From IMG/VR virus record IMGVR_UViG_3300033179_000004, positions 1 to 45,655 of that record: 45,655 bases of DNA, one strand, 5' to 3'. This DNA is from a virus. A model generated the notes under the pieces. The model saw nothing but the letters and a program-made list of their open reading frames with translations, was not told the origin of the DNA and ran no database searches. This document shows, piece by piece, positions 1-45,655 of this stretch; within the stretch, counting starts at the first letter, position 1; every line of letters starts with the position of its first letter. A program made the position numbers and the translations under genes.

Positions 1-127
1 TAGCGACGACCGGCATGCTGTTGTCGGCCAACAACCTTTCAGACGTTGCCAATGCTGGCACGTCGATGCGCAACCTGGGCGGCCTCGACCTCTCCAATCC
101 GGTTTCGCTCACGGGTACGGCTACGCT
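1..127. repeat. Terminal overlap, copy 1 (identical to 45529-45655)
   Basis: Compared base by base and identical over 127 nt. The reading frame of the flanking ORFs is preserved across the join (45528 is divisible by 3). Confidence 0.95.
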
Positions 128-815
128 GACCTCGACCGCCTTTGGCAAGTTGCATCTGATCAGCGGTACGTCGGCGAACTACACCATTACCCTGCCAACA
201 CCGGTTGGTGTTGCGGGTTCATTGATCGGGTTCGTGGTCAATCTGCCCGCCAGCGCCAGCAAGCTTTATACGCTTTCGACGCCTTCCGGCGTGATCGGTC
301 GCCAAGGCGCAAGCTTTGTCATGTGGGCGTCAGAAACGCTGTTGCTGCGCTCGGACGGCACCAACTGGCAAGTGCTAGACGGCAGGCCAAATCCATTTTC
401 CGGCGAGTTGACAAAATCGACCAACCAAACGCTCGCGACCCCCGCCGTCTTTACCGAAGTCACGTTCAACGCCGCGACGGGCGATCCGTCCGGCCTCAAC
501 CTTTGCTATGACGGCACCCGGTTCGTCGCGCCGCGCGCTGGCTCGTATCTGTTTGAGTTCTATCTGCTCGGCACACAGACGCCCGGCACCTATTTTCAGG
601 CTGCCGTGTTCGATACGGCGATAGCCGTGGGCCTGTCGGGAGTGTTCAATCTGTTGGGTAGTGTAGGCAATGCCACCATGTTCGGCTATTCAAAAACATC
701 GTTGGCGACGGGCGCGGCGGCCAAGATGACGGCACGCGCTGACGGTACGGCCATCAGTATCGCCGGGGCGACGGTGCTGGGGCGGTTTTCTTACGTCGAA
801 CTTCCGCAGTGGTAG
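1..815 (+). CDS. Tail fibre protein, C-terminal part (continues the CDS that starts at 45147; 398 aa in total)
   Basis: ORF 15..815 is in frame with the open frame 45147..45655 through the junction. It contains LSANNLSDVANAGTSMRNLGG, a motif common in phage fibres. Confidence 0.7.
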   Translation, partial: ATTGMLLSANNLSDVANAGTSMRNLGGLDLSNPVSLTGTATLTSTAFGKLHLISGTSANYTITLPTPVGVAGSLIGFVVNLPASASKLYTLSTPSGVIGRQGASFVMWASETLLLRSDGTNWQVLDGRPNPFSGELTKSTNQTLATPAVFTEVTFNAATGDPSGLNLCYDGTRFVAPRAGSYLFEFYLLGTQTPGTYFQAAVFDTAIAVGLSGVFNLLGSVGNATMFGYSKTSLATGAAAKMTARADGTAISIAGATVLGRFSYVELPQW

Positions 816-816
816 C

Positions 817-1824
817 ATGCTGATCGGCCTCGCTGGCGGCGGCGCTTCTCTCCCTGATCCGCAAAGCTTTTATCCTGCCAATAGCGCGGTGCTGGCTTAT
901 ACCGATTGCGTCGCACCTACGTTCGTCGGCGGCTATGCGCGCTTTGTGCGTCCGATCAACGACGTGGCGGGCAACGGCTATACTTACGCCATGCCGGGGG
1001 CGCGGCTCCGCTTCCGCTCCAATGCGCCGACCGTCAACGTGCTGGTGCGCTACAACGGTCTGATCAGCCGCACCGATGCGCGCAATACGATTGGCGCGAT
1101 CTACGTCAACGGCACCTTTGTTCAAACCTTTCAATCGCCGCCGCCGATCAACACCGTTGCGGTGGCGACACTCACTATCGTCAACGGTTCGTCGGTGGAC
1201 CGGCTCTATGAGATCGTGCTGCCCTACGCCGATGGCGTCGAGTTCGGCGGCGTCAACGTCGATCTGCCCTATGTCGTCACCGCCGCTGCGGCGCGCACCG
1301 GATCGCTGATGGTGTGCTATGGCGACAGCATCACGGAAGGCTTTACGTCAACGGACGTGCGGGTCTGCTATCCGTTCCTGCTTGCCAACCTGAAAAACTT
1401 CCGCTGCATCAATATGGGCTATGGCAGTCTGCAAGCTACGGCGTCGCACGGCACCGACATTGCCAACCTGTCGCCCGATCTGATCACTGTCATGATCGGC
1501 ACCAATGAATTTCTCAATCAGGTAGCGGTCGCGACCTACCAGGCGAACCTGACGGCGTTCCTGACCAACATTCACAACATCAATCCCACGGTCCCGATCT
1601 ATTTGACCGCGCCTTTGCTCAACACCAATTCGCGGGCGATCCCATTAAGCAGTTATCAGGCGGTGCCCGGTGCGGTCAGGACCGCGCTCGGCTACGCGCA
1701 AATTGTCGGCGTCAATCCGACAACGCTGTTGCCAACTTCGGCGGGCCTGAATGCTGACGGCACGCACCCGAACGATAGCGGACATTCATCGATTGCGACC
1801 GGGTTTGCGAGCATCATTCCATGA
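817..1824 (+). CDS. SGNH/GDSL-family hydrolase (tail-associated esterase/deacetylase candidate)
   Basis: GDSITEG block I and DGTHPNDSGH (DxxH) block V are present. It lies directly after the tail fibre gene. Confidence 0.7.
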   Translation: MLIGLAGGGASLPDPQSFYPANSAVLAYTDCVAPTFVGGYARFVRPINDVAGNGYTYAMPGARLRFRSNAPTVNVLVRYNGLISRTDARNTIGAIYVNGTFVQTFQSPPPINTVAVATLTIVNGSSVDRLYEIVLPYADGVEFGGVNVDLPYVVTAAAARTGSLMVCYGDSITEGFTSTDVRVCYPFLLANLKNFRCINMGYGSLQATASHGTDIANLSPDLITVMIGTNEFLNQVAVATYQANLTAFLTNIHNINPTVPIYLTAPLLNTNSRAIPLSSYQAVPGAVRTALGYAQIVGVNPTTLLPTSAGLNADGTHPNDSGHSSIATGFASIIP

Positions 1825-1997
1825 ACATTCCGGCGGAACTTGCTTCCAAAGTTGTCGATACCATGAAGGCGACGCCATTTGTGCTGGCAATCCTGATTGT
1901 CAACGTCACGGTCTTGGCTGGCTTCGCCTTTACCCTCCATGAAGTAGGCTCGGCGATTTCGCGGCGCGATAAACTTATAGAAAGGTGCCTCAAATGA
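1821..1997 (+). CDS. Small single-TM protein (58 aa), lysis-cassette membrane protein candidate
   Basis: ATGA overlap with the upstream stop. Hydrophobic core FVLAILIVNVTVLAGFAF. The ORF is below the ORF-track length cutoff. Confidence 0.4.
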   Translation: MNIPAELASKVVDTMKATPFVLAILIVNVTVLAGFAFTLHEVGSAISRRDKLIERCLK

Positions 1998-2206
1998 TAG
2001 GGACATTGATCTCGGTCATCCTAATGTTGATCGTGCTTGGCGTGGTCCTTTGGGCCGTTCAACAATTGCTGCCGATGGTGCCGATGCCGGAACCATTCGG
2101 CAGGATCATCAACGTGCTGATCACCGTCGTCATCGTGTTGGTGGTGGTCTACATCATCGCCAGCCTGCTAGGCGCGGTGTCACCCATCAGGCTTTCGAGG
2201 CTCTAG
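1994..2206 (+). CDS. Two-TM small membrane protein, holin candidate
   Basis: ATG at 1994 overlaps the upstream stop as ATGA. Two hydrophobic helices. It sits immediately upstream of the endolysin. Confidence 0.5.
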   Translation: MIGTLISVILMLIVLGVVLWAVQQLLPMVPMPEPFGRIINVLITVVIVLVVVYIIASLLGAVSPIRLSRL

Positions 2207-2207
2207 C

Positions 2208-3161
2208 ATGACCTATAACAGCGTTGTCATTTCGTCCGGCCACGGCCTCTATGTTCGCGGCGCGTCCGGCATCCTAGATGAAGTCGATGAAGCCCGGTTG
2301 GTGGTGGAAGAACTCGCCACCCAACTGCGCGAGCGCGGCGTCAACGTGAAGACGTTCCACGACGATACCAGCCGGGACCAAAACACCAACCTCAACACCA
2401 TCGTAAATTTCCACAACAAGCAAAACCGCGACCTCGACATCAGCGTCCATTTCAATGCCTATGAGCAAGTCAGCAAGCCGATGGGCACCGAAGTTCTCTA
2501 TGTGACGCAATCCGAACTGGCCGCCGATGTCAGCGCAGCGATTGCCAGCGTTGGCTTCATTAATCGCGGCGGCAAAAAGCGCACCGATCTGTTCTTCCTC
2601 AACAAGACCGAAATGCCGTCGCTGTTGCTGGAAGTCTGCTTCGTTGACAGCGAGGCCGATGCGGAAATCTACAACACGCAATTCGTGGAAATCTGCGAAG
2701 CCATTGCGGACGTGCTGGGCGGCGATGATGACGAGGGCGTGGTGGTCCCCGAACCGGACGCGGCATTCCACGCGGTCGGCAAGGCCTCGTATTTCGGTGG
2801 GCCGGATGACACGGGCGTTTCGGCCAGCGAGGGCTTGGCGTTCATCGATGACGTTGACGACGCGCCGCAACTGTTCTTGCCGGATCAACCGGAAGGCACC
2901 ACGGGGCTTGCGCGCCGCCTCAATCCCTATGTGCCATATGTCGCCTGTCGGTGGGACTACGCGGTGACGCCCAAGACGATGATGCTGGAATATATGGCGC
3001 TGGTGAAGTCGCTGAAAACCGGCGTGTTCATCAAAGCATTTCCCGCCGATTGGGGGCCGCATGAGAGTACCGGGCGCGTCGCCGATCTGTCGCCGGGCCT
3101 GATGGACTATCTAGGCATTGAGACCGACGACGAGGTGGAAGTGATTTTTCCTTACGAATGA
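2208..3161 (+). CDS. Endolysin: N-acetylmuramoyl-L-alanine amidase (Amidase_3-like) with an extra C-terminal domain
   Basis: N-terminal VVISSGHG...SVHFNA...GTEVLY...EVCFVDS pattern typical of Amidase_3. The C-terminal ~130 aa are unassigned. Confidence 0.8.
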   Translation: MTYNSVVISSGHGLYVRGASGILDEVDEARLVVEELATQLRERGVNVKTFHDDTSRDQNTNLNTIVNFHNKQNRDLDISVHFNAYEQVSKPMGTEVLYVTQSELAADVSAAIASVGFINRGGKKRTDLFFLNKTEMPSLLLEVCFVDSEADAEIYNTQFVEICEAIADVLGGDDDEGVVVPEPDAAFHAVGKASYFGGPDDTGVSASEGLAFIDDVDDAPQLFLPDQPEGTTGLARRLNPYVPYVACRWDYAVTPKTMMLEYMALVKSLKTGVFIKAFPADWGPHESTGRVADLSPGLMDYLGIETDDEVEVIFPYE

Positions 3162-3183
3162 ACCGCTGCGATCCCAAGAAGAT

Positions 3184-3212
3184 GGCCCGCCCCTTCGGGG
3201 GCGGGCCTTTTT
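3184..3212 (+). terminator. Rho-independent terminator after the lysis cassette
   Basis: GGCCCGCCCC-TTCG-GGGGCGGGCC followed by TTTTT. Confidence 0.8.
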
Positions 3213-3249
3213 CTATGCCTTGAGCCTGCGGCAGTAGGGTTAAATAATT

Positions 3250-3444
3250 TTATGCCGGGCTACTCTGCGAAAACAGGTAGTGCCTGATGATCCGCTGCAT
3301 CATCGATGCGGCGGCGGCGATTTCGTAAGAGTGCTGATCGTTGGAGCGCCTATCGGCCAAGCAAGCGATCTGATCCAAGCCGCGATGAATGCTTATAAGA
3401 TCGTCTTTTCTGATGGTGACTATCGGGGCAGCTTCCGGTCTCAT
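3250..3444 (-). CDS. Hypothetical small protein (64 aa)
   Basis: ATG at 3444 is preceded by AGGGAGGA. The longer 123-aa ORF-track version would read through the 3476-3503 hairpin. Confidence 0.4.
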   Translation of the reverse strand: MRPEAAPIVTIRKDDLISIHRGLDQIACLADRRSNDQHSYEIAAAASMMQRIIRHYLFSQSSPA

Positions 3445-3475
3445 ATTTTTCCTCCCTGTTGGACAACAATAAGGT

Positions 3476-3503
3476 GGTCCCGCACCTTTGAGGGTGCGGG
3501 ACC
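3476..3503 (-). terminator. 11-bp perfect stem-loop, possible terminator of the minus-strand operon
   Basis: GGTCCCGCACC / GGTGCGGGACC with a 6-nt loop. The U-tract on the minus strand is weak. Confidence 0.4.
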
Positions 3504-3553
3504 GGCCTCTCCACACGCGCGGGGCTGGGGGCTGATAACGCGCATGAAAAGGC

Positions 3554-3898
3554 TTAGGCGTGGCCTGCGGTGTGGTGAATGTCTCCACTCGCTCGTTCGA
3601 TCTTATGCTTGGCACCATCAAGCATGGAGGTCACGGTCTTGTCGTCGGTGTCGTTCGAGACGAGACCTTGAACGTCAGGATGATGATCCTGCCAAACCAA
3701 TAGCGCGAAACGCACGTCGTTCCTGTGCGAGTTCAAAATTGTGTTGAGTAGCATCGCCACCGACATCACATGATCATGGTCGTTCGGGTTAAAGTCAGCA
3801 GGGTCTTTCATCACTCGCTCCCTCATTACTAGCAGGTACGCAATTGTCAGCATCGCGCCAATCCAGATCAGCATCAGATTGAACGCGAATTCTCGCAT
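3554..3898 (-). CDS. Hypothetical membrane protein (N-terminal TM, His-rich)
   Basis: N-terminal hydrophobic helix LMLIWIGAMLTIAYLLV. Its start overlaps the upstream stop by 1 nt. Confidence 0.5.
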   Translation of the reverse strand: MREFAFNLMLIWIGAMLTIAYLLVMRERVMKDPADFNPNDHDHVMSVAMLLNTILNSHRNDVRFALLVWQDHHPDVQGLVSNDTDDKTVTSMLDGAKHKIERASGDIHHTAGHA

Positions 3899-4197
3899 CA
3901 GGCCGTTCCACTCTGTTCGGGTTGCCCCTCGAAACGCGCGATCTGTTCCTTCATTGTGGCGACGATATCGGCGCGGTTCGCGTTAGACACATAATTAGCA
4001 CGTCCGCCCTCGCCGAAGGGAAACACCATCAGCACAAAGCCGACCTTGCGATGTTCTCCCCGCAAATCACCGTTGAAGAGGTGATCCATCTGACGAGCCA
4101 GGAATTCCATCTTGCCGTGATACTCGGCATCAACAGGCGCATCGCCTAACGGTGCCTGCTTATGCGCTTCTCTTGCGCGGCGCTCTTTCTGGTTCAT
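3898..4197 (-). CDS. Hypothetical protein (99 aa)
   Basis: Internal ATG at 4197 with a purine-rich upstream sequence. The longer ORF-track start adds a low-complexity extension. Confidence 0.45.
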   Translation of the reverse strand: MNQKERRAREAHKQAPLGDAPVDAEYHGKMEFLARQMDHLFNGDLRGEHRKVGFVLMVFPFGEGGRANYVSNANRADIVATMKEQIARFEGQPEQSGTA

Positions 4198-4435
4198 GAT
4201 GCTTCTCTCTTGGTGGATAGGTGATCCCCTTGCCGAACTGCCACTCAAAGTTGGTGAAGTCGCCGCCATCGGTAATGATGATGCGTTGAACAAAGCCAAA
4301 CGAGGCCCCGACAGTTTCAGTCAAGCGGTGCGCGGTCTTGACGGCTTCCTCGGCGCTAACGAAACGGCATTCGTATTCGTAGCTGCCGTCAAGGAAGAAT
4401 TGTGCCACCGAAAATTCGTCCCTCATGAGGATCAC
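4160..4435 (-). CDS. Hypothetical protein (91 aa)
   Basis: ORF coupled by ATGA overlap to the upstream gene at 4432-4435. Confidence 0.5.
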   Translation of the reverse strand: MILMRDEFSVAQFFLDGSYEYECRFVSAEEAVKTAHRLTETVGASFGFVQRIIITDGGDFTNFEWQFGKGITYPPREKHHEPERAPRKRSA

Positions 4436-5076
4436 TCCGCAGGAATTAGCTTCATAGCGCGTTCGATATAACGGTCCAATTCCTCCGGCGCACCGTCGCC
4501 TTCGTCGGCGGCAACCTTGCGCAGATAGGGCAGGCCCTTGTCGATGGCGGTGAGGATTTCGGCGCGGGTGGCGGTGCGGCCTTCCTTAAACCAAAGCAGT
4601 TCGACGGGCGGCCCGATCTCGAACAACGCGCCCTTTGGCGTGTTGACCGGCTTGAATGTCTTGGTCATCCACAACCCCGTCGCGCCGGGATTGTGCTGGA
4701 TCATGATGCCGGGCACGGTCTCGCCTTGGTTCATCGAGGCGGCTTCGTTGCGGCGCATGTTGGGGCGGGCGAGGAACGGGCAGGCCTGAACGGCATAGAG
4801 GCCGCATTCGCGGTGACTTGGCGGCTCGCTGGATACCCGGTTGATCGAACACATCGGCCCGATGACGAAGCACTTGAAGCGGCCCATTGGCTGGCCGCAA
4901 ATCCAACAGAGGTTGCGGCGATAGGCCTCGGCGATCTTGCGCGGGTCTAGATTGACGAAATCCCACTTACCATCAATGAGCGAAACGAACCACGGGACCG
5001 GGAAACCACGTTCTGAGATCGGACGCCTTGCCAGTCGCGCTGGCAAGGGGATTTCGGCAATCGACGCATTCAACAT
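4432..5076 (-). CDS. Conserved-looking Cys-rich hypothetical protein (214 aa)
   Basis: RGFPVPWF...CWICG...EPPSHRECGLYAVQACPFL resembles a putative metal-binding Cys/His pattern. No family is named with confidence. Confidence 0.55.
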   Translation of the reverse strand: MLNASIAEIPLPARLARRPISERGFPVPWFVSLIDGKWDFVNLDPRKIAEAYRRNLCWICGQPMGRFKCFVIGPMCSINRVSSEPPSHRECGLYAVQACPFLARPNMRRNEAASMNQGETVPGIMIQHNPGATGLWMTKTFKPVNTPKGALFEIGPPVELLWFKEGRTATRAEILTAIDKGLPYLRKVAADEGDGAPEELDRYIERAMKLIPAE

Positions 5077-5109
5077 TACGCAACCTAGTGGCCCCAGCCC
5101 CTAGGGTTA

Positions 5110-5511
5110 CTATTCCGGTGGTTCCATGATCGAGTTGATCAAGCTTCTAATTCGAGACTTCAAGTGATCGGGCAAACGAGAAAAGGCCTTCGCCAATTTG
5201 TAGCTTTCGTGATCGAAGTCAAAGCCATCGACTTGTGGGCCGCCGCCAAGGCCGGTTAATTGTTCGGTGGTGGTTTCCAACGCGGTGGCGATCTGATGCA
5301 GGCGCACCGCCGAAATCCGGTTGATGCCCTTCTCATACTTTTGGATTTGCTGAAACGAGACCCCAAGCAAGTCGCCCAAATCGTTCTGGCTCATGTTGCG
5401 GTCCATTCGCATGGCCCGGATGCGGCCACCGATCTGCGCATCTATCTTGCCGACGCTGCGCGGGCCGGGTGGCCGTTTGGCAGGAGGCTTCTTTGCCGAT
5501 CCCATTTTCAC
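5110..5511 (-). CDS. XRE-family HTH transcriptional regulator
   Basis: IRAMRMDRNMSQNDLGDLLGVSFQQIQKYEKGINRIS is a canonical HTH_3/XRE motif. Confidence 0.8.
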   Translation of the reverse strand: MKMGSAKKPPAKRPPGPRSVGKIDAQIGGRIRAMRMDRNMSQNDLGDLLGVSFQQIQKYEKGINRISAVRLHQIATALETTTEQLTGLGGGPQVDGFDFDHESYKLAKAFSRLPDHLKSRIRSLINSIMEPPE

Positions 5512-5864
5512 TTACCCCTATTAGCGCGCTCTCGCTTCTTTGCGAGGCGTTCCTTATGAATTTTGAATTGTTCGCGGGCTTGCGGAATTTCGCTTTCGTA
5601 GTCTGGCTTTTCGTCGCGCTGCAACCCGTAGGCATAGCCCATCGCACCGGCCATCTTCGCAAATGTCGCGTGCTGGGGTTTCCGAGTTTTCCCGCCGAAC
5701 ATATTGTTGACCGTCGAAGTGCTCAATCCGGCGAGAACGGCAAGGTCCTTTTCCTTGAGGTGTTCCTTTTGCCAGATCGTCCGAAATTTATCGATCTCGG
5801 GGTCCTTATCCACGAAGTTATAGCTGCGGGTCATCCACAATGTCCCGCCGTTCCCTTTAGCCAT
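5508..5864 (-). CDS. Putative HTH DNA-binding protein
   Basis: LAVLAGLSTSTVNNMFGG is an HTH-like segment. ATGA-type overlap with the downstream gene. Confidence 0.45.
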   Translation of the reverse strand: MAKGNGGTLWMTRSYNFVDKDPEIDKFRTIWQKEHLKEKDLAVLAGLSTSTVNNMFGGKTRKPQHATFAKMAGAMGYAYGLQRDEKPDYESEIPQAREQFKIHKERLAKKRERANRGK

Positions 5865-6516
5865 TGGTTGCCTCCGCTACTTGCGTCGCGCCGTTGCCGT
5901 TTTTCGGTGCGGGTGTTTCGATCATTTCATATTCGCCATCGGCGACACGCTTGATCAGCTTCTTGTCCAAGCAGTCTTTGATGGCGGGCGAGGCGGACGC
6001 GCGCGGGCGACCGTCCTTTTCAAAGCCGTCTTTGATCTGCTCGGTAGTGATGTGACCATGCTTGCGCTTGATCAGACGCATGATCAGGCCGGTGTGGGGG
6101 ACGGTGTAGCGGTTCTGTGTGTCGCCCTTTGGCTTCGCCTCTTTCTTCGGTGCGGCGATGTGTTTGACATCAGCGCGGGCATAGTTGCCGGAACCAAGTT
6201 TTTTGAGAACGCCCGCCTCAACCAGTTCGGCAAGGGCTGGATAGGCTGCGCTACCGTTGCCGCGTCCGGTGTTACGAAAGTGATTAACCGCGTCGATGGC
6301 CTTGAACGTCGGATGGTCCTCTGTCCACGCCTTCAAGTGGTCTGGCGAACGGACATCATGCTTGACCTTTTCAGCGAAGGCCAAGACATCGGTCATCAGT
6401 TCAAAGTTGATATTGGTCAGGCCCATTTTCGTGAGTTGGGCGATGATCGGACCCAAGTCCGAGACCGCGACCTCGCAACTAAGTCGAAACCGGTCCACCG
6501 TTGGTAATTTTGGCAT
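5857..6516 (-). CDS. Hypothetical protein with two winged-helix-like segments
   Basis: ATG at 6516 is preceded by AAGGGGA at 7 nt spacing. It is the first gene of the 6516->3554 minus-strand operon. Confidence 0.5.
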   Translation of the reverse strand: MPKLPTVDRFRLSCEVAVSDLGPIIAQLTKMGLTNINFELMTDVLAFAEKVKHDVRSPDHLKAWTEDHPTFKAIDAVNHFRNTGRGNGSAAYPALAELVEAGVLKKLGSGNYARADVKHIAAPKKEAKPKGDTQNRYTVPHTGLIMRLIKRKHGHITTEQIKDGFEKDGRPRASASPAIKDCLDKKLIKRVADGEYEMIETPAPKNGNGATQVAEATNG

Positions 6517-6753
6517 TGCGAAGTCCCCTTGCACTTATATGCCATTTTGGCAGGAATTTTGCGATACACTCCATCGTGCGTATTTTTTCGGATAGTGGAG
6601 GCTAGGCGTCCGTTTTACGAATGTCCATCCCAAAGTCCGATGCCCGACTTAGATGCGAGGGCGATTACTCCCCTCACTCAAACAGTGTGCAGCGAGTTCG
6701 TTCCCGAACACAACCTCAATCTTTTCAATACCAATTGCAGCAATTTCCCGGCG

Positions 6754-6801
6754 TTTGATTTAGATCAAAGGGGAAAATTATTGCGAGTGACCAAATTGGT
6801 C
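6754..6801. promoter_or_regulatory. Two dyad symmetries in an AT-rich divergent control region
   Basis: TTTGATTTAGATCAAA (6754-6769, 7 of 8 pairs) and GACCAA-A-TTGGTC (6789-6801, perfect). Confidence 0.35.
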
Positions 6802-6849
6802 AGTAATTGTTTTGAGGAAACAATAGAGGCCGGTGAACGGCACATTCAT

Positions 6850-6897
6850 CGTGAGGGCAGCGTGAATTCACCGTGAGGGAGGGACAGCGCCCGTGAG
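6850..6897 (+). promoter_or_regulatory. Helically phased CGTGA repeats overlapping the start of the wHTH gene
   Basis: CGTGA begins at 6850, 6861, 6872 and 6892, a spacing of 11, 11 and 20 bp. The last copy contains the GTG start codon. Confidence 0.4.
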
Positions 6898-7285
6898 CCA
6901 TCATGAGATCGCAAAAATTTTGCAACAGGCGGTTATCGTTTCAACGATGATGCTGGCGGTGTCGAAGGCGATGCATGGCGACTATCGCAGAAAGCATGTC
7001 GGCGCGGTATGGGAAGAACTGCTTTGCGCGTTCGTCTTGTGGCACGTCGATACAGTGACTAAACCGCAGACAGCCTCGGGCGTCGCCAAATTTTTGGGCA
7101 TCCCGCGCTCCAACGCCAAGCGCTCGCTGGATGCGTTAGTCGCGGGTGGGTTGGCTCGCAAGGTCGGGCGGGGCTATGGGCGCAACGTTGACTTCATAGC
7201 GGTGCGCCCGAACTCGCGTTTCTTCGGCGAAATCCGGGCGGCGGTTATGAAGGCCGGGAGGGAGTTGGAGCGGGTGTTCGGCTAG
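6893..7285 (+). CDS. Winged-helix (MarR-like) transcriptional regulator candidate
   Basis: GTG start 9 nt after GGAGGG. SGVAKFLGIPRSNAKRSLDALVAGGLARK resembles a wHTH. Confidence 0.5.
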   Translation: MSHHEIAKILQQAVIVSTMMLAVSKAMHGDYRRKHVGAVWEELLCAFVLWHVDTVTKPQTASGVAKFLGIPRSNAKRSLDALVAGGLARKVGRGYGRNVDFIAVRPNSRFFGEIRAAVMKAGRELERVFG

Positions 7286-7692
7286 CGCGCGACCGGCTTG
7301 ATCTGATCGAGGCTGGTGAGCCGAAAATCCTGCTCGTACATGATGCCGATGATCTGGCCGTTCTTGGCGGGCGTGCGGCGCATCTGGTAACGGGTCTTAC
7401 CAACTGGCCGGATCACATAGGCGATGTCGCTCTCGGGATGGTAGCCAATGATCACGTCGCAATCGGCTTCGGTGATGACCGGATATTGCTTGCCGCCTTG
7501 GCGGTCCACCACGCCCTGACCGGGGATCATGATGCAGCCGTTCTCGCCGTCGCGGGCGGTCTTGACCTGGACGCGGGACAGGTGGCCGTTCCAGTGTGCG
7601 ATCATGTCAAAGGGGTGATCGTGGCCGAACGCCGGGGTGAAGATGGAGGCACCCAGCCGCATTAACTTGGCGGCAACCATAGCCTCAGACAT
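7282..7692 (-). CDS. PD-(D/E)XK-type endonuclease (PDDEXK_5-like)
   Basis: AAKLMRLGASIFTP...PFDMIA...LSRVQVKTA matches the D...(Q/E)xK core of this family. ATG at 7692 with an upstream GGAG. The longer ORF-track version runs through the tRNA. Confidence 0.6.
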   Translation of the reverse strand: MSEAMVAAKLMRLGASIFTPAFGHDHPFDMIAHWNGHLSRVQVKTARDGENGCIMIPGQGVVDRQGGKQYPVITEADCDVIIGYHPESDIAYVIRPVGKTRYQMRRTPAKNGQIIGIMYEQDFRLTSLDQIKPVAR

Positions 7693-7721
7693 TGACCCCC
7701 GCTCCGTCGTTTTGAGGGGTG

Positions 7722-7796
7722 TGGTGCCCGGTAGCGGGATTGAACCGCTGACCTCGTCATTACCAATGACGCGCACTACCACTGTGCTAACCGGGC
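7722..7796 (-). tRNA. tRNA-Thr (anticodon GGT), full length with encoded CCA
   Basis: Hand-folded cloverleaf: acceptor GCCCGGT/ACCGGGC, D stem GCAC/GTGC, anticodon stem CGTCA/TGACG with loop TTGGTAA, T stem AGCGG/CCGCT with loop TTCAATC. Confidence 0.9.
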
Positions 7797-7835
7797 TGAT
7801 TGGGTCTATTTCGGGAGAACGTCCATAGAACGGAC

Positions 7836-7855
7836 TGCACGGATTTTGCACGGAT
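7836..7855. repeat. Candidate integrase arm-type site (TGCACGGATTTTGCACGGAT), copy 1
   Basis: The identical 20-mer recurs at 8043-8062. Its GCACGG submotif is spaced 11 bp apart. Confidence 0.45.
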
Positions 7856-8042
7856 TGATACGCTTTTTCATGTTCTGTTCTGCGTTTTCGTGCATTTTCG
7901 CGTCTCGACAGTTTCGGGGTAACCACTGGTAATTCAAGGGTTTTTTCGCTTTCCATGATCCCAACCCTGACCTTTACCAAGGGACGGGCCAGAAGTTAGA
8001 AGTGCCTGCGGTACAGGGGTTTCTTGAATTCTAAAAGAGACA

Positions 8043-8068
8043 TGCACGGATTTTGCACGGATGCACGG
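8043..8068. repeat. Candidate integrase arm-type site, copy 2 (three GCACGG units)
   Basis: TGCACGGATTTTGCACGGAT followed by GCACGG. It lies between the tRNA and int. Confidence 0.45.
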
Positions 8069-8070
8069 CC

Positions 8071-8100
8071 AAAAGAAAACCCGGCTCTAGGCCGGGCTTT
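8071..8100 (-). terminator. Rho-independent terminator (minus strand)
   Basis: The minus strand reads GCCCGGCCTAGAGCCGGGTTTTCTTTT. The stop codon of the 8087..8356 CDS sits in the loop. Confidence 0.65.
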
Positions 8101-8356
8101 GCTCTAGCGGGATGCCGCAAAACTCTCGCGCTCGATGTAGCCTGCCAATCGCCGCAGGCCCAAGCTTTCCATATTGGATCAGGTCCGCAATGGCGTCGAG
8201 AGCCGCAAGGTACGCTTCTTTTACTTGCTCCTTGGTGGGGTCGGGAATGCCTTGGCTTTCCAAAAAGCCGATGACGGCCCTGCCGACATCAAAGCGCGCT
8301 GTTGCGGAAATTGTCTCAAGGTCATTGAGGTGTTCGGTTATGGTGTATTCAGTCAA
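8087..8356 (-). CDS. Hypothetical protein (89 aa) downstream of int
   Basis: TTG start 7 nt after AAGGAAG, immediately after the int stop. The longer ORF-track version overlaps the int C-terminus. Confidence 0.4.
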   Translation of the reverse strand: MTEYTITEHLNDLETISATARFDVGRAVIGFLESQGIPDPTKEQVKEAYLAALDAIADLIQYGKLGPAAIGRLHRAREFCGIPLEQSPA

Positions 8357-8370
8357 TTTGATACTTCCTT

Positions 8371-9555
8371 CTAAGCCGCGACTTTCAGATCGTTTCGTTT
8401 GCCGGTGCCCGCCGCCAGCTTGTGCGCCCATGCCAGCGGGTCGAGCATCCACGGCGCGTTCGCCCATGCGTCGATCACCGGCAGGGTGTTGATTTCTTCG
8501 ATAAGCTTTTCCGGGGTGATGTGGGTATAGCGGCGGCTCATGTCGCTATCGTCCTTGGCGTGCCCCATGATCACGTCCTTGATCAGCGTATGAACGCCGT
8601 TCATCACCAATTGCGAGGATACCGTGTGCCGCCCGGTATAGGGCGCGATGTCGGTGATCCCCGACCGCTTGCGCGCCCCCTTGATCGCCGTTTTCATTTG
8701 GCCACCGCCTTGGCCTTCCTCATCCTTCGGCTCATAGGGGACGCCGCGCGGGGTCCTAAACAGGAAGCCGCCGCGCTTCATCAGGCCGGTGAACAGGGGA
8801 ACCAAAACCTCATGCATCGGCACGCCACGGGGTTCGCCGCTCTTGCTCGCGGGGAGGGTGATCCATCGTTCCCTGATGTTTACCTGATCGGCTTCCAGCG
8901 TGAATAGTTCGATGGGCCGCATGCCGGTATAGAAAAACGTCGTCATCAACATGGCGGGGGCGGGTGACATCGCCAGCACGAACTTTGCGGCGCGGTCATA
9001 GGTGGTTGCCGTGGTCCCGGCGCGGACCTTGGTGTTGAGGAATTTCAACATCGTGCCTTTCGGCTTGCGCGGTCGCCTCCAATCGCGCTTCTCACACCAA
9101 CCGTCACCTTGGGCATGGTTCCAGACTGCAATGAACGGCGCGTGGCATTGCCGGTTGCGCGTCAAATAGGAAGTGTTGGGGTATAACTTCGCGGCAGCGG
9201 CGTCCAATTCGGATTGCGTGATGGTGTTCAAGACGCGGTCGCCGAACAGGCCCATCAAGCCATCATATTCCCCGGTAGCCGGATCAAGGGCACCAAGGAA
9301 GCGCGGCGATCCGCCAGTGCGGTCGCGACCTCCGGTCCCTAGATAAAGATCGACCGCATCCTTGAAGGTCTTGGTTGATGCCGGGCCGTGGATTACTTCC
9401 TTGAGGCATTCGCCCTGGTATTTTGCGAGGAGTTTTTGCGCGGCTTTTTGATCGGAAGTCTTTGTAGATTGGTGTACTTCCTTGCCGTTGAAGTCGGTGC
9501 CCCGGATGACGAAGTTGCCTTTTCCGGGTGTCCGCTGCCAAAGGTAGAGGGCCAT
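8371..9555 (-). CDS. int: Tyrosine recombinase / phage integrase
   Basis: The C-terminal ...YTGRHTV...IMGHAKDDSDMSRRYTHI supplies R, H-x-x-R-like and Y catalytic residues. Start taken at ATG 9555; a TTG at 9570 is also possible. Confidence 0.85.
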   Translation of the reverse strand: MALYLWQRTPGKGNFVIRGTDFNGKEVHQSTKTSDQKAAQKLLAKYQGECLKEVIHGPASTKTFKDAVDLYLGTGGRDRTGGSPRFLGALDPATGEYDGLMGLFGDRVLNTITQSELDAAAAKLYPNTSYLTRNRQCHAPFIAVWNHAQGDGWCEKRDWRRPRKPKGTMLKFLNTKVRAGTTATTYDRAAKFVLAMSPAPAMLMTTFFYTGMRPIELFTLEADQVNIRERWITLPASKSGEPRGVPMHEVLVPLFTGLMKRGGFLFRTPRGVPYEPKDEEGQGGGQMKTAIKGARKRSGITDIAPYTGRHTVSSQLVMNGVHTLIKDVIMGHAKDDSDMSRRYTHITPEKLIEEINTLPVIDAWANAPWMLDPLAWAHKLAAGTGKRNDLKVAA

Positions 9556-9722
9556 CGCTGAATTTCCCAAATTGATCGAATGTCGGTTTCCGAAAAAAGC
9601 AGATCACGACCAAATGTGGAACAGAGGCCGTGCTTCTTGGCAACCTTTGCCACCGCGCGCGGTGATTGTCTTAACTGTTCGGCGGCTTCTTTCAAGGTGA
9701 ACACGGTACCTATCACCATCAA
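9393..9722 (-). CDS. Excisionase/AlpA-like HTH protein (ORF tail overlaps the int 5' end out of frame)
   Basis: Strong AGGAGG 7 nt upstream of the ATG. FTLKEAAEQLRQSPRAVAKVAKKHGL is MerR/Xis-type HTH-like. No stop occurs until 9393. Confidence 0.5.
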   Translation of the reverse strand: MMVIGTVFTLKEAAEQLRQSPRAVAKVAKKHGLCSTFGRDLLFSETDIRSIWEIQRWPSTFGSGHPEKATSSSGAPTSTARKYTNLQRLPIKKPRKNSSQNTRANASRK

Positions 9723-9749
9723 GCGTCCTCCTAGCAGGGAGACGCCGTC

Positions 9750-9777
9750 ACATTAGTCGTAATTATTGCGAAATCAA
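9750..9777 (-). promoter_or_regulatory. Putative xis-int promoter TTGATT-N16-TAATGT with operator O1 (9758-9770) in the spacer
   Basis: The minus strand reads TTGATT TCGCAATAATTACGAC TAATGT. A second, weaker site CGTAAAAATTCAG lies at 9779-9791. Confidence 0.4.
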
Positions 9778-9911
9778 TCGTAAAAATTCAGCGGGGGCGA
9801 AATGTCGGGTTCCGGACATAATATGTGATGACACCCGTCAGCGCCGGGCGCATAGTCTGCGCGTTGGGCTGCGGGGCCAATTAATAACGAACAGAAACGT
9901 GGAGGCCTTCA

Positions 9912-10127
9912 ATGATCGAAGCGCTGATTGAGCAGGAATTCGAGGCCAACGGCTTTCCGCTCGCCGAACCGGAAGAGGCCGTTGAGGCGCTACTGATCCA
10001 ATTGGCGCTCAAAATGACAGGCGTGCTGCCCAATGATCGGGCACAGGGCGAGGCCGCCTTGAAACTGGCGGCGGAATTATACGCCGTGCTTTGTGACTTC
10101 CGTGAGAAAGGCCAACTGCCTCACTGA
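9912..10127 (+). CDS. Hypothetical acidic protein (71 aa)
   Basis: GTGGAGG Shine-Dalgarno upstream. The ORF converges on the CI-like gene. Confidence 0.5.
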   Translation: MIEALIEQEFEANGFPLAEPEEAVEALLIQLALKMTGVLPNDRAQGEAALKLAAELYAVLCDFREKGQLPH

Positions 10128-10567
10128 GAGGCTTTTTCCCGAACGTCAGCGCGTTGCTTCCCCTTGGTCGCACTAGGATGCAGCGCTTTTCTTCGCCGCT
10201 CGTTGGTGGCGTCCAGCTTCTTCTTGATCTTTTCCATTTCAGCCATGTCGCGCTGTTGCTCAAGGTCCAACTTTTCGGCGAGTTGGATTTTCTCTCGATA
10301 GTGAGCGGACAGGCTCGACATCGATCCAAACCAAATCCACTCAATCGATAAGCCGGGAAATTTATGATGGAGCAGGAAGGCAACTTCCCTTGGAACCGGG
10401 TAGCCGCGTTCGTAATTACTCCACCTTTTGAAATCAATTCCCAACCGTTTGGCGAAGTCCGTCTGATTGTCGCCGCTAACTATTTCGCGCATGATGCGCA
10501 GGCGACGCCTGTAGGCTTCCACGTCGAAGCCTTGCAGCTTTCCGAAGCCGTCCATCTTTCTGACCAT
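10121..10567 (-). CDS. CI-like repressor (XRE-type HTH, coiled C-terminal half)
   Basis: DNQTDFAKRLGIDFKRWSNYERGYPVP is an HTH motif. The gene is divergent from a Cro-like gene. GCAAGGGG Shine-Dalgarno. Confidence 0.65.
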   Translation of the reverse strand: MVRKMDGFGKLQGFDVEAYRRRLRIMREIVSGDNQTDFAKRLGIDFKRWSNYERGYPVPREVAFLLHHKFPGLSIEWIWFGSMSSLSAHYREKIQLAEKLDLEQQRDMAEMEKIKKKLDATNERRRKALHPSATKGKQRADVREKASQ

Positions 10568-10594
10568 GTAACCCCTTGCCGGTTAGCGCGTGAA

Positions 10595-10623
10595 GATTAA
10601 GGCACGCTTCTCAAATGTGGCAA
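10595..10623 (-). promoter_or_regulatory. Putative repressor promoter TTGCCA-N17-TTAATC
   Basis: Hexamers read on the minus strand, about 20 nt upstream of the Shine-Dalgarno sequence. Confidence 0.3.
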
Positions 10624-10775
10624 GTGCCAAAAATCAGAAGTCCTAAAAAATCGGATCAATGCAACCTCAATACTCCTAAACCAATAAGAGAGCAAAACGT
10701 TTCTCACGCTTTAGGTTGTATTTCGCAAAAATAACTGTCCCCTATATCCACAACCCCGCTCATAGCGGTTCCGTC

Positions 10776-10804
10776 TTGATAGTCGTACATATTACGATTA
10801 TAAG
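10776..10804 (+). promoter_or_regulatory. Putative early rightward promoter TTGATA-N17-TATAAG with operator O2 (10784-10796) in the spacer
   Basis: The -10 ends 7 nt before the ATG at 10812, which implies a leaderless or near-leaderless cro-like mRNA. Confidence 0.45.
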
Positions 10805-10811
10805 GGCGGGC

Positions 10812-11018
10812 ATGAAAGAATTACGCACAGCCGCAGCGGTGGTTGATGCTATCGGCATCGACCGGGTCTGCGAGATCACCAAGACCACCCCAAAGGTCGC
10901 TTGGCATTGGTGGGGCAGGGCAAAGGCTTTCCCGCCCCGCACCTACGTCACCATGCAACGCGCCCTTAAACGTCGGCGCTGCACCGCCCCGCCCGCCTTG
11001 TGGAAAATGATCCCGTGA
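10812..11018 (+). CDS. Cro-like small DNA-binding protein (68 aa)
   Basis: Divergent from the CI-like gene. Basic, about 70 aa. Internal ATG chosen; the ORF-track extension covers the promoter. Confidence 0.5.
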   Translation: MKELRTAAAVVDAIGIDRVCEITKTTPKVAWHWWGRAKAFPPRTYVTMQRALKRRRCTAPPALWKMIP

Positions 11019-11242
11019 CCAAGACGCTCGCCGAATGGGACGTGCTTGTGCGCCCACATCTGCGCGGCATCCGTGAAGGTGCCGAAAGGTGCTCGCGTCA
11101 CACCACGCAACTGTTGCAAAGGCCGCTGTTCGACACGTTGGCCTTTGACGATCTGGAAAAACTGGAAACCGTTCTCGCGGAAGCGCTCTTGAAGGTGTCT
11201 CATGCCAAACAGGTCTATCAAGCGAAGCCGACCGAAGATTGA
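11000..11242 (+). CDS. Hypothetical protein (80 aa)
   Basis: GTG start at 11000, with an alternative GTG at 11015 forming a GTGA overlap. Confidence 0.4.
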   Translation: MENDPVTKTLAEWDVLVRPHLRGIREGAERCSRHTTQLLQRPLFDTLAFDDLEKLETVLAEALLKVSHAKQVYQAKPTED

Positions 11243-11420
11243 ACTCGCCACCAGCCAGCCCGAAACCGATCTCCAAAAACGCTTGCTTCGTATCCGCACC
11301 GACACGCGGGAGTTGGCCGCGCTGACGCAAGCGGAGGCTCGCGCGATCTATGAGCAATTAGAAGCCGCGCGCGACATGATCTCATTTGTATTGGATCGCG
11401 CCGATGGCAAAAATTCCTAA
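11202..11420 (+). CDS. Hypothetical protein (72 aa)
   Basis: GAAGGTG Shine-Dalgarno upstream of the ATG. Confidence 0.45.
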   Translation: MPNRSIKRSRPKIELATSQPETDLQKRLLRIRTDTRELAALTQAEARAIYEQLEAARDMISFVLDRADGKNS

Positions 11421-11904
11421 CATCGATCAACTCCGCATCGAAATCGACACGCTGATACGGGATCATCCCGAACTCGCGGATGATGTCGTCGCCTTGCTGG
11501 ACATGCTGGAAGGCCAAACCGATCTATTCGAGGCGCTGGCGATGCTTGGCCGTGCGCTCGACAACACCAAACTGTTGCGGGAAGGGATAGCCGCCCGGCT
11601 TGAGGAACTATATGCCCGCGAAGGGCGGTTTGAGGCGCGCGACAAATACATCCGCAATATGATTTTCAAGCTAATGGAGAGTTCGCAGTTGCGGAAGTGC
11701 GAACTGCCGGAAGTCACCTTCTCGCTGCGCAACAACCCGCCGCGCGTGGTCGGCGATGCCGATCCGGCGAGCCTGCCGGACGATCTCGTCAAGATCACCC
11801 GCGCGATTTCCAAAACCAAAATCAAGGAAGCGCTTGAAGCCGGGCGCGTGGTTGAGGGCTTCGCACTGAGTAACAGCCCGCCCTCATTGGTGGTGAGGGT
11901 CTGA
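11404..11904 (+). CDS. Siphovirus Gp157-like protein
   Basis: The C-terminal ...LPEVTFSLRNNPPRVV...KIKEALEAGRVVEGFAL pattern is typical of the Gp157 family. Confidence 0.55.
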   Translation: MAKIPNIDQLRIEIDTLIRDHPELADDVVALLDMLEGQTDLFEALAMLGRALDNTKLLREGIAARLEELYAREGRFEARDKYIRNMIFKLMESSQLRKCELPEVTFSLRNNPPRVVGDADPASLPDDLVKITRAISKTKIKEALEAGRVVEGFALSNSPPSLVVRV

Positions 11905-12014
11905 TGTCTTGGCCTAGCTTCCTATTGGGAGTGATGACCGGCGTCACGCTTGGCGTGCTGTTCGTGATGATGGCGCAACTTGGCTCCCGTGCCGATAAGC
12001 GCGACCGAAGGTGA
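11904..12014 (+). CDS. Mini-ORF, single-TM peptide (36 aa)
   Basis: TGATG coupling to the upstream stop. MSWPSFLLGVMTGVTLGVLFVMMAQLG followed by a basic tail. Confidence 0.35.
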   Translation: MSWPSFLLGVMTGVTLGVLFVMMAQLGSRADKRDRR

Positions 12015-12018
12015 AACG

Positions 12019-12681
12019 ATGCCATTCTCCCAGGAACAACTCGACCTCTTGAACGCTCCACTGTCGCGCGCTGTCGTCAAGGAACGCGAGCAAGCTAGGC
12101 GCAGGTTTAGCTATGTTGAAGGCTGGTTCATGATCGCCGAAGCCAACCGTATTTTCGGCTTCGACAAATGGGCCTGCGACACCATCGAAACCAAATGCGT
12201 CGTTGAGAAGGATCGGCTGATCGGCAAGCAGGCGTTGCCCGGCTATGGCGTCACCTATACGGCGCGGGTGCGCATCCACGTCACCGTGGGCGATATGCAG
12301 TTATTCCGCGACGGTGTCGGCGCGGGTCACGGCATCGATCAGGATTTAGGTCAGGCACACGAAAGCGCGCTCAAAGAAGCGGAGACCGACGCCTTCAAGC
12401 GCGCAATCCGGACGTTCGGCAATCCGTTCGGCCTAGCGCTCTATGACAAGGAACAGGTCAACGTCGCCGACGAACCCGAAGAACCCGACGCCCGCGCGAA
12501 ATATATGGATGAATGCAAACGGAAGATCGCCACCTTCCCCGACAATTCAACCTTGGCGCTGACCTGGTGGAACGATCCCATCAATCATCAAGCCCGTGAC
12601 GATTGGCTGTTGCCGCCCGACCGGCTTGAACTGCAAGCGCTCGTTAAAGCCAAACTGCCACCGCGAGACATGAACACATGA
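12019..12681 (+). CDS. Rad52/Rad22-family single-strand annealing protein
   Basis: FSYVEGWFMIAEANRIFGFDKW and KEAETDAFKRAIRTFGNPFGLALY are hallmark segments. GAAGGTGA Shine-Dalgarno. Confidence 0.75.
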   Translation: MPFSQEQLDLLNAPLSRAVVKEREQARRRFSYVEGWFMIAEANRIFGFDKWACDTIETKCVVEKDRLIGKQALPGYGVTYTARVRIHVTVGDMQLFRDGVGAGHGIDQDLGQAHESALKEAETDAFKRAIRTFGNPFGLALYDKEQVNVADEPEEPDARAKYMDECKRKIATFPDNSTLALTWWNDPINHQARDDWLLPPDRLELQALVKAKLPPRDMNT

Positions 12682-12875
12682 GTAGCAAGGAAAAAGACCT
12701 TCTTGGCGCGCTATTTTTCTGGGATGACGGCACCGCGACCGGCTACCTGACGGCGGGGGGCGACCATTACGAATTGGTGGGCGTCCGCCGCAACGACATC
12801 CGCACCGATATTGAGGGACGCAAGATGCGCGTGTCCGAACCGCAGCAATCGGATTTGTTCAATGACAAAGCGTAA
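12678..12875 (+). CDS. Hypothetical protein (65 aa)
   Basis: ATGA overlap with the SSAP stop. Confidence 0.45.
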   Translation: MSSKEKDLLGALFFWDDGTATGYLTAGGDHYELVGVRRNDIRTDIEGRKMRVSEPQQSDLFNDKA

Positions 12876-13248
12876 AGCCAAACCAAAGCCCAAAGCCAAG
12901 CCGCAAGCCAAGCCGCAAGACGAATTGGCCGTTACCGTTGGCCTTACGACCAAGGCAAAGCTAGAAGCCGCTGCCAAGAAAAATCGCCTCTCAGTGAGTG
13001 AGGAAATCGCGCGGCGGCTCGAAATCATGTTCGCTCACGAAGAATTTGCCACCTACACCTTTGGCGACGATGACACCCGCAGGTTCATTTTGCGGATTGC
13101 TGGCGCGGTTGTTCGTGCGGAGCAACGTTTGGGGCGGCGCTGGTATTCCGATCACAGTGCAATCATCCAAACCAAGGCAGCGGTCATGCAGGAAATGACC
13201 GGTCACGTATTAATTGAACAACTCGGTTTCGAGAGGCCAAATGCCTAG
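12862..13248 (+). CDS. Hypothetical protein with an N-terminal KP repeat and a possible ribbon-helix-helix
   Basis: KAKPKPKAKPQAKPQ low-complexity stretch, then RLSVSEEIARRLE. Confidence 0.4.
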   Translation: MTKRKAKPKPKAKPQAKPQDELAVTVGLTTKAKLEAAAKKNRLSVSEEIARRLEIMFAHEEFATYTFGDDDTRRFILRIAGAVVRAEQRLGRRWYSDHSAIIQTKAAVMQEMTGHVLIEQLGFERPNA

Positions 13249-13495
13249 GCGATCCGAAATCATTCTGTCCGAGACCGCCGAAGCCTACGGCCTGACGGTT
13301 GCCGACATCAAGGGACCGAAGCGCAAGCGCAAGCATGTCGCCGCGCGGCGCTACGCCATCGCGCGATTGCGAGCGCTGCACTTTGATTTTTTGACAATCG
13401 CGAAAGTGTTGAACCGCCACCACACCACAATCCACCATCACGTTTTCAAGGCCAAGAGGCACTGCCAGTTTGTGCCGTTCCGGAGGGTGGGATGA
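13241..13495 (+). CDS. DnaA C-terminal-domain-like HTH protein
   Basis: KHVAARRYAIARLRALHFDFLTIAKVLNRHHTTIHHHV resembles the DnaA domain IV helix-turn-helix. Confidence 0.55.
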   Translation: MPRRSEIILSETAEAYGLTVADIKGPKRKRKHVAARRYAIARLRALHFDFLTIAKVLNRHHTTIHHHVFKAKRHCQFVPFRRVG

Positions 13496-13695
13496 AACGC
13501 CGCTATTCCATCTGGGGCACCGAACACGGCTCGGACCATGAGGTGGAACTGGCCCAAGTCGATAGCAATCCGCAGCCCGTGATGGACGCCTTTGTGGCGA
13601 TGACCCTGACCGTCAAGCCGACGATCAACGGACCGAAGAGACGGACCAAAATCCGAAAATACGCTTGGCTGCGAATAGAGGAGAACAAGCAATGA
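13492..13695 (+). CDS. Hypothetical protein (67 aa)
   Basis: ATGA overlap at both ends. Confidence 0.45.
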   Translation: MKRRYSIWGTEHGSDHEVELAQVDSNPQPVMDAFVAMTLTVKPTINGPKRRTKIRKYAWLRIEENKQ

Positions 13696-14105
13696 AGCCA
13701 CCAGTTACCGACGCTATCAGCTTTGTTTCGGAAGTCCTGCGTCACGCTTATTGGGAAGTGTATTACAATCAGGACGCACTAAAGAAAGCGCACGCTAAAC
13801 TGAAATTGGTGCGCGAGTTGGCGCGGCAATTGGAAATCGATCACGAGGTTGAACGTGCTGAGACGAATGACGATGGCGACGTGATCCGCTACGAAAACCT
13901 GTCGCAATTCGTGATGGAAATGGTGGACGACGAGCAGCATTCGCTCGAATACCACGAAGCCGGGCTGATTTCCGCACACAACAAGGTTGCTTACGCCCTG
14001 ACGATGCTGGCGCGAGGCAACTACACCGAAATCGACGCCGACGAAGTCCAACGTCAATCAAAGACCCAATTCATGCCCCGCGCGGAAACTGAGGCTGCGG
14101 GATAG
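13692..14105 (+). CDS. Hypothetical protein (137 aa)
   Basis: ATG at 13692 forms an ATGA overlap with the upstream stop. Confidence 0.5.
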   Translation: MKPPVTDAISFVSEVLRHAYWEVYYNQDALKKAHAKLKLVRELARQLEIDHEVERAETNDDGDVIRYENLSQFVMEMVDDEQHSLEYHEAGLISAHNKVAYALTMLARGNYTEIDADEVQRQSKTQFMPRAETEAAG

Positions 14106-14127
14106 TCGATAACGGGGAGGCAGGTTC

Positions 14128-14460
14128 ATGACGGACGAATTTAGCCGCAAGAAGGCCCGGCGCGCTCGCGACAAGGGAATGAAAAGCGTTCTCGATCATA
14201 ATCCGCGCTGGATCGATCACTATTACGGTTTCGTTACGCGGGCGATCCCGCGCGGCACGGTGCTATCAGGCGAGGACATCCGCAGAATGGCCGCGCCCGT
14301 CATCGGTGAGCCGGGCCATCCCAATGGCTGGGGCGCTGCATCGAATGGCGCTTATCGTCGCGGCCTACTGATCAAAACCGGAAAGATGGTCACGCCGAAG
14401 GCCAAGAAAAGCCACGCACGCGCGATCCAGGAATATGTTCGCTCTGATCGCCTCGCCTAG
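14128..14460 (+). CDS. Hypothetical protein (110 aa)
   Basis: GGGGAGG Shine-Dalgarno. Confidence 0.5.
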   Translation: MTDEFSRKKARRARDKGMKSVLDHNPRWIDHYYGFVTRAIPRGTVLSGEDIRRMAAPVIGEPGHPNGWGAASNGAYRRGLLIKTGKMVTPKAKKSHARAIQEYVRSDRLA

Positions 14461-14463
14461 CCA

Positions 14464-14823
14464 ATGTCGGCCCCGTGGATGCCGTTCTACGTCGCAGACT
14501 ACCTAGGTGATACCGAACACCTTTCGACGCTTCAGCATGGCGCTTATTGCCTTCTGCTATTCTCCTACTGGCGGCGCGGCGGCCTGCCGGACGACGATCA
14601 GCAACTCGCCAATATCGCCAAGATGCCGCTTGAAGATTGGCTCGCGCACAAGGCGACCCTGCAAGCGCTTTTCTATGATGGGTGGCGGCATAAGCGGGTG
14701 GATGCGGAACTGTGCAGGGCTGTGGATAAGATCGCCAAGCGGAAGGCTGCCGGGTCGAAAGGCGGTCAGGTCACCGCCATGGCCAACGAAATCGCACGCT
14801 ATAAGTCTCAAAGGGTTAGGTAG
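14464..14823 (+). CDS. DUF1376 (YdaU-like) replication-associated protein
   Basis: WMPFYVADYLGDTEHLSTLQHGAYCLLLFSYW matches the DUF1376 N-terminal signature. Confidence 0.6.
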   Translation: MSAPWMPFYVADYLGDTEHLSTLQHGAYCLLLFSYWRRGGLPDDDQQLANIAKMPLEDWLAHKATLQALFYDGWRHKRVDAELCRAVDKIAKRKAAGSKGGQVTAMANEIARYKSQRVR

Positions 14824-14827
14824 CAAA

Positions 14828-14862
14828 TGCTTGAGCAATTGCTTGAGCAATGCTGCACCAAT
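14828..14862. repeat. Tandem 12-mer TGCTTGAGCAAT (2 perfect copies plus 1 partial), followed by a polypyrimidine tract
   Basis: Copies at 14828-14839 and 14840-14851, then GCTGCACCAAT. The tract TTCTTTTCCCTTACTTCTTTCTTTCCTTT spans roughly 14874-14903. Confidence 0.6.
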
Positions 14863-14986
14863 CACACTCACATATTCTTTTCCCTTACTTCTTTCTTTCC
14901 TTTGCTGCGTAGCAAGTGGCTTGCCAAAGGTCGCTTGACGCCGCAGCCAGTCAGGCCCATTGCATCGGTTTCGCGGAGGGAACCGA

Positions 14987-15529
14987 ATGCACCGAGTACC
15001 TGACGACGAGGTGGGGCCGACAGCCGAACGGCTCAAACATGCGGGCGGGTGGTCTCCCGACAGAAACCAGTTTTTCACCGCAGCCGGTCAAAGTAAGTCC
15101 TCCCGCCGCTTCCAGATGCTCGACGATCAATTAGGAAGGGCGTGGGTGCGTCGTTTTATTTCTGCTGAGGAATACAGCGGCTTGAAAAAATACGCGCTCC
15201 ATTGGCTCGCTGGGGGCTTGCAGAGCCATATGGGTTCTGTCGATCTCAACCGTATATTGGCGTTCGATCCGTCAAGCATGAACGGGCTGGCGAAAACCGA
15301 ACGGCAGGCCGATCACCGGTCAATGTATTGGCGAGCGCACGAACATTTAGGCACTCGCCCGGCTTATGTAGCTGATCATATTGCCTGTTTTGACACATCG
15401 GTCAGCGATGTTGCCATAATGATGGGCTACCGCTCGCCTTACCATGGCCGGGAAAAGGTCCGGGAAATCTTGAGCGATGCCGGGTACCGGCTGACGAAAT
15501 TATGGGATGACCTCGCCAAAGGCCGTTGA
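14987..15529 (+). CDS. Hypothetical protein (180 aa)
   Basis: ATG at 14987 lies 7 nt after GGAGGG. It is the last gene of the rightward early operon. Confidence 0.5.
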   Translation: MHRVPDDEVGPTAERLKHAGGWSPDRNQFFTAAGQSKSSRRFQMLDDQLGRAWVRRFISAEEYSGLKKYALHWLAGGLQSHMGSVDLNRILAFDPSSMNGLAKTERQADHRSMYWRAHEHLGTRPAYVADHIACFDTSVSDVAIMMGYRSPYHGREKVREILSDAGYRLTKLWDDLAKGR

Positions 15530-15631
15530 CATCAGGGGCGATTTTGGCAATCAATTCGATATATTTACGAAGTTCGCCCTAGGATGCCGACCTAACCCCT
15601 TGCCAGCCTAGAAGGTAGCTTCGCAAATTAG

Positions 15632-15656
15632 AACGCCCGGCCAAAAGCCGGGCGTT
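15632..15656. terminator. Bidirectional terminator hairpin between convergent operons
   Basis: AACGCCCGGC-CAAAA-GCCGGGCGTT, a 10-bp stem. Confidence 0.65.
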
Positions 15657-15662
15657 TGCATT

Positions 15663-15917
15663 TCAGATGCGCAAATCTTCCGGCTTGGTTTTGGTTTTGA
15701 TCATCAGCGAAACCAGGTAGCCGACCGACATGGGGACAACGTTTTCCCCGCTGATCCAAGAGCGCACCGCGCGACCCCCGACCCCGATCAAGCGGGCAAA
15801 GGCCGATTGACTGATTTCGATGTCCGCCAAGGCTATCGCGAGTTCGTCACCGGACATCGGTTCGGCAGTCTCCGCAAAGCGCATTGGCTCGCGTTCTTTT
15901 TTCTTTGGCTTTTTCAT
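15663..15917 (-). CDS. XRE-like HTH protein (84 aa)
   Basis: [24 protein letters not shown] is an HTH motif. ATG at 15917 forms an ATGA overlap with the recombinase stop. Confidence 0.6.
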
Positions 15918-16561
15918 GCTGTCCTCAATCGCTCGCAAAGCCGCCTGACGGTTTGGGACTGCCACTTGCGGCCTTGAGGCGTGGCAATGCCGCGTTCATT
16001 TAAAATGAAAGCAATGCGCCGCGACGGTAGGTTAATCAGCGGCCAAACGATGTCGCGAAGGCGTTCGGCGAACTCACCGGCAAATTGAGCGTTTACCTTG
16101 GCCTGTCTCGCGTTGCCAAGCACAACGCCGCGCGCCTTCGCGGCAGCCAGGGCAAGCTTGGTCCGCTCGCCGATCATGCGGCGCTCTTTCTCGGCGACGG
16201 CAGCATAAATATGCAACATGAACGGATCGACGTTCGCGCCCAACTCGCAGACGATGAACGGCACGCGGTTAGACATCAGGCCAGCGATAAACGCGACATC
16301 GCGCGACAGCCGGTCAAGCTTATGAATGATGACCGGGCATTTCAGTTTCTTGGCGGCATCCAATGCAGCGGCCAATTGCGGGCGACGCTCTAGCGCGTCG
16401 TTACCCTTGCCGGTTTCGATCTCAGAGAACGCGGAATGCACCGCATAGCCTTCGACCGCGCAAAAGGCATCGATGGCGGTTTGTTGCGCATCAAGGCCCA
16501 AAGGCGCTGGCGCTCCCTTGCGGGCCTTGGAAAGTCTGCGGTAGGCAATGGCTGGTTTCAT
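15914..16561 (-). CDS. Serine recombinase (resolvase/invertase family)
   Basis: AYRRLSK catalytic Ser context, plus HKLDRLSRD and [12 protein letters not shown] motifs. C-terminal [21 protein letters not shown]. Confidence 0.8.
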
Positions 16562-16584
16562 GGTTTCCCCTTGCTGGTAGGCTG

Positions 16585-16613
16585 TTCTAGGCCATTAAAG
16601 CCTAGGCGGTCAA
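16585..16613 (-). promoter_or_regulatory. Putative promoter TTGACC-N17-CTAGAA for the recombinase operon
   Basis: Read on the minus strand, directly after the upstream terminator. Confidence 0.4.
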
Positions 16614-16621
16614 GGCGCGAC

Positions 16622-16660
16622 AGAAAAGAAAAACCCCGCACTAGGCGGGGCTTTGATTTT
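16622..16660. terminator. Terminator after the ardA mini-operon
   Basis: The minus strand reads GCCCCGC-CTAGT-GCGGGG followed by TTTTTCTTTT. Confidence 0.7.
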
Positions 16661-16760
16661 AGAGCAAGGCGCGGATGACTGCCCCGCCATATAACACCGT
16701 GGCGCAAAACAGGGTTAGCACCGTGGCGGCTAACCAGTCTGCGGCTTGATCGTCATACAT
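16659..16760 (-). CDS. Mini-ORF, single-TM peptide (33 aa) coupled to ardA
   Basis: ATGTATGA overlap with the ardA stop. MYDDQAADWLAATVLTLFCATVLYGGAVIRALL. Confidence 0.35.
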   Translation of the reverse strand: MYDDQAADWLAATVLTLFCATVLYGGAVIRALL

Positions 16761-17256
16761 TGTGGAACGCCCACACGTCGCCATCGTGACGAACGAAAGA
16801 CATATCGCCGCCGCAGCGCGCATCGCGCGCATAGCTTTCATAGTCGATGTAGTAGCGCAGCGCTTCCGGAATGCTATCGAGCAAGCCGCTATCTTCCCAA
16901 TAGGACGCGGCCCAATCGGCCTCTGTGTCATACTTGCCGTAGAAGGCGTCACGCGCCTGATCAATGGTCGCGTCGTCCGTCACATGATCCCGATATACCG
17001 CCAGTAATTCGCGGTCCTCTTCGTCGAGTTCGAGCCAGTCCCACAATTCGGCGGGAACGTCGCTCTCGTTATAGAAGGCTTTCGGGAAACCCTCATAATC
17101 TTGGAACATCAGTTCCGGGTCAGCCTCATTGGCGTGAAGCTTCGCGCAAGCTTCAAGGAAGCTTTCGCGGTCACCGAAATCCTCAAGATCAAGCCAAGCC
17201 CCGGCAATCGATCCGGAATTATATTTGGCGTAGGTGCCAACATAAACGCGAGCCAT
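16753..17256 (-). CDS. ardA: ArdA-family antirestriction protein
   Basis: RVYVGTYAKYNSGSIAGAWLDL at the N-terminus, an acidic middle region, and YIDYESYARDA...VWAFHN at the C-terminus are typical of ArdA. ATG at 17256 lies after GCAAGGGGAA. Confidence 0.8.
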   Translation of the reverse strand: MARVYVGTYAKYNSGSIAGAWLDLEDFGDRESFLEACAKLHANEADPELMFQDYEGFPKAFYNESDVPAELWDWLELDEEDRELLAVYRDHVTDDATIDQARDAFYGKYDTEADWAASYWEDSGLLDSIPEALRYYIDYESYARDARCGGDMSFVRHDGDVWAFHNV

Positions 17257-17329
17257 TTCAGTTCCCCTTGCAGCGCTTGATTGCGCCAAATCACCATAGG
17301 CGTTTAAGCCCTAAGCCCGCAAGTGAAAT

Positions 17330-17390
17330 CGCAATAAAAACGACAGCCCCCGGTTTATTACGGGGAAAAACCCCGGTCGTAACTATTACG
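17330..17390. promoter_or_regulatory. Divergent control region with operator-like sites O7 (17330-17342), a half-site (17356-17361) and O3 (17378-17390)
   Basis: CGCAATAAAAACG, ATTACG and CGTAACTATTACG. A weak TTGCGG-N17-CTATGG promoter candidate lies on the minus strand at 17294-17322. Confidence 0.4.
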
Positions 17391-17432
17391 CAAGCCTAGG
17401 CAAGCCTACCCCTGGCCCTGGGAGGTAGGCCT

Positions 17433-18062
17433 ATGCGCGTTTTGATAGGCTGCGAGCGCTTTGGCAGGGTTCGGCAGGCATTCCGCGCGTTAGGTCATGA
17501 CGCATGGTCCTGCGACCTCGTTCCGGCGCTCGACGGCAGCCCGCACCATCTGCAATGCGACGTTCTGACGGTGCTAGGGCAGGGTTGGGATTTGGCGATA
17601 TTCCATCCCGATTGCACGTATCTGTGCAACTCAGGCGCAAAGCATCTTTATCGGGGAATGAACAAGGCCAACGGGCCGGACCCCAAGCGCTGGCGCGACA
17701 TGCGCAAGGGCGCGCGGTTTTTTAAAACCTTGTTAGACTGCGATATTCCAAAGGTAGCGGTTGAAAATCCCATCATGTTGGGATGTGCCAAGGCGATTAT
17801 TGGCCGCGAGCAAAGCCAGATCATTCAGCCTTGGATGTTTGGCGACCCCGAAACCAAAGCGACCTGCCTATGGTTGCGCGGCCTGCCGCTGTTGATCCCG
17901 GTCTATCCGCAATGGGATGATTGCAGGCGGGCGCACAATCTGCCGCGCGGTGCCAAGCCCAAGCCGGTGGTTCATTTCGCCTCACCTGGTCCCGACCGGC
18001 GCAACATTCGCAGCAAAACCTATCCGGGGATCGCGCAAGCGTTCACCCAATGGGCCGCATAA
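17433..18062 (+). CDS. Short C5-cytosine-DNA-methyltransferase-like protein (orphan)
   Basis: VLIGCERFGRV (motif I-like), FHPDCTYL (PC-motif variant with a D-C dipeptide) and VAVENP (ENV-like). No cognate nuclease is adjacent. Confidence 0.45.
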   Translation: MRVLIGCERFGRVRQAFRALGHDAWSCDLVPALDGSPHHLQCDVLTVLGQGWDLAIFHPDCTYLCNSGAKHLYRGMNKANGPDPKRWRDMRKGARFFKTLLDCDIPKVAVENPIMLGCAKAIIGREQSQIIQPWMFGDPETKATCLWLRGLPLLIPVYPQWDDCRRAHNLPRGAKPKPVVHFASPGPDRRNIRSKTYPGIAQAFTQWAA

Positions 18063-18065
18063 AAA

Positions 18066-18087
18066 AACCAGCCCGCAGGCTGGTTTT
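18066..18087. terminator. Bidirectional terminator between the MTase-like gene and the early operon
   Basis: AACCAGCC-CGCA-GGCTGGTT, flanked by an A-run and a T-run. Confidence 0.7.
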
Positions 18088-18114
18088 GAAATCTGAATTA
18101 CAGGCCACAGCCTG

Positions 18115-18714
18115 TTAATTGTTCTTTCGGGAAGTGTTAGCCGGGTGGGTTTGGCCTTCAAAGTCGATATGGGCAATGTTGCAATCGTGCCGCCTGCACC
18201 AGATTTGCAGGCCGCGCGGCGTCCATCCGACCTCAAGCGCGGCAAAGTCGCGCGGCGAAATATCGGCGGGCCTTTCGTCTAGGCATAGCGCGCAATGCAG
18301 ATAGGCGGCAATTTCGTTCGCGTTGCCGACATGCGGCGGTTTTGAAGTTGGCTCAAGAAACTTTCCGCAATCGGCACAGACGCCGCGCCCGGTGTCGCGA
18401 TGGTGGCAGGCCTCTTGCCGCTCTTTCACCGTCGCTTCAATGAACGCTAAGACCTCGTTCCAATCGTCCGTAGCGAGCGAGGGGCCGGACGTTTCTACCC
18501 CGTGATCCTGCGAGTTGACGATAAAGCGCGGGTGGGTGTCGCCGTATTCGCGCTTGGTAGGGTCCGCATAATCAACCCAAATGGTTAGGCCGTATTGATC
18601 GGATGTGAAGCTAGGGCAGGCGTCATTGTGCCAAGAGGTATCAACGAAACCCTTCGGAATTGCTGGCATGTCCTGCGGTCGAAAGTCTGGAAATTCGGCG
18701 AGGTATTCGCCCAT
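18115..18714 (-). CDS. Hypothetical Cys-rich protein (199 aa)
   Basis: The C-terminal half has CxxC/CxxC-like spacing (CADCG...CALC...C..HDC). It is the last gene of the early operon. Confidence 0.55.
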   Translation of the reverse strand: MGEYLAEFPDFRPQDMPAIPKGFVDTSWHNDACPSFTSDQYGLTIWVDYADPTKREYGDTHPRFIVNSQDHGVETSGPSLATDDWNEVLAFIEATVKERQEACHHRDTGRGVCADCGKFLEPTSKPPHVGNANEIAAYLHCALCLDERPADISPRDFAALEVGWTPRGLQIWCRRHDCNIAHIDFEGQTHPANTSRKNN

Positions 18715-18799
18715 TAGATTTGCTCCCTTGCTGGCATCTGTAACGGCCTAAGCCGGGTGATGGTTTCCCATGCCCGGCAAGGTCACGATGTCCGAAAGA
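18715..18799 (-). repeat. Intercistronic structured element, copy A
   Basis: Minus strand: GCCGGG-C-ATGG-GAAA-CCAT-CA-CCCGGC, then TTAGGCCGTTA and the SD CAAGGGAG. The outer stem is swapped relative to copies B-D (compensatory change). Confidence 0.7.
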
Positions 18800-19252
18800 T
18801 TACGCCGCAAGCGGCAAAACGTCATCCTCTATCAATTCTTCCACCGGTTCGGCGGGTGTCCAGTCCCAATGCGGAATTGCAATGGTGGCAATAAGCTTGC
18901 CGCGCTGCGAACTCCATCGCGTGCTGGTATTTTCAAAGAAATGCACTTCGCGAGCGCGACGTTCCCGCTTGCCGTTGACGTGCAAGGTATCGAACGCAAC
19001 AGAGGCAATCGCGTCATCGGGCAATGCCACGCCATCGCGCGCGGCCAACCAGCGAGCATAGAGCGCGGCGCGGCGCGTGTTATAGTCCAACGGGCTTTCC
19101 GCAGACTTGAGGCCATTGGTTGGCTTGCGGCTGATGCGCTGGCGCTTGCCATCGGCAATCCAGACCTTGCGCGGCATTGGGCCGTGAACGGGATTGCGCA
19201 CATCACCGCACGCGCGTTCGTTGTTAGAGAGAATGCCAATCACTTTCCACAT
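18800..19252 (-). CDS. Hypothetical protein (150 aa)
   Basis: ATG lies after GCAAGGGGAACAGCAA. Confidence 0.55.
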   Translation of the reverse strand: MWKVIGILSNNERACGDVRNPVHGPMPRKVWIADGKRQRISRKPTNGLKSAESPLDYNTRRAALYARWLAARDGVALPDDAIASVAFDTLHVNGKRERRAREVHFFENTSTRWSSQRGKLIATIAIPHWDWTPAEPVEELIEDDVLPLAA

Positions 19253-19343
19253 TTGCTGTTCCCCTTGCGAAGCGGAATGCCTCTAACGGCCTAAGCCCGG
19301 TAAAGCTTGCGCTTGCCGGGCATAGAACCAATGTCGGGAGGGA
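19253..19343 (-). repeat. Intercistronic structured element, copy B
   Basis: Minus strand: GCCCGG-C-AAGC-GCAA-GCTT-TA-CCGGGC, then TTAGGCCGTTAG and GCAAGGGGAA. Confidence 0.7.
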
Positions 19344-19868
19344 TCAGGCGTTAGCGCGGCGATCTGCGGCCATTCGCTCGTATGATGCATCCTTGGGAAC
19401 GCCAAAACACATCCGCGCGGAATTGTCGGGACCGATGGATGTTTCAAGTTCAAAGGTCAGGTATTTGTTAGCGCGATTGACGCGCAACAAAAGCGCATCA
19501 GCATGCAAGCCCGCATCAGCGACATAACCGTTAGTGAAGTGATCGGGCGCGAAGCAAAACGCGATTTCATCGCCCGCGCGAAGCGACTTGATCACGGTCG
19601 ATGCGTGGGTGTGCTGATTGTGATAGAGGTAAACCAACTCGAAGCACCGCGCCGCACCGCTTGCCAGCGCTTCGCGCCCGCGCGTGGTCTCTAGTCTCAC
19701 TTCGCAATTTTCCAGCTTGTATTCCTGATCTGTCTCAAATGGCGCGGCGTTATATGGCTTGCGCTTGATCAGGACCACGCGCCCGGTGGGGTTGCGCTCG
19801 CCTAGGTGAATGCAGATTTGATCTGCTTTGCGGAATGCTGCGATGTCGGTTTTGGTCAAGATTGCCAT
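19344..19868 (-). CDS. Hypothetical protein (174 aa)
   Basis: ATG at 19868 lies after GCAAGGGGAAACCAA. The 229-aa ORF-track version reads through repeat copy C. Confidence 0.55.
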   Translation of the reverse strand: MAILTKTDIAAFRKADQICIHLGERNPTGRVVLIKRKPYNAAPFETDQEYKLENCEVRLETTRGREALASGAARCFELVYLYHNQHTHASTVIKSLRAGDEIAFCFAPDHFTNGYVADAGLHADALLLRVNRANKYLTFELETSIGPDNSARMCFGVPKDASYERMAADRRANA

Positions 19869-19959
19869 TTGGTTTCCCCTTGCAAGCGCGGGATGCGCTC
19901 CTAACGGCCTAAGCCCGGTAACCTTTCGGTGCCGGGCATTGGTCGCGATGTGGTGAGGG
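19869..19959 (-). repeat. Intercistronic structured element, copy C
   Basis: Minus strand: CCCTCACCACATCG..., then GCCCGG-C-ACC-GAAA-GGT-TA-CCGGGC, then TTAGGCCGTTAG and GCAAGGGGAA. Confidence 0.7.
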
Positions 19960-20037
19960 TTAGAGGCTGAAATAAATGGTTTGGGTGATGGCAACGATTG
20001 CGAGGCCGATTGCCGCGACCATGATGGGATCAAGCAT
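19960..20037 (-). CDS. Mini-ORF, hydrophobic peptide (25 aa) coupled to the upstream gene
   Basis: ATGCTTGA overlap with the stop of the 20030..20347 CDS. MLDPIMVAAIGLAIVAITQTIYFSL. Confidence 0.3.
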   Translation of the reverse strand: MLDPIMVAAIGLAIVAITQTIYFSL

Positions 20038-20347
20038 TGGTTATCGTGATCTTGCCGGGCGAATAGACCGCGACAACGTGCGAGCCTGAAAACGTCGCCG
20101 CGACTTTCGCGCCAGTCACATCAATGATGGGCTTGGTATCCTTGCCCGATACGGTGCCGCGCGCGTCACGCGAAAGCTTGTCGAATTGCGCCGCGCTGAT
20201 CAGCGTCAAAACGAGGCTTTGCTTGTGCCATTCACGGGCAAAGAACTTGCCAACGGTGAAACCGTTATCGGCAAGCCTTGCGCCTTCAATCCAAATGCGG
20301 GTTCGCTCGCCCGCGCGCGTGGTGCCGAGTTTCGTTGTGATCTGCAT
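20030..20347 (-). CDS. Hypothetical protein (105 aa)
   Basis: ATG lies after GGCAAGGGGAACGCA. Confidence 0.55.
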   Translation of the reverse strand: MQITTKLGTTRAGERTRIWIEGARLADNGFTVGKFFAREWHKQSLVLTLISAAQFDKLSRDARGTVSGKDTKPIIDVTGAKVAATFSGSHVVAVYSPGKITITNA

Positions 20348-20437
20348 TGCGTTCCCCTTGCCGAAGCGGTGTTGCTTCTAATGCCTTAAGCCCGGTGATG
20401 CTTTCGCATGCCGGGCATAAGAGCGATGTGGAGAGGG
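20348..20437 (-). repeat. Intercistronic structured element, copy D (with a boxA-like CGCTCTTA)
   Basis: Minus strand: CCCTCTCCACATCGCTCTTAT, then GCCCGG-C-ATGC-GAAA-GCAT-CA-CCGGGC, then TTAAGGCATTAG. CGCTCTTA corresponds to plus-strand 20418-20425. Confidence 0.7.
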
Positions 20438-20680
20438 TTAGCGGCGCGCGAGCCATCGCTGCATTGAGGCCGCGTCATCGGGATGATAGCCGTTCTTGAA
20501 AACGTCCATCGCGGTGTGGCGACCTTCCGTCTCCACCATGCGCTCTGCGTTGCGCACCTGACCGGCGTGATCCTCGGAGAGCATGCACATCACCATCGGG
20601 TGACGGTTGACGTGGGCTACCAGCTTGCGGGCATTGACGAGCGAATTGCAGGCGATAAAGGCCTCTAGAAGTTTGTTCAT
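20438..20680 (-). CDS. Hypothetical protein (80 aa), first gene of the early accessory operon
   Basis: ATG lies after GCAAGGGGAACTACC. Confidence 0.55.
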   Translation of the reverse strand: MNKLLEAFIACNSLVNARKLVAHVNRHPMVMCMLSEDHAGQVRNAERMVETEGRHTAMDVFKNGYHPDDAASMQRWLARR

Positions 20681-20715
20681 GGTAGTTCCCCTTGCTGGCG
20701 TGATCGCCTGTCCGC

Positions 20716-20744
20716 ATCTAGGGCCTTATCACCTACCCTGTCAA
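20716..20744 (-). promoter_or_regulatory. Putative early leftward promoter TTGACA-N17-CTAGAT
   Basis: Perfect -35 hexamer on the minus strand. Operator-like O4, CGCAATAAATACG, lies at 20752-20764 just upstream of it. Confidence 0.45.
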
Positions 20745-20784
20745 TGGGGTTCGCAATAAATACGCAAAGAAAATTGGAGAGCAA

Positions 20785-20955
20785 ATGAAACGAGTATTTA
20801 AGTCACCGGGCAAGCGGACCGCTTTCTTCCGCGCGCTGATGCGCAGGACAGACAAGCGGGTCAGGGCAACGCGAATGTTGCGGGCATTGGACTATCAGCG
20901 GATAGCGGCTGGCCCATTGGCAAGCCAACCTAACGAGCGGCAGGGGCAGGGCTAG
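20785..20955 (+). CDS. Small Arg-rich protein (56 aa)
   Basis: GGAGA Shine-Dalgarno. MKRVFKSPGKRTAFFRALMRRTDKRVRATRMLRAL... The ORF is below the ORF-track cutoff. Confidence 0.4.
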   Translation: MKRVFKSPGKRTAFFRALMRRTDKRVRATRMLRALDYQRIAAGPLASQPNERQGQG

Positions 20956-20958
20956 GCT

Positions 20959-21432
20959 GTGGCACCGTTCCCGCTAACCACACTGCAAGCGCATGAGAAG
21001 CACGCAGGCGGCAGGCCTAGCGAGTACAGGCCGGAATACTGCGCGCTGCTACTGGAAAGCACCAAAGCGGAAGGCATCAGCCTTGCGGCGTTTGCCGGGG
21101 TTATCGGGGTGGCGAGGGATACGATTTATGAATGGCGGAAGCAGCACCGCGAGTTTTCCGACGCTTGCTCCCGCGCCAAGCCAATGCGGCAGCTATGGTG
21201 GGAGCGGAAGCTAGGTCGATCCCGCAAAGGCGCGGAGACTGCGGCCAGCATGTTCGCACTGCGCAACATCGATCCAACCGAGTGGCGTGACGTTCGGCAA
21301 GTGCAGCATCAGCATGCGCATGCGGTGCAGACCCTTACAGATACGCAGCTATTCGCCATTGCGGCAGGCAGCACAGCGGGTGATGCGGGTGTGATAGATG
21401 CAGACTATGAGGACATCAGCGCCACAAGCTAA
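20959..21432 (+). CDS. terS: Terminase small subunit-like protein
   Basis: GGRPSEYRPEYCALLLE...SLAAFAGVIGVARDTIYEWRKQHREFSDA is the N-terminal HTH pattern seen in many phage small terminases. Confidence 0.55.
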   Translation: MAPFPLTTLQAHEKHAGGRPSEYRPEYCALLLESTKAEGISLAAFAGVIGVARDTIYEWRKQHREFSDACSRAKPMRQLWWERKLGRSRKGAETAASMFALRNIDPTEWRDVRQVQHQHAHAVQTLTDTQLFAIAAGSTAGDAGVIDADYEDISATS

Positions 21433-21787
21433 CGCTCGTTAGGTTGTCGCAACCTGGTTTGGGTGAGCGACAATAGATCAACGATATCAATAGGATAGGG
21501 GCTGGGGTACGATCTCAGAGCGAGGCCGGGGGAGGGAAAATCTTTTGGGGTAAGCATGCTTTCTCTGACACCCCACCCCACATTCTCGTCACCCCCAAAA
21601 ACTTCGCCGTCGTCGCCAAGAAAAATCGCGGCAAGTTCTGAGAACTTCCGCGAGACTGTTTCTTTGCTCGGCTGCCCCCCTGCCCCCCAATGCCCACACC
21701 TGAGAAATCGTGTCTACGATCCACAGGTTGATGCGCACAGGATACGAACAGATCAATTGAGGCGTAATAGGTACGAAGGGCTGTCCA
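21433..21787. other. 355-bp non-coding region with a G-run cluster followed by a C-run cluster and short perfect palindromes
   Basis: GGGGCTGGGG...CCGGGGGAGGG...TTTTGGGG, then CACCCCACCCCAC...CACCCCCAAAAAC...CTGCCCCCCTGCCCCCC. AAGCATGCTT and AAGTTC-TGA-GAACTT are also present. Confidence 0.5.
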
Positions 21788-22060
21788 ATGAGCGAGGCTG
21801 ATCGGCTGCGTTCCATGCAGCATTTCTTCCCCGGTGCAACGCTCGCTGATCTGCAAGCGATGCGACAGCAACAAGCGCCGCTTGCGGCACCGATGCCTCA
21901 GGTCGATCCAGCGGAAGCGCTGCGGGCCAAGGCCAAGCTGATGCTGATGAACGGGATGTACGGTGCTATCGACCCGGCAGAGGGGGACTTCTACCGGGCC
22001 GATATGTACAACACGCAGCGCGCTGCGGAGGGAATACGAAAATACGAGCGGGACCGGTAA
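21788..22060 (+). CDS. Hypothetical protein (90 aa)
   Basis: GAAGGG Shine-Dalgarno upstream of the ATG. Confidence 0.5.
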   Translation: MSEADRLRSMQHFFPGATLADLQAMRQQQAPLAAPMPQVDPAEALRAKAKLMLMNGMYGAIDPAEGDFYRADMYNTQRAAEGIRKYERDR

Positions 22061-22223
22061 GTCACCAAACCAAGATCAGAATGATCATGGCGATGCCGAG
22101 TGCGATGCCTAGTTCGATGAGTATCAGTTCGGTTCTGTCTGACATGGTCGCAGAATATCATGCCGCCTTGCGGGGGCCAGTTTGCCGACATCGTTTGGAC
22201 AAGTTTGCGGGCGGCTGTGGTGG

Positions 22224-22313
22224 ATGGGCAACGCGACGGACATCTTCTTTGCGGTGGCGCTGATGCTGATGATCGGCATGGTGGCGCTGTTGTATTGGTG
22301 GGCCTCTGAATGA
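22224..22313 (+). CDS. Mini-ORF, single-TM peptide (29 aa)
   Basis: MGNATDIFFAVALMLMIGMVALLYWWASE. Its stop overlaps the next mini-ORF start as ATGA. Confidence 0.3.
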   Translation: MGNATDIFFAVALMLMIGMVALLYWWASE

Positions 22314-22393
22314 TCGATTTGCCGTTTAGTGCGGTCCTTTTGATCCTCGCCCTTTGGATCGCGATAGCCGCTTCGATGTGGACGTTTCGGTGA
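22310..22393 (+). CDS. Mini-ORF, single-TM peptide (27 aa)
   Basis: MIDLPFSAVLLILALWIAIAASMWTFR. Its stop overlaps the GTG start of the SLOG gene as GTGA. Confidence 0.3.
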   Translation: MIDLPFSAVLLILALWIAIAASMWTFR

Positions 22394-22728
22394 GGGTCAT
22401 CGTCTGCGGTGGCCGCGCCTTTGACGATTACGAGCGCCTTGAACGCGAACTGGATCAGCTTCATGAGCGCTACCGTTTCAGCGTCGTGATCCACGGTGCC
22501 GCCTACGGTGCGGATCGCTTCGCGGAGAAGTGGGCCAAGTCGCGCCAGATCGAAATCGAAAGCGTCCCTGCAAACTGGAAGCGGTTCGGCAAGCAGGCCG
22601 GGCCGTTCCGCAACGCGGAAATGCTCCGACGCAAGCCCGAACTGGTGATTGCGTTCCCCGGTGGCAGGGGCACCGCCGACATGGTCGAGAAAGCACTCGC
22701 CGCCCACATCAAAGTGATCAGGTTTTAA
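22390..22728 (+). CDS. SLOG-superfamily DUF2493 protein
   Basis: (M)RVIVCGGRAFDDYE...VVIHGAAYGADRFAEKWA...AGPFRNAEML...ELVIAFPGGRGTADMV matches the DUF2493 pattern end to end. Confidence 0.7.
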   Translation: MRVIVCGGRAFDDYERLERELDQLHERYRFSVVIHGAAYGADRFAEKWAKSRQIEIESVPANWKRFGKQAGPFRNAEMLRRKPELVIAFPGGRGTADMVEKALAAHIKVIRF

Positions 22729-22730
22729 AC

Positions 22731-22931
22731 ATGCTGATCAAGATCAACAAATGGACCGAAGGGGGCCGCTACCTGATCGCGTGCGCGCGGATCAGAGACA
22801 TCACGGTCCCCGCTCTTATCCACAAGCTGGTGGAGCGCATCGGCGACGACAAACTGGTCTTGGCGATCTTGGATGACGAAAGTCAGCAACAGCGCACCAA
22901 GCATCAGCATCGGTTCCACGAAAAGGTTTAA
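22731..22931 (+). CDS. Hypothetical protein (66 aa)
   Basis: ATG 2 nt after the upstream stop. The ORF-track N-terminal extension overlaps the SLOG gene. Confidence 0.45.
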   Translation: MLIKINKWTEGGRYLIACARIRDITVPALIHKLVERIGDDKLVLAILDDESQQQRTKHQHRFHEKV

Positions 22932-22971
22932 CCAACCCGCGCCTTTGTTGTCAGGGGCAGCGGAAACTCAA

Positions 22972-23005
22972 GGGCGCGGGCGCAAATGCCGCGCCCTTTT
23001 TATTT
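22972..23005 (+). terminator. Strong rho-independent terminator abutting the next gene's Shine-Dalgarno
   Basis: GGGCGCGG-CGCAAATG-CCGCGCCC followed by TTTTTATTT. GGAGA follows at 23007 and the ATG at 23017. Confidence 0.7.
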
Positions 23006-23016
23006 GGAGAACAGCA

Positions 23017-23433
23017 ATGGCCGTCACCTATAATGCGACCGTCAAAAATAACCGCATGAACGTGATGAACGACGCGGTTGGCGGCAAGACCTACGTCGTC
23101 GGCAGCGGCGCTGGCAGCACCGGCAAGCTGGTGATCGGCACGGCATCGCTGTCGGGTGCGACCGGCGTGCTGGCAACGCTAGTGCTGCCAAATCCCGCGT
23201 TTTCTTGCACGGGTGGCGTCGCCACGCTGCTCGGCGTTCCGATCAGTGTTGCCGCGTCCGGCGCGGGCACCCAGACCGCTGCGTTAGCGGCGATCAGAAC
23301 ATCGGCGGATGTCGATATCATCACCGGCCTGACGGTCGGCGTTGGCAGTGGCGACGTTCAACTTAACTCGACCTCGATCACCAACGGGCAGACCGTGACC
23401 GTCACCGCAGTCAGCACCATCACGCATTCATAA
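23017..23433 (+). CDS. Hypothetical Gly/Ala/Thr-rich beta-type protein (138 aa), virion-associated candidate
   Basis: The composition and the pattern ...GKLVIGTASLSGATGVLATLVLPNPAFS...TSADVDIITGLTVG resemble small phage proteins I recall as uncharacterised. Confidence 0.5.
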   Translation: MAVTYNATVKNNRMNVMNDAVGGKTYVVGSGAGSTGKLVIGTASLSGATGVLATLVLPNPAFSCTGGVATLLGVPISVAASGAGTQTAALAAIRTSADVDIITGLTVGVGSGDVQLNSTSITNGQTVTVTAVSTITHS

Positions 23434-23446
23434 AGGAGGGCGCAAC

Positions 23447-23734
23447 GTGGCGCGCGATTATATCACCATTACGCCGACCGCAACCACGGTGCAGGCCCCG
23501 CTGCTCAAGAGTTATATTTCGGCGCTGCGGCAGGCCTATAACCTTGGCGTGCAGTGCGCGGCGATCATGACACACAGCAACGACGGCACTGATTTTTCCG
23601 ACATCGAGGCGCTGTTCGGCGTCGAAGCCGGATCGGGGCAGGAAGTTTTCGACCTGGTCAACGGCTCGACCGGCGCGATGAACGGCAGCTTCCAGAACAA
23701 CGACTGCAAGACCATCACGGAGCAAGTCGGTTAA
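23447..23734 (+). CDS. Hypothetical protein (95 aa)
   Basis: GTG start 6 nt after AAGGAGGG. Confidence 0.5.
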   Translation: MARDYITITPTATTVQAPLLKSYISALRQAYNLGVQCAAIMTHSNDGTDFSDIEALFGVEAGSGQEVFDLVNGSTGAMNGSFQNNDCKTITEQVG

Positions 23735-23749
23735 GCGGAAGGCGGGGAC

Positions 23750-24415
23750 GTGGCAATCACAATCGACGGCAAAGACCACGTCGTAGGCTTTAGCGGGACC
23801 ACCCGCCTTCTAACTCTGACCACGACGCAGTCTAACGACTACATCATGGTCGCTGCGGTCACTAACAGCTTCGGCATCGCCAGCGTCGTCGGCTCGTCGC
23901 TCGGCGCGTTCACGATGATCGAGACCGCGCTGCGCGGCGGAACGTCGAGCGTTCAGGTGTGGGCAAAGTTCGCGGCGTCGCCGCTGACTTCCGAAGTGAT
24001 CACGATTACACAGAACGACGATAACTTTATGACGTGCGATGGCTGGGCCGTCAGCGGCACCGGGCAAACCAGTTTGGTTTGGACAACCAACAGTCCGCAG
24101 AAAGTTGTCAATTCATCGGCCAACGTCAGCATCACGACGACGGAAGCGGCCTCCGTGGTGTTTGGCGCGCACGCTGTGAACGACGACGGCGTTACGCAGG
24201 GTTCCGGCTTTACCCTGATCTACGGCGCGGGCTACGCGCTGACGCAATACAAGGAACTGTCCGCGCCGGGCACGACGACCATCACCACTGGTGGGACCAC
24301 GCTTCAAGCCAGTATCGCAACTGCAATCCCAATCGGCGGCGGCGGGCCGGGGCTGTCCCCGGTGGCAAAAAGTTTCATCCGAAATCAGGCGGTGCGACGC
24401 GCCGCGTATTGGTAG
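23750..24415 (+). CDS. Hypothetical beta-rich protein (221 aa)
   Basis: GTG start after GGAAGGCGGGG. Ser/Thr/Gly-rich composition. Confidence 0.5.
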   Translation: MAITIDGKDHVVGFSGTTRLLTLTTTQSNDYIMVAAVTNSFGIASVVGSSLGAFTMIETALRGGTSSVQVWAKFAASPLTSEVITITQNDDNFMTCDGWAVSGTGQTSLVWTTNSPQKVVNSSANVSITTTEAASVVFGAHAVNDDGVTQGSGFTLIYGAGYALTQYKELSAPGTTTITTGGTTLQASIATAIPIGGGGPGLSPVAKSFIRNQAVRRAAYW

Positions 24416-24426
24416 AGAGAGCGGGA

Positions 24427-24942
24427 ATGCCAGCATACCTCATTGCCAATGGCCCGATGCCAACCACGGCGGCGTTCGCTATGGTGACGACCGGAACCGC
24501 TATCAAAACCATGCTGCAAGTGGTGCCGAGTGCGACCGCCGCCGCCAAGATCATGGAGTGGGGCATCAGCTTCGACGGCTCCGCAGCGGCGACGCCGGGC
24601 AAGATCGAACTAATCGAGACCGATGTCGCGGCGACCGTGACGGCAAGCGTCGCCAACGACATCACCAAATGGGACGCGATGGCGATTGCGGGCGGCAATC
24701 CGACCACCAACCTGATCCAGGTCGGCACCACCGCGACCGGATACACCGCCACAGCGGAAGGCACCATTACGTCGGTGCGTAATCTGAGCGCGCCGCTGTT
24801 TCTGGCTCCGACGACGCAGCCCTATCAATACCAATACCCGCTAGGCCGCGAGCCGGTGGTGCAGGCAGGCAAGTTCGCGCGCATCCGCGTCACGTTCGCC
24901 GCTGCGGTCAATTGCTACTGCTACATGATCCTCGACATCTAA
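24427..24942 (+). CDS. Hypothetical protein (171 aa)
   Basis: ATG at 24427 after GAGAGAGCGGGA. The 302-aa ORF-track version overlaps the previous gene in another frame. Confidence 0.5.
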   Translation: MPAYLIANGPMPTTAAFAMVTTGTAIKTMLQVVPSATAAAKIMEWGISFDGSAAATPGKIELIETDVAATVTASVANDITKWDAMAIAGGNPTTNLIQVGTTATGYTATAEGTITSVRNLSAPLFLAPTTQPYQYQYPLGREPVVQAGKFARIRVTFAAAVNCYCYMILDI

Positions 24943-24960
24943 CCGTGGAGAGGGCGAATT

Positions 24961-27012
24961 GTGGCCCGACACGGTAGGTCTTTCCCTGGCAGGAAGCTAA
25001 GGGTCCGCCGCTTCACTGCGGGCCTCGTGCAAGGCACGCTGGCGGCGACGGAGGCGGGCGATACCGCGCTGCTTAACGGCACGGTCAGCACGACCGCCGT
25101 CACAGGCACGCTGATAGCGACGGAGACGGGCGATACCGCGCTGTTCAAGGGCAGCCCGTCAATTCCGCTTAACCCCATTTTCATCGGCGGTCATTCGCTG
25201 CTCACTAACATGCTCGCCTGCTACCTGCCCGGCGTGTACGGCGGGGTGCCGGTGTCGGGCACCGGTCCGACGCTGGCTAACGGCGCGGGCGGCGCGGGTA
25301 CGGTCGTCACGACGGTTGAAGGCCCGGCATCGCGTTCGGACACGCTTGGATCGGCAAGAGGCTTAACGGCGACAGCGCCAAGCGCCTTTAAGTCGTGGAC
25401 GAATTTCACTTTGCTGTGGCGCGGCGTGGTGATTGGCGCAGGCGACGGTTTCTGTCCGATAGTTGGCATCAGTATCGGTGACACTGACGTTTCGCCTTAC
25501 TTCATGCTCAACGTGTCTGGCAACAGTGCCAGCTACGCCAATGTAACGAGTTTTTATGGTGACGGCTCCGCTTCGGAGACGACTGGCACTTTCGACGCAT
25601 CTGGCCTGTATGGGCAAATCGTAGATTTTGTTGTTACTGCTACGGTTGGTGGCAGTGTAACGCTCTATGTAAATGGTGTGGCGGTTGGTGCCGTCGGATC
25701 GTTGTCGGCGATCTCCACATCCTCCAGCACTTCCAAGATTGTCGTCAACCAAGGCATCGATGCCACCAGCCGCTCTACGAACGCCAGCATCAATATGGCG
25801 TGCTTCTGGGATCGCGCGCTGTCATCAGGCGAAGTTCTGGGACTGCATAACGATCCCTATGCATTTCTACAGAGCGGAAGCGGAATTACTGGCACGCTCG
25901 CCGCAACTGAGGCAGCGGATGTCGCTGCTATCACCGGCTCGACAAGCTGGAACGCGACGCTAGTCGCGACTGAGGCGAGCGACACTGCCGCGCTCGCCGG
26001 GTCTGTCGGCTGGAATGCCGTTCTAGCCGCAACCGAAACCGCCGACACCGCAGCCTTGGTGGGCGCGGTGGATTGGCGCGCGGTGCTGGCGGCGACCGAA
26101 GCCGCTGACACGGCTGTCATCAATGGCGCTGTCGCTTGGACCGCAATACTCGCGGCGACCGAAACCGCCGACACCGCCAACATCAATGGCGGCATCTTTG
26201 CCACCGGCACGCTAGCCGCCATCGAAGCGGGCGACATCGCTGCCATCAGCGGCACAGTGGTCACGGCGGGCACGGTTTCGGGCGCGCTGGCGGCGACTGA
26301 GGCGGCGGACACCGCGCTGATCAATGGATCGGTTACGGGCATTGCGGGCACGTTGGTCGCCATCGAGGCTAGCGACACCGCCACCATTAATGGCAGCATC
26401 GCTTGGCAAGCGACCTTGGTGGCTACGGAGGCTGCCGACACTGCCGCCATCAACGGTTCTGTAAGCTGGCAGGCGATACTCGCCGCCATTGAGGCCGCCG
26501 ATACCGTCGCATTCAACGGGGTAGTGCGATGGATCGCGACACTGGTCGCGACGGAAGCCGCCGACACCGCTGCGATCAACGCGACTGTAGGCTGGACCGC
26601 AACGCTGGCCGCGACCGAAGCCGCAGACACTTGCATCATCAACGGCAGCGTTGCCGGTGCGGGTATCAGCGGCACCTTGGCGGCGACCGAAGCGTCCGAC
26701 ACGGCGGTCATCGTTGGGCAAGTCAACATCAGCGGCACGCTGATCGCGAGTGAAGCCAGCGACATCGCGGCCTTTGTCGGTCAGGTACTAGCCAACGTCA
26801 CCGGCACACTGGCGGCGTCCGAAGCCCAGGACAACGCGCTGATTATCGGCAGCGTGCCGTTCAACTATGTCGGCATACTGGCGGCGACCGAAGCGGCAGA
26901 CACGGCGGCCATTCGTGGCAACACAACGCCGCTCACGCCGCAGACCCGCGTCTGCCCCGGTGGCTGGGATTATGAATGGTACAACGGCAAGCCGTGGCGA
27001 CGGTGGGGTTAG
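24961..27012 (+). CDS. LamG/ConA-like lectin-fold domain protein with 18 copies of a ~21-aa (T/I/S)E-A-x-D-T repeat (fibre/adhesin candidate)
   Basis: GTG start after GGAGAGGG. Residues ~140-305 look LamG-like (LLWRG...VTLYVNGVAVG...ACFWDRALSSGEV). Repeats lie at aa 25-63 and 311-655. The C-terminal tail is Trp-rich. Confidence 0.65.
   Translation: MARHGRSFPGRKLRVRRFTAGLVQGTLAATEAGDTALLNGTVSTTAVTGTLIATETGDTALFKGSPSIPLNPIFIGGHSLLTNMLACYLPGVYGGVPVSGTGPTLANGAGGAGTVVTTVEGPASRSDTLGSARGLTATAPSAFKSWTNFTLLWRGVVIGAGDGFCPIVGISIGDTDVSPYFMLNVSGNSASYANVTSFYGDGSASETTGTFDASGLYGQIVDFVVTATVGGSVTLYVNGVAVGAVGSLSAISTSSSTSKIVVNQGIDATSRSTNASINMACFWDRALSSGEVLGLHNDPYAFLQSGSGITGTLAATEAADVAAITGSTSWNATLVATEASDTAALAGSVGWNAVLAATETADTAALVGAVDWRAVLAATEAADTAVINGAVAWTAILAATETADTANINGGIFATGTLAAIEAGDIAAISGTVVTAGTVSGALAATEAADTALINGSVTGIAGTLVAIEASDTATINGSIAWQATLVATEAADTAAINGSVSWQAILAAIEAADTVAFNGVVRWIATLVATEAADTAAINATVGWTATLAATEAADTCIINGSVAGAGISGTLAATEASDTAVIVGQVNISGTLIASEASDIAAFVGQVLANVTGTLAASEAQDNALIIGSVPFNYVGILAATEAADTAAIRGNTTPLTPQTRVCPGGWDYEWYNGKPWRRWG
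25891..26925 (+). repeat. Coding tandem repeat array, 16 units of ~63 bp (21-25 codons)
   Basis: Repeat cores TEAADV, TEASDT, TETADT and so on, counted at aa 316, 337, 358, 379, 400, 421, 446, 468, 489, 510, 531, 552, 576, 597, 620 and 643. Confidence 0.85.
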
Positions 27013-27282
27013 TTACGACGCCCTTTCCGGAAATTCCGCGCCGCCCTTACCCTGCACGATGGCGCGCTGGTAGACATCTTCGTGGCTTTGCAGGCGTTCG
27101 ATCAATTGCACGGCCTGACGCGGCGTCAGGCCGATGATGACTTGCCCGCAATCGCCACCGGGACGGCAATTGAAGGTCAATAGCACTTCGCCATTGGCGG
27201 CAAACGTGGCGACGCCCGCGAAGGCGGGTTCATCGATCAGGACGATGCCGCCGGGCAGGATCGATCCGGGTGTGGCGTTCAT
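27013..27282 (-). CDS. Hypothetical protein (89 aa)
   Basis: ATGA-coupled to the upstream gene. Its stop abuts the convergent stop at 27012 with 0 nt between them. Confidence 0.5.
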   Translation of the reverse strand: MNATPGSILPGGIVLIDEPAFAGVATFAANGEVLLTFNCRPGGDCGQVIIGLTPRQAVQLIERLQSHEDVYQRAIVQGKGGAEFPERAS

Positions 27283-27521
27283 TGTTTTTTCACCGACTGG
27301 AATGGTTCCGCGTCAGCGCCGGGGGCGAGCGCTGCATGCTGGCCCGGCAGCTTGCAAACCTGACACATCAACTGGACGCCGGGGTGGTCCCGCATCACCT
27401 TTTGGCCGGATGGATAGACGGCGACCGTGTGACCGCAGTTAGCGCATGACGCAGTGATCTGTTGCGGGTGAACTCGCTTCATATCGGCAAGTCGCATTAC
27501 GATCAGAATGGGGACGATCAT
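27279..27521 (-). CDS. Zinc-ribbon-like small protein (80 aa)
   Basis: CANCG...CQVC pairs. ATG at 27521 forms an ATGA overlap with the upstream stop. Confidence 0.45.
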   Translation of the reverse strand: MIVPILIVMRLADMKRVHPQQITASCANCGHTVAVYPSGQKVMRDHPGVQLMCQVCKLPGQHAALAPGADAEPFQSVKKQ

Positions 27522-27868
27522 TGTTTTGCTCCCGCTGCATCGGCAATCGCCTTGATTTGCAAAGCCGCTTTCTTCGCTTCGCTTAACGCCTGTTGGTGGC
27601 CGCGCTCGGCCTCCGCATAAGTGGAATAGCGCCATCGGCTGTTGTTGAGCGGCCCGCCGAAGATCATGGTCTCGAATAGGATCGGTTCGCCGTGAGCGCG
27701 CATTTGGTGATTGAGACCAAGGAACACGGTTGAGACCTGCACACCGTCAAAATTATCCTCGGCGATGCGGCGGTTATCGATCTTGCGAAACTGCTCGGCC
27801 CACGTCATCACGTCCACCGCAATCGGGGTGCGGTCCACCAGAATGTAGTAGTCAGGCCATTCGATCAT
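27518..27868 (-). CDS. Hypothetical protein (116 aa)
   Basis: MIEWPDYY...TVFLGLNH...PILFETMIFGG...RYSTYAEAERGH resembles a recurrent uncharacterised phage protein. The 309-aa ORF-track version is a low-complexity extension. Confidence 0.5.
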   Translation of the reverse strand: MIEWPDYYILVDRTPIAVDVMTWAEQFRKIDNRRIAEDNFDGVQVSTVFLGLNHQMRAHGEPILFETMIFGGPLNNSRWRYSTYAEAERGHQQALSEAKKAALQIKAIADAAGAKQ

Positions 27869-27921
27869 GAAGCGCTGTCCGATCTGTAAGGAACCCTTGA
27901 CGCCGGGGCACCGGCATTTTG

Positions 27922-28023
27922 CTACCGAAGCCCGCGAGCAACTACGGCGGCAAGCGTCGCTAAAAATACGCTCAAAGCTGCCAAAAAGCAAAACGTTCCC
28001 GGTCCGTCGCCGTTCCGTCCCAT
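27922..28023 (-). CDS. Mini-ORF, hydrophobic peptide (33 aa), speculative
   Basis: MGRNGDGPGTFCFLAALSVFLATLAAVVARGLR, with only a weak purine-rich upstream sequence. Confidence 0.15.
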   Translation of the reverse strand: MGRNGDGPGTFCFLAALSVFLATLAAVVARGLR

Positions 28024-28071
28024 CGTGATTTCTTCGTGAGCGGGTAAGGGTGACTGTCGCAAGATTAATAT

Positions 28072-28105
28072 TTGCGATGCCGATTAGGCTTGCGTAATAA
28101 TTACG
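28072..28105 (+). promoter_or_regulatory. Putative promoter TTGCGA-N17-TAATAA overlapped by the perfect palindrome O5 (28093-28105)
   Basis: CGTAATAATTACG is a perfect 6-1-6 dyad. It sits in the divergent region upstream of the packaging/structural genes. Confidence 0.4.
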
Positions 28106-28229
28106 AGCGGATACCGTGAAGCTTCCCCGCATGGCTCTTGGGATTAGTGAGAGCGTACCGGACACAGCGCGGGGAGGCCGGGCCTGATTGGTTTTAGCAG
28201 GGCAGTCAGGTCCGGTCAGAGGGGTTTTA

Positions 28230-28535
28230 ATGCTGTCGGATAAAGAACTCGAAGACATCGGCAGGCTGGCTTGCCAGCGCTGCGAACAAGCCGCCAACTC
28301 GGTGGGCCAACTTCTCGAAAATGAGCAACAGGCCTGCGAGTTGCTGATCAACGTCATGAATTCGATGATGATGTCCTGCGCCACGCTAATGTCGGAAAGC
28401 TGCCAGAAGCCCGATGGTAACCCTCCGACCAAAGAGGAATGCATCATTCATATCCTCGACATGCTTGGCCTCGCGCACGGTATCGAAAAGATGTTTGCCG
28501 ATGAAAAGAACCGAAGCAAAGGCAAGTTGCCCTAG
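28230..28535 (+). CDS. Hypothetical protein (101 aa)
   Basis: ATG at 28230 after AGAGGGG. Confidence 0.5.
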   Translation: MLSDKELEDIGRLACQRCEQAANSVGQLLENEQQACELLINVMNSMMMSCATLMSESCQKPDGNPPTKEECIIHILDMLGLAHGIEKMFADEKNRSKGKLP

Positions 28536-28767
28536 CTGCTACCGCAACGTGACCGCTGTGGTGGATCATTTCGGGGAAGAGGCCCCGATGCATCTGGACA
28601 TCGCGATCTGCAAGGCCTGCGGCGAGGCTTCGGTCTTCGACTTCACCCGGCGCAAGAACTGCCTGCGCAAGCCAACGGCCCAAGAGCGGCTTGGGATTGA
28701 GCGAAATCCGTCAGCCATCCGTTTAAGGGTGCATCAACATGAACTTCGCCACCGAAATGACCATTAG
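28501..28767 (+). CDS. Zinc-ribbon-like hypothetical protein (88 aa)
   Basis: CPSC...CKAC pairs. The start is uncertain; 28588 is an alternative. Confidence 0.35.
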   Translation: MKRTEAKASCPSCYRNVTAVVDHFGEEAPMHLDIAICKACGEASVFDFTRRKNCLRKPTAQERLGIERNPSAIRLRVHQHELRHRNDH

Positions 28768-29131
28768 ATCGGCGCTCGCGTTGTCGCGGGAAGAACTCGG
28801 CGAGCAAATCAAGGCCAAGGAACGCGCGCAGGGTTTCGCCATCGTGGAGACCGCGCGGTGGCTCGATCCGGAAGACTGGGACCGCTGGACGATTGTTTCG
28901 CAGGATCGCTTGCGCATTCGGCTGGTGGCGCTGTCGGCGCGGCTGCCCTACACCGGGGCATTCACCCGCCTGATCGACCGCATCGTCTGCGAGGAAATGG
29001 TTCCTGTCGTGGTTGAGCCGAACTTGTTTCTGCAAGTGTGGTGCCGCAAGCATCAGTTCCGGATGCGGGGCTGCGGGCGCGGCGAGTTTCGTCATGAAGT
29101 CTGGTATCCGAAGAGGTGTCGCTATGGCTGA
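28739..29131 (+). CDS. Hypothetical protein (130 aa)
   Basis: ORF lying between small genes just upstream of terL. No motif is recognised with confidence. Confidence 0.5.
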   Translation: MNFATEMTIRSALALSREELGEQIKAKERAQGFAIVETARWLDPEDWDRWTIVSQDRLRIRLVALSARLPYTGAFTRLIDRIVCEEMVPVVVEPNLFLQVWCRKHQFRMRGCGRGEFRHEVWYPKRCRYG

Positions 29132-29309
29132 TGCGCGCGACATCATCCACCTTGTCGATGGCAAGGAAATATCGGACGGCCTTTCTACCGTCTGCCTTGC
29201 GTTGATCCACATCGCATTCAGCCACGGTTTCAGCAAGGAAGATGCCCTCAGGGCGATGGCCGGGCAGTGGGATTTATACGCCAATCGCCAAAAGGAAAAG
29301 ATGAACTGA
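29124..29309 (+). CDS. Hypothetical protein (61 aa)
   Basis: AAGAGG Shine-Dalgarno. The stop is followed directly by the terL ATG. Confidence 0.45.
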   Translation: MADARDIIHLVDGKEISDGLSTVCLALIHIAFSHGFSKEDALRAMAGQWDLYANRQKEKMN

Positions 29310-30752
29310 ATGCTCTCAGCGGAGAAAGCTGCGGCGGAAATCATCCGGCGCAAGCAAATCCGCACGTCGCTAGCCAAGTGGGCCGAACATTGCGGCTACC
29401 TTCCGGCCCGGCATCATCGGTTGTTGATCGAATATCTTGAGAAGGTGGCGCGCGGCGAGATCATGCGGCTCGCGGTATTCATGCCGCCCGGCTCGGCGAA
29501 ATCGACCTACGCCTCCATTCTGTTTCCGTCGTGGGTATTAAGTCAGGACCCCAAGGCGCAGTTCCTTGCGGCCTCGCACACCACCGAACTGGCGGAACGC
29601 TGGGGCCGCCGCGTCCGAAATCTTGTGCTTGAAAATTCTTCGATCCTGAATATTCAACTGTCCGAAGAACAGGCGGCGGGTCGCTGGGGCCTGTCGGCGG
29701 GCGGGGAGTATATGGCGGCGGGTGCCAACGTCGGCATCGCTGGCTTTCGGGCAAAATACGGATTGATCGATGATCCCATTCGTTCGCGTCAAGACGCTGA
29801 TAGTCTTCTGGTTCGGGATAGGATTTGGGACTGGTATATTAATGATTTCCGCCCTCGTCTTATTCCTCATGCCCGTCAGGTTCTGATCCAAACCCGCTGG
29901 CATGAGGACGACCTCGCCGGTCGCTGCCTCAACCATCAGCCCTGGGAAGTGCTGTCGCTTCCCGCCTTCGCCAAGGTCGATGACCAACTTGGTCGCGGCC
30001 TCGATGAGCCGCTGTGGGACGATGACGAATACGGCTACGGCACGCAGCTAAGGGCGCTGCGCGAGACCACACCGCCTAGGGTGTGGAGTAGCCTGTATAT
30101 GTGCGCGCCCGCGCCGGACGAAGGCGATTTCTTCAAGGAGGATTGGCTCAAGCCGGTCGATATCATGCCGTCGATGGCGTCGATGCGGACCTATGGCGCA
30201 TCGGACTATGCCGTCACCAGCGCGGACGGCGACTTCACCGTGCATGTCGTGTTCGGCCTCGATCACCTCAACAACCTTTATCTACTGGACGTGTGGCGCG
30301 GTCAGAAATCATCTGACGTGTGGGTCGAGGCGCTGTGCGATCTCATTCAGAAATATCGCCCGCTGGCGTGGGCCGAAGAGAACGGCCAGATCAAATCCGG
30401 CATCGGCCCGTTCCTGACCAAGCGGATGAGCGAGCGCCGGGTCTACGTCAACCGCGAAAGCTTCCCGACGCGCGGCGACAAGGCGGTGCGGGCGCGGTCC
30501 ATTCAGGGCCGGATGGCGCTCGACGGTCTGTATTATCCCAAGAAGGCACCGTGGGTCGCCGACTGGCTGGCCGAACTGTTGACCTTCCCGGCCTCGAAAC
30601 ATGACGACCAATGCGACGCAATGGGCCTCGTTGGTCAGTTGCTCGACAAGATGGTGCGGGGCCGGGTCGGGCAACCGCAAAGCGTCAAGCTTCCCGATGA
30701 CGGCTATCGCGCCGAACGGAAAATCAAAACAGTGGATGCCATGACCATATGA
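29310..30752 (+). CDS. terL: Terminase large subunit
   Basis: Walker A-like FMPPGSAKST, Walker B-like YGLIDDP, coupling motif QTRWHEDD, and a C-terminal nuclease-like YGASDYAV...FTVHVVFGLD. Confidence 0.85.
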   Translation: MLSAEKAAAEIIRRKQIRTSLAKWAEHCGYLPARHHRLLIEYLEKVARGEIMRLAVFMPPGSAKSTYASILFPSWVLSQDPKAQFLAASHTTELAERWGRRVRNLVLENSSILNIQLSEEQAAGRWGLSAGGEYMAAGANVGIAGFRAKYGLIDDPIRSRQDADSLLVRDRIWDWYINDFRPRLIPHARQVLIQTRWHEDDLAGRCLNHQPWEVLSLPAFAKVDDQLGRGLDEPLWDDDEYGYGTQLRALRETTPPRVWSSLYMCAPAPDEGDFFKEDWLKPVDIMPSMASMRTYGASDYAVTSADGDFTVHVVFGLDHLNNLYLLDVWRGQKSSDVWVEALCDLIQKYRPLAWAEENGQIKSGIGPFLTKRMSERRVYVNRESFPTRGDKAVRARSIQGRMALDGLYYPKKAPWVADWLAELLTFPASKHDDQCDAMGLVGQLLDKMVRGRVGQPQSVKLPDDGYRAERKIKTVDAMTI

Positions 30753-32830
30753 TTACGCTTGAGGCGGAACGGGCGGAAGTCGATAACGACCACGATGGCA
30801 CTGATGGATCGAAGCTGACCGTCCGCCGCCGCGAGTTTGAAGATTACGCCAGCATTAAAGCCCGCGAGATCGGCGAACAGCGCGCGTCATGGCGCTACTA
30901 CCACGTTGACCAATGGACGATTGAGCAACTGAAAGTTCTCAACAAGCGACATCAACCGGCGATCACCTTCGACCGCACCGGGCGCAAGATCGACAGTTTG
31001 AGCGGCACCATCCGCCGACTGCGCACCGATCCCAAAGCCTACCCCAACACGCCGAAGGGCGAGCAGGGCGCGGAAGTCGCCACCCAGGTTATCCGGACCA
31101 TCAACGACGCTTCGTTCGCCGAAGATTTGGAAGTCGAGTGCTGCCGCGACGGTTTGATCCACGGCTTTGGCGTGGATGAATTGATCCTAGGGACCGGCGA
31201 CAAAGGCGATCCGGACCTCCGGTTTGCCTATGTCGATCCGAAAACGTTCTTCTACGATCCGCGTTCACTGCGGAGCAATTTTCAGGATGTCCGGTTCCAC
31301 GGGGTTTATAAGTGGGCCGACATCGATGAACTGGAAGCGCTGTCGCCTGACGCGCCCGACAAGGTCAAGGCGGCGCTCGGCGATGATGGCGGCTACTTCA
31401 CCGCGTTCGACACCGACCGCGACAATATGTGGATCGATAGCCGCAAGCGCGTCCGCCTGATCGATCATTGGTACAAGCGCGGCGGCATCTGGATGTGGTG
31501 CCTGCACACGGGCACCGTCGAGATCATGAGCGGCGAAAGCCCGTTCAAGAACGAACGCGGCATGTCGATCTCGAAATACAATGCCTTCGCCAACATGATC
31601 GATATCGACGGCGATCACTACGGCTTTATCCGCAGGCTTCGCGGCCCGCAGGATGCGATGAACCAGCATCGCTCCAAAGCCATCCACATCATGAATACCC
31701 GGCAGATCAAAATTCAGGAAGGCAGCGTTGATGATGTGGAAGTCACCCGTCGAGAAGCAGCTAGGCCAGATGGCACGCTGGTTTATCGCGGCGACAAAAA
31801 CAATCTTGAGATCATTCAGCCGGAAAGCGAGTTCCTGCAACAGACCAAATACTACGAAGACGCCAAATCCGAAATCGACAGCTTCGGACCGAACCAACAG
31901 TTGATCCAGGAGTTCGGGCAGAACGTTTCGGGGCGTGCCGCCAACATGCTGCAACAGGCTGGCCTCGCCGAACTCGGTCCGTTCCTGAAAAATTTCCGGA
32001 TGTGGAAGCTTGAGCGTTACCGGATGGCGTGGGTGGCAGCACAGACCCATTGGACCGCAGAGCGGATGCTTCGCGTCACCGATGACGAGGGCGTGGCGCA
32101 GTTCATGCAGATCAACGGCGTCGAGTTCGATCCGTGGGGCCGCCCGATGCTGGTCAACCAACTCGGCAACATCGATGTCGAGATCAAGGTCGATGAGGGC
32201 CGCGACAGCGAAACCGTGATGGGCGACATCTTCGATCTGTTGATGGGCCTGTCTCAGAACAACGTGCCGGTGCCGCCGCAAGTGATCATTCAGGCATCGG
32301 GCCTGCCTTTGAGCGAAAAGAAGAAACTGATCGCGATGCTGTCGCAGCCCGATCCGGTCAAGCAGGCCGCGCAACAGGCGACCATCGACAAGACGGTGGC
32401 GGAAGCCGAGAAGCTGCGCGCCGAAGCGCAGAAGTCGCTCACCGCTGGCGCGCTCAACATGGCGCGGGTGCAGACCGAAGGCATGCCGGACGGACAGCCC
32501 GAACAAAAGGGTCCGCTCGACATCATGCAGCAAATCGCCGACATCCGCGAAACGGAAGCCACTGCCGTACACAAGCAGGCATCGGCCAAGTCGCTGATGG
32601 AAAAGGATCAGATGTCGCCGCTGCAATTGCTGGCGGATCACTCGCAACGCAATGCCGACCGCATGACCTCTACTGTGGAGAAGATTGCGGAGCGCGGCTT
32701 TGAGCATTTCCATCGCACGCAGGATCGCGATCTGGATCACTTCCACCGTATCAAGGATCGTGAGGAACAAGGCAAGGATCGCGACGCCCAATTGCAGGCG
32801 GCGCGCGAGAGGCCGCGACCTCAAAAGTAA
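30749..32830 (+). CDS. Portal protein (693 aa)
   Basis: ATGA-coupled to terL, and its size and position are typical. The C-terminal tail is charged. The assignment is positional rather than motif-based. Confidence 0.6.
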   Translation: MITLEAERAEVDNDHDGTDGSKLTVRRREFEDYASIKAREIGEQRASWRYYHVDQWTIEQLKVLNKRHQPAITFDRTGRKIDSLSGTIRRLRTDPKAYPNTPKGEQGAEVATQVIRTINDASFAEDLEVECCRDGLIHGFGVDELILGTGDKGDPDLRFAYVDPKTFFYDPRSLRSNFQDVRFHGVYKWADIDELEALSPDAPDKVKAALGDDGGYFTAFDTDRDNMWIDSRKRVRLIDHWYKRGGIWMWCLHTGTVEIMSGESPFKNERGMSISKYNAFANMIDIDGDHYGFIRRLRGPQDAMNQHRSKAIHIMNTRQIKIQEGSVDDVEVTRREAARPDGTLVYRGDKNNLEIIQPESEFLQQTKYYEDAKSEIDSFGPNQQLIQEFGQNVSGRAANMLQQAGLAELGPFLKNFRMWKLERYRMAWVAAQTHWTAERMLRVTDDEGVAQFMQINGVEFDPWGRPMLVNQLGNIDVEIKVDEGRDSETVMGDIFDLLMGLSQNNVPVPPQVIIQASGLPLSEKKKLIAMLSQPDPVKQAAQQATIDKTVAEAEKLRAEAQKSLTAGALNMARVQTEGMPDGQPEQKGPLDIMQQIADIRETEATAVHKQASAKSLMEKDQMSPLQLLADHSQRNADRMTSTVEKIAERGFEHFHRTQDRDLDHFHRIKDREEQGKDRDAQLQAARERPRPQK

Positions 32831-32919
32831 TCGTCTGCTCGGCACGTCAGTCCGAGTTCGTTTCGCCCGTTGACGACATAACGGGTTCGTCTGCTCGCCA
32901 CGATAGCGCGAGTTCGTTT
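32831..32919 (+). repeat. Two 33-bp direct repeats, each a hairpin with a compensatory stem change
   Basis: R1 at 32831-32863 is TCGTCTG[CTCGG...CCGAG]TTCGTTT. R2 at 32887-32919 is TCGTCTG[CTCGC...GCGAG]TTCGTTT. Confidence 0.6.
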
Positions 32920-32950
32920 GCGGGCACGATAGTCCCACGGAGACCATGAC

Positions 32951-33805
32951 ATGACTGACGTTACGCAAGGCGCTGACGCGCCTGACGATAGTGCTTTGTT
33001 CAATGAAGCGACTGCGACTGAAACGCTCGAAAAATTCGAGAACCCTGTTCTGCCCGAACCCAAGCCAATCGAAACGCCGGTCGAGAAGCCGGTCGAGAAG
33101 GTTGAGCCAAAGGAGGACGAGGCGGCTCTAGTCCCCGCGCAGCGATTGCGCGAGGCCAATGAGGCGCGGCGTCAGGCGGAACGCGAGCGTGATGAAGCGC
33201 GAACTTGGTACGAGCGGCAGCAGCGGCAACCGCCGCAGCAACAGCCGCAAGAACCTCCGAAGGTTGATCTGTTTGAAAACCCTCAGGAGTTCGTGCAGCA
33301 ACAGTTCAAGCCCTACTTTGAACGAATGGAAGCGCAGCAAGAGTTGCAGCGCGAAGCGATGTCTCGCAACGTTGCGATCCACTTGCACGGCGGCGAGAAA
33401 GTGAACGCGGCATATCAGGCCCTCGAACAAGGCCTGAATTCTCGCGATCCCTATGCCTTGTATACCTACCAGCAAGCCAGAAGCAGCTACGACCCTTATG
33501 GGGTCATCATGCAATGGCACCAGAACGCAGAGAGCCTGCGCACGATTGGTAATGATCCAAAGGCATATCGCGCCCGCACTGAGGAAGAACTTCTCAGCGA
33601 TCCGGAGCATTTGCGGAAAGCCATCGAGAAGTCCCGATCTCAGGCACTGGCGACGAATAACAACGTCGCACGTCCAGTCACCAGGTCATCGGTCGCCTCT
33701 AGTCCGTCGCTCGGAAATTTCGGCGCGGGAGGCACTGACGAAACACCGGTAGAGCCTAACGACAACGATTTGTTCCGGGCCGCAGTCAACGCAAAGCGGC
33801 GCTGA
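32951..33805 (+). CDS. Scaffolding protein candidate
   Basis: Highly charged, Glu/Gln/Arg-rich and probably helical. It lies between the portal and capsid genes. Confidence 0.5.
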   Translation: MTDVTQGADAPDDSALFNEATATETLEKFENPVLPEPKPIETPVEKPVEKVEPKEDEAALVPAQRLREANEARRQAERERDEARTWYERQQRQPPQQQPQEPPKVDLFENPQEFVQQQFKPYFERMEAQQELQREAMSRNVAIHLHGGEKVNAAYQALEQGLNSRDPYALYTYQQARSSYDPYGVIMQWHQNAESLRTIGNDPKAYRARTEEELLSDPEHLRKAIEKSRSQALATNNNVARPVTRSSVASSPSLGNFGAGGTDETPVEPNDNDLFRAAVNAKRR

Positions 33806-33839
33806 TCATTGACGCGCCGCTACCCCAAGGGGTGCGGCT

Positions 33840-35042
33840 ATGCTTACGAGCAATCACACCAATAACGAACTGATCAAATTCCGCCGTCAGGTCATTTCGG
33901 ATTTTCTTAGGCGGTCGCGGTTCGATCCGTTCATGGGCGATGCCTCCACGTCGGTCATCGTCCGCATTGCCGATCTCGAAAGCGACGGCAAGCAAGTCAA
34001 CATTCCTCTCGTCAACCAGTTGACCGGCGACGGTGTCGGTGCCGGTACGCTGCGCGGCAACGAGGAAATGCTGGACAGTTACGGCTATCCGCTGTGGGCT
34101 GATTGGGCACGCAACGCGGTTGCCAACAACCGGGCGCAGAACAAGGAAAGTTCGTTCAACGTCCGCTCCACCGCCCGCGAATTGCTTCGCGGCTGGGCAC
34201 GCCGCATCGTTCGTGACGATCTGACCGACAGCCTGTTGTCGATCCCGACCGCCGCGATCCAGGCCAACCGCCTGACCGTGCCGGGCAACCGGGTCAACGG
34301 CATCAGGTGGGGTTCCGCCACCGCCGCCAATAAGAACGCTTGGACGGCGGCGAACTATGACCGCGTGCTGTTCGGTTCGGCGATTGCCAACTATTCGCCG
34401 ACGTGGGCCACCGGCATGGGTCAGGTCGATAGCACCGCCGACAAGATGTCTGCGGCTGTCGGCTCGCTCGCCAAGCAGATGGCGAAAGCGTCCGGCATCG
34501 ATAGCGCCAACCCCGGCATCTACAACGGTCGCCCAAAGATCACGCCTTGGGAGATCGAAGAACTCGATGAAGAAATGTACGTTTGCTTTTTGGGCGACCG
34601 TGCATTCATTCAGTTGCAGGCCGATGCGACGATGTATCAGGCCAACCGCGATGCGCGTGCGCGGGAAGGCAACGCCACCAAAACCAACCCGATCTTTACC
34701 GGTGGCGCGCTGCTCTATGACGGCATCCTCTACAAGAACATTCCTGAAATCACTCAGCGTTTGCTCTTGAAGGGCGCGGGTGCCGGTGGCGTTACCGCCG
34801 CTGGCGACTGCGAACCATTCTTTCTCTGTGGTCAGGCGGCGATGGCCTACGCAATGGGCCAGATGCCGCGCCCGACGCAGTTGGAAGATGGCGACTACGA
34901 TTTCGTCACCGGTCTCGGCATCGAAGCGCAGTACGGCGTTGGCAAGATCGCCAAGGCCCCGCTGTCCATCGGTGCAGCCGCGACCGCTGGCGATCTTGTG
35001 GATTGGGGCATGGTGACGGGGTTCGTCGCTACGCCCGGATAA
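33840..35042 (+). CDS. Major capsid protein
   Basis: 400 aa, in the expected position. It is followed by a strong terminator. The N-terminal region resembles capsid proteins of the N4-gp56-type family as I recall them. Confidence 0.65.
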   Translation: MLTSNHTNNELIKFRRQVISDFLRRSRFDPFMGDASTSVIVRIADLESDGKQVNIPLVNQLTGDGVGAGTLRGNEEMLDSYGYPLWADWARNAVANNRAQNKESSFNVRSTARELLRGWARRIVRDDLTDSLLSIPTAAIQANRLTVPGNRVNGIRWGSATAANKNAWTAANYDRVLFGSAIANYSPTWATGMGQVDSTADKMSAAVGSLAKQMAKASGIDSANPGIYNGRPKITPWEIEELDEEMYVCFLGDRAFIQLQADATMYQANRDARAREGNATKTNPIFTGGALLYDGILYKNIPEITQRLLLKGAGAGGVTAAGDCEPFFLCGQAAMAYAMGQMPRPTQLEDGDYDFVTGLGIEAQYGVGKIAKAPLSIGAAATAGDLVDWGMVTGFVATPG

Positions 35043-35083
35043 GTCGGGTTCGCGCTCGCGCGATACCTTCCTCCCTAGACTTG

Positions 35084-35116
35084 GGGCAGCGTTCGCGCGC
35101 TGCCCTTTTTTCTTTT
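35084..35116 (+). terminator. Rho-independent terminator after the capsid gene
   Basis: GGGCAGCG-TTCGCG-CGCTGCCC followed by TTTTTTCTTTT. Confidence 0.75.
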
Positions 35117-35132
35117 CTCCAACGACAGGACC

Positions 35133-35558
35133 ATGATCATGGCCATTCGTGTTGCCTACCGTCAGCCGCAGGCTGGCTCGCAGGGTTTCGCCCGCACCAA
35201 GAAAGTGTTCGGTGGCCCGACCGTTACGCTCATTGCGGTGGACGTGACGCTTAACTCAAATACCGCCATCGCCCGCGTGCCCAAGGGTTTTGTCCTACAG
35301 AGCGGCACTTGCGTCTTTGGTGCTTGCGACAGCGGCGCGACCCTTTCGATGTCGGTTGGTTACGCAGGCGCGCTTGCGGCGATTGCTGCGACCTCAACCA
35401 CGCCACGCGCGGGCGGTTCCGTCGCGCTGGCAGCGATCCCGGCAGCGGGCATCGAGTTCACCGATGACACCGACATCCTGCTCACCGCGACCGCCGCAGG
35501 GGCGGGTCTTGGTGCCACGCCCACGGCCTTGCTCACGATGGAAGGTTACATCAAGTAA
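35133..35558 (+). CDS. Hypothetical structural protein (141 aa; decoration candidate)
   Basis: Ala/Gly/Thr-rich, directly after the capsid gene. An alternative start lies at 35139. Confidence 0.45.
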   Translation: MIMAIRVAYRQPQAGSQGFARTKKVFGGPTVTLIAVDVTLNSNTAIARVPKGFVLQSGTCVFGACDSGATLSMSVGYAGALAAIAATSTTPRAGGSVALAAIPAAGIEFTDDTDILLTATAAGAGLGATPTALLTMEGYIK

Positions 35559-35561
35559 TTT

Positions 35562-35611
35562 GAACCGTTCGTAATATAGAACGTTTCACATGAAACATCG
35601 TAACCATTAGG
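35562..35611. promoter_or_regulatory. AT-rich dyad cluster inside the structural operon
   Basis: GAAC-C-GTTC (35562-35570), GTTTCA-CA-TGAAAC (35583-35596), and the operator-like CGTAACCATTAGG (35599-35611). Confidence 0.3.
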
Positions 35612-35620
35612 ACAGTCACC

Positions 35621-35806
35621 ATGCCCAAATTGAGCGTCGTCTACAAAGCCCCTCCGGGCGACAGCAAAGTGACGGAACTCTACGGCCACACCTTCTATGA
35701 CGGCAAAGCCGAAGATGTCGAAGTCACCGACGAACAGGCGGAAAAGATCAAAGCCAACCCGGTGTTTCAGCCGGGCGGGCGAGCGCCGCCAGCCAAGGAA
35801 AAATAA
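35621..35806 (+). CDS. Hypothetical small protein (61 aa)
   Basis: ORF bracketed by a regulatory-looking spacer and a terminator. Confidence 0.45.
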   Translation: MPKLSVVYKAPPGDSKVTELYGHTFYDGKAEDVEVTDEQAEKIKANPVFQPGGRAPPAKEK

Positions 35807-35812
35807 GCAACA

Positions 35813-35842
35813 GGGGCCGGTTGATCCGGCCCCTTTCTTTTT
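35813..35842 (+). terminator. Rho-independent terminator
   Basis: GGGGCCGG-TTGAT-CCGGCCCC followed by TTTCTTTTT. Confidence 0.75.
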
Positions 35843-35854
35843 GGGGAGATCAGC

Positions 35855-36259
35855 ATGGCGATCCAGTTCATTGACGGTCCCGTGATCGACGCGGGCCAAA
35901 GCCTTTCCAACGTCGCCGATTGCCGCGCGGGCGATATCGTGCGGCTGACCATGCCGTCCGGTTGGGACGCGGTCCCGCTGACGTTCCAGATTTCCAGCGA
36001 TGGCACGTTTTTCAACGACGTGTTTACCCACGACGGTCACGAAGTCACGGTTGCGGTAGAGCCGGGCTGTGCGGTGATCGTTCCCGTCAACTTCCTCGCC
36101 GCTGCTGCCTTCATCAAATTCCGGTCCGGCACCCGCAGCAATCCGGTCCCGCAATCGGCAGGGCGGCTGTTCGCCATTTCGCTCAAGGTGCCTGACGTAC
36201 CCACCGGAACGCCGCCAACCGAAGACCCTCCGGTCATCAACATCAAGCTGGTGCGCTGA
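35855..36259 (+). CDS. Hypothetical structural protein (134 aa)
   Basis: GGGGAGA Shine-Dalgarno. Confidence 0.5.
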   Translation: MAIQFIDGPVIDAGQSLSNVADCRAGDIVRLTMPSGWDAVPLTFQISSDGTFFNDVFTHDGHEVTVAVEPGCAVIVPVNFLAAAAFIKFRSGTRSNPVPQSAGRLFAISLKVPDVPTGTPPTEDPPVINIKLVR

Positions 36260-36597
36260 TGTCCCTGACGCACAGTTCTGATGAACTGATCAATCGGACG
36301 GCGGCGCTGCTCGGCAAGTTCGTGCCGGGCGAGGCCTTGGGTGCGGTCGAGAGTGACACCATCAGCCGCTGCATCGATGACGTGCTGGCGGAAGTCGGCA
36401 AGATCGTGGTGATCGATAAGGAGCAAGTTCCGAACGCCTATTTCGAGACGGTGGCGCGGCTGTGCGCGATCTATGCGGCGGCAGACTTCTCCAACCAGCC
36501 GCTCGACCTTCAAGCGGTCCTCAACCACGAACAGCGCTTGCGCTACCTGGTTGCTCAATCGCCGACCTACGAAGTGCTGGCGACGAATTTCTTCTAA
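36259..36597 (+). CDS. Head-tail connector/adaptor candidate (112 aa)
   Basis: Assigned by position and size only. 1-nt overlaps at both ends. Confidence 0.35.
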   Translation: MSLTHSSDELINRTAALLGKFVPGEALGAVESDTISRCIDDVLAEVGKIVVIDKEQVPNAYFETVARLCAIYAAADFSNQPLDLQAVLNHEQRLRYLVAQSPTYEVLATNFF

Positions 36598-38036
36598 TGG
36601 TGGATGTCCCGCTCCCCCTCTTGACCGCACCGGGCAGGCTCCCGCAGGCGGCAGGGGGCCGCCTGATCAACACCTATCCGGAGAAGCTTCCGGCAACCGC
36701 TGGCAAGCCGCATGCCTACTGGCGGACGCCCGGCCTGAGGCCGTGGGGCACGTCGGCGGGCACCAATTATCGCGGCGCGTTGCTCGTCAATAACCTGATC
36801 TATGCGGTCATCAGCAACACCGTTTACACCTTCTCGGTGATCGGCGGGGCGGGCACGGCGCTGACCGGCACACTGCCGGGCACGCTGCCGGTGACGATGG
36901 CACGGAACAATAAACCGGTGCCGGATATCGTGATTGTTGCACCCGGCGACGGTGCCTTTGTCATCACGGCGGCGGCCCCCACGACCGTCGTGGGCTACCC
37001 GAACGGCTCGGGCGGCCTGATCCTCGGCTCGCCGAATGCGGTGGTGTTCCATCGCGGGTTTTTCATCTTCACCTTTGGCGACGGGCACTCCCAGGCGAGC
37101 AAGGTCAATTCGATTGACATTGTGTCACTCGACAACGCCACCGCCGAAAGCAAGCCCGATACGCTCTATCGCCCGATCCCGCTCGGTAACGGCCAACTCT
37201 TGCTATGCGGATCGACCACGCTGGAAGTCTGGGGCGGCACCGTCAACGATGTCGGCTATCCCTTCAACTACGTCGCCACCGTCCCGCGCGGCCTCGTCGG
37301 CATCAACGCGATTGCCGGTCACGATGACGGCTTCGGCAAGGGCATCTTTCTGGTGGGAGACGATTTCAAGGTTTCGACCTTGGACGGCTACACCACCGTT
37401 CCAGTTTCGACGCCCGACATCGATTTGTTGATTGAGAAGGAACCCGACAAAACCCTGATCACGGTCGGCGTCTACGTCAGTCAGGGACACGGTGTCGTGG
37501 TGGTGCAAGGGCCGAACTGGTGTTGGGAATACGACACCACGTTGCAGAACTGGCATGAACGCAAGTCGCACCTTGTCGATTACTGGCGCGGCAAATTCCC
37601 GATTGCGGCGTTCGGGCAGTGGATCGCGGGCGACAAAAAGAGCGGCAACCTTGCCGTTATCGACGGTCTGACCAATACGGAATTTGGCGATCCGCTGTTG
37701 ATCACCATCGAGACCGGCCCGATGGGTGCGTTCCCGAACAAGATCAGGATCAACGGCATTGAACTCTATCTGACCAAAGGCGTCGGCAAGGCGACCGGCG
37801 CTGATCCGTTGGAGACCGATCCGGACATTTCGATTTCGATTTCACGCGACGGCGGCCAGACGTGGAGCAATCCGCGCGTCATCAAGATCGGTCGCCAATC
37901 ACTGACCGATCAGCGGGTGCGTTCATCGATTTGGGGACAGGCACAAAATCAGGGCGTGCGCTGGCGCATTCGCGAGAGTGCGCCGCTGTCGTTCGGCTTC
38001 ATGGGGATCGATATGCAGGTGGATAAGCTGTTGTGA
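36597..38036 (+). CDS. Virion structural protein (479 aa), tail tube/knob candidate
   Basis: ATG at 36597 (TAATG). Beta-rich. The assignment is positional. Confidence 0.45.
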   Translation: MVDVPLPLLTAPGRLPQAAGGRLINTYPEKLPATAGKPHAYWRTPGLRPWGTSAGTNYRGALLVNNLIYAVISNTVYTFSVIGGAGTALTGTLPGTLPVTMARNNKPVPDIVIVAPGDGAFVITAAAPTTVVGYPNGSGGLILGSPNAVVFHRGFFIFTFGDGHSQASKVNSIDIVSLDNATAESKPDTLYRPIPLGNGQLLLCGSTTLEVWGGTVNDVGYPFNYVATVPRGLVGINAIAGHDDGFGKGIFLVGDDFKVSTLDGYTTVPVSTPDIDLLIEKEPDKTLITVGVYVSQGHGVVVVQGPNWCWEYDTTLQNWHERKSHLVDYWRGKFPIAAFGQWIAGDKKSGNLAVIDGLTNTEFGDPLLITIETGPMGAFPNKIRINGIELYLTKGVGKATGADPLETDPDISISISRDGGQTWSNPRVIKIGRQSLTDQRVRSSIWGQAQNQGVRWRIRESAPLSFGFMGIDMQVDKLL

Positions 38037-38230
38037 CCAAGATCGCACTGCCCGCGCAGACTGTGAAGATGGACATCGCTGCCGGTGTTGAGCCGGTCTG
38101 GTACGAAAAACTTCAGCAACTCACGGCGTTCGCCAATCTTTTTTCCGAAATCAATCCGGCGACGCTGACCAACGGTCAAGTGCTGATCTGGAACGCTGCG
38201 CAAAAGAAGTTTTTGCCGGGAGCAAACTGA
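38033..38230 (+). CDS. Hypothetical protein (65 aa)
   Basis: GTGA overlap start. Confidence 0.45.
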   Translation: MTKIALPAQTVKMDIAAGVEPVWYEKLQQLTAFANLFSEINPATLTNGQVLIWNAAQKKFLPGAN

Positions 38231-39015
38231 TGGCAGGCTTTTTCGATACCCTGTTCGGCGGTGGTGCCGAACGTGAGGCCGCAGACAAAAACCGGGCTGC
38301 GACGGCTGGCTATGGCAGCGAAGCACAGGGCTTCCTCAAGACCGGCTATGACACGGGCGTCGGCAACATCGGTCAGGCTATCGACGCCTATAAGCCGCTG
38401 TCGGCGCTGGCGGGAAAATACAATCAGGGCGGCGACCTCTACCTCGATGCGTTGGGCGTCAACGGCCCCGCAGGCAACACGCGCGCGACCGGCGCATTCC
38501 AGAACGCGCCCGGCTATCAGGGTGCGGTGACGGCGGGCCTCGATGTTCTCAACCGCAGGCGCGCGGGCCAAGGCATGGCGGCGAGCGGCAACGCCGACAT
38601 CGACGCGCTGACGTTCGGGCAGAACCTTCAAAACCAACAATACAATACTTGGCTGCAAAATCTGCAAGGCGCGGGCAACACCGGGGCCGGTCTAACGGGG
38701 CAGGCTGCACAGGGGCAGGCGGGCGGCTACACCAATCTTGCCAACCTCGCGCAGACTTATGCGGGCAATCAGACCGGCGTCGCGGGCAACGTGCTGGGCG
38801 GCAACGTCAACGCCAATAACCTACAGGCAGCGGGCGAAGCGGCGGGTGCGAAAAACCTTCTCGGTGCGGGCCTGTCGGTGGCATCGCTGGCGATGGGCGG
38901 CTTCGGTGGCGGCGGTCTCGGCAGTATGTTGGGCGGCATGGGCGGCATGGGCGGCGGTGGCGGCACCGCAGGCACCATGCAAGTCGGCAGTCAGTTCTTT
39001 CCGAAGTTCTCCTAA
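38230..39015 (+). CDS. Gly/Gln/Asn-rich virion protein (261 aa)
   Basis: C-terminal poly-Gly stretch GGFGGGGLGSMLGGMGGMGGGGG. Confidence 0.5.
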   Translation: MAGFFDTLFGGGAEREAADKNRAATAGYGSEAQGFLKTGYDTGVGNIGQAIDAYKPLSALAGKYNQGGDLYLDALGVNGPAGNTRATGAFQNAPGYQGAVTAGLDVLNRRRAGQGMAASGNADIDALTFGQNLQNQQYNTWLQNLQGAGNTGAGLTGQAAQGQAGGYTNLANLAQTYAGNQTGVAGNVLGGNVNANNLQAAGEAAGAKNLLGAGLSVASLAMGGFGGGGLGSMLGGMGGMGGGGGTAGTMQVGSQFFPKFS

Positions 39016-39570
39016 ATGATCGACCCGATCCCGTTCGCGCAACAGCAAGCATTCAGTTCGGTTGACTTCACGCCGCTGGCGCAGCTTGCCGCACAACAGG
39101 CGCAACAGCGGCAGGCCAAAACCCTCGCCGATCTGGAAAGCCGCTACGCGCCGACAGTGCCAGGTGCCGCGCCGACAGCCGGTGCCGTACCAACCGGCAC
39201 CGATCCGTATGGCCGTTCGATTGCCAGCATTGAAAGCGGTGGGCGCTACGACAAGCTGGGGCCGGTGACAAAGACCGGTGACCGCGCTTATGGCAAGTAT
39301 CAGGTGATGGGCGCGAACGTCCCTGAATGGTCGCAGGCCGCGCTTGGCCGCAGGCTGACGCCGCAGGAATACCTCGCCGACAAGGATGCACAGGAAGCGG
39401 TGTTCAAGCATCGGTTCGGTTCGTATGTCGATAAATACGGACCCTCGGGAGCGGCGCGGGCGTGGTTCGCGGGCGAGGGCGGCATGAAAAACCCGAACGC
39501 AAGGGATCAACTCGGAACGTCCGTCGCTGAATACGAGCGCCGCTTCAACGCCAATCTAGGGGGCCAATAA
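39016..39570 (+). CDS. Internal virion protein with a lytic transglycosylase (SLT-like) domain
   Basis: SIASIESGGRYDKLGPVTKTGDRAYGKYQVMGANVPEW contains the catalytic-Glu context typical of SLT domains. Confidence 0.65.
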   Translation: MIDPIPFAQQQAFSSVDFTPLAQLAAQQAQQRQAKTLADLESRYAPTVPGAAPTAGAVPTGTDPYGRSIASIESGGRYDKLGPVTKTGDRAYGKYQVMGANVPEWSQAALGRRLTPQEYLADKDAQEAVFKHRFGSYVDKYGPSGAARAWFAGEGGMKNPNARDQLGTSVAEYERRFNANLGGQ

Positions 39571-40859
39571 TGGTCAACCCGATTTCCTACCAGCCGCAGC
39601 AAGCGTTTAGCGGTGGTGCCGATTTCTCGATGCTCGCCAACTTGGGCAACGTCTATCAGAAGGCGCAGGAACAGGCCCGGCAACAGTCGGCGCTTGCCGC
39701 GTTGGGGCAGGGGCAGGACGCCGACGCGCAAACCTTGGTGCGCTCGGGCGTGCTGCCATTGGCGCAACTCGGTCTAGGTATGCAGGATAAAACGATCACC
39801 CGACAGCGCGAAGATCAGCGCAACGTGATCACTGACCGCCGCGCCGACAGCGCCGACACTCGCGCGGGCAGCTACCTGACTATTGCGCAAGAGCAGGCGA
39901 AGCGCGCAGCGGAGAAGGCCGAAGAGGACACACCGGAAGGTCGCGACAAGAAACTGATCGGTCTCGGGTTGGACCCAAAGGACCCCAATTATACCGAGTA
40001 CAGGTTGACCGGCCAGAACCCGCCGAACCTTGTGCAGCAACAGCAAGCCGCGAAGTCGAAGTATGAACTCGCGCAAGCGCAGAAGTACGACACGCGCGAA
40101 AAGCGACTTGCCGCCGCAGAGGCGGGCGGGCTGGACAAGACCAACCCCACCATCATGCAGTGGATTGCGCTTGGCGGTGATCCGCCCGATGTAACAAAGG
40201 GCCGTCTCGGCATCGGTGCCCCGCTGTTCACGCAAAACCTCGCGACCGGCGAGGTGGTGGCGCATCAACTGCGAAACGATCAGCCGTTCGTGACGCCGGA
40301 AGGCCATAGACTGCTTGGCCCCGGCGAGATCGCACAACAGAAAGCCGCAGGCGCGGCTACCGGCAAGGCGACCGGGCTGGCTCAAGTGGCGCTGCCCAAG
40401 GTGGTGGACAACGCGCTGCATCAGACCCAATTGCTGGACGAAATCAGCACGCACCCCGGTCGCATGTGGGCGACGGGCATCATGTCGAAGGCCCCGGATG
40501 CCATGCTCGTTGGAACGGCGGGAGCGGGCTTCCGGGCGCGGTTTGGCCAACTCAACGCGCAGTCGTTCCTAAGCATCTACGATCAGTTGCGCGGCGCGGG
40601 CCAGATCACCAACACCGAAGGCGACAAGGGCACGTCGGCGGTCAACCGCATGAGCGCTGCGACCAACGAAAAGGAATTTGACGACGCGGTCAAAGACCTC
40701 AAGTCGGTGCTGAAGGTCGGCGTTGAACGTGCGCAGCGCGCGGCAAAGGGCGACTTCAACCTGCATCCAAAGGAGTTGCAGGACCTACAGACGCGGCTGG
40801 GTGTCGCTGCGCCCGGTGGCACAGCCGCCGACAAACCTGATCCATTGAATTTGCGCTGA
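39570..40859 (+). CDS. Internal virion/ejection protein candidate (429 aa)
   Basis: Shares an N-terminal ~40-aa motif with the preceding protein. Charged and probably helical. Confidence 0.45.
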   Translation: MVNPISYQPQQAFSGGADFSMLANLGNVYQKAQEQARQQSALAALGQGQDADAQTLVRSGVLPLAQLGLGMQDKTITRQREDQRNVITDRRADSADTRAGSYLTIAQEQAKRAAEKAEEDTPEGRDKKLIGLGLDPKDPNYTEYRLTGQNPPNLVQQQQAAKSKYELAQAQKYDTREKRLAAAEAGGLDKTNPTIMQWIALGGDPPDVTKGRLGIGAPLFTQNLATGEVVAHQLRNDQPFVTPEGHRLLGPGEIAQQKAAGAATGKATGLAQVALPKVVDNALHQTQLLDEISTHPGRMWATGIMSKAPDAMLVGTAGAGFRARFGQLNAQSFLSIYDQLRGAGQITNTEGDKGTSAVNRMSAATNEKEFDDAVKDLKSVLKVGVERAQRAAKGDFNLHPKELQDLQTRLGVAAPGGTAADKPDPLNLR

Positions 40860-43555
40860 TGCCAACCATTGCCGAAATCCGAGAGAAGTATCCGCAATAT
40901 AACGATATGTCGGACACCGACCTCGCTGGCGCGCTGCATAAGAAATTCTATTCGGATATGCCGGTGGAGCAATTCAATCAGAAGATTGGATTGAAACCCG
41001 GAGCGCTGCCGCCCATTGTGGTGACGGAGGGCGGCGACGAGAAGCAACCGCCTCCAACTGCGGACGATCACGGCCTCGCACGACGACAGGCGATGTCGCC
41101 GCTTGAAAAGGCGATCAGCCCGTTTACGGAATGGCCCCGGCATACCCGTGAAATTTCGACTGAGGGCACCCATCAATTGCAGCGGGGCCTTGGTCAACTG
41201 TACTCGGGGGCCTTTGGTCACGGCTTGGCCGGTGACGTGGGTGAATTTGCCGCTGGCGCGGGCAACGTTGGATTTGGCGCGCTAGGCGCAACGTTTGCGC
41301 CGCTCAGTGCGATGTATCGATCTATCATCGGCCAGCCGCTTGAGGATGTCACCGGCATCCCGCGCGAACAAACCGAATTTCTTGCGCAACTCGCCACGCC
41401 CGGCATCGGCTTTCCGAAACTAGCCGCCGCGCCGGGTGTCGCTCCGCGCGCTCCGATGATCCGCCCGCCCGAAGAGGTGCCGCGCCCCAATGCGGCGATC
41501 TCGGCAGAGAACCTGAATGCAATACCCGGCGTCAAAGTCGATCTGCCTCGCGCCATTACTGGCGGGCCTAAAACGCAGGAAGTGGGGCAGTTAGTATCGC
41601 AGACCCCTGGTGTTGGTTCGCGGATTGGCGAGGCCGTTCACACAACGCTGCCCCGGCAACTAGAGGAAGCCAAAAACGCGGTAGCCGCTGAATACGGCGC
41701 GGGCACTTCGACCAACGTTGCGGAGCGCGCGGGTGCCAATCTAACCGACGCGGCGGCGGCAGAAACGAGGGCAGCGACCGAAGCCGCTGCAAAAGCCGAT
41801 GCCGAAGCAAACACCGCTTGGCAGACGGCAAACGCCGCACGGGAGACCTCGATTGCGGAGCGTGAAGCGCAGTCCACACAGACGACGCAACAGGCCATCG
41901 GTCCCGAACTGCATCCGCAAGATATGGGGCAGACGGTCATTGCTCACACCCGCGAAGCGCACAACAGGGCAGAGACGCGCAAGAATGCGCTCTACGCGGA
42001 AGCGGCGGGCTATGATGGTACGCTTTCGGATGCGGCGATTGGTGGGGCCGACCGGCACGTCCGCAGGGATTTATTGACCGAACGCGGGCCGAACGACCGT
42101 CAAGTGACGATCACGCCAAATCTGACGCCAGCCGCCCACGATATGCGTCAATCGATGGAAGCGTTCGCGGAGCGGGCGCGGCAGCGCCGGGCGCAGGCGC
42201 AAGCGGAAGCCATCGATGCTGGCGGCACCGCCGAAGATGCTGCGCAAACCGGCATCAATCTGCGCACCTTGGAAACGCAGCGCCAGGAATTGTTGGACTT
42301 GGAGCGGGGGGCGAAAACTCCGGTGGACCGTCGCGCCGCGCGCCGAACGATGCAGGCGTTCGATGATTGGCATCACCGCGCGATGGAGGACCATTTCGAT
42401 GGCGACCCCGGCGCGCTCGATGCCTACTTGCGGGCGCGTGCCGCCAATCGCGATTTTCGGGAGCGCTTTGGTTACAACAAGCATGACGATGCCGACCGGT
42501 TGCTCAACAAGATTGTGCGCGGCGAGGAAGATCAGCACACCGGGCCGGTGAGCGTGTCCGAAGCCTTGACGGCGCGCAACGACAAATCCGGGCCGTTTTA
42601 TACAGGCGTGATGGAAGCGACCGGCAACCATCCGGACGTGCAACAGGCCATTCGCTCGGGCACATGGAATAAGCTAACGCGCGACGCGAGAGGCGATCCG
42701 CTTCCGCCGAAGGATGTCCAAGAGAACGTCATTGAGTATCTGCACGGCAAGGCCCGTGACGTGGCAGGACGCGCGTTCGAGCCGGAACAGCGCGACTTGA
42801 TGCGCGCTCATGCCGATACGGTGGTGGATGTCGCTGCCCAACGCGCCGCCGCCACCGCAGAGGCGAAAGCCACGACGCCAAAGCCAATCAAGGTTGAAGA
42901 CGGGCCGCTCAAAGAGTTGGCAGATCAGGTCATCGCTGGAAAGCCGCACGGCGAAGCGGTGTTCAACACGCTGCTCAAGTATGCCCAAAAGGGCGGCGAC
43001 GTGGCAACGCTGGCGCGGTTTATGGGCCGCCTGCCGCAAAGCATGAAGGGCGATATCGGGGGCGCGTTCGTTCGCGAACTTGGCATCGCGCCGGGCACCA
43101 AGCAATTCTCGCTCGATTGGTTCGCTCGCCAGTGGGACAGCATCACGCCGCAGGCCAAGGCTGTCCTGCTTGGCAATGCCGGGCCGCATGTCACCGCGCT
43201 TAACGACATCGCGACTATCGCCAAGGAACTAAAGAACGTCAGGGGAAAGTTCGGCAACCCATCTGGTTCTGGCAGGCAGAACGCCTTCACAGCGATGGTT
43301 GGCACCATCGCCGCGCTGTTCACTCACTCGCCAACGGCTGCGCTGTCTGCGGCAGGGGCGGCGGGCGGCAGCTACGGAGTGGCACGCTTCTTGTCCAATC
43401 CGGCAGGCGCTTCGAGCATTCAAAAATACATGCGTGCGGTAGAGCGCGCGGAACGCGATGCGTCTCCCGCGCGCATGGCGGCGGTCAAACTGACCCAACG
43501 CAATATGGCTAACACCGCGCGCACGCTCGGCGCAGTCCATCAATCACAGCATTAA
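40859..43555 (+). CDS. Large internal virion/ejection protein candidate (898 aa)
   Basis: It is the largest CDS in the window. Ala/Arg/Glu-rich and probably helical. Its position is typical of podovirus core proteins. Confidence 0.45.
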   Translation: MPTIAEIREKYPQYNDMSDTDLAGALHKKFYSDMPVEQFNQKIGLKPGALPPIVVTEGGDEKQPPPTADDHGLARRQAMSPLEKAISPFTEWPRHTREISTEGTHQLQRGLGQLYSGAFGHGLAGDVGEFAAGAGNVGFGALGATFAPLSAMYRSIIGQPLEDVTGIPREQTEFLAQLATPGIGFPKLAAAPGVAPRAPMIRPPEEVPRPNAAISAENLNAIPGVKVDLPRAITGGPKTQEVGQLVSQTPGVGSRIGEAVHTTLPRQLEEAKNAVAAEYGAGTSTNVAERAGANLTDAAAAETRAATEAAAKADAEANTAWQTANAARETSIAEREAQSTQTTQQAIGPELHPQDMGQTVIAHTREAHNRAETRKNALYAEAAGYDGTLSDAAIGGADRHVRRDLLTERGPNDRQVTITPNLTPAAHDMRQSMEAFAERARQRRAQAQAEAIDAGGTAEDAAQTGINLRTLETQRQELLDLERGAKTPVDRRAARRTMQAFDDWHHRAMEDHFDGDPGALDAYLRARAANRDFRERFGYNKHDDADRLLNKIVRGEEDQHTGPVSVSEALTARNDKSGPFYTGVMEATGNHPDVQQAIRSGTWNKLTRDARGDPLPPKDVQENVIEYLHGKARDVAGRAFEPEQRDLMRAHADTVVDVAAQRAAATAEAKATTPKPIKVEDGPLKELADQVIAGKPHGEAVFNTLLKYAQKGGDVATLARFMGRLPQSMKGDIGGAFVRELGIAPGTKQFSLDWFARQWDSITPQAKAVLLGNAGPHVTALNDIATIAKELKNVRGKFGNPSGSGRQNAFTAMVGTIAALFTHSPTAALSAAGAAGGSYGVARFLSNPAGASSIQKYMRAVERAERDASPARMAAVKLTQRNMANTARTLGAVHQSQH

Positions 43556-43566
43556 TCGGGGCGATC

Positions 43567-44544
43567 ATGGCAGGCACAATCCCGCTATCGATGACGCAGC
43601 AATTCGACGTTTACGGCAAACCGCTGATTGGTGGGCAACTCTACATCATCCAAGCCGGTACGGTTTCGACGCCGCAGGATGCATTTCAGGACACCGGCCT
43701 CTCGATCAAATTGCCGTATCCGATGACGCTGGATGCGGCAGGCCGGGTGCCGCAATTCTTCGTCGCTGACGGCACGGTGAAGGTCCGGCTTCAAGACAGG
43801 GCGGGCGTGGTGCAACTCGCCGCCGACAGCGTCCTCGTTATCGGGCCGTCCGCTGGCGGCGGCGGCGGATCGACGGTCGATCCAACTCAGTTGATCCAGA
43901 CCGGCAACATGATCTTCCGGCATTCCACCGGAGCGCTTGCGGGCTATGTGCGGCTCAACAATCTGACGATTGGCTCGGCGACCTCGGGTGCGACCGAACG
44001 CGCCAACGCCGACACGCAAGCGCTGTTTCTCTATCTGTGGCCGGATACAACGCTCGCGGTCTCCGGCGGTCGCGGCGCGAACGCGGCGGCGGACTGGACC
44101 GCCAACAAGAACATTGCTGTGCCAGACTGGCGCGGTTACGCCATCGGTGCACTCGATGACATGGGCAATGCGGCGTCAGGCCGTCTCTCGGCGACCTATT
44201 TCGGCACGTCACCGATTGTTTTGGGTGCGGCGGGCGGACAGGAAAGCCGCACGCTGACGGCGGCGCAATGCCAGATTGGCGCGCACGACCATAACGTGTT
44301 TCTGAAAGACCCCGGTCACGTTCATCCCGGCGTCCCAACCTTCCCCGGTGGCAGCACGTTTGCGCTTGGTTCCGGAGTAAGCACTTCAACGACAAGCACC
44401 GGATCGGCCTTTACGGGCATCACCATCGGCTCGGTCAACGGGGTCGCCAACGACAACAAGACCGCATCCTACAGCGGGCCTGCGGCGGCGGCTCATGCCG
44501 CCATCGGACCACGGAAGTTGGTCACCTTCTATATGAAACTTTAG
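43567..44544 (+). CDS. Tail fibre protein with a phage Tail-Collar-like domain
   Basis: ...NADTQALFLYLW...IAVPDWRGYAIGALDDMG...GGQESRTLTAAQCQIGAHDH follows the Collar-domain pattern (PDxRG...H-x-H). Confidence 0.6.
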   Translation: MAGTIPLSMTQQFDVYGKPLIGGQLYIIQAGTVSTPQDAFQDTGLSIKLPYPMTLDAAGRVPQFFVADGTVKVRLQDRAGVVQLAADSVLVIGPSAGGGGGSTVDPTQLIQTGNMIFRHSTGALAGYVRLNNLTIGSATSGATERANADTQALFLYLWPDTTLAVSGGRGANAAADWTANKNIAVPDWRGYAIGALDDMGNAASGRLSATYFGTSPIVLGAAGGQESRTLTAAQCQIGAHDHNVFLKDPGHVHPGVPTFPGGSTFALGSGVSTSTTSTGSAFTGITIGSVNGVANDNKTASYSGPAAAAHAAIGPRKLVTFYMKL

Positions 44545-44548
44545 CGCC

Positions 44549-44893
44549 ATGTATCAGATCACCTTTCCCCCGCAGAGCAATCGCGCTTCGTGGGTGTTCA
44601 TCGGGCTTGTCACCGATCTGGATGACAACCCCATCGATCTGACCGGTTGCGAAATGGTGTTTTCGCTGCGCGACAAGAACGGCAGGAACCTTGATGCGAC
44701 CACCGACAACGGCAAGCTGACCATCGTCGGGCTGGGCACGTTCCGCTGGTTCTTCACCTTGCAGGAAATGCAGTGCTTCTGTCCCGGTCAGTGCGACACC
44801 GGTCTCACGCTCACCAATGACGACGGCACGCAAACAATTCAACTCAGTATCGGCCCGCTCAACATCGTTGACGGTGTGGTGCCTGCCACATGA
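44549..44893 (+). CDS. Hypothetical tail-associated protein (114 aa)
   Basis: Lies within the fibre gene cluster. Confidence 0.45.
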   Translation: MYQITFPPQSNRASWVFIGLVTDLDDNPIDLTGCEMVFSLRDKNGRNLDATTDNGKLTIVGLGTFRWFFTLQEMQCFCPGQCDTGLTLTNDDGTQTIQLSIGPLNIVDGVVPAT

Positions 44894-45147
44894 CCGATTT
44901 TCCCGATATCAAAGTCAAAGCACTGGTGTCGTTTCCGGCAGCGGTTAACGGCGGCACCGGGCTTGCCGTCACGCAGAGCGGCGGCGTGTTCACGTTCGAC
45001 CTTGCTTTCAGCGAACTGGCGCAGACTGCTACGATCCCAACCGCAGCCGCAGGGACGACGTTCCTTGTGCTTTGGGAAAGCACGCAGAACACCTATCGGC
45101 GGATCAGCATCACTGATTTCAAAGCGGCGCTGGCGGGGCTTCCCTAA
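44890..45147 (+). CDS. Small paralogue of the tail-fibre N-terminal domain (85 aa)
   Basis: IKVKALVSFPAAVNGGTGLAV...FTFDL aligns with VKIKTVVSFPAAVFGGTGIAV...FYFDL of the next CDS. Confidence 0.55.
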   Translation: MTDFPDIKVKALVSFPAAVNGGTGLAVTQSGGVFTFDLAFSELAQTATIPTAAAGTTFLVLWESTQNTYRRISITDFKAALAGLP

Positions 45148-45655
45148 TGGCATTGCTCCCCAAGGTCAAAATCAAAACCGTCGTCAGCTTTCCCGCCGCT
45201 GTGTTCGGCGGAACCGGCATTGCCGTGCGCAAGGTGAACGGCAATTTTTACTTCGATCTGGATTATTCCGACTTTGCGGTGGTGTCCTCGATCCCGGCAG
45301 GCGATCTGCCAAACACCAATGTCCTAACCTACAACGTCGTCAATCAGGCCTATTTGCTCGCGCCCTATAGTAGCGGTGGCGGCGGCGGTGGTGGCGGCAT
45401 TTCCGAAGCCCCGGTCGATAGCACGCTTTACGGACGTATCAACTCGGGCTGGCAGCGAGTGCCTATCGGGGCTGACGCGCCCAACGATGGCGCGACCTAC
45501 GGACGCAAGAACTTAGGGTGGGTTTCTATAGCGACGACCGGCATGCTGTTGTCGGCCAACAACCTTTCAGACGTTGCCAATGCTGGCACGTCGATGCGCA
45601 ACCTGGGCGGCCTCGACCTCTCCAATCCGGTTTCGCTCACGGGTACGGCTACGCT
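45147..45655 (+). CDS. Tail fibre protein, N-terminal part (continues through the junction to position 815)
   Basis: ATG at 45147 (TAATG). I translated by hand and found no stop to the window end. A poly-Gly linker (GGGGGGGG) is present. Confidence 0.7.
   Translation, partial: MALLPKVKIKTVVSFPAAVFGGTGIAVRKVNGNFYFDLDYSDFAVVSSIPAGDLPNTNVLTYNVVNQAYLLAPYSSGGGGGGGGISEAPVDSTLYGRINSGWQRVPIGADAPNDGATYGRKNLGWVSIATTGMLLSANNLSDVANAGTSMRNLGGLDLSNPVSLTGTAT
45529..45655. repeat. Terminal overlap, copy 2 (identical to 1-127)
   Basis: Same 127 nt as the window start. Most simply an assembler k-mer overlap of a circular or circularly permuted molecule. Confidence 0.95.

Follow-up and report, generated by a model that had tools for sequence, protein, structure and literature searches.

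The accessory slot and its transcription units

The window, that is, the whole stretch of DNA that was analysed (45,655 nucleotides), is a ~45.6-kb temperate phage from soil whose host is probably rhizobial. In the family of related phages, the region at 16659-20760 is a hypervariable accessory slot with terS, the divergent small-terminase gene, on one side and a resolvase and an HTH gene on the other. The latter flank (15663-16561, minus strand) encodes a serine recombinase (15914-16561; PF00239, E 3.7e-20) and an 84-aa HTH protein (15663-15917) and is syntenic with seven other loci; among the related loci compared, the resolvase adjoins the island in every case. The cargo of the slot varies strongly among relatives; the commonest is ArdC (10 loci), and the window carries ArdA. 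All features described below are on the minus strand unless stated otherwise.

The island and its flank form three minus-strand transcription units with related, sigma-70-type promoters. The first would comprise the genes for p80, p105, a 20-aa mini-ORF, p174, p150 and p199; the second, ardA and a 33-aa membrane peptide; and the third, the resolvase and the HTH protein. The near-consensus promoter of the original prediction (TTGACA-N17-CTAGAT) can be read at 20716-20744 (TTGACA at 20744-20739, CTAGAT at 20721-20716); this is promoter P1, which would drive the five-gene operon. Promoter P3, for the resolvase and HTH genes (16588-16613; TTGACC-N17-CTAGAA), marks the right-hand boundary of the island and has a visible counterpart in locus L014. 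An E. coli-type promoter scan of the window did not detect promoter P1; the pattern TTGAC-N4-TAGG-N9-CCTA occurs in the window at P1 and P3 only (0.01 expected), and the P1 architecture is also found upstream of the island in at least nine related loci. By analogy with P1 and P3, a putative, weaker promoter P2 for ardA lies at 17294-17322 (TTGCGG-N17-CTATGG), preceded by a terminator-like hairpin (17366-17347). Transcripts from P1, P2 and related promoters are predicted to open with a small hairpin followed by an SD. The very early expression proposed originally is putative, being read from the strength of promoter P1 and from the location beside terS.

The gene ardA is not part of the five-gene operon; the operon stops at a bidirectional intrinsic terminator (18062-18092; AAAACCAGCCTGCGGGCTGGTTTTTTT on the minus strand), where sub-threshold, terminator-type Rfam matches are also found (18059-18102), and ardA has its own putative promoter and its own terminator (16630-16654; a 10-bp stem, then a T run), the latter lying 3′ of ardA and the 33-aa gene. 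The bidirectional terminator is shared with a convergent, methyltransferase-like gene, which is on the plus strand and separates the P1 unit from the P2 unit.

Proteins of the island

The identification of an ArdA antirestriction gene in the original prediction is borne out by both Pfam (PF07275, E 1.2e-31) and PHROG 2059 ('anti-restriction protein', E 8e-31), which match the ORF at 16753-17289. The true start is most likely 17256 (gene at 16753-17256, 167 aa), because an SD (GCAAGGGGAAC) lies at 17271-17261 and independent gene calls on identical contigs agree. The protein is strongly acidic (pI 4.1, net charge −26); members of the ArdA family are DNA mimics that block type I restriction. The ardA stop codon is overlapped (ATGTATGA) by the gene for the 33-aa hydrophobic peptide (16659-16760), which recurs with 67-74% identity in two other phage contigs, L032 and L048; in L048, the peptide gene overlaps a different upstream gene by ATGA. 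Together with the 20-aa ORF (20022-19960), this peptide (16760-16659) accounts for the two hydrophobic mini-ORFs that had been predicted.

The methyltransferase-like orphan gene (17433-18062, plus strand; 209 aa) is a genuine gene as judged by its GC3 (0.69) and matches PHROG 757 ('DNA methyltransferase', E 3e-47). The altered PC motif had been read correctly: the window has HPDC (H58-P59-D60-C61), whereas the consensus in a 21-sequence alignment is HPPCT, with H, P and C invariant. The proposed C5-methyltransferase identity, in contrast, found no support in Pfam, PDB profile or hhalign comparisons, and the gene is not a special orphan; its family is very large in phages, with at least 7,890 homologues. 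The family is represented in 159 GenBank phage records, and in most of these the depositors have named the product a DNA methyltransferase.

The five genes of the operon (80, 105, 174, 150 and 199 aa), for which no family had been recognised, are all present. Their GC3 values are 0.62-0.75, compared with about 0.41-0.42 in two overlapping alternative ORFs; each is preceded by a strong SD, and the calls are identical on two independent metagenome contigs. None of the five matches Pfam, NCBIfam, PHROGs or PADLOC. The first, p80 (20438-20680; GC3 0.75, SD GCAAGGGGAAC, same call in L001/L002), weakly resembles 52-aa ORFs of L035/L041, with a 46% match at its N terminus. The fourth, p150 (18800-19252), has 104 cluster representatives in an exhaustive HMMER search, one homologue in a module-bearing locus (L037; see below) and no relation in Pfam or PDB. 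The last, p199 (18115-18714), is an acidic two-domain protein (net charge −13, 8 Cys) whose two domains, one N-terminal (about residues 1-98) and the other C-terminal and Cys-rich (about residues 121-197), are found separately elsewhere.

The second protein, p105 (20030-20347), is basic (pI 10.3) and is predicted to adopt the tandem swapped-hairpin barrel of MraZ/AbrB-SpoVT transcription factors (AF2 model, pLDDT 94.3); its best Foldseek matches are MraZ (probability 0.96-1.0, TM 0.51-0.59). It differs from these factors in that its sequence matches neither the MraZ nor the AbrB model in Pfam; by sequence, it comes closest to a phage family of 37 members and to the N-terminal part (~100 residues) of Dcm from the IncA/C plasmid (31% identity over the full length of p105 to Dcm residues 5-99). 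The MraZ/AbrB-type fold and the match to the N-terminal domain of Dcm suggest that p105 is probably a DNA-binding regulator. The original prediction had counted p105 among the candidate anti-defence genes and had named assignment to a regulatory role as evidence against this; the structure search returned a transcription-factor fold, which weakens its candidacy. A 20-aa hydrophobic mini-ORF (MVAAIGLAIVAITQTIYFSL; 19960-20022, GRAVY 1.9) begins 7 nt past the p105 stop codon, and a search for its homologues was empty.

The third protein, p174 (19344-19868), represents a rare family; a search of 5.8 billion proteins gave 24 homologues. Its fold is predicted with confidence (pLDDT 92.2) and matches nothing in the PDB and a single entry in BFVD, an uncharacterised Brevibacillus phage protein. 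The homologues have as neighbours ArdA and ArdC together in one case, ArdC in two cases, and both Lar and a SAM lyase in a region of a T4-like phage. This repeated association makes p174 the strongest candidate in the island for a new anti-restriction or anti-defence protein.

The premise that anti-defence genes cluster with ArdA and methylases holds, in that ArdA, orphan methyltransferases and unknown genes form a documented pattern (PMC11541004). The broader proposal of an ArdA-anchored anti-defence island stands in part: the variable slot, its occupation by ArdC in 10 relatives and the neighbourhoods of p174 favour it, but p105 is regulator-like, and p80, p150 and p199 are without informative relatives. 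An anti-defence role for the unknown proteins is thus partly supported, by association; no homology to characterised anti-defence proteins was found for them.

The intercistronic RNA module

Every gap between cistrons in the operon (~85-110 nt each) is filled by a copy of the same module, an undescribed folded RNA element. The repeats, overlooked in the original prediction, are the most unusual feature of the locus. Read from the upstream stop codon, the module begins with 7-8 mostly C/U-rich nt, followed by the conserved ACAUCG and by hairpin P1, which is long and irregular, contains a C/YA internal loop and is capped by a GNRA tetraloop; 3′ of hairpin P1 are an unpaired RUUA linker, a variable hairpin P2, an SD (AAGGGGAA) and the start codon. 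Copy 1 (20348-20437, covariance-model core 20374-20431) scores 82.6 bits against the model, with a fold energy z of −4.8; copy 2 (19869-19959, core 19897-19953), 63.7 bits; copy 3 (19253-19343, core 19279-19336), 77.4 bits; and copy 4 (18715-18799, core 18736-18793), in which the second hairpin is reduced and the outer stem has a compensatory swap (GCCGGG/CCCGGC), 62.5 bits. The inner stem of copy 2 is 1 bp shorter than the others, and an apparent 10-codon ORF over the hairpin is therefore not conserved; this copy lies at the canonical 7 nt from the stop codon of the 20-aa ORF, not from that of p105. A 17-nt core of the module occurs four times in the window (0.08 expected), confined to this operon, and identical 17-nt stretches are common to the copies within one genome.

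A covariance model identified 48 copies (39 distinct) in 24 loci. Pairing is present in 93.4% of cells; in controls with the 3′ partners shifted by 1-3 columns, the figure is 24-53%. Both sides change in 11 of the 16 pairs of the stems, and the covariation score was reached by none of 500 shuffles. G-U pairs are frequent, the loops are almost all GNRA (GAAA, GCAA, GUAA) and the outer-stem sequence varies between the copies of one genome. All copies have the same orientation as the genes; each has a stop codon on one side and an SD on the other, with 7-8 nt from the stop codon to the start of the model in 31 of 38 copies and 20-40 nt from the end of the module to a very strong, uniform SD. No module directly follows a promoter in the loci examined. 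The element is thus structured, specific to the sense strand and strictly intercistronic. An Rfam search assigned it to no family, even at E up to 10.

In related operons, the same gaps are occupied by the module or by other elements. In L023/L043 the order is ArdC, module, p174 homologue, module; in L029/L030 it is ArdC, Hammerhead_II, p174 homologue, Hammerhead_II, with two more hammerheads between downstream ORFs; and in L016-L019 a terminator and a promoter fill these gaps. The module is positionally equivalent to hammerhead ribozymes and to terminator-promoter pairs; hammerhead and module were never found together in one contig, so that the comparison holds across lineages and not inside any single operon.

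Possible functions of the module and comparison with known systems

The best explanation of the whole locus, to which we assign a probability of about 0.5, is an accessory island in which the module acts as a cistron-separating RNA-processing element. At the RNA level, the module would uncouple each cistron from the next: the transcript would be cut at the RUUA linker or close to it, the upstream mRNA would end with the stable, protective hairpin P1, and the downstream mRNA would open with hairpin P2 and then the SD, the same leader layout as predicted just after the island's own promoters. We infer the cleavage, its position and the responsible enzyme; the last would most likely be a host endonuclease, for example, RNase E, or RNase III within hairpin P1. 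Against this, about 15 conserved nucleotides of the module are unpaired (ACAUC, C/YA loop, GNRA, RUUA), which exceeds the needs of a generic RNase E or RNase III site and points to a specific tertiary fold or a specific protein partner.

The conserved single-stranded motifs could also bind protein in a module that is not cleaved, that is, a translational device: either it would couple or insulate cistrons by placing the terminating ribosome at a given distance from hairpin P1, or it would be an operator for an RNA-binding protein, from phage or host, that controls how each cassette is translated. The fixed distance to the upstream stop codon and the uniform SD past the module are in keeping with such a device, and in copies 1-3 of the window the SD pairs with CCCUC right after the stop codon; that pairing is present in just 11 of 38 copies overall, so we rejected SD sequestration as a general mechanism. 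Moreover, the alternatives in related operons (hammerheads, terminator-promoter pairs) split transcripts physically, without translational coupling, and we regard the two versions, even taken jointly, as unlikely. Somewhat less likely again is a self-cleaving ribozyme of an undescribed class that does the job of the type II hammerhead in ArdC-p174 operons. The module sits at the same gene-pair junction as confirmed Hammerhead_II motifs, and gene neighbourhoods shared with hammerheads were the clue that led to twister (PMC6765202). The helix junction and an internal loop are rich in conserved unpaired nucleotides, and this, like the lack of any Rfam match, also fits a new ribozyme; but the module is simple, two hairpins in which neither a pseudoknot nor a multi-helix junction was detected, inspection gave no covarying long-range pairing, and a protein-dependent site accounts for the same data. 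The cores of known small ribozymes are, to our knowledge, more intricate than two hairpins. It is very improbable that the repeats are DNA-level cassette boundaries (serine recombinase sites or PeSL-like recombination substrates) with an incidental RNA structure. The highly variable cargo between modules, the identical 17-nt stretches within a genome, the ever-adjacent resolvase and the precedent of T4-type PeSL elements (PMC2839356, PMC4122927) speak for such boundaries; however, compensatory changes keep structure rather than sequence, the G-U pairs tie the structure to one strand, the loops are of the GNRA type, a single genome contains differing half-site sequences and the module, unlike PeSL, has no promoter. 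The repeats may promote cargo shuffling as a by-product, but shuffling leaves these features unexplained.

The cargo can be questioned separately from the module, in that the five operon genes may be ordinary lysogeny or accessory genes (regulators, superinfection exclusion, host takeover), with ArdA a mere neighbour in mixed cargo. The transcription-factor fold of p105, the separate transcription unit of ardA and the two small hydrophobic peptides, which are more typical of membrane-acting moron genes, agree with this, as does the failure of any operon protein to match a defence or anti-defence family; but p174 occurs on four unrelated backbones in the company of ArdA, ArdC, Lar or SAM lyase, and ArdC takes the same slot in 10 relatives. 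We consider ordinary cargo a serious possibility, if a doubtful one.

Several known systems resemble the module or the island. The early operon of phage T7, which carries an anti-restriction gene (T7 0.3/ocr), has RNase III processing sites, and the Rhodobacter puf operon has intercistronic hairpins and RNase E sites; in both, processing leaves 3′ hairpins that stabilise individual mRNAs. The module shares with these the long irregular hairpins between cistrons of a polycistronic mRNA; it differs in that much more of its unpaired sequence is conserved, the GNRA loop is obligatory and the distance from the stop codon is fixed, and its cleavage and enzyme are putative. The PeSL cassettes of T4-type phages are also repeated intergenic stem-loop motifs that bracket novel ORFs in hyperplastic regions with varying cargo; PeSL combine an early promoter with a terminator-like stem-loop and act by DNA recombination (PMC2839356, PMC4122927), whereas the module is promoterless, lies strictly inside operons and covaries as an RNA does. 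The island as a whole recalls the anti-defence islands in plasmid leading regions (Samuel and Burstein, 2024, PMC11541004), with ArdA/ArdC, a methyltransferase-like gene, small uncharacterised genes and strong dedicated promoters; it differs in occupying a temperate phage slot by terS, in having no ssDNA promoters and in the opposite-strand location of the methyltransferase-like gene.

The remaining comparison is with type II hammerheads (RF02276). Clusters of these flank single prophage genes, ardA of Agrobacterium tumefaciens among them, and their cleavage has been shown both in vitro and in vivo (Perreault et al., 2011, PMC3088659). The module has neither the CUGANGA/GAAA/GUH catalytic core nor the three-way junction, being two hairpins, and for it self-cleavage is a candidate property only, with no Rfam match at any threshold. 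Nevertheless, both are structured RNAs that start about 10 nt after a stop codon (7-8 nt to the start of the model in most module copies) and end a few tens of nt short of the following start codon; both are repeated between small accessory genes of alphaproteobacterial prophages and flank anti-restriction genes; and both occupy identical ArdC-p174 junctions.

An anti-restriction island between terS and a resolvase

Two independent metagenome contigs (45,558 and 45,669 bp) encode an identical copy of the 199-aa island protein (p199; the five minus-strand ORFs of its operon are named by their length in residues), so the window is essentially a complete, phage-sized genome. It encodes a tyrosine integrase, a Rad52-type recombinase, a DnaA_C-domain protein, terS and structural genes and is therefore the genome of a temperate tailed phage; a megablast of the region found no match among GenBank phages. 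That the host is rhizobial or alphaproteobacterial is suggested indirectly by the GC content of the window (~58%), a p105 homologue in the genome of Bradyrhizobium retamae, and island promoters that fit the alphaproteobacterial type (CTTGAC-N17-CTATAT). The left arm of the phage genome carries a tRNA gene (7725-7796, minus strand; Rfam, 69.4 bits). A 124-aa ORF (22354-22728, plus strand) overlaps a 112-aa product for which the identical contigs carry a precomputed YAcAr (PF10686) match; this site, between terS and the structural genes, is an unusual place for such a domain.

The original prediction described an ArdA-anchored, very early island of candidate anti-defence genes, and every feature that it listed is present: ArdA, an opposed 209-aa ORF, five ORFs that belong to no recognized family, a TTGACA-N17-CTAGAT promoter, and two hydrophobic mini-ORFs (20022-19960 and 16760-16659). 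ArdA matches Pfam PF07275 with 110.9 bits (cutoff 27; E 1.2e-31; residues 15-168 on profile positions 1-151 of 155) and the PHROG anti-restriction family with E 8e-31; its composition is strongly acidic and DNA-mimic-like (39 D+E vs 13 K+R, net charge -26, pI 4.1). The ardA gene, which likely starts at 17256 to give 167 aa, is preceded by a terminator-like hairpin (17366-17347) and shares a terminator (16654-16630) with the gene for a single-helix hydrophobic peptide of 33 aa (16659-16760). Peptides of 32-33 aa of this kind are also present in two other phage contigs (L032, 9545-9643; L048, 3022-3120), in one of which a different upstream gene overlaps the start in an ATGA; the peptide is therefore a gene in its own right. 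Whatever gene precedes it, it closes the island, with the terminator and then the promoter of the resolvase following directly.

Three promoters of one design serve the island. The first (20744-20716) precedes the five-gene operon, whose end is a strong bidirectional terminator (AAAACCAGCCTGCGGGCTGGTTTTTTT, about 18092-18062) that also serves the convergent methyltransferase-like gene; the second, that of ardA, is weaker (TTGCG-N4-TAGG-N9-CCTA, that is, TTGCGG-N17-CTATGG; 17322-17294); and the third (16613-16588) drives the resolvase and an HTH protein. The pattern TTGAC-N4-TAGG-N9-CCTA is found in the first and third promoters only in the whole 45.6-kb window (0.01 occurrences expected), often reads GCCTAGGC ... 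GCCTA, and is kept in related phages; this shared motif looks like a common operator, and p105 and the 84-aa HTH protein are candidates for its binder. Promoters of the design of the first precede the island in at least nine related loci; the early timing is a prediction from this strong conserved promoter and from the position next to terS.

When the window proteins are compared with the collected loci by tblastn, a recurring layout emerges: a divergent terS, variable cargo, and the resolvase with the HTH protein. The dominant family obtained by clustering the cargo ORFs (290-296 aa, 10 loci) is ArdC (ArdcN + MPTase-PolyVal), and the window has ArdA in the syntenic slot that ArdC occupies in these 10 relatives. 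The island thereby matches the pattern of anti-defence islands of mobile elements, in which such clustering is known (PMC11541004). The terS-resolvase slot of rhizobial-type phages is a defined hotspot that can be mined for anti-restriction and anti-defence genes.

The opposed ORF had been read as a C5-MTase-like orphan with its PC motif changed to D-C, and the D-C is real: the 209-aa protein has HPDCT in place of the family consensus HPPCT, keeping the Cys and preceding it with Asp (the H, first P and C are invariant in the family alignment), and it matches PHROG 757 'DNA methyltransferase' over its full length (E 3.3e-47, residues 1-206). The family has at least 7,890 members, all of about 200 aa, and is represented in 159 phage records of GenBank, where DNA (cytosine) methyltransferase is the usual annotation; the methyltransferase label of PHROG 757 is likewise one of annotation. 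The protein has no match in Pfam (including PF00145) at E up to 1, in NCBIfam, or in the PDB with either the single sequence or a 21-sequence profile, and hhalign of the family against a weak template (a 3-sequence Dcm alignment) gave an uninformative probability of 4.5%. A putative homology to C5-methyltransferases is supported by neither Pfam nor the PDB profile nor hhalign; with motif positions read by eye, the ~200-aa family is too short for a canonical C5 target-recognition domain.

Proteins of the five-gene operon

The five minus-strand ORFs (80, 105, 174, 150 and 199 aa) have coding-type GC3 and strong Shine-Dalgarno sequences (SDs), and none of their products matches Pfam, NCBIfam, PHROG or PADLOC. 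The sole relative of p80 is weak and partial, and p150, with ~100 cluster representatives, has no annotation. The acidic p199 (18115-18714) has two domains, each found separately in other phages and rhizobial plasmids: the N-domain occurs in Rhodobacter and Roseobacter phages and on rhizobial megaplasmids, and the Cys-rich C-domain in several IMG/VR contigs. p199 is a fusion of these two modules; the loci compared were L003-L010 and gp97 of Rhodobacter phage RcPescado (L054, 2980-3411).

The p174 family is rare (24 homologues among 5.8 billion clustered proteins) and well conserved. Its predicted model is confident (pLDDT 92.2) and matches no PDB fold (best E 0.06, TM <0.3); in BFVD it has a single match, an uncharacterized Brevibacillus phage protein (E 2e-10, TM 0.61). 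Its homologues recur beside anti-restriction genes: two genes after ArdA and four genes before ArdC in one context (P0006), adjacent to ArdC in a related phage (P0017/L014, where ArdC comes second) and in L029 (where ArdC comes first), a few genes ahead of ArdC in a D5-primase element (P0012), and in a T4-like phage region (P0020) that also encodes a SAM lyase and the restriction-alleviation protein Lar. The argument is one of good guilt by association only, and it makes a link of p174 to anti-defence plausible; because the confident fold has no PDB match and the association with ArdA/ArdC is repeated, p174 is the concrete first candidate.

For p105 (37 family members, pI 10.3), the predicted structure suggests a different kind of function. 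The model (pLDDT 94.3) has MraZ as all of its top 12 PDB matches (probability 0.96-1.0, TM 0.51-0.59); the predicted fold is therefore shared with this tandem AbrB-type swapped-hairpin transcription factor, whereas at the sequence level p105 has no Pfam or NCBIfam match that would place it with MraZ/AbrB, and PDB sequence and profile searches found nothing for either p105 or p150. Most simply, p105 would be a DNA-binding regulator. An antitoxin role for p105 toward p174 is rejected, as the two genes are not found together elsewhere. Over its full length p105 aligns with residues 5-99 of the 541-aa Dcm of IncA/C plasmids, the stretch that precedes the PF00145 domain, as in the E. coli IncA plasmid pEco15-1 (L011, 4989-6614) and Aeromonas salmonicida plasmid 4 (L012). 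This N-terminal domain of ~100 residues is unannotated in the Dcm of IncA/C-type conjugative plasmids and is a homologue of p105, with the MraZ/AbrB-like fold predicted for the latter; the methylase therefore seems to be fused to a DNA-binding module.

The proposal that the unrecognized ORFs are anti-defence genes is, in sum, partly supported: an anti-defence role is well supported for the island as a whole, plausible for p174, and weakened for p105, for which the structure search returned the fold of MraZ and which is thereby a probable regulator.

A structured RNA element between the cistrons

All four gaps within the operon, read on the minus strand, carry one shared element of 85-95 nt, with a 17-nt core that occurs four times (0.08 expected) and nowhere else in the window. 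In this module ACAUCG and a bulged hairpin with a GNRA cap (P1) are followed by an RUUA linker, a second hairpin (P2) and then the SD. An exact scan of IMG/VR with the 17-mer gave one chance match, inside a coding gene; a degenerate structured pattern then succeeded. Three further copies with different stem sequences are found in the related phage L014, and a covariance model built from these and the four window copies (seven in all) located 12 copies in the first locus set; once the degenerate pattern had been run over IMG/VR and GTDB, its yield rose to 48 copies, of which 39 are distinct, from 24 loci. The GTDB genomes contributed five pattern matches, of which the covariance model confirmed just one, in an alphaproteobacterial MAG (L053).

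The evidence for the secondary structure is strong. Pairing holds in 93.4% of cells, compared with 24-53% in controls that shift the 3' partners by 1-3 columns; both sides change in 11 of the 16 pairs; and the covariation score was reached by none of 500 shuffles. The loops are nearly always GNRA, and three unpaired stretches are conserved: ACAUC (5' side), a C/YA internal loop, and RUUA (3' side). P2 has a conserved 5' strand (GRAGS) in a stem with compensatory changes. The distance from the upstream stop codon to the start of the model is 7-8 nt in 31 of 38 copies; among the others, L040 and L032 each offer a second stop triplet that lies precisely this far away. Because G-U pairs are frequent in the stems, the loops are GNRA, and copy 2 differs by a frame-breaking 2 nt, the module acts as sense-strand RNA, not as DNA or peptide; a role at the DNA level is unlikely, and any repeat-mediated shuffling of cassettes would possibly be a by-product, as with T4 PeSLs.

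Several more familiar explanations were discarded. A conserved 10-codon leader ORF (MPGxxKxxxx) fails on three counts: the frame shifts in copy 2, which has 2 nt fewer; the first codon of copy 4 is TTG; and changes in the stems are compensatory. A lambda-type nut site, suggested by CGCUCUUA in copy 1 as boxA followed by a GNRA hairpin, fails because this string lacks conservation and forms the covarying lower stem of P1, and an ECF/EcfG-type promoter (GGAAC-N16-CGTT) fails because its '-35' has no sequence conservation. Rfam 15 found only tRNA at the gathering threshold in the window and 17 module-bearing loci, no family reached its gathering score in L014, L020, L023 and L024, and the module had no match in window positions 16500-20800 at E up to 10; twister, twister-sister, pistol, hatchet and HDV-like families are among those searched. 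Literature string searches for the conserved sequence of the motif returned unrelated primer matches only. The module is an uncatalogued, well-supported structured RNA family that takes the position of hammerheads between the genes of anti-restriction islands.

The same junction in other phages

In L023 and L043 a module lies on either side of the p174 homologue, and ArdC precedes the first of them. In L029 and L030 hammerheads take both of these positions after ArdC, and another two separate ORFs further downstream; all four in each locus are type II (Rfam, 43.6-49.7 bits vs a cutoff of 37). L016-L019 have, in these gaps, an intrinsic terminator and then a promoter of the form CTTGAC-N17-CTAAAT. 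Hammerhead-like sequences with a GAAAC...CUGAUGA core also lie in the gaps around the p174 homologue in L021, L022, L025 and L026. The full core in L021 (84-144) has a sub-threshold Rfam match (26.5 bits vs gathering 37), and L022, L025 and L026 have none at E up to 0.1; scans at Rfam thresholds would count none of the four. L016-L019 are the closest p174 relatives (74-77% identity), with a complete terminator and promoter unit around each gene and a promoter that is nearly identical between gaps (CTTGACAT-N-GTACTAAATA), a moron-like arrangement unlike that of the module and hammerhead operons. In L028 the p174 homologue is flanked on both sides (~2660-2740 and ~3250-3350) by a repeated module, GGGGGCGC-AAUGGU-GCGCCYCC-AUGCGAGCGAAAGGCUUGUGG, that is neither hammerhead nor GNRA module and for which Rfam gives nothing at E up to 0.1; possibly it is an intercistronic element of a fourth type.

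That one homologous junction, ArdC to p174, is solved in three ways in different phages suggests a shared need, and the simplest reading is that hammerhead, terminator with promoter, and module would each make every accessory cistron an independent mRNA. For the module, the transcript would be cut at or near the RUUA linker, so that P1 would protect the 3' end of the upstream mRNA as a hairpin and the downstream mRNA would begin with a leader of P2 and the SD. Such a leader would mirror those that follow the island promoters. No module copy stands directly after a promoter; primary transcripts begin with a small hairpin and the SD. The cut would most likely be made by a host nuclease. RNase E prefers R-N-cut-W-U-U, which GCAUU fits, and P1 is long enough as a substrate for RNase III. 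Non-cleaving translational control is a less probable alternative; sequestration of the SD, rejected as a general mechanism, holds in just 11 of 38 copies.

A bolder possibility is that the module cleaves itself, as a new class of small ribozyme that replaces type II hammerheads between island genes. We give this a probability of roughly 15%, below that of translational control. If it is true, phage islands would show ribozymes cutting accessory-gene operons into single-gene mRNAs. With 39 distinct copies and strong covariation, the motif can be tested directly for self-cleavage or RNase processing, and it might be usable as a natural genetic insulator.

Among known systems, the closest in arrangement are the clustered hammerheads that flank single prophage genes and cleave in vitro and in vivo (Perreault et al., PMC3088659); a triple hammerhead arrangement in Agrobacterium flanks ardA (PMC3088659). 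Twister was recognized as a ribozyme from the gene neighborhoods that it shares with hammerheads, and why self-cleaving ribozymes cluster around phage genes is still an open question (PMC6765202). The window modules differ from type II hammerheads (RF02276), to which they have no Rfam match at gathering or at E up to 10, and all four lack the core CUGANGA / GAAA / GUH. They also differ from T4-type PeSLs, in which each ORF is flanked by an early promoter combined with a stem-loop, in having no -35/-10 elements, and the would-be -35 position varies by compensatory stem changes.

Follow-up and report, generated by a model that had tools for sequence, protein, structure and literature searches.

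Every spacer (4/4) in a minus-strand operon running from 20680 to 18115 was found to be filled by a single element family, with copies of about 91 to 97 nt each, in the 45,655-nt stretch of viral DNA that was analyzed here as a whole (the window). Its features suggest a new "punctuation and linker" element of RNA rather than a lambda-style nut site. Our tentative first choice, to which we give somewhat less than an even chance, is that it would serve as a portable intercistronic module for mRNA punctuation, stability, and translation start, doubling as a homology patch for cassette shuffling. The evidence points to the options that the first-pass annotation had named beside a nut-like function, namely, an RNase processing site, an mRNA stabilizer, or an insulator.

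All copies are sense oriented, and each begins at a stop codon and ends at a start codon, as listed below together with the operon (SD, Shine-Dalgarno sequence; P2 and P3, two hairpins of the element).

Cargo operon, 18115-20680, minus strand: g1 20680-20438, g2 20347-20030, mini-ORF 20022-19960, g3 19868-19344, g4 19252-18800, g5 18714-18115
Copy D, 20345-20440, minus strand, from the g1 stop TAA (20440-20438) to the g2 ATG (20347-20345), 85.9 bits; P2 with basal helix 20385-20421 (fold of -19.5 kcal/mol, z of -5.0), P3 20363-20378, SD GCAAGGGGAA 20352-20361
Copy C, 19866-19962, minus strand, from TAA 19962-19960 (20-codon ORF) to the g3 ATG (19868-19866), 54.9 bits; P2 19908-19943 with a 3-bp inner stem, P3 19884-19900, SD 19874-19883
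Copy B, 19250-19346, minus strand, from the g3 stop TGA (19346-19344) to the g4 ATG (19252-19250), 78.9 bits; P2 19290-19326, P3 19269-19283, SD 19259-19268
Copy A, 18712-18802, minus strand, from the g4 stop TAA (18802-18800) to the g5 ATG (18714-18712), 66.3 bits; P2 18747-18783 with outer stem GCCGGG/CCCGGC, no P3, SD AAGGGAG 18723-18729

The element had been noticed before in each of these spacers, at a slightly smaller size (85 to 90 nt), and had been described as starting at a stop codon; this is the case for all copies, but in copy C the stop codon belongs to a 20-codon hydrophobic ORF (20022-19960) and not to g2. A covariance model of the element matched exactly copies A to D and nothing else in the 45.6-kb window. 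A pattern made of the hairpin and its tail, with up to 3 mismatches allowed, retrieved 3 copies versus 0.00 expected from 100 shuffles; copy C escaped detection solely through its stem, which is shorter by 2 nt. When folded alone, the P2 segments of the window copies gave -17.3 to -19.9 kcal/mol, with z values of -2.9 to -5.0. The hairpin formula proposed for them, GCCSGG-C-[3-4 bp]-GNRA-[3-4 bp]-YA-CCSGGC, holds in all four, the inner stems indeed differ while still pairing (ATGC/GCAT in D, ACC/GGT in C, AAGC/GCTT in B, and ATGG/CCAT in A), and the swapped outer stem of copy A was seen as claimed. Two points of that description had to be extended: the two tiers are accompanied by a third, basal tier of 4 to 6 bp beyond a U·U mismatch, and the loop, said to be always GAAA or GCAA, is so in the window (GAAA in D, C, and A; GCAA in B) but varies in the wider family. 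In copies D, C, and B, the supposed variable spacer turned out to be another covarying hairpin, P3, which copy A lacks.

The structure was then evaluated on a family alignment of 35 distinct copies from more than 20 contigs of viral or metagenomic origin. P2 is 95% paired in this family, and compensatory changes are present at 11 of its 16 pairs, a level of covariation that was matched by none of 500 shuffles, while slid registers reached just 21 to 54% pairing; RNAalifold yielded the same 14 P2 pairs. From its base upward, the hairpin consists of 4 to 6 basal bp, the U·U mismatch, the outer stem, a 1×2 loop, and the inner stem-loop, and it has 13 to 14 well-supported pairs plus 2 weak basal ones, interrupted by the mismatch and the 1×2 loop. 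Its free energy is -17 to -24 kcal/mol in 35/35 copies, and a U-run is absent. Among the pair cells, G·U occurs 25 times versus 2 for C·A, indicating that the sense strand is the one that folds. These data strongly bear out the earlier proposal that selection acts on structure rather than on sequence, and relatives do preserve the pairing. Sequence is conserved at particular positions as well. In the 29-copy columns, the GCCSGG stem is near invariant and the U·U mismatch is also conserved, and the unpaired positions include a bulged C in 29/29 copies and the A of YA in 28/29. Loops of the GNRA type occur in 22/29 copies (GAAA in 12 and GCAA in 9), and loops different from GAAA and GCAA (UUCG, CAUG, GCCA, GCGA, CGUG, and longer ones) were counted in 8/29. 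P3 is 100% paired in the 7 copies that can be aligned there, again with compensatory changes.

The element had not been recognized as a described motif, and this assessment agrees with our searches: no description was found in the literature searched, and in an Rfam 15 covariance-model search of the window, the tRNA alone reached its gathering score, with no relevant match over 18000-21000 even at E ≤ 10. A blastn search of GenBank phages with copy D returned nothing, and a 3-kb region query matched only Rhodobacter phage RcSalem, over a short piece of coding sequence. One exact core match in IMG/VR, to CCSGGCTTAGGCCGTTA (contig L001), lies inside a coding region and was discarded as chance.

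The register of the element to both flanking codons is tight. The distance from the stop codon to the outer stem is 22 to 25 nt in 34/35 copies, despite unrelated upstream genes. The post-stop part comprises the stop codon, a 17- to 20-nt G-poor spacer with a (C/A)AUC box, and the three-tier P2, and the translation-start part comprises a UAG linker, P3, an AAGGGG SD, and the start codon. The SD had been presented as one uniform component of the element, which does not hold: copy A carries GCAAGGGAGC instead, and GCAAGGGGAA is not element specific, since it is also located 5' of g1, ArdA, and the resolvase gene and has 14 matches in the window versus 3.5 expected. The translation-start part serves these three genes in the absence of P2, behind promoter-like regions, as follows.

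Lone translation-start module upstream of g1, 20681-20735, minus strand: AAGGCCCUAGAUG, a GGCG-AUCA-CGCC hairpin, and AGCAAGGGGAAC, no P2
Lone translation-start module upstream of ArdA, 17257-17300, minus strand: a GGCGC-AAUCAA-GCGCU hairpin and then GCAAGGGGAA
Lone translation-start module upstream of the resolvase/invertase gene, 16562-16600, minus strand: GGCCUAGAACAGCCUACCAGCAAGGGGAA, resembling the 3' half of copy A

The g1 module and the 3' half of the element are homologous, and P2 is confined to sites with an upstream cistron. A 4-bp pairing of the stop codon and its preceding base (N + stop) with UUA-N' fits 4/4 window copies and fails in most family members; it even covaries in copy A (G-UAA with UUAC), and we treated it as chance.

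The operon is set within the following features.

Operon terminator, 18059-18089, minus-strand reading AAAACCAGCCTGCGGGCTGGTTTTTTT: canonical hairpin plus U-run, read directly from the sequence
terS-like gene (phrog_309), 20959-21432, plus strand: divergent, left border of the variable array
Serine recombinase (resolvase/invertase), 15914-16561, minus strand: right border of the array
Rad52/22-family single-strand annealing recombinase, 11980-12681, plus strand: E of 1.2e-33

The five cargo genes g1 to g5 are ORFans with no family in Pfam or PHROGs. The terminator at 18059-18089 ends the operon, convergent with a methyltransferase gene, and carries no element copy; it is visible as the operon's own terminator, so the phage uses canonical terminators where they are needed. 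Sub-threshold, weak Rfam matches overlap its hairpin. Our terminator scan did not list it, listing a weaker plus-strand hairpin at 18100-18115, and detected the canonical terminators of the ArdA (17366-17347) and resolvase (16654-16630) units. The same scan revealed no strong terminator inside the operon, and P2, which is followed by UUARG and no U-run, was not called as one. Likewise, a consensus promoter scan found no promoter inside any element copy. A hidden promoter was considered at TAGAAG/TAGAGG after P2 and rejected for want of a suitably spaced -35 box; these hexamers resemble TAGATG and TAGAAC near the promoter-like regions of g1 and the resolvase gene.

Comparison with related contigs indicated where the arrays reside and what they carry. 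They occupy the same locus in 12 contigs, with one locus per genome; the terS-like gene forms the left border in all relatives with backbone sequence, and the resolvase gene forms the right border in the window and in L014, L021, L189, L192, and L205. The cargo differs almost completely between relatives, and the elements are the sole islands of similarity within their arrays, showing 80 to 96% identity between relatives versus 67 to 76% for TerL, portal, and resolvase. Where cargo genes are shared, the homology around them stops inside the element. Homologues of g3 and g4 are present in L002 and L205, respectively, each with different neighbors, and in L170 and L230, an element precedes ArdA, which is part of the cargo there. 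The idea that the element travels with its gene was dropped: the g3 homologue of L002 has no element and sits in a PeSL-like cassette (PeSL, promoter-early stem-loop) between promoter-like and terminator repeats, and the element is likewise absent from the relatives of g5 in L004-L011. In addition, the last gene of the operon has no element after it, and some junctions in relatives are also devoid of one; thus, the element is not obligatory. Between the approximately 92%-identical contigs L014 and L155, P2 has been replaced. The nearest cultured relatives by TerL share 43 to 45% amino acid identity.

Our preferred reading of the element as a punctuation and linker module can be put as a sequence of events. 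On the polycistronic transcript, P2 would stay folded just past the footprint of the terminating ribosome. P2 and P3 together may act as mRNA punctuation, with hairpins that would block exonucleases and RNase E scanning, and an endonuclease could cut at one of two conserved single-stranded sites, or RNase III within P2. The result would be one mRNA segment per cistron, bounded by structures and equipped with a separate ribosome-binding site, so that neither its stability nor its translation would depend on the neighbors. Since the module (about 90 nt) is identical in kind at all junctions and across related phages, it would also present a homology patch at which accessory genes, of the ArdA type or ORFans, could be swapped in the array between the terS-like and resolvase genes; the Rad52/22-family annealase is plausible machinery for exchange at such patches of about 90 bp. 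This reading draws on the sense stop-to-start register, the 22- to 25-nt spacing, the covariation of P2 and P3, the stability of P2 and its confinement to sites with an upstream cistron, the similarity islands and homology limits at the elements, the shared locus of the arrays, and the annealase. Precedents exist for both halves of it: intercistronic protective hairpins and RNase E sites beside 5' hairpins reshape operons such as malEF and papBA (PMC5927463), and in T4-type phages, conserved stop-to-ATG regulatory cassettes mediate ORFan shuffling (PMC2839356, PMC4122927). Several observations sit less easily with it. Since nothing else is conserved at these sites, breakpoints would be seen at the element in any event. 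A simple exonuclease barrier would have no need of the near-invariant GCCSGG stem, the U·U mismatch, the A of the YA loop, or the invariant bulged C; these features point to a sequence-specific partner, and the punctuation model names none. Read column by column, the conserved single-stranded sites agree only in part with RN|WUU, the RNase E motif of E. coli, and 13 to 16 interrupted base pairs are short for a canonical RNase III substrate.

A partner of this kind is at the center of an alternative that we consider unlikely, in which P2 is the operator for a specific phage or host RNA-binding factor, acting either in nut-like antitermination, with reloading at each junction, or as a translational or temporal repressor of the entire accessory array. 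The invariant unpaired bases, the mismatch, the near-invariant stem, and the prevalence of GNRA loops are as expected of such an operator, the variable inner stem-loop behaves as a dispensable cap, and a boxA-resembling CGC(N)CUUA adjoins the hairpin in about 11 copies. A lambda nut site has a conserved, single-stranded boxA (CGCUCUUA-like) upstream of a hairpin, boxB, a short stem with a GNRA-like loop that is read by an Arg-rich peptide; it is promoter proximal, precedes terminators, occurs about once per operon, and has a cognate N-type protein. Copy D resembles nutL and nutR in that CGCTCTTA adjoins a GC-rich hairpin with a GAAA loop. The first-pass annotation had reported this exact boxA octamer 3 nt before the hairpin; the octamer is indeed exact, but only 1 nt separates it from the outer stem. 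As the 5' strand of the basal helix, it pairs with UUAAGGC, and the nut reading is therefore unsupported. Nor does that layout extend to the rest of the family: the octamer is exact in only 1/4 window copies, and the segment is paired family-wide, the basal helix CUUA:UAAG being 93 to 97% paired, with copies B, C, and A changing its sequence and keeping its pairing. The hairpin differs from boxB in its three tiers, conserved bulges, and unfixed loop. Four copies stand within 2.5 kb, one at each junction, which is unlike nut or put sites, and the scans placed no copy ahead of g1, downstream of the promoter region, and detected within the operon no strong terminator that would have to be overridden. 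Among the 40+ window proteins scanned, Pfam showed no N-like, RNA-binding, or RNase domain, though small ORFans could hide one. We likewise regard it as improbable that P2 is the site of a dedicated trans-acting factor reading the bulged C, the A, and the U·U mismatch. If this were true, any gene placed between two elements would automatically fall under one phage-wide control, such as antitermination reloaded per junction, timed translational shutoff, or targeted cleavage; the site would also mark exchange points and would be, for anti-defense cargo, the equivalent in RNA of integron attC or PeSL, and a specific binding factor would make the element a ready-made junction part for synthetic biology.

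The remaining explanations assign the element to translation, to DNA, or to itself. Translational coupling or insulation, to which we give only a small chance, could operate in two ways: the post-stop pyrimidine-rich tract or the C-rich P3 loop would sequester AAGGGG until a ribosome terminating upstream frees the SD, or a reinitiating ribosome would translate a mini-ORF of 10 to 12 codons through P2. The tract is G poor and begins with YCC, the stop-to-hairpin distance is fixed on the scale of a ribosome footprint, and minimum-free-energy folds of D, C, B, and about 17/27 family members pair the tract with the SD. The resulting anti-SD closing helix was convincing in the D, C, and B folds, but composition-preserving shuffles pair equally well, and the pairing is absent in A and about one-third of the copies; we downgraded it to a composition effect. 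Moreover, the same SD module serves g1, ArdA, and the resolvase gene with no upstream tract. As for the relay, AUG, GUG, or UUG is present at the 5' base of P2 in 33/35 copies, and two conserved stop motifs end the mini-ORF in 30/35, but the peptide is unconserved and has no SD, and the AUG and UAA result from the palindromic helix base CUUA-U-G...C-U-UAAG. Bypass of the T4 gene-60 type was also rejected, with the hairpin starting 17 to 20 nt past the stop and the next gene having its own SD and AUG. A DNA-level site, either an attC-like cruciform used by the serine recombinase or a repeated site for the terS-like protein (pac/cosB-like), is very unlikely in our estimation. The element is always located between the terS-like and resolvase genes, the cargo varies between relatives, the layout is attC-like (a conserved basal helix, extrahelical bases, and a variable terminal stem-loop), and GCGAAAGC-type loops are stable in DNA too. 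Against this, the G·U excess over C·A and one UUCG loop favor a sense-strand RNA, the element is in register with stop and start codons and contains an SD, and compensatory changes are unexpected for a double-stranded protein-binding site. In addition, attC cores are unconserved (GTT at the linker in about 5/29 copies), the last cassette lacks a site, and we know of no serine recombinases acting on folded single strands. Still more improbable is a selfish or neutral REP/MITE-like repeat that spread through intergenic space with no role in expression. Such a repeat could account for a GC-rich imperfect palindrome repeated between genes, for the P2 replacement between L014 and L155, and for an identity between contigs that is higher than in the coding backbone, as recent spread or gene conversion might produce. 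The element has, however, one orientation and one locus per genome, is placed exactly between stop and start codons, and shows structure-preserving substitutions that indicate purifying selection on its fold; we detected neither a RAYT nor a transposase in the window. Among the bacterial-genome matches listed, 120 loci with the core pattern contained no full copy, and these loci were chance or coding matches, e.g., the recurrent coding motif CTTGCCGGGCAG...CACCGGGCTTAGC; within this sample, the element is no host REP dispersed over a chromosome.

Among known systems, PeSLs of T4-type phages have much in common with the element: a stop-to-ATG span with a stem-loop and an SD, flanking ORFans in a hypervariable region and marking junctions of cargo exchange. 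PeSLs contain a strong sigma-70 promoter and a terminator stem-loop (PMC2839356, PMC4122927), which makes each PeSL gene its own transcription unit, whereas the element shows neither a sigma-70-type promoter nor a called terminator in consensus scans, lies inside one operon, and has a covarying RNA hairpin with conserved bulges in register with the stop codon. Decay terminators and protective hairpins (malE-malF REP, the papBA 5' hairpin, and Rhodobacter puf) share with it a stable intercistronic hairpin without a U-run and a single-stranded site beside the hairpin, a layout for an endonuclease cut followed by protected ends. Hallmarks of such hairpins are processed 3' or 5' RNA ends and unequal stability of the flanking cistrons. 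Several protective elements can occur in one operon (PMC5927463). The known ones are operon specific, in contrast to a family reused at each junction and across phages, with invariant unpaired nucleotides and a fixed stop distance. In Cluster K mycobacteriophages, the SAS is a 13-bp sequence (GGGATAGGAGCCC) at the ribosome-binding site of many nonstructural genes, about half with a preceding inverted repeat (ESAS, 17-bp inverted repeats); its function is unknown, and the authors report that the departures seen in the ESAS arms give RNA pairing no support, and they favor a DNA-binding protein (PMC3203893). Our element is likewise an extended ribosome-binding motif conserved in one orientation before unrelated genes, but its sequence is unrelated, its arms covary strongly, and it is tied to the upstream stop codon.

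Resemblance to the early RNase III sites of T7 lies in an asymmetric-loop hairpin between consecutive genes of an operon with anti-restriction functions, where cleavage, a candidate event here, would provide the upstream mRNA with a 3' hairpin. The T7 sites have about 20 or more base pairs, about two turns of mostly continuous double-stranded RNA, and an internal loop where they are cut; P2 is shorter and interrupted and has no sequence similarity to them. Integron attC sites have complementary R''/R' cores (RYYYAAC/GTTRRRY), fold as the bottom strand, and lie next to the tyrosine recombinase IntI. The element is comparable in its position at the 3' end of promoterless cassettes, its one-orientation array near a recombinase gene, and the maintenance of structure over sequence with extrahelical bases and a variable terminal stem-loop. 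It differs from attC in that it folds as the sense strand, RNA-like, has no conserved RYYYAAC (GUU in about 5/29), holds the SD of the next gene, and neighbors a serine enzyme, not IntI; a tyrosine integrase lies 10 kb away, beside a tRNA gene. REP/BIME repeats, which occur in many copies and both orientations across a host chromosome and are associated with a RAYT, are set apart by the element's single orientation and single locus per phage, with no transposase or RAYT in the window.

Under the modular theory of phage evolution, gene boundaries were expected to carry conserved "linker" sequences, of which, to our knowledge, concrete examples are rare apart from the PeSLs of T4-type phages. 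The element would be a second type of linker, unrelated to PeSLs and present in temperate phages; a covarying RNA linker would provide both expression signals and recombination homology to any accessory or anti-restriction gene landing there. It constitutes a well-supported RNA family of 35 distinct members absent from Rfam, offers a sequence handle for variable accessory and anti-defense arrays in metagenomic phage contigs, and could serve as a compact model of an operon-internal RNA structure insulating horizontally acquired genes. A role of the stem as restriction or methylation sites was considered and rejected, with 152 CCSGG sites counted against 154.6 expected; CCSGG occurs in each P2 arm, and a methyltransferase gene adjoins the operon.

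The minus-strand operon running from 20680 to 18115 comprises five ORFs of 80 to 199 aa (g1 to g5, g1 first) and one of 20 codons, and it ends at a canonical hairpin-plus-U-run terminator (18059-18089); no Pfam or PHROG family was found for g1 to g5. The same stop-to-start module of about 90 nt, referred to here as the element, occupies all four spacers of the operon:

20440-20345, minus strand, element copy D, after g1
19962-19866, minus strand, element copy C, after the 20-codon ORF
19346-19250, minus strand, element copy B, after g3
18802-18712, minus strand, element copy A, after g4

The chance expectation of the hairpin-plus-tail pattern is 0.00, and a covariance model built later returned exactly these four copies from the 45.6-kb window and none elsewhere in it. 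The first-pass annotation had described a two-tier hairpin and was right about its formula, its loops, all four inner stems, and the exchanged outer stem in copy A. Both tiers stood, but folding extended this main hairpin (P2) further down: below a U·U mismatch lies a basal helix, which reads CUUA:UAAG in copy D. There, the 5′ strand of this helix in the fold is the boxA octamer that had been read as a nut-like signal, and what had passed for a variable spacer folds as a second hairpin (P3) in copies D, C, and B. Isolated P2 hairpins of the window copies have energies of −17 to −20 kcal/mol (z = −2.9 to −5.0).

The base preceding the stop, together with the stop codon itself, can also pair with the linker UUA-N in each window copy, and copy A shows apparent covariation:

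20438-20441/20380-20383, copy D, C-UAA:UUA-G
19960-19963/19905-19908, copy C, C-UAA:UUA-G
19344-19347/19289-19292, copy B, C-UGA:UUA-G
18800-18803/18746-18749, copy A, G-UAA:UUA-C

This pairing was rejected as a feature of the element, since most family members do not have it, and it is probably due to chance. The 20-codon ORF (19960-20022, minus strand) encodes the hydrophobic sequence MVAAIGLAIVAITQTIYFSL and starts 8 nt past the g2 stop with no obvious Shine-Dalgarno sequence (SD); its TAA is the stop to which copy C is registered. It is either a real small membrane peptide or a stop codon brought along by the element.

Rfam 15 yielded no match, in agreement with the initial impression that this is not a described motif, and an exact-core search together with blastn found no true relatives. 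These were found in IMG/VR and metagenomes by structure-aware patterns in which the inner stem was left free, and they were recognized first by their flanks and then by running covariance model R1 over the pattern-seeded loci. The final family holds 37 matches, 35 of them distinct, on more than 20 contigs.

The proposal that selection acts on structure was borne out by this family, as was the expectation that related phages keep the pairing. In the P2 alignment, which was fitted to the model although inner-stem pairing was no requirement for detection, 95% of the cells are paired and both-sided changes occur at 11 of 16 pairs (83 cells). None of 500 shuffles reached the observed covariation values, and slid registers gave only 21 to 54% pairing; pairing falls to about 66 to 71% at the two most basal pairs, which are weak. 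The columns of a plain MAFFT alignment of ten copies were the same as those of the model-fitted one, and RNAalifold independently returned the same 14 P2 pairs. Within these, there are 25 G·U versus 2 C·A cells, indicating that the sense strand is the one that folds. The outer stem occurs as GCCCGG, GCCGGG, GGCCGG, GCGCGG, or GCCCCG, with a matching 3′ arm in each case. Among the seven copies that can be aligned in P3, pairing is 100%, with exchanges of A-U for C-G and for G-C and a covariation matched by 2 of 500 shuffles, and the remaining copies carry P3 hairpins of other lengths.

One pair of close relatives bears on how P2 changes. Contigs L014 and L155 share about 92% identity overall, and the 42 nt downstream of P2 are identical, yet P2 differs at five positions (L014 2590-2661 versus L155 10044-10115), four of them in two compensatory pairs and one in the loop. 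The L155 copy is the same as L192 1203-1274, and its P2 is identical to those of L150 and L161. As judged from these sequences, the difference points to gene conversion among copies of the element and not to stepwise mutation.

A sub-family was found on short contigs without any of the window's backbone genes:

L148, 2244-2315 and 3148-3225, sub-family copies
L158, 652-723, sub-family copy
L160, 2097-2168, sub-family copy
L162, 862-933 and 1766-1840, sub-family copies

Here, box CCAUAACC replaces CAUCGC, the inner stems are palindromic with CAUG or longer loops, P3 takes the form UAGGGA...UCCCUAA, and an A/C-rich leader, AACAGAACAGGAC, follows with no obvious SD. At eight bacterial genome loci (L028, L067, L073, L091, L117, L119, L127, and L136), the pattern matched a coding motif, CTTCTTGCCGGGCAG...CACCGGGCTTAGC(A/G)CCCTG. 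Conserved at the protein-coding level in unrelated bacteria, this motif resembles the hairpin arms and will produce false positives in any pattern-based search for the element.

Every copy extends from the stop of a real upstream ORF (60 to 330 aa) to an SD and start codon. The distance from that stop to the outer stem is 22 to 25 nt in 34 of 35 copies, even though the preceding genes are unrelated, and therefore the helix base starts 17 to 20 nt past the stop. By its footprint size, a terminating ribosome would lie just short of this point. The post-stop spacer is G-poor, starts with YCC, and contains a (C/A)AUC box whose A and U are present in 28 of 29 copies; the bulged C of P2 (29/29), the A of the YA loop (28/29), the U·U mismatch, and the linker UAG are likewise conserved. 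P2 loops vary, with GNRA in 22 of 29 copies and UUCG, CAUG, GCCA, and others in the rest. The 3′ half reads ...AAGGCC-N-UAGA-[hairpin]-GCAAGGGGAA-N5-8-AUG; g1, ArdA, and the resolvase gene have it too, there lacking P2 and preceded by promoter-like sequences. The element is therefore a composite, in which a post-stop module is fused to a generic translation-initiation module, and P2 is present only where another cistron lies upstream. A promoter/terminator scan detected neither a sigma-70 promoter nor an intrinsic terminator within it.

A start codon sits at the 5′ base of P2 in most copies (AUG in 31 of 35, plus one GUG and one UUG), and in about 9 of 12 comparable copies the P3 loop closes with a run rich in C (AACACC, AUCCC, AUUCC). 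The window sites are as follows:

20385-20421, minus strand, P2 of copy D with 5′-base start codon
19908-19943, minus strand, P2 of copy C with 5′-base start codon
19290-19326, minus strand, P2 of copy B with 5′-base start codon
18747-18783, minus strand, P2 of copy A with 5′-base start codon
20352-20378, P3 loop and SD, copy D
19874-19900, P3 loop and SD, copy C
19259-19283, P3 loop and SD, copy B

The mini-ORF has 10 codons in 27-nt hairpins, ending in a basal UAA or UAG, and 12 codons in 25-nt hairpins, ending at the conserved linker UAG. These stop patterns hold in 30 of 35 copies, and the peptide is conserved no further than MPG; L014b and L192 lack the linker UAG, and their frame continues into the downstream gene. 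The C-rich runs could pair with the SD GGGG 4 to 6 nt downstream, in a putative H-type pseudoknot that would mask the SD.

The same element locus was present in 12 contigs with backbone genes, divergent from a terS-like gene, and elements lie upstream of the resolvase where contig sequence extends far enough. Between these two borders, almost all genes differ from contig to contig. The only g1-to-g5 homologue in the relatives' arrays is that of g4 in L205, and in both contigs an element comes next, followed by a different gene. Three shared cargo families, F3 (L021, L014), F4 (L014, L025), and F6 (L014, L018), likewise have different neighbors across the element, and ArdA is the cargo directly behind it in L170 and L230. 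Nucleotide homology around shared cargo ends inside the element. Elements are the only similarity islands within the arrays (80 to 96% identity over 45 to 92 nt), whereas TerL, portal, and resolvase are only 67 to 76% identical between relatives. A homologue of g3 (74% identical) resides in L002, in a cassette of another type that has a promoter-like repeat and a terminator of its own:

L002, 3860-3995, repeated junction
L002, 4528-4668, repeated junction
L002, 6479-6540, repeated junction

Each is ordered as terminator hairpin, promoter-like CGCGCTTGAC(A/T)...ACGTACTAACTAATGGATATC, small GC hairpin, and SD, and is thus a PeSL-like promoter/terminator cassette, as in the promoter-early stem-loops of T4-type phages, around the same cargo gene as g3.

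These data showed that the element is a sense-strand RNA structure under strong selection, located where cistrons meet and kept in register with the stop codon; it carries the ribosome-binding site of the next gene and marks the boundaries of mosaicism within a hypervariable array. From this structure and distribution, which are solid, we infer a function as mRNA punctuation doubling as a homology patch for cassette exchange, a proposal to which we give slightly less than an even chance. An endonuclease would cut at one of two conserved single-stranded sites, or RNase III within P2, after which P2 and P3 would supply each cistron with structured ends that insulate its stability and translation from its neighbors, as in the malEF and papBA paradigms (PMC5927463). 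The module of about 90 bp may also act as a homology patch, as PeSLs do in T4-type phages (PMC2839356, PMC4122927), with the Rad52-type annealase of the phage as plausible machinery.

The main weakness of mRNA punctuation lies in the bulges, which are invariant, and in a stem sequence that nearly is: they suggest a specific partner that this reading leaves unnamed. A dedicated factor or nut-like operator is unlikely, because its boxA-like segment is base-paired, its loops are variable, and g1 has no copy ahead of it. Ribosome coupling, through the candidate SD sequestration or the mini-ORF, is doubtful to the same degree: the tract:SD pairing is no better than in composition-preserving shuffles, and the mini-ORF arises largely because the helix base is palindromic. 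A recombination or packaging site acting as DNA is improbable in view of the excess of G·U over C·A and of the register with the codons. Least probable is a selfish repeat, given the single orientation, the single locus, the exact stop-to-start placement, and the selection on the fold; nor do the scans point to a generic host REP repeat, as none of the 120 listed bacterial-genome loci sharing the core pattern held the full element.

As mRNA punctuation, the element would function as an intercistronic hairpin for protection or processing; in evolution it behaves like a PeSL but is devoid of the promoter and terminator that define PeSLs. The defining features of the SAS/ESAS repeats of Cluster K mycobacteriophages, whose arms do not covary, are absent, as are those of nut, REP, and attC and the defining match of every Rfam family. 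The element is a new RNA family, unusual in combining registration to the stop codon, three hairpin tiers with invariant bulges, fusion to a translation-start module, and a role as cassette linker.

The phage encodes TerL, portal, major capsid, tyrosine integrase, serine recombinase, ArdA, DNA methyltransferase, and the annealase. TerL comparison revealed no close cultured relative (identity at most 43 to 45%, to Microcystis phage Mwe-JY13 and Brucella phages). An exact 127-nt terminal repeat (1-127 and 45529-45655) is most likely an assembler overlap on a circular or circularly permuted genome rather than a biological direct terminal repeat, since the source record, matching a 45,669-bp ENA metagenome contig, is a k141 contig; the window is a circularly assembled phage genome. 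Other features are as follows:

7725-7796, tRNA gene (69.4 bits), adjoining the tyrosine integrase gene 8371-9570
11386-11904, Gp157-family gene, followed by the Rad52/22-family annealase gene 11980-12681
24961-27012, plus strand, 683-aa ORF with no PHROG match

The tRNA gene beside the integrase implies a temperate lifestyle, possibly with a tRNA-associated attachment site. Together with a PD-(D/E)XK nuclease encoded elsewhere in the genome, Gp157 and the annealase look like a phage recombination module. The 683-aa ORF contains at least 12 to 14 diverged copies of a 63-nt (21-codon) repeat and probably encodes a repetitive protein of the tail-fibre or adhesin type.
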